DNA from: a virus | Virus genome (UHGV): UHGV-0393364 | Strand: one strand, 5' to 3' | Length of the DNA: 16,419 nucleotides | Shown: positions 1 to 16,419 of the stretch, one piece after another | Numbering within the stretch: the stretch's first letter is position 1 | Layout of the letters: each line of letters begins with the position of its first letter | Program-made: the position numbers and the translations under genes | Notes under the pieces: model-generated | Database searches by the model: none | Told to the model about the DNA's origin: nothing | What the model saw: the letters and a program-made list of their open reading frames with translations, nothing else

Positions 1-183
1 GGCTATAACACCGCGTGGATAGAAACGCAGCTCGCTCACGTTGATAAGAACTCAATTCGTGGCACATACAACCATGCGCAATATCTGGATGGAAGGCGGG
101 AGATGCTTCAATGGTATGCCGACTATATGGATTCTCTCGAGCATGGCGGAAATGTGGTGCATATGGTGTTTGAAAAACACGCA
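1..183 (+). CDS. int: Tyrosine integrase, P4 family, C-terminal fragment (5' end outside window)
   Basis: Frame-1 translation from base 1 is open to TGA at 181-183: GYNTAWIETQLAHVDKNSIRGTYNHAQYLDGRREMLQWYADYMDSLEHGGNVVHMVFEKHA. This matches the remembered C-terminal tail of P4/CP4-57-type integrases (N-x-VR-x-AY ... L-x-ERR-x-M-x-QW-x-ADY-x-D), including the catalytic Tyr region. Not in the ORF track because it has no in-window start. Confidence 0.8.
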
Positions 184-329
184 TGAAACAACTGGACAAG
201 TATACAGAGGTTTACTAAAGTATAGGGGAGTAGATTGATAAAAACTCACAGAGGATTGCTATTTAACAGTTAGCCCTGGAGAAGGGCAATCGCTCTTTTA
301 TAAACGAAGGTGTATTGAGCCTTCTACGT

Positions 330-392
330 CGCTGACAAAGCGGAATGTTCTTTAACAGGCTTTGGCGCTGACAAAGCGCAATTGTTCTTTAA
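330..392. repeat. Two direct ~26-bp repeats, each containing a small hairpin (CGCT-GACAAA-GCG), in the int-alpA intergenic region
   Basis: cgctgacaaagcggaatgttctttaa at 330-355 and cgctgacaaagcgcaattgttctttaa at 366-392, differing at about 2 positions. Position suggests protein-binding sites (integrase arm-type or AlpA/regulator sites); function is inference. Confidence 0.7.
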
Positions 393-614
393 AACTACTG
401 GATGTCACGCCTAATAGCGTGATCCTGCCGAAATGCAGGGTAGCTCTACCCTTGTGGAGCGAACAAACCAAAACAATCTGACTATCTTTTATAAAAGACC
501 GCAATATGTTTTTCATATTGTGGTCTTTGGCGTATTCGACATTTGACGCAAATAAAACTCTCGCCATTCGTTGCAGGAGGGGGTTATTGCGTCATTAGTA
601 CAGGATATTAATAA

Positions 615-818
615 ATGGCTAATTACAATTCATTAATTCGTCTCTCTGAAGTTCAAAGGCGAACTGGTTATAGCAAAGCATGGATTTATCGTCTTATTAG
701 TCAGGGGAGGTTCCCTAAACAGGTAAAAATTGGAAGTCGGGCAATTGCTTTTGTTGAGTCTGAAATAGATGAATGGATTGAGAAGTGTATATTAGAATCT
801 AGAGACGAGGTGGCCTGA
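615..818 (+). CDS. alpA: AlpA-family phage transcriptional regulator / excision activator (small winged-HTH protein)
   Basis: 67-aa ORF MANYNSLIRLSEVQRRTGYSKAWIYRLISQGRFPKQVKIGSRAIAFVESEIDEWIEK...; the segment VQRRTGYSKAWIYRLISQGRFPK...G.RAIAF.ESEIDEWI is the typical AlpA/Phage_AlpA signature. Lies immediately downstream of the integrase, as in P4-like islands. Confidence 0.85.
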   Translation: MANYNSLIRLSEVQRRTGYSKAWIYRLISQGRFPKQVKIGSRAIAFVESEIDEWIEKCILESRDEVA

Positions 819-1249
819 TGGAAAAGAAAAACCGCCCATTACAGGCGGCTAATTCAGATATTCGTGTATCTGATGTTACGCCCCTTACAAAATCCCTTCA
901 AGCACCAAAGCGCACACCGAAAAAGCATCGTGCCAGAGTCTATATGCTGCGTACTGGTATAGAGGGATGGACAGAAAATGACATTCTTCGCTACTACCGT
1001 CTGTCTTCTGGTCGTAACTATGCAACAGAGTTAGAACGCCAGCTTGGAATCACTCTGGAGCGTATCGACGAAAAGAATCCTGATGGTATCGGAACACACC
1101 TTCGCTACCGTTTCTCCTGCCGTGGTGATGTTCTGAAAGTGATCACTCATATTAACCATCTTGCGAACATAAATGATCACAACGGACTTTCTCAGCAGGA
1201 AATTGCCGACATTCTGAAACTCTACCCGGACGCGTTTAACGCCGCCTAA
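818..1249 (+). CDS. Hypothetical protein, 143 aa (island-associated, function unknown)
   Basis: ATG at 818 overlaps the alpA stop (TGATG), indicating translational coupling; clean 143-codon frame. No motif I can assign. Confidence 0.7.
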   Translation: MEKKNRPLQAANSDIRVSDVTPLTKSLQAPKRTPKKHRARVYMLRTGIEGWTENDILRYYRLSSGRNYATELERQLGITLERIDEKNPDGIGTHLRYRFSCRGDVLKVITHINHLANINDHNGLSQQEIADILKLYPDAFNAA

Positions 1250-1261
1250 CGGAGACTGAAA

Positions 1262-2095
1262 ATGAACATCGAAAAAAGCAGATTAATTTCTGAGGCCGCC
1301 CCTCATCTGAACGCCTCTCTGGGCACAATTAACGGTAATGAATTTGCCGCAATTGTCCCGGTTATTCCTGGTCACATCGGTGGGCGTGAAACCAATATTG
1401 TTAGCGCAAAAGCGTTACACAAAGCGTTGGGCGTGGGAAAAGACTTCTCTACATGGATCACTGATCGCATCTCTGAATATGACTTCACCATTGGGCACGA
1501 TTACTCAGTCCATAAAACAATTTCCCCAAATTTGGGGAAAAGCCCGAATGGCACGGCTTACAGCAAGATTAAGCAGTCTGGCAGACCCGGCAAAGACTAT
1601 CTGTTAAGTGTCGGAATGGCGAAAGAGCTGGCAATGATCGAACGCAATGATCAGGGTCGCGCTATCCGTCGTTATTTCATCCAGTGCGAGGAAGAATTAC
1701 AGCGTAGCGTGCCTGAAATCGCCGCCCGCTATCGTCGCCAGCTAAAAGCCCGTATCAGTGCCGCAAACAACTTTAAGCCAATGTGCGATGCGCTGAATAT
1801 GGCCCGTGCCGAGCAGGGGAAAACGACGCAGCAACACCACTACACAAACGAGAGCAATATGATTTCTCGTATCGTTCTTGGAGGGCTAACTGCTAAGCAG
1901 TGGGCGCGGATAAATGGCTATTCTGGCGAACCTCGCGACCATATGAACGCAGAACAGCTTGAGCACCTCTCATATCTCGAAAGCACCAATATCACGTTAA
2001 TTGATATGGGCATGGAATATGAGCAGCGCAAAGGAGAACTCACCCGCCTGTCGCAACGCTGGCTCGCCAAGCGTCTGGAGGCGGTCCATGTTTAA
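1262..2095 (+). CDS. AntA/AntB-type antirepressor family protein, 277 aa
   Basis: GGAG 7 nt upstream of ATG 1262. Segment VGKDFSTWITDRISEYDF...DYLLSVGMAKELAMIERNDQGRAIRRYFIQCEE matches the remembered AntA antirepressor signature (VGKDF.TWI..RI..Y.F ... MAKELAM.ERN..GR.ARRYFI.CE). Confidence 0.8.
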   Translation: MNIEKSRLISEAAPHLNASLGTINGNEFAAIVPVIPGHIGGRETNIVSAKALHKALGVGKDFSTWITDRISEYDFTIGHDYSVHKTISPNLGKSPNGTAYSKIKQSGRPGKDYLLSVGMAKELAMIERNDQGRAIRRYFIQCEEELQRSVPEIAARYRRQLKARISAANNFKPMCDALNMARAEQGKTTQQHHYTNESNMISRIVLGGLTAKQWARINGYSGEPRDHMNAEQLEHLSYLESTNITLIDMGMEYEQRKGELTRLSQRWLAKRLEAVHV

Positions 2096-2270
2096 GCCGA
2101 CAGGAACACCACAACCTCAAAAACGCTACAAAGATGCCCACGGAGCACTCGTTACTGTCGAAAGCGTGTCTCACAACCGAGTGACGTTTTATCGCGACGG
2201 GTATCAATCGCCATGCGTACAACCGCTGGCGCGCTTCATGAAGGAGTTCGCGGAGGTTAACAAATGCTAA
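2088..2270 (+). CDS. Small hypothetical protein, 60 aa
   Basis: ATG at 2088 overlaps the stop of the upstream gene (ATGTTTAA); product [60 protein letters not shown]. Same-strand operon context; the ORF track shows a longer 2001-2270 frame whose 5' part overlaps the upstream gene. Confidence 0.45.
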   Translation: MFKPTGTPQPQKRYKDAHGALVTVESVSHNRVTFYRDGYQSPCVQPLARFMKEFAEVNKC

Positions 2271-3292
2271 CCGTCCAGAAGAAGATATTTTCACTGACTG
2301 CTATGTCGCAAAAATCCAGCAATATGACAGCAAAGTCTGGCATTAATACAGCAGATACAAGCAAAGCTTATCATTTTATGGTGGTAGGAGCGGATGCCTT
2401 AACTATGTCAGAAATTACGGTCGATGGTGTTAGCGTTGAGAAGGTCAGCGGCTGCGCCAGAGAATTTCTGGTCGTAGATGACCTGTTCTGCTCGCGTAGT
2501 GACTCCACAAAAATCTTCGTCCGCACGCGCGACGTTAACGAAATGAGCGCGATGTACTGTGCCTCTGGTTCTTCCAATAGTGAGTTTTCGGAGTCCATAA
2601 AAAAGAGCTTGCCGTTATGCGGCAACACGGTTTATGGTTATAAGGCACCTCATAAAACGGGTGCCGGGATTAGGACCCCGCAGGCAATCGAGGCGATACA
2701 TGACGCGCCAGCGTCTTTTTTTGTATCGGCGCACACGCACACCTTATCAATGGTGGGCTGTATGGGGCTGACTTCGGTCAGGCTGGTTTCCTTGATTGCC
2801 AGTAGTCCTAACCCTGTACAGTCCACCGCCAGCGAGCTTAGGACCTCCGGCGGTGGCTATAAACCATCAATCAAGGAGGCTGCCACATGCTGGCTACTAC
2901 CCCTACCCAAAAACCGCAATTTATCTGGATTATCGCCGCAGTTCGCCGCGATTGCCCGACAATTACCGCCAAAATTCATCATATTGCTGCCGAGTCTGAA
3001 CGCGATGCTCGCCGTTCTCTGGTGCGCGATCACATCTGCTTTTTTGCTGGTCGTATCCGCATGGAGGTGGCACATGATTAAAACCTACGATGTGCATATG
3101 GATCCCCTCGAACGCACAAGCCAGATCATCACACTGACAGAAGTGATTAACGACATTCTGGTGAGCAACTCTCCCTCACGAGACGAAAGACTGAAGGCGT
3201 TACTCGCGATATTGGATCTCGCCGTTCGTGACGTTCATTTCCTGCTGGAAGGTGGACAAATGCCATGCAAAACGGGGGCAACCAATGAATAA
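2264..3292 (+). CDS. Questionable long ORF (342 codons); the 5' part may be a real S/T/C-rich protein or an open-frame artefact, and the last 72 codons are a separately supported small gene
   Basis: GGAGG 7 nt upstream of ATG 2264 and a coupled start (AAATGCTAA) argue for a real start. However the frame reads through the strongly supported out-of-frame gene 2887-3081, and the 5' product is compositionally odd (very Ser/Thr/Cys-rich). Treated as uncertain. Confidence 0.25.
2887..3081 (+). CDS. Small protein, 64 aa, possibly Icd-like (host cell division inhibitor-like)
   Basis: Strong SD AAGGAGG 7 nt upstream of ATG 2887; product [64 protein letters not shown]. The pattern FIW..AAVRR ... RDH..FFAGR resembles my recollection of Icd-like small proteins of enterobacterial prophages; that assignment is from memory only. 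Confidence 0.6.
   Translation: MLATTPTQKPQFIWIIAAVRRDCPTITAKIHHIAAESERDARRSLVRDHICFFAGRIRMEVAHD
3074..3292 (+). CDS. Small hypothetical protein, 72 aa
   Basis: GGAGG at 3064-3068, 5 nt upstream of ATG 3074, which overlaps the stop of 2887-3081 (ATGATTAA); product [72 protein letters not shown] has balanced composition. Confidence 0.6.
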   Translation: MIKTYDVHMDPLERTSQIITLTEVINDILVSNSPSRDERLKALLAILDLAVRDVHFLLEGGQMPCKTGATNE

Positions 3293-3479
3293 CTCAATTA
3301 ATACCCCTCGCCTTACGTCCGCACTTCAATTAATCGAGCAAGCAGCGGCTGTCCTGGTTGCTGTCAGTCTTTCGGCTGAAGAAATGGACGCTGCTGATGT
3401 CGTGGATGCGATTAAAGCGTGCTCATCTTTGGTTAACGATGCCCGTGCCGAGCTGGTAATTCTTGGGGGTGAAAAATGA
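3285..3479 (+). CDS. Small hypothetical protein, 64 aa
   Basis: ATG 3285 (internal Met of track ORF 3228-3479) overlaps the stop of the upstream gene (ATGAATAA); G-rich SD-like stretch upstream; product [64 protein letters not shown]. Confidence 0.55.
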   Translation: MNNSINTPRLTSALQLIEQAAAVLVAVSLSAEEMDAADVVDAIKACSSLVNDARAELVILGGEK

Positions 3480-3739
3480 ATATCAACTTAATTTATCGTC
3501 ATCCGTGTGAGCTGGAAATTGAATCGTTGCTGGGGCGCGAAGAGCCATATCCAGACACATTCACTCCCGCAGATTGCGCGACTGAACGGCTTACCAGAGC
3601 GCGCACAGGTCTGGTTCATGTGATGAATGAGATTGTTCCCTCGGTGGGAGGGGAACAGGCGACAGTAATCAATAGCTGGCTACAAAAAGTTACCTCCCTG
3701 ATAGATATCGGTTTAATCGATGTGGAGAGTGCGAAATGA
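3476..3739 (+). CDS. Small hypothetical protein, 87 aa
   Basis: ATGA start/stop overlap with the upstream gene; GGGGGT 5 nt upstream of ATG 3476. Confidence 0.6.
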   Translation: MNINLIYRHPCELEIESLLGREEPYPDTFTPADCATERLTRARTGLVHVMNEIVPSVGGEQATVINSWLQKVTSLIDIGLIDVESAK

Positions 3740-3957
3740 CCAACATCCAGCTCATTGAAGCGCAATGTCGCATCGAACAGGTTCAGACTGTTTTAGGGTT
3801 CTGGCTTGAAGGGGCCAGCCCCAGCAACAGAGACAAGTTAATGATTGGCGCGGTTATGTCACTGCTCAATGGCGTACCAGAAGCTATTCAGGAAGCGGAC
3901 GAATTGTTGGGCAAATATGAGTTACAGAATCATTCAGGCGAGGCGAAACATGAATAA
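3736..3957 (+). CDS. Small hypothetical protein, 73 aa
   Basis: ATGA overlap with the upstream gene; GGAGAG SD upstream of ATG 3736. Confidence 0.6.
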   Translation: MTNIQLIEAQCRIEQVQTVLGFWLEGASPSNRDKLMIGAVMSLLNGVPEAIQEADELLGKYELQNHSGEAKHE

Positions 3958-4552
3958 TTTCTTAACTTTCCATGCAGAAGCAACGCCTGACGGCGTAAAC
4001 ATCATGTACCGCAGCAACGATGGCATGACAGAACGCGTTGAGACCGTCTCATATATTGATGCCGTAAATCGTCTGGATGCCGGGGATTATGACGATAAAC
4101 CAGATGAAGGCATGTTTATACATCTCGCTATTGCCAGTGGCGGCAACCAGGGATATTTCGATTACACATCACAGCATCACGTGATTATGTGGCGCTGGCT
4201 GATAGCAACAGCATTCATCAATGAAATGAGAAAGGAAAACGGCACTGTCAGCATCATTGATGATACTGGCAATCCTTCCGAAGTGGCTGTTTATTCCAAC
4301 GGCATCGTCGCCATGCCGCTGTATCCAGTAGCAGAGCGCCTCGCTATGGCAAACAACATTGAGGGCGCGATGATAGAACGTTTTGGCATCGAGTCTGGCA
4401 CAGAACGCGCCATCATTTTCTACAGAGCCATGATGGATGTGGAACAAGGAGCACTGACTCCATTTGGTCGTGAAACGCTTGCTGAACTTCACAACAGCTT
4501 TATAGCTGAACTGAATGAAAACGGCATGCCAGCGGAACCAGTGACGCACTGA
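3950..4552 (+). CDS. Hypothetical protein, 200 aa
   Basis: Start chosen at ATG 3950 (MNNFLTFHAEATPDGVNIMYRSNDG...), which overlaps the stop of the upstream gene (ATGAATAA); the track's longer 3845 start would lie inside the upstream gene in another frame. Confidence 0.65.
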   Translation: MNNFLTFHAEATPDGVNIMYRSNDGMTERVETVSYIDAVNRLDAGDYDDKPDEGMFIHLAIASGGNQGYFDYTSQHHVIMWRWLIATAFINEMRKENGTVSIIDDTGNPSEVAVYSNGIVAMPLYPVAERLAMANNIEGAMIERFGIESGTERAIIFYRAMMDVEQGALTPFGRETLAELHNSFIAELNENGMPAEPVTH

Positions 4553-4562
4553 GGATGGAGCC

Positions 4563-4904
4563 ATGATTACTAAAAATTTCCGACTGAATGCGCTGGCAAA
4601 TAAGTATGCGTCAGCACTGTATAACCACATTACCTCCACCAGCGGCGGGGACTATTTCATGGTTGATGCGGACGGCGAGGCCGTCCGTGTGGAAATCGTC
4701 AATGGAGTAAAAGGCGTTCGCAGCCTGATCGATAGCTACACACTGGCAGCCATGAAAGTGTTCTACCCGCAGTGGGAAACCGTGGGGATAGAGCTTCTTG
4801 ATCGTTGCGTCACTAAGGACGGATTGACTGACGTCGGGCGTGAGATATGGCAAAGCATGGTTAATGACATGGGCGCAACTGTAGCGGGAGGTTCTCATGC
4901 GTGA
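4563..4904 (+). CDS. Hypothetical protein, 113 aa
   Basis: GAGGA 7 nt upstream of ATG 4563; product MITKNFRLNALANKYASALYNHITSTSGGDYFMVDADGEAVRVEIVNG... Confidence 0.65.
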   Translation: MITKNFRLNALANKYASALYNHITSTSGGDYFMVDADGEAVRVEIVNGVKGVRSLIDSYTLAAMKVFYPQWETVGIELLDRCVTKDGLTDVGREIWQSMVNDMGATVAGGSHA

Positions 4905-5268
4905 AAATGCAGAAATGGCGCTTAGCTCCGCAATCGGAGAGCAGGTGGCAAAGATTGCTGGCGCTGTGTGGATTCATAACCTTCATTCTACTGGTGAAGA
5001 GAAAATGGCAATTCAGACGCCAGAGGGACGCACCATTACTACATCTCTGAAGCCGTCAGATGTTTGTGATCTGATTTGCGCATTCATGTACCCAGCAATG
5101 AGGACTGTCCACGGCGATAAGTGGAAACTTGCGACAACCGCTGAATTTGATATGTGGCTAAACAATGATGGCATGCTGACTGATTACGGAATAACCAAGT
5201 GGCAGATGCTGGTTAGCCATATCGCAAACGCTATAGACCACGTGGGGTACGGTGATGCGAAACATTGA
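4897..5268 (+). CDS. Hypothetical protein, 123 aa
   Basis: GGGAGG 8 nt upstream of ATG 4897, which overlaps the upstream stop (ATGCGTGA). Confidence 0.65.
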   Translation: MRENAEMALSSAIGEQVAKIAGAVWIHNLHSTGEEKMAIQTPEGRTITTSLKPSDVCDLICAFMYPAMRTVHGDKWKLATTAEFDMWLNNDGMLTDYGITKWQMLVSHIANAIDHVGYGDAKH

Positions 5269-8011
5269 TCTTATCCGTCAGGTTATCAGTGCGTCTGAAA
5301 ACAACTGGCCTCATGTGCTGGGCTGCCTGAACATAAATGTCCCTGACTCTCCGCGCCGTCATGCTCCCTGCCCTGCATGTGGGGGCAAAGATCGATTCCG
5401 GTTCGATGACAACGGGCGCGGTAGCTTCATCTGTAATCAGTGCGGCGCTGGTGATGGGCTGGATTTAATTAAACGCGTAAATAACTGCGACACAACAGAG
5501 GCGGCGCTTCTTGCCGCTGATGTTCTGGGTATTGATTACCGGACAACGGAAACACCAGAAGCCACCAGCCAGAAACGGGAACAACTGGAAACCGAGCGCC
5601 AGCGACGCGAACAGGAGCGCCTGAAAAGGGCAGAGAAGGACGAACAACAAAGACGGGATACGTTTTCCCGTCAGTTTGATGACATGCGCAGAAAGGCTGT
5701 AAACGGTAAATCTGATTATCTGGTTGCGAAAGGGGTAGGTGATTTTACATTCCCCGTGTTGCCCGATGGATCTCTGTTGCTGGCGCTGGTGGATAAATCC
5801 GGCGCAGTCACAGCAGCACAGACTATTACCTCACATGGTGAAAAAAGACTCCTGACAGGTTCAGCAAAACGGGGAGCATATCACGCCATAAACGCACCAG
5901 AAACAACACAGAGCATCTTAATCGCAGAAGGGCTGGCAACGGCATTATCTGCCCATTTAATTCGTCCAGAGGCGCTGACAGTGGCGGCGATTGATGCCGG
6001 GAACCTGTTATATGTCGCCCAGGTACTGCGGGATAAATATCCTTCAGCACAAATCATCATTGCTGCGGATAACGACCACAGCGAAGGAAGACAAAACACG
6101 GGGAGAATAGCAGCAGAAAAAGCAGCTTTATCTGTTTCTGGATGGGTGGCATTACCCCCGACAGATCACAAAGCAGACTGGAATGATTACCACCAAAAAC
6201 ACGGCATTAAATGCGCCACAGAAGCGTTCAATAAGTCAATGTACCAACCACAGGGTAATGGCGTGAAACAGGAGCCACAGACCATTGAGGGAAGCGATTT
6301 TAAGGTTATGGATACCGACCCACTGAAACCAAGAATAGAAAGCCGCGAGGATGGTATTTATTGGGTATCTCCGAGAGCTGACAGCCAGAGTGGAGAAATC
6401 ATCAATAACGAAAGCTGGTTATGTTCTCCGTTAAGCGTTATCGGTACTGGCAGAGACGATAAAGACCAGTATCTCATTCTTCGCTGGCTGTCGTTTGGTT
6501 CTGAAACGCCGACAACCGCTGCCATTCCACTGGCTGATATTGGTGAACGTGAAGGATGGCGCACACTTAAAGCTGGTGGGGTAAATGTCACGACCAAAAG
6601 CAGCCTCAGAGCAATACTGGCAGACTGGCTACAACGCAGTGGCTCTCGTGAATTGTGGCGTGTTGCTCATGCCACTGGCTGGCAATGCGGAGCGTACATC
6701 ATGCCTGATGGGGAAATCATCGGAACACCTGAAAATCCTGTGCTGTTCAGCGGGAGAAGCTCAGCCGCAGCCGGATATACCGTCTCAGGGAGCGCGAAAA
6801 GCTGGCGTGATAACGTGGCGCGTCTGGCCTTTGGTAACTATTCAATGATGACCGGGATCGGCGCAGCACTGGCAGCGCCATTGATTGGGCTGGTGGGCGC
6901 TGACGGGTTCGGCATTCATTTCTATGAGCAGTCGAGCGCGGGTAAGACCACCACGGCAAACGTGGCGAGCAGCTTATACGGCAACCCTGATTTACTGCGG
7001 CTGACGTGGTACGGAACCGCGCTGGGGCTGGCAAATGAGGCCGCCGCCCACAATGACGGATTAATGCCGCTTGATGAAGTTGGTCAGGGCGCTGATCCTG
7101 TCAGCGTTTCACAGTCTGCCTATGCGTTATTTAACGGTGTAGGGAAACTGCAAGGCGCTAAAGATGGTGGAAACCGGGATCTAAAACGCTGGCGTACAGT
7201 GGCAATCAGCACCGGAGAAATGGATTTAGAAACATTTATCGCTACTTCCGGGCGAAAAACCAAAGCCGGGCAACTGGTGCGACTGCTGAATATTCCGTTG
7301 AGTAAAGCAGTACGCTTTCACGATTACCAGAACGGAAAACAGCACGCAGACGCACTGAAAGACGCTTACCAGCATCACCACGGCGCAGCCGGGCGTGAGT
7401 GGATTAAATGGCTGGCAGACCACCAGCAACAGGCTATTAAAACTGTTCGTGACTGCGAAAGCAGATGGAGAAGCCTGATCCCATCCGATTATGGTGAGCA
7501 GGTTCACCGTGTAGCCGCGCGATTTGCCATTCTGGAGGCAGCATTGCTGTTAGGCGAAGTTGTAACAGGCTGGGATGCTCAGACATGCCGTGATGCGATA
7601 CAGCACAGCTATAACGCATGGTTGCGCGAGTTCGGCACAGGTAACAAAGAACATCAGCAGATTATTGAACAAACGGAGGCATTTCTTAATGCCTATGGGC
7701 TTAGCCGTTTTGCACCATTTCCATACAGCCCGGCAGATTTGCCCATCAAAGATTTAGCCGGATACCGTCAGCGTGGAGAACATGACGAAAGCCCAATGAT
7801 TTTCTACACATTCCCGGCCACATTTGAAAAGGAGATCGCATGTGGTTTCAACGCAAAACAGTTTGCTGAAGTGTTGAAAAAAGCCGGGATGCTAACCCCA
7901 CCAAACAGCGGTCGTGGATACCAAAGAAAATCACCACGTATTCAGGGACGACAAATAAACGTTTATGTACTCAATTACCAGCCAGGAGATTATAACTCAT
8001 CTGAAGAATGA
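5255..8011 (+). CDS. P4-alpha-like DNA primase / replication initiator (zinc ribbon, charged linker, TOPRIM, C-terminal NTPase-like domain)
   Basis: N-terminal C-x2-C...C-x2-C zinc ribbon (HAPCPACGGKDRFRFDDNGRGSFICNQCGAGDG); highly charged Q/E/R-rich segment (QKREQLETERQRREQERLKRAEKDEQQRRD); TOPRIM-like segment with conserved Glu (ILIAEGLATALS) and DxD (IIIAADNDHSEG); C-terminal region with a P-loop-like motif (EQSSAGKTTTANV). Start is GTG 5252 or ATG 5255 and overlaps the 3' end of the upstream gene. Followed within 25 bp by an iteron array. Confidence 0.9.
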   Translation: MRNIDLIRQVISASENNWPHVLGCLNINVPDSPRRHAPCPACGGKDRFRFDDNGRGSFICNQCGAGDGLDLIKRVNNCDTTEAALLAADVLGIDYRTTETPEATSQKREQLETERQRREQERLKRAEKDEQQRRDTFSRQFDDMRRKAVNGKSDYLVAKGVGDFTFPVLPDGSLLLALVDKSGAVTAAQTITSHGEKRLLTGSAKRGAYHAINAPETTQSILIAEGLATALSAHLIRPEALTVAAIDAGNLLYVAQVLRDKYPSAQIIIAADNDHSEGRQNTGRIAAEKAALSVSGWVALPPTDHKADWNDYHQKHGIKCATEAFNKSMYQPQGNGVKQEPQTIEGSDFKVMDTDPLKPRIESREDGIYWVSPRADSQSGEIINNESWLCSPLSVIGTGRDDKDQYLILRWLSFGSETPTTAAIPLADIGEREGWRTLKAGGVNVTTKSSLRAILADWLQRSGSRELWRVAHATGWQCGAYIMPDGEIIGTPENPVLFSGRSSAAAGYTVSGSAKSWRDNVARLAFGNYSMMTGIGAALAAPLIGLVGADGFGIHFYEQSSAGKTTTANVASSLYGNPDLLRLTWYGTALGLANEAAAHNDGLMPLDEVGQGADPVSVSQSAYALFNGVGKLQGAKDGGNRDLKRWRTVAISTGEMDLETFIATSGRKTKAGQLVRLLNIPLSKAVRFHDYQNGKQHADALKDAYQHHHGAAGREWIKWLADHQQQAIKTVRDCESRWRSLIPSDYGEQVHRVAARFAILEAALLLGEVVTGWDAQTCRDAIQHSYNAWLREFGTGNKEHQQIIEQTEAFLNAYGLSRFAPFPYSPADLPIKDLAGYRQRGEHDESPMIFYTFPATFEKEIACGFNAKQFAEVLKKAGMLTPPNSGRGYQRKSPRIQGRQINVYVLNYQPGDYNSSEE

Positions 8012-8036
8012 GCTTCTTCATGTGCGTAGAAAAGGT

Positions 8037-8147
8037 GTTGGTTCAGTTGGTTCAGTTGGTTCAATTTGCAAAGAGTATTGTTTTGTAAGGATTTTATTCT
8101 TTTTATTGAACCAACACTGAACCAACAACACGGTATTTTGAACCAAC
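8037..8147. repeat. Origin-like iteron array: 3 tandem GTTGGTTCA, a 43-bp AT-rich spacer, then 3 inverted copies (TGAACCAAC) at helical spacing
   Basis: GTTGGTTCA at 8037-8045, 8046-8054, 8055-8063; AT-rich 8064-8106; TGAACCAAC at 8107-8115, 8118-8126, 8139-8147. Sits immediately 3' of the primase gene, as for satellite/plasmid origins bound by their initiator. Confidence 0.8.
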
Positions 8148-14672: not shown

Positions 14673-15650
14673 ATGATTGCCGCAAAGCCTCATAAGGACT
14701 ATCACGAATTGCTAGGATTGCTACTTGAACGTGGCATGATTATCAATGATCGAAATCGTGCGATACGTAAGCTGTCGCAGGTTGGATATTATCGATTGTC
14801 AGGTTTTTGGTACCCTTCAAGAATTATTGCGACAACAGATAAAGGTCTTTCGTACAGAACAGACCGATTTCTTGCTGGTACCAGTTTCGAGAAGACGTAC
14901 GATCTATATCTTTTTGACAAAAAACTGCGTCTTTTGATGATTGATGCTATCGAAAGAATAGAGATTCATGTTCGTTCAGTCATCGCGCATGAGGTTGGTC
15001 GCAATGATCCACTTGCCTACATGTCATCAAAATACATTAATCCAAAATTCTCATCTGCCTTCGAGCATTGGGTGTATAAGCAAAAAGTAAAATTAGACGA
15101 AAGCAGAGATGACTGTATTGAATGGCATCGAAGCCAAGGCAAGGAGATTCCATTTTGGGTGGCGGTGGAGACATGGGATTTTGGTCAGATGTCTAAATAT
15201 TATGCGATGCTTAATGGTCATATGCAGGGGAAAATTATACGTCGTTTTGGCATTGATAATAAGCAGACATTTGCAAAATGGTTGAAGTGCCTTAATCTCA
15301 TAAGGAATCGTTGCGCTCACCATTCCAGAATATGGAATAGAAAGCATCCCCGAGTTCCAGTACCGGATAATGAATACTTTGACGGACTTAATCTCCATCC
15401 AGAGAGTTGCGAGAGGATTTTTAGCGCGATCTGTATTATCTGGTACTTAGTTAAACGACTTGGTCCGGGATCAACATGGCTTCGGCAAATTGCAGACCTT
15501 ATTGACTCTAAACCAAATGTTCCCGGATGTGGATATGATTCAATGGGTTTACCTGCTAAAGGATTCCCACGAGAGAGATTCTCTCAGGACTTAGGTTTTG
15601 TTATCGCCGACAACGACCCTGTAGCTGAAGGGCGGAAAGGGAGCGATTGA
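14673..15650 (+). CDS. Abortive infection protein, Abi_2 family (AbiD/AbiF-like), 325 aa
   Basis: KPHKDYHELLGLLLERGMII...YYRLSGFWYP, FEKTYDLYLFDKKLRLLMIDAIERIEIHVRSVIAHEV, FWVAVETWDFGQMSKYY and LKCLNLIRNRCAHHSRIWNRK match the remembered Abi_2 family pattern, notably the IRN-x-CAHH-x-R-x-WN motif. Start set at ATG 14673 (MIAAKPHKDY...); the track's GTG 14628 start would add a hydrophobic 15-aa extension. Confidence 0.85.
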   Translation: MIAAKPHKDYHELLGLLLERGMIINDRNRAIRKLSQVGYYRLSGFWYPSRIIATTDKGLSYRTDRFLAGTSFEKTYDLYLFDKKLRLLMIDAIERIEIHVRSVIAHEVGRNDPLAYMSSKYINPKFSSAFEHWVYKQKVKLDESRDDCIEWHRSQGKEIPFWVAVETWDFGQMSKYYAMLNGHMQGKIIRRFGIDNKQTFAKWLKCLNLIRNRCAHHSRIWNRKHPRVPVPDNEYFDGLNLHPESCERIFSAICIIWYLVKRLGPGSTWLRQIADLIDSKPNVPGCGYDSMGLPAKGFPRERFSQDLGFVIADNDPVAEGRKGSD

Positions 15651-15679
15651 GCGATAAATATCATTTATACACTGATCAA

Positions 15680-16108
15680 TTACTGAAGCAGCGTATTGAT
15701 TCTTTTAATATTGTTACCCTGACGCTTCCACGCGCTGTAAATGTCTTTATCCCACGCTTTACCAGCTTTTGTTTGGTAGCCTGCTTCATTGAGCCGTTCA
15801 GCTATCACACGCCCATTATCAAATCCCTGTCGGATGGTATCGGCAATGATCTTTATAACTGCCGTTTCGTTATATGGCTTTGGTGGGATGTTCGGCTTTC
15901 CGGCAATAAGCGATGCTGCGGCTTTTTCCATGCGCTCCACCAGCCCAAGCATTCGTGAATCAATAGACTTTTCCGGCTGTCCCAGCTTCATGCGAATCGC
16001 ATCAACAAGCCAGGAGGTTTTATCCCCTCCAGAAGCGAGAACAGACCGATTAAACTCATCCTGCAATTCAGATGGGATGCGGAACGCGATCAGATTAGAT
16101 TTGCTCAT
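15680..16108 (-). CDS. Putative DNA-binding regulator: N-terminal ribbon-helix-helix-like domain plus C-terminal resolvase-type HTH-like segment, about 142 aa
   Basis: N-terminus MSKSNLIAFRIPSELQDEFNRSVLASGGDKTSWLVDAIRMKL looks like a RHH (strand, then two helices); C-terminal GRVIAERLNEAGYQTKAGKAWDKDIYSAWKRQ resembles recombinase/resolvase-type HTH segments. Start taken at the second Met (16108); track start is 16120. Convergent with the Abi gene; iteron cluster 2 and an operator-like inverted repeat lie upstream. Confidence 0.7.
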   Translation of the reverse strand: MSKSNLIAFRIPSELQDEFNRSVLASGGDKTSWLVDAIRMKLGQPEKSIDSRMLGLVERMEKAAASLIAGKPNIPPKPYNETAVIKIIADTIRQGFDNGRVIAERLNEAGYQTKAGKAWDKDIYSAWKRQGNNIKRINTLLQ

Positions 16109-16222
16109 TGCAAAGACCATATCAGTGAGTAATATCCATACAGTATACCACTGTATAACACTGTTATACGCTCAAATATCAGTCAGAAAATAACGGACCA
16201 ATCACAAATCTATCGCTGTGTT

Positions 16223-16343
16223 GTTGGTTCAGAGCTGGGCTGTGTTGGTTCAAAATGAGTTGATGTTGGTTCAATATTTTAGAAAAAACACAATAAAAAC
16301 AACGCTCTTTACAAATTGAACCAACTGAACCAACTGAACCAAC
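16223..16343. repeat. Second iteron array, a mirror-image (inverted) copy of the 8037-8147 origin-like site
   Basis: GTTGGTTCA at 16223-16231, 16244-16252, 16265-16273 (21-bp spacing); AT-rich 16274-16316; TGAACCAAC in tandem at 16317-16325, 16326-16334, 16335-16343. Its reverse complement has the same architecture as cluster 1, and flanking spacer sequence is also similar (ctctttgcaaattgaacc vs ctctttacaaattgaacc). Confidence 0.8.
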
Positions 16344-16419
16344 ACCTTTTTGCTTATCTATATAATCTGACCGTAGATTTTGAGGGACTTTAGTAGACGT
16401 CAAAAGACGAACGGGGCTT

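Follow-up and report, generated by a model that had tools for sequence, protein, structure and literature searches.

We propose that the cluster of 9-bp repeats at positions 8037-8147 of UHGV-0393364, a viral DNA of 16,419 nt analysed here over its full length (the window), is module A of a two-module origin, and its sequence features make it probable that this cluster is the gene-proximal half of an origin that depends on the neighbouring Pri-Rep protein, in a phage satellite (PICI) of the EcCIMP1 type. The element itself is of a known kind, a PICI origin, in what appears to be an undescribed arrangement, with two modules split around cargo genes.

Module A has an outer arm of three tandem GTTGGTTCA iterons, located by repeat search on the plus strand at 8037-8063 (8037-8045, 8046-8054 and 8055-8063; period 9 bp), the first of which is 26 bp from the stop codon of pri-rep. 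Its inner arm, on the minus strand at 8107-8147, consists of three inverted copies, seen as the reverse complement TGAACCAAC at 8107-8115, 8118-8126 and 8139-8147, whose starts are 11 and 21 bp apart. Between the arms lies an AT-rich core of 43 bp (8064-8106), the presumed unwinding element, which begins with the conserved ATTTGCAAAG and has a GC content of 20.9% versus 47.1% in the whole window. The initial annotation, which had described three tandem and three inverted 9-mers around an AT-rich core, proved exact base for base. Across the window there are 12 exact copies of GTTGGTTCA, where about 0.13 would be expected for a random 9-mer (both strands, 16.4 kb), and 18 matches with at most one mismatch against 3.6 ± 1.9 in shuffled sequences, a count reached in none of 200 shuffles. 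A literature search with the 9-mer returned matches to unrelated primers and oligonucleotides only.

Six further perfect copies of GTTGGTTCA, absent from the initial annotation, form a second cluster, module B, at 16223-16343. Its inner arm (16223-16273, plus strand) carries three iterons at 16223, 16244 and 16265, spaced 21 and 21 bp apart, and is followed by an AT-rich core of 43 bp and 20.9% GC (16274-16316) that ends with the conserved CTTTACAAAT, and by an outer arm of three tandem inverted iterons with a period of 9 bp (16317-16343, minus strand). When read on the minus strand, this cluster aligns with the first through the 9-mers and the AT-rich spacer (ATTTG[C/T]AAAGAG..TTGTTTT). Since the alignment extends through the spacer, we take cluster 2 for a paralogous, inverted copy of the entire module rather than for a word that recurred by chance. 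Both modules have three opposed iterons on each side of the AT-rich region, PICI/SaPI-type origins having at least two. The 10-11 bp adjoining each tandem triplet (8064-8075, ATTTGCAAAG; 16306-16316, CTTTACAAAT) are kept across genera, and the remainder of the core is variable.

The pri-rep gene (5252-8011, plus strand) encodes 919 aa from a GTG codon, and its RefSeq homologues begin at the ATG at 5255, giving 918 aa. Pfam domains comprise Zn_Ribbon_Prim (residues 35-70), Toprim_3 (222-319) and DUF927 (366-644), with no Pfam match in the last 275 residues. P4 alpha aligns with residues 8-362 only, at 33% identity, and the DUF927 part matches the SaPI "pathogenicity island protein" 8tch and the SCCmec helicase Cch (5dgk), a similarity to SaPI that is remote at the sequence level (E = 1e-11) and limited to the helicase. 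Judged by these matches, Pri-Rep is a fusion of a P4-alpha-type primase with a SaPI-Rep-type helicase-initiator. The description of this protein as a P4-alpha-like primase in the initial annotation therefore holds for the N-terminal 360 aa, and fails for the helicase/initiator part, which is a DUF927 protein of the SaPI-Rep/Cch type.

The C-terminal domain of Pri-Rep (aa 790-919; 7619-8008, plus strand) was modelled with AlphaFold using a 46-sequence alignment, and a single-sequence model of aa 761-919 was discarded (pLDDT 39). The model predicts a winged helix with a recognition-type helix at aa 868-877 (AKQFAEVLKK), followed by a β-hairpin wing whose tip corresponds to aa 891-897 (QRKSPRI); the codons for aa 886-901 (SGRGYQRKSPRIQGRQ) lie at 7907-7954 on the plus strand. 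This domain scored 10.1 (106 residues) against the SaPI replication initiator-helicase 8tch, 8.9 against the oriT-binding wHTH protein TcpK and 8.5 against SCCmec Cch, compared with about 4-5.6 against generic winged-helix domains, and Foldseek matched it to TcpK with a probability of 0.97-0.99. The modelled C-terminal fold matches that of the SaPI Rep initiator, and Pri-Rep is predicted to be an initiator-helicase with a C-terminal winged-helix domain for iterons, as in PICI/SaPI-type systems. A profile search with the domain against PDB sequences gave chance matches only (E about 2). Alignment to the P4 alpha C-terminus with hhalign gave a probability of 0.3%, so we claim no homology to the origin-binding domain of alpha.

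To compare relatives, we fetched 80 loci with Pri-Rep homologues from 100% down to ~30% identity, including 10-kb flanks. A repeated 7-9-mer directly follows the stop codon at 34 of the 40 loci with a full-length homologue. The architecture is constant across lineages and a single word occupies every position within a locus, and the word itself changes by lineage, examples being GTTGGTTCA, TGTTGTCTC, GTCGGTTCA, TGTGGTTCA, GTAACCCGT, ATAACCCGT, AGTGTGTCA, GGTGTAACA, GTGGGAACA, GGTCGGTTT and TTATCCCA. Among 31 aligned relatives the word covaries with residues 891-897 independently of overall relatedness, a comparison made for Pri-Rep alone, such that other island genes could in principle covary as well. 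All GTTGGTTCA loci, at 52-100% identity to the window protein, have the wing QRKS-PR[IV], including a Morganella locus (L023) with ~55% identity overall, 73% in the last 69 aa, and the wing QRKS-PRV. Four loci of ~80% identity (L008, L010, L011 and L012) carry TGTTGTCTC and the wing QGRV--RE[DG]; two of 60-74% identity (L017 and L041) carry GTCGGTTCA and the wing RKT; and two of 55-75% identity (L015 and L055) carry GTAACCCGT with the wings KRKALKRI and KKKGLKKI. The model places these residues at the tip of the β-hairpin after the recognition-type helix. The initial annotation had suggested looking for iterons that vary together with the primase sequence, and the iteron word does change together with the Pri-Rep wing tip. 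Based on this covariation, which is strong indirect evidence, and on a modelled C-terminal fold like that of the SaPI Rep initiator, Pri-Rep very probably binds the GTTGGTTCA repeats. The same two observations support the earlier view of an initiator-type origin module with an AT-rich core 3' of a replication gene.

The further claim that 8037-8147 is a compact, complete origin is not supported, since it is one of two paralogous modules that are adjacent in 23 relatives and 8.2 kb apart in the window. In these relatives, 9-13 iterons form one contiguous block of about 280-330 bp. The left module comprises 2-3 tandem copies pointing rightward, an AT-rich core and three leftward copies spaced 11 and 21; a CCTGGCTGG[C/G]AG box stands between the modules; and the right module comprises three copies spaced 21, a spacer and three leftward tandem copies, followed by ACAC..TTTT.CTTAT.TATA. 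The first cluster of the window corresponds to the left module plus the box (8177-8185), and the second to the right module with its characteristic end. In the Morganella locus, module B likewise has three plus-strand and three minus-strand iterons and lies directly beside module A. Across the 23 relatives with adjacent modules, the iteron word changes together in both.

Split forms keep the orientation of the contiguous form, with the tandem triplets outermost. The modules are 8.5 kb apart in EcCIMP1, 8.2, 7.1 and 6.2 kb apart in three E. coli islands at two attachment sites (L001, L085 and L086), 6.8 kb in Cedecea (L026), 5.9 kb in Lonsdalea (L013) and 4.7 kb in Serratia (L053). A history of simple insertion was considered for the split and is not fully consistent with the position of the gene g146, which lies beyond module B in contiguous forms and inside it in split forms; this switch of side indicates that the split is not explained by one simple insertion. 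The number of modules also varies, as a Buttiauxella locus (L033) has a single six-iteron module that is apparently its whole origin, suggesting that module A may be self-sufficient, and module B is reduced in another locus (L007). Many relatives with a contiguous origin have a GC-rich spacer in module B, so module B does not act as an unwinding element in every case. Near-identical islands can differ by one helical turn in the spacing of the inner arm, as that of module A in EcCIMP1 (L087; reverse complement, 9530-9580) has spacings of 21/21 and a repeated AACACGGTATTTTGAACCAAC unit, whereas that of the window has 11/21.

Two boxes flank module A as an inverted pair, CCAGCCAGG within the last codons of pri-rep (7978-7986) and its inverted partner CCTGGCTGG (8177-8185), the central box that lies between modules A and B in relatives with contiguous origins. 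In most relatives CCAGCCAG lies at most ~35 bp from the stop codon, being located past it in three (L030, L033 and L043), and CTGGCTGG is found again at +150 to +170 in several iteron classes. As a matter of speculation, the pair could be a priming or host-factor site.

Comparison of module B between islands points to selection on its iterons. Between the window and Cedecea, without any indel, iteron positions are identical at 54/54 sites versus 53/97 elsewhere in the module (p = 5e-11), and between the window and EcCIMP1 at 54/54 versus 63/98 (p = 2.5e-8). Judged by this pattern of substitution, the module B iterons are under purifying selection and the module is not a relic in decay. Perfect copies, 6+6 of them, are kept in each of the five E. 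coli Pri-Rep islands that we inspected. Gene conversion between the two modules as the source of the perfect iterons was rejected, as A and B do not have the same inter-iteron spacers.

A different replication system is found in L083 and L084, two sister islands at yicC/dinD in E. coli, namely a DUF5906 (alpha-type) replicase with its own ACCTGTACCAC iterons in two clusters ~1 kb apart (10693-10790 and 11803-11905 in L083; 10696-10790 and 11806-11910 in L084) that are separated by two small genes. Both islands nevertheless have, at the far end of their cargo, a perfect GTTGGTTCA module B (18870-18990 and 17765-17885, respectively) without a cognate Pri-Rep or module A. The cargo that they have in common with the window starts at ~8194-8197, just past the 8177-8185 box, and these sequences show module B moving with cargo. 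Their module B copies are 95-98% identical to that of the window and so may be recent, which makes them uninformative on selection.

The window's island is present, at least in part, in about 1,770 of 5,426 complete E. coli genomes, the best match being an island after tRNA-Thr beside proA. The gene order there is tyrosine integrase, AlpA, AntA/B antirepressor, Ash, small genes, a 919-aa "TOPRIM and DUF927" protein, DUF2824, P22 gp7/gp20/gp16-like ejection proteins, Abi_2, g146 (146 aa, minus strand) and PerC. Positions 1-186 of the window are the 3' end of the integrase gene, the attachment site being tRNA-Thr/proA in L001 and L087, and 615-818, downstream of int, matches PF05930 Phage_AlpA (E = 7e-20). 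From alpA through the ejection-protein genes, every annotated gene is on the plus strand (rightward), and an origin module lies directly 3' of pri-rep. Capsid, tail, terminase and lysis genes are absent, and 8774-13432 (plus strand) encodes DUF2824 and P22 gp7-, gp20- and gp16-like ejection proteins, which are virion components. On those features of a Gram-negative PICI (as defined by Fillol-Salom et al. 2018) and a PICI-type origin that can be read from sequence, the window would be classed as both, with the caveat that it encodes virion ejection proteins.

The closest experimental system is EcCIMP1, the PICI of E. coli MP1, which is induced and transferred by the P22-like phage Kapi1 and was reported without mention of an origin or iterons (PMC11773190). 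Positions 1-10066 of the window are 98% identical to EcCIMP1, and both have the tRNA-Thr/proA attachment site, the gene order and the 6+6 split arrangement of GTTGGTTCA. EcCIMP1 differs in its cargo, which diverges beyond ~10.07 kb, and in lacking the Abi and g146 genes. Part of the window cargo matches Kapi1 DNA. In Serratia (L053) the slot between the modules (13002-16122) encodes Dit-like, baseplate-hub-like and GpV-spike-like proteins, and in Cedecea (L026; 13629-18009) a P4 Beta-like protein and one with an SLT domain; in each lineage examined (window, EcCIMP1, Cedecea and Serratia), the slot contains genes for DNA delivery by the virion or for cell-wall degradation.

Several further features of the island were observed. 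Inside the "ash family protein" ORF (plus strand) there are Rfam matches at gathering score to isrK (2645-2721, 63 bits) and C4 antisense RNA (2746-2833, 80 bits), which suggest antisense-RNA immunity of the P1/P7/P4 style in this PICI. At the start of the cargo after the origin box, two TACGA-N5-TCGTA palindromes (8201-8215 and 8258-8272, 57 bp apart) look like operator sites. The g146 gene (15680-16120, minus strand) has no family match and its product resembles a ribbon-helix-helix protein at the N-terminus; upstream of it, 16138-16170 contains repeated CTGTATAAC/CTGTTATAC, where relatives have GTAAGACAGTGTAAGACAG. g146 probably moves along with the cargo and encodes a DNA-binding protein that regulates its own expression. 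The last ~50 bases of the window (16365-16419) match, in reverse complement, the sequence immediately 5' of the integrase gene of the island itself (L001 4866-4916). They join the right end of the island at a 6-bp microhomology (ATCTGA), and PerC is missing from the window. This junction (16370) occurs in none of the complete E. coli genomes searched and may mark the breakpoint of an inversion or rearrangement, or be an artefact of assembly.

Origins of Gram-negative PICIs such as EcCICFT073 also lie directly 3' of a fused pri-rep in an int-alpA-...-pri-rep island, and in EcCICFT073 a fragment with pri-rep and ori allows a plasmid to replicate (Fillol-Salom et al. 2018, PMC6092414). However, the origin in that study is one block beside the gene, whereas the window's family has two modules with four iteron sets and a central CTGGCTGG box. 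The GTTGGTTCA word is absent from the text and supplements of Fillol-Salom et al. 2018, and in the searchable literature, with the exception of Fig. 2a of that paper, we found neither a second iteron cluster at a distance nor an origin of two modules described for any PICI. SaPI Reps recognise iterons via the winged helix of their C-terminal domain, and the SaPI iterons directly follow rep and flank an AT-rich region, one half of them on either side, with opposite orientations (PMC9371898). The iterons of SaPIbov1, SaPI1 and SaPI5 are 5-6 nt long, in contrast to 9 nt in the window (PMC9371898; PDB 8tch), and SaPI origins are single contiguous blocks of 6-12 iterons in contrast to two modules. 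Unlike in SaPIs, the primase of the window is a P4-alpha-like TOPRIM protein.

The likeness to P4 is of another kind. P4 alpha has a homologous N-terminal zinc-ribbon/TOPRIM primase; however, it combines Zn ribbon, TOPRIM, D5_N, DUF5906 (SF3 helicase) and Pox_D5, of which Pri-Rep shares the Zn ribbon and TOPRIM only. The P4 type I repeat, which the initial annotation had given as TGTTCACC, is correct according to NC_001609, and it differs from GTTGGTTCA, which agrees with the proposal of a specificity distinct from that of P4. P4 also resembles the window in that its initiator-binding repeat occurs in two clusters set apart from each other, one of them next to the 3' end of the replication gene: crr (4291-4590) directly follows alpha, and ori (~9310-9413) is 4.7 kb away (NC_001609 annotation). 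However, crr consists of two 120-bp direct repeats, whereas the modules of the window are inverted paralogues. Because the helicase, the C-terminal domain and the repeat all differ, the window is not a P4-type replicon, and since similarity to P4 alpha is limited to the N-terminal 360 aa, the closest system is the PICI/SaPI origin and not the P4 origin.

Under the two-module reading, induction by a helper phage would lead the island to make Pri-Rep, each subunit of which may read one GTTGGTTCA 9-mer through its C-terminal winged-helix domain, with the wing tip QRKSPRI (891-897) setting specificity. The six sites of a module (3+3, pointing inward around the 43-bp core) would assemble the DUF927 MCM-like helicase, as for SaPI Rep, after which the core would melt and the fused TOPRIM primase would make the first primers. 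Pri-Rep would also bind module B, either as a second helicase-loading site or as a cooperating partner similar to P4 crr, with cargo genes between the modules in the window's lineage. Binding, melting, priming and cooperation between modules are steps that we infer.

The adjacency of the modules in 23 relatives, with one word changing in both, weighs against module A alone being a complete compact origin and cluster 2 a redundant second origin or a by-product of recombination. The same applies to the perfect conservation of module B iterons and spacing where other positions diverge, both within E. coli and between genera, and to the 6+6 copies in five of five E. coli Pri-Rep islands. We therefore regard a stand-alone module A as unlikely, even though it has the published minimum of at least two opposed iterons per side of an AT-rich region, pri-rep together with the proximal ori supported replication in EcCICFT073, the Buttiauxella locus has one module only, and module B travels with cargo by recombination in L083 and L084.

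It is improbable that the 9-mers are Pri-Rep sites serving mainly for control, be it autoregulation or termination, handcuffing copy control or control of the cargo operon, and such a role would add to that of an origin and not replace it. Two separated clusters of the same iteron are the classic handcuffing substrate in iteron plasmids, and module A does lie between pri-rep and the cargo genes. However, a promoter/terminator scan found no promoter-like site in 7900-8800 and no terminator-like site in or beside module A, and a 43-bp core of 21% GC between inward-pointing sites is of the origin type, in a layout whose homologues function in SaPIs and EcCICFT073. The inverted repeats of module A can form a cruciform or hairpin, as control might use (single-strand fold z = -6.3), but so strong a fold is a trivial outcome of inverted repeats and gives no evidence for an RNA or hairpin function; Rfam has no match at either iteron cluster. 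Recognition by another protein, with the repeats as a pac site for a helper or island terminase small subunit or as sites for the RHH-like g146, is highly improbable, given that EcCIMP1 lacks g146 and still has module B, that g146 is preceded by its own, different repeated words, that the island has no terminase gene, and that the iteron word follows the Pri-Rep wing against overall phylogeny. These points outweigh the facts that module B adjoins g146 in the window, L026 and L013 and moves with cargo, and that some phage pac sites contain repeated boxes.

For the proposed two-module origin bound by Pri-Rep, the meaning of the split can be read in two ways. In P4, the alpha protein is reported to loop ori and crr together. 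We suggest only tentatively that the origin here is physically split, with its modules meeting by similar protein-mediated looping over 5-8.5 kb, or that a cargo-exchange slot follows the CTGGCTGG box with the modules as recombination anchors. Such a slot would hold helper-specific DNA-delivery genes, namely those for ejection in E. coli, Dit/hub/spike in Serratia, and SLT and P4 Beta-like proteins in Cedecea. If either were true, origin architecture and cargo modularity would be mechanistically coupled; if the split has no functional consequence, what is seen is no more than the normal origin of an already known PICI.

Virulence and defence genes are moved by PICIs, which are abundant satellites and owe the efficiency of their transfer to replication. 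The origin of this family is larger than the single block described so far, comprising two modules and a conserved central box. At least 10 iteron words align with a 7-residue wing tip of Pri-Rep, a specificity rule that would allow origin/initiator compatibility between co-resident islands to be predicted. Islands of the EcCIMP1 type have the split form. EcCIMP1 itself can be studied experimentally with its known helper, Kapi1, and the candidate roles of the distal cluster, as a second origin, a crr-like enhancer or a copy-control element, could be tested there genetically.

Follow-up and report, generated by a model that had tools for sequence, protein, structure and literature searches.

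Why does one stretch of satellite DNA carry the same cluster of short repeats twice, in mirror image, on either side of a block of accessory genes? The stretch, referred to here as the window, comprises all 16,419 nucleotides of UHGV virus genome UHGV-0393364. Its first cluster, H1 (8037 to 8147), follows a primase-helicase gene, and its second, H2 (16223 to 16343), lies close to the right end of the window. We argue that H1 and H2 probably form a mirror-symmetric, two-part replication origin of an EcCIMP1-type PICI, with H2 as the distal half.

Two mirror-image iteron arrays in one mobile island

The motif TTGGTTCA occurs 12 times in the 16.4-kb window (0.70 copies expected), a number reached by none of 200 shuffled sequences. 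All 12 copies fall into two clusters, which are the clusters of the 9-mer GTTGGTTCA/TGAACCAAC that define H1 and H2. H1 starts 25 bp after the stop codon of the primase-helicase gene. Its outer set (8037 to 8063) consists of three contiguous plus-strand iterons GTTGGTTCA at 8037, 8046, and 8055, which have a 9-bp period and are invariant across the genera compared. Next come an AT-rich spacer of about 42 bp (8064 to 8106; 79% AT) and an inner set (8107 to 8147) of three opposed, minus-strand iterons (TGAACCAAC on the plus strand) at 8107, 8118, and 8139, with spacings of 11 and 21. By analogy with SaPI and PICI origins (PMC6092414, PMC9371898), the spacer is presumed to be the unwinding region.

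H2 has these components in reverse. Its inner set (16223 to 16273) contains three plus-strand iterons GTTGGTTCA at 16223, 16244, and 16265, with a period of 21 bp (two helical turns), and is followed by a 43-bp spacer (16274 to 16316) and an outer set (16317 to 16343) of three contiguous minus-strand iterons (TGAACCAAC on the plus strand) at 16317, 16326, and 16335. The outer set has a 9-bp period and is the mirror image of 8037 to 8063. The H2 spacer is also 79% AT, compared with 53% for the whole window. Both halves share one plan of three 9-bp iterons, 42 to 43 bp of AT-rich DNA, and three opposed iterons phased at 11/21 or 21/21 bp, and the 10-bp difference in their lengths arises because one distance between iterons is 11 in H1 and 21 in H2. 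With three plus three opposed iterons around an AT-rich stretch, H2 has the composition of a PICI/SaPI origin unit, which calls for at least two iterons per side.

The longest and strongest inverted repeat in the window pairs 8030 to 8084 with 16296 to 16350 (55 nt, 95% complementary). When H1 is aligned with the reverse complement of H2, column identity is 81%, and spacer sequence is common in part. An earlier, sequence-only reading of the window had described the second array as the first one reversed, with similar spacer sequence, and had suggested aligning the two and comparing related islands; the alignment bears the description out with exact coordinates, and the comparison, detailed below, reveals a two-half plan that relatives share. 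Searches found no Rfam RNA family match at either array and no tRNA in the window.

The island itself is an EcCIMP1-type Gram-negative PICI, that is, a phage-satellite island. Most genes of the window lie on the plus strand. Upstream of the primase gene are the 3' end of an integrase gene (positions 1 to 132), AlpA (615 to 818; PF05930 match, E = 7e−20), and AntA-family and Ash-family genes. Gram-negative PICIs are recognized by an int gene at the att-site end followed by alpA, with rightward transcription, and by a replication module (PMC6092414); the window has this arrangement, and its module is formed by the primase-helicase gene at 5252 to 8011 and H1 with its 79% AT spacer. Near-identical islands occur at tRNA-Thr in many E. 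coli genomes, where int is followed by alpA and H2 by a PerC-family gene. No attL/attR direct repeats of the tRNA-Thr 3' end of at least 12 bp were found in one such locus (L001). Capsid, tail, or lysis genes were not found in the window; homologues of the P22 ejection proteins gp14, gp7, gp20, and gp16 are present.

EcCIMP1, the 19,963-bp PICI of E. coli MP1, excises, circularizes, and is transduced with the P22-like helper phage Kapi1, and its ends were mapped by sequencing of the attP junction (PMC11773190). The paper that describes it is silent on its origin (PMC11773190). We found that in EcCIMP1 H1 follows the primase gene and H2 lies beside perC, 8.4 kb apart and both within the mapped ends, and that the backbone and the split origin are the same as in the island of the window. 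This split-origin lineage is widespread, being present in ~7% of complete E. coli genomes, in which the junction of primase and H1 and the junction of H2 and perC have similar counts (364 and 384 genomes, respectively).

The initiator gene (5252 to 8011, plus strand) encodes a 919-aa protein with Pfam domains Zn_Ribbon_Prim, Toprim_3, and DUF927, which we call Pri-Rep. It consists of a Zn-ribbon and Toprim primase half at the N terminus, a DUF927 helicase, and a C-terminal region that includes a specificity patch at residues 892 to 897. The primase half is 33% identical to that of P4 alpha (E = 9e−42), and the helicase part matches the self-loading helicase SaPI Rep (PDB 8tch; E = 1e−11).

Between H1 and H2, the sequence-only reading had placed a cargo block at 8064 to 16222. 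The arrays do bracket cargo, but conserved sequence on the H1 side reaches ~8190, leaving ~8191 to 16222 as cargo proper. That conserved sequence includes the motif CACCTGGCTGGCATC (core CCTGGCTGGCA) at 8176 to 8190, which in relatives with contiguous origins sits between the two halves; in E. coli, module breakpoints lie at ~8191 to 8205, just to its right. The accessory module (8191 to 16222) encodes a 53-aa ORF, P22-type ejection proteins (DUF2824/gp14-like, gp7, gp20, and gp16-like), a 139-aa protein, an Abi_2 protein, and, on the minus strand, orf146; the content of this module differs from island to island. The 139-aa protein, previously read as a membrane protein, has no family match and only weak, sub-threshold matches to membrane families. 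The orf146 gene (15680 to 16120), which adjoins H2 in most split-origin islands, could not be assigned convincingly to a Pfam or PHROG family and is separated from H2 by operator-like repeats at ~16139 to 16170. On the other side of H2, the conserved flank CCTTTTTGCTTATCTATATAATCTGA (16344 to 16370) runs directly into perC in other genomes.

The right end of the window departs from this arrangement. Its last 55 bases (16365 to 16419, minus strand), which lie outside the origin, match exactly, in reverse complement, the arm-type region that precedes the integrase gene of the island itself. The 55-bp length of the match is also a common assembler k-mer size. The match is joined to the H2 flank through a 6-bp microhomology, ATCTGA, at the point that is the start of perC in all other genomes. 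The junction is not covered by any complete E. coli genome, a search of IMG/VR and JGI metagenome contigs did not find its exact 30-mer, and contigs with the AlpA allele of the window have normal or tandem att flanks, in which the breakpoint was not found. Either an inversion of the whole segment from int to H2 or an assembly chimera would fit the junction.

Contiguous and split halves among relatives

To place H2 in context, we examined 80 loci with relatives of the primase, one genome per species. Each locus was searched de novo for a repeated word just after the primase stop codon and then for further clusters of that word. In 23 loci, whose primases are 44 to 81% identical, both halves are contiguous and together occupy 250 to 320 bp directly after the primase stop (for example, L038, L036, L041, L025, L040, L030, L053, and L013). 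The order is tight iterons, ~50 bp of AT-rich DNA, spaced iterons, a center, spaced iterons, a spacer, and tight iterons, with the two tight sets outermost and inverted. Whatever the iteron word, the CCTGGCTGGCA core occupies the place between the halves; in the window it stays with H1.

Origins from Morganella, Pseudomonas lundensis, Pluralibacter, Lelliottia, and Scandinavium form a clean mirror with two AT-rich spacers. A variant found in Enterobacter, Kosakonia, Erwinia, Pantoea, and a Lonsdalea MAG has the two inner iterons of the second half flipped and, except in Erwinia, a GC-rich second spacer. Given this variant in many contiguous relatives, the second half is not always a full origin unit. 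The contiguous second half of Morganella aligns with H2 of the window, including CTTTACAAATTGAACC and a TTATATA flank. Because relatives have the same two halves side by side, H1 and H2 are halves of one ancestral origin architecture rather than an origin and a stray copy. These comparisons show that the enterobacterial PICI origin is usually a larger mirror-symmetric structure. Each half has the sequence layout of a PICI/SaPI origin unit, and only in position does H2 differ from an origin located immediately 3' of a rep gene: H2 lies 8.2 kb downstream of the primase stop, whereas the homologous half lies within ~300 bp of it in the 23 relatives.

Halves separated by 1.9 to 9 kb were found in six genera, namely, Escherichia (1.9 to 8.4 kb in E. 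coli), Leclercia (8.3 kb), Cedecea (6.7 kb), Lonsdalea (5.8 kb), Chimaeribacter (8.6 kb), and Pantoea (8.8 kb). In every case of arrays lying kilobases apart, the tight sets are outermost. The DNA between the halves varies. In one E. coli island (L005), orf146 and a 57-aa ORF are alone between the arrays, while EcCIMP1 is without orf146. The split contains a Beta_protein and an SLT-domain protein in Cedecea; an SSB, a ProQ/FinO protein, and a tape-measure-like protein in Leclercia; and a 1136-aa tape-measure-like protein in Chimaeribacter. The perC gene is inside the split in Lonsdalea, Chimaeribacter, and Pantoea and outside it in E. coli. Two Lonsdalea islands, one contiguous and one split, have common DNA after H2. 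Exchange of DNA between and beside the halves clearly happens, as the sequence-only reading had allowed for when it listed the arrays as possible targets for inversion or exchange, and it looks like ordinary modular recombination, not the work of a dedicated switch.

Several islands have an orphan or incomplete second half. E. coli MDR_56 (L097) has, in place of the DUF927 primase and H1, a P4-alpha-like primase-helicase with Zn-ribbon, Toprim, and DUF5906 domains, together with an iteron, CTGTACCAC, and a two-part origin of its own. The outer tight pairs of CTGTACCAC are inverted, at 10701/10710 and 11895/11904, and two genes lie between them. The island provides another, independent example of a split origin with genes inside it, and here too the genes come just after a CTGGCTGGC motif. 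The island nevertheless still has an intact TGAACCAAC H2 beside perC, where it is an orphan, and H2 can thus persist without a cognate initiator in cis. Among 40 evenly spaced records drawn from the 555 matching E. coli records, eight (H117 to H124) match only the cargo-left segment, as L097 does. The second half is incomplete in L016, L023, and L026, and no H2 was found within 10 kb in L034 and L035. The distal half may therefore be dispensable, and H2 is perhaps not needed for replication. The orphan and incomplete halves limit our claim to H2 being an origin-type array for the DUF927 Pri-Rep that is conserved where Pri-Rep is present.

The sequence of the iterons changes in step in the two halves. 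Eight iteron words are used across lineages (TGAACCAAC, TGAGACAAC, TAACCCGTT, TGAACCGAC, TGGTACAAC, TGACACACT, TTATCCCAA, and AAACCGACC), each of them in both halves of its own origin. H1 and H2 of the window likewise have an identical 9-mer, and H2 thus contains the iterons of the element's own Rep, the orphan H2 of L097 being the exception to this rule. Two of the eight words track the patch at residues 892 to 897 of the primase: among primases with ~80% identity, only 8 alignment columns consistently separate the TGAACCAAC group from the TGAGACAAC group, and 5 of these columns fall within these six residues (YQRKSPRI in the TGAACCAAC group versus YQGRV-RE in the TGAGACAAC group). This short C-terminal patch is likely to be the determinant of iteron specificity, as judged from the sequence differences. 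Because the alignment of the protein with SaPI Rep ends before the patch is reached, the patch is a positional counterpart of the C-terminal winged-helix domain with which SaPI Rep reads iterons (PMC9371898). Together, the SaPI literature and the specificity patch suggest that a winged helix may mediate the binding of iterons by Pri-Rep.

To evaluate which parts of H2 are conserved, we calculated mean pairwise identity in an alignment of H2 from seven genera. Iteron columns are 96% identical, compared with 49% for the DNA between the spaced iterons, 69% for the AT spacer, and 52% outside the array. This pattern indicates that the binding sites and their phasing are under selection and argues against a decaying relic.

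Possible function of the distal half

Taken as an origin-type initiator-binding array, H2 would be bound by Pri-Rep, would melt, and could fire. We propose that induction by a helper phage leads AlpA to switch on the island operon and that Pri-Rep, which combines a P4-like primase and a SaPI-Rep-like self-loading helicase in one protein, uses its C-terminal region to bind the iterons of both units. The AT spacer would then melt and helicase rings would load. On the excised circle of ~20 kb, there would be two oppositely oriented initiator-loading sites, 8.2 kb apart across the cargo and roughly 11 to 12 kb apart across the core genes, and H1 and H2 could either cooperate by looping, as P4 ori and crr do, or act independently. 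In the lineage of the window, accessory genes occupy the interval between the two units, just to the right of the central motif.

We put forward only tentatively the further idea that the split is a selected design, in which a sizeable group of enterobacterial PICIs deliberately nests its accessory module inside the origin. If so, the two sites might fire divergently or convergently, the cargo would be copied first, and its gene dosage would rise early after induction. Alternatively, Pri-Rep might bridge the sites into a loop that gates initiation, a requirement like that of P4 ori and crr but with a SaPI-type helicase. Under such a design, the recurrence of genes nested after the same central motif in a second, unrelated replicase family, that of the DUF5906 island L097, would mark a general insertion hotspot inside the origin.

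Pri-Rep might instead bind H2 without initiating there, which would make the array a control element that titrates the initiator, handcuffs with H1, or couples occupancy to transcription of perC and orf146. Handcuffing between distant iteron clusters has precedents in P1 incA and the R6K origins. The neighborhood of H2 suits such a role, given that a flank with a TATAAT sequence lies 22 bp beyond the end of the tight iterons and continues straight into perC in 384 E. coli genomes and that orf146, with its operator-like repeats, adjoins the other side; a second half without an AT-rich spacer, as in many contiguous relatives, also fits a function in binding only. A site for titration alone, however, would need neither the 43-bp, 79% AT spacer nor the exact geometry of H1, both of which are kept in the window and in all split islands. 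Moreover, a promoter scan of 15600 to 16419 found no sigma-70-like site, and negative control of copy number would be of little obvious use to a satellite that replicates in a burst. We consider a control element rather unlikely.

Less probable still is that H2 has no function and is a hitchhiking leftover of recombination among mosaic islands, which would have inserted cargo into a compound origin or brought in a half-origin together with an orf146-perC module. Its persistence as an orphan in islands with a DUF5906-type replicase would be explained in this way, as would the exact coincidence of module boundaries with the edge of H1 and the central motif, and the E. coli copies are so nearly identical that there has been little time for decay. 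Yet conservation across seven genera is 96% for the six iterons, with their phasing, and 49% for the intervening DNA, the split islands of the six genera all retain a full or nearly full set of six iterons, and both halves change their word together over eight specificities.

The remaining two explanations come from the sequence-only reading. An inverted repeat of 55 nt at 95% is long enough for occasional RecA-dependent inversion, and there is an unexplained rearrangement at the right end of the window, 22 bp outside H2. To evaluate a switch-like inversion of the 8-kb cargo, we constructed the junction expected from recombination within the 55-nt arms and scored E. coli genomes at a coverage of at least 80%. 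None of the 549 matching genomes has the predicted junction, whereas the normal junction of the same length is present in 329. All loci examined have the genes between the arrays in one and the same order and orientation, related islands have no annotated invertase and none was found among the 10 large ORFs scanned, and in most relatives the arrays are contiguous, with nothing left to invert. Such a switch is therefore very improbable, and of the earlier proposal only the exchange of DNA stands. It is even harder to credit that a second satellite, in the opposite orientation, lies to the right of the window and has H2 as its origin. In the window alone, the array is indeed oriented as if a minus-strand primase gene ended near 16360. 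But the homology with H1 stops 8 bp past the iterons, leaving no primase 3' end, the final 55 bases of the window represent DNA upstream of the integrase gene and not a primase gene, and what follows H2 in related genomes is perC on the plus strand. The position of both arrays inside the mapped ends of EcCIMP1 in effect excludes a second satellite.

Reading H2 as the distal half of one origin has practical consequences. The arrays provide a sequence landmark that delimits a cargo hotspot in these satellites, and they caution annotators that one island can have two origin-like arrays without being two elements.

Comparison with known replication systems

The closest counterparts of each unit are the origins of PICIs and SaPIs (EcCICFT073, SaPIbov1, and SaPI1), in which opposed iteron sets likewise surround an AT-rich stretch directly 3' of pri-rep (PMC6092414; PMC9371898). 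SaPI Rep, a self-loading helicase, is also homologous to the helicase part of Pri-Rep. The origin region of EcCICFT073 has been validated experimentally (PMC6092414). Although its replicase is of a different type, EcCICFT073 has a similar compound array of ~230 bp with inverted outer iteron pairs; the published description of the E. coli PICI origin includes only two iteron sets around one AT-rich region (PMC6092414). Descriptions of PICI origins have so far shown one array, placed directly behind the rep gene. In contrast, the window has a second complete unit 8.2 kb away, in mirror orientation, and the two halves lie kilobases apart around accessory genes. In the searchable literature, we found no account of a PICI origin that is split or duplicated in mirror image.

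Separated binding sites for one initiator are known from other replicons. In R6K (alpha, gamma, and beta) and P1 (incC and incA), one initiator binds separated clusters of its iterons in cis, with looping or handcuffing, and this placement of clusters resembles that in the window. The initiators, however, are of the Rep/pi type and have no helicase, and the distal clusters are enhancers or negative controllers, not mirror copies with an AT-rich spacer of their own. The oriC of Bacillus subtilis and that of Helicobacter pylori each have two clusters of DnaA boxes separated by the dnaA gene. These bipartite chromosomal origins are likewise assembled from two initiator-binding clusters with coding DNA between them, but their initiator is DnaA, only a single gene intervenes, unwinding is confined to one sub-origin, and the DNA that contains them is not a mobile element.

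Phage P4 offers the nearest parallel in layout. Its replication requires both ori and crr, as established experimentally, and its record labels crr as the "cis required region"; the two sites cooperate by looping. According to the GenBank annotation of P4 and our scan for TGTTCACC, crr (4291 to 4590) lies just after the primase-helicase gene, 46 bp from the end of the alpha gene at 4636, and a second array, the type 1 repeats in ori at 9310 to 9413, lies 4.7 kb away. The window likewise has the same iteron at two cis sites, one of them just after a primase-helicase gene, and the crr unit, with two 9-bp-spaced iterons, a spacer, and then inverted iterons, resembles H1 and H2. The two systems differ in the arrangement of their repeats: crr is a pair of direct 120-bp repeats, of which ori is no mirror copy, whereas the repeats of the window are mirror copies. 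They also differ in their initiators: homology between Pri-Rep and P4 alpha is confined to the N-terminal primase half, and the helicase and origin-binding part is D5_N/DUF5906/Pox_D5 in alpha but DUF927, similar to SaPI Rep, in Pri-Rep. The suggestion that H2 is a second cis site like P4 crr comes nearest to the evidence among the earlier proposals, in view of its origin plan, its shared iteron, its co-variation with H1, and the two arrays of P4, but H1 and H2 are better described as halves of one origin. The comparison raises the question of whether self-loading Rep helicases acting on paired sites would make them two independent origins or join them in a loop, as in P4.

Elements of the proposed origin and the primase

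Between the two halves of the proposed split origin, which are the mirror-image iteron arrays H1 and H2, lies a conserved element at window positions 8176-8190, in which a T-rich stretch is followed by a CTGGCTGGCA(G) motif. The element is also central in most contiguous origins, where the two halves abut (loci L038, L025, L029, L030, L013, L016, L021, and L083). Its position between the halves is independent of the iteron word, and even an unrelated replicase, of the DUF5906 type, has it in its origin. The accessory genes are inserted immediately to the right of the motif. This motif may be bound by a host factor, serve for priming, or act as a promoter element.

Primases of islands that use the TGAACCAAC iteron and those of islands that use TGAGACAAC are approximately 80% identical outside a six-residue patch near the C-terminus (residues 892-897; window 7925-7942), which reads RKSPRI in the TGAACCAAC users versus GRV-RE in the TGAGACAAC users. 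We propose these residues as a candidate determinant of iteron specificity.

Escherichia coli MDR_56 (L097; NZ_CP019903.1, regions 8318-11920 and 21412-21532) has the same island backbone as the window, with the replication module exchanged for a P4-alpha-like Zn-ribbon/Toprim/DUF5906 protein. The DUF5906 module uses a separate iteron, CTGTACCAC, and comes with a split origin of its own that encloses two genes; the T-rich/CTGGCTGGCA(G) motif is present at approximately 10826-10840. An orphan TGAACCAAC H2 array is kept beside perC, the gene that follows H2 in related E. coli genomes.

Genes nested between the proposed origin halves

Among the genes nested between the halves are ones for DNA-delivery proteins, in the window (8774-13432), in the Leclercia island (L045, 16198-18912), and in the Chimaeribacter island (L028, 14632-18042). 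In the E. coli islands, these are P22-type ejection proteins (gp14, gp7, gp20, and gp16-like); tape-measure-like proteins take their place in the islands of Leclercia and Chimaeribacter. EcCIMP1, a representative of the E. coli islands, uses the P22-like helper phage Kapi1.

In most split islands, H2 is adjoined by orf146, a minus-strand gene with no family assignment that, together with its upstream repeats, occupies window positions 15680-16175. Operator-like repeats (ACAGTATAC, ACTGTATAAC, and ACTGTTATAC) lie between the orf146 start and H2. In other genera, orf146 is located 2-9 kb downstream of contiguous origins. Separately, 20-mers like GACCAGTACGCGCGCG occur in three direct intergenic copies (13995, 14047, and 14280; region 13988-14299) upstream of the Abi_2 gene.

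Attachment site and right end of the window

In several genomes (L098, L101, and L107), the attL upstream of int consists of only the 3′ 46 bp of tRNA-Thr and is preceded by another prophage or integrase, which indicates tandem arrays of elements at one tRNA-Thr site.

The last 55 bp of the window (16365-16419) match exactly, in reverse complement, the arm-type region that lies upstream of the integrase gene of the island itself (222-276 in the related locus L001). They are joined to the H2 flank via a 6-bp microhomology (ATCTGA), at the position at which all other genomes have the start of perC. No second instance of this junction was found in complete E. coli genomes, IMG/VR, or JGI metagenomes. 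It could reflect an inversion of the int-to-H2 segment or a chimeric assembly; 55 bp, the length of the match, is also a k-mer size that assemblers commonly use.

An immunity-like module

Inside an ORF called Ash, downstream of AntA, are plus-strand matches at the Rfam gathering level to isrK (2645-2721; 63 bits) and to C4 antisense RNA (2746-2833; 80 bits). The 2645-2833 stretch is the only match to Stx phage in the left half of the window, and it is an immunity-like module of the P1/P7 c4/icd/ant type.
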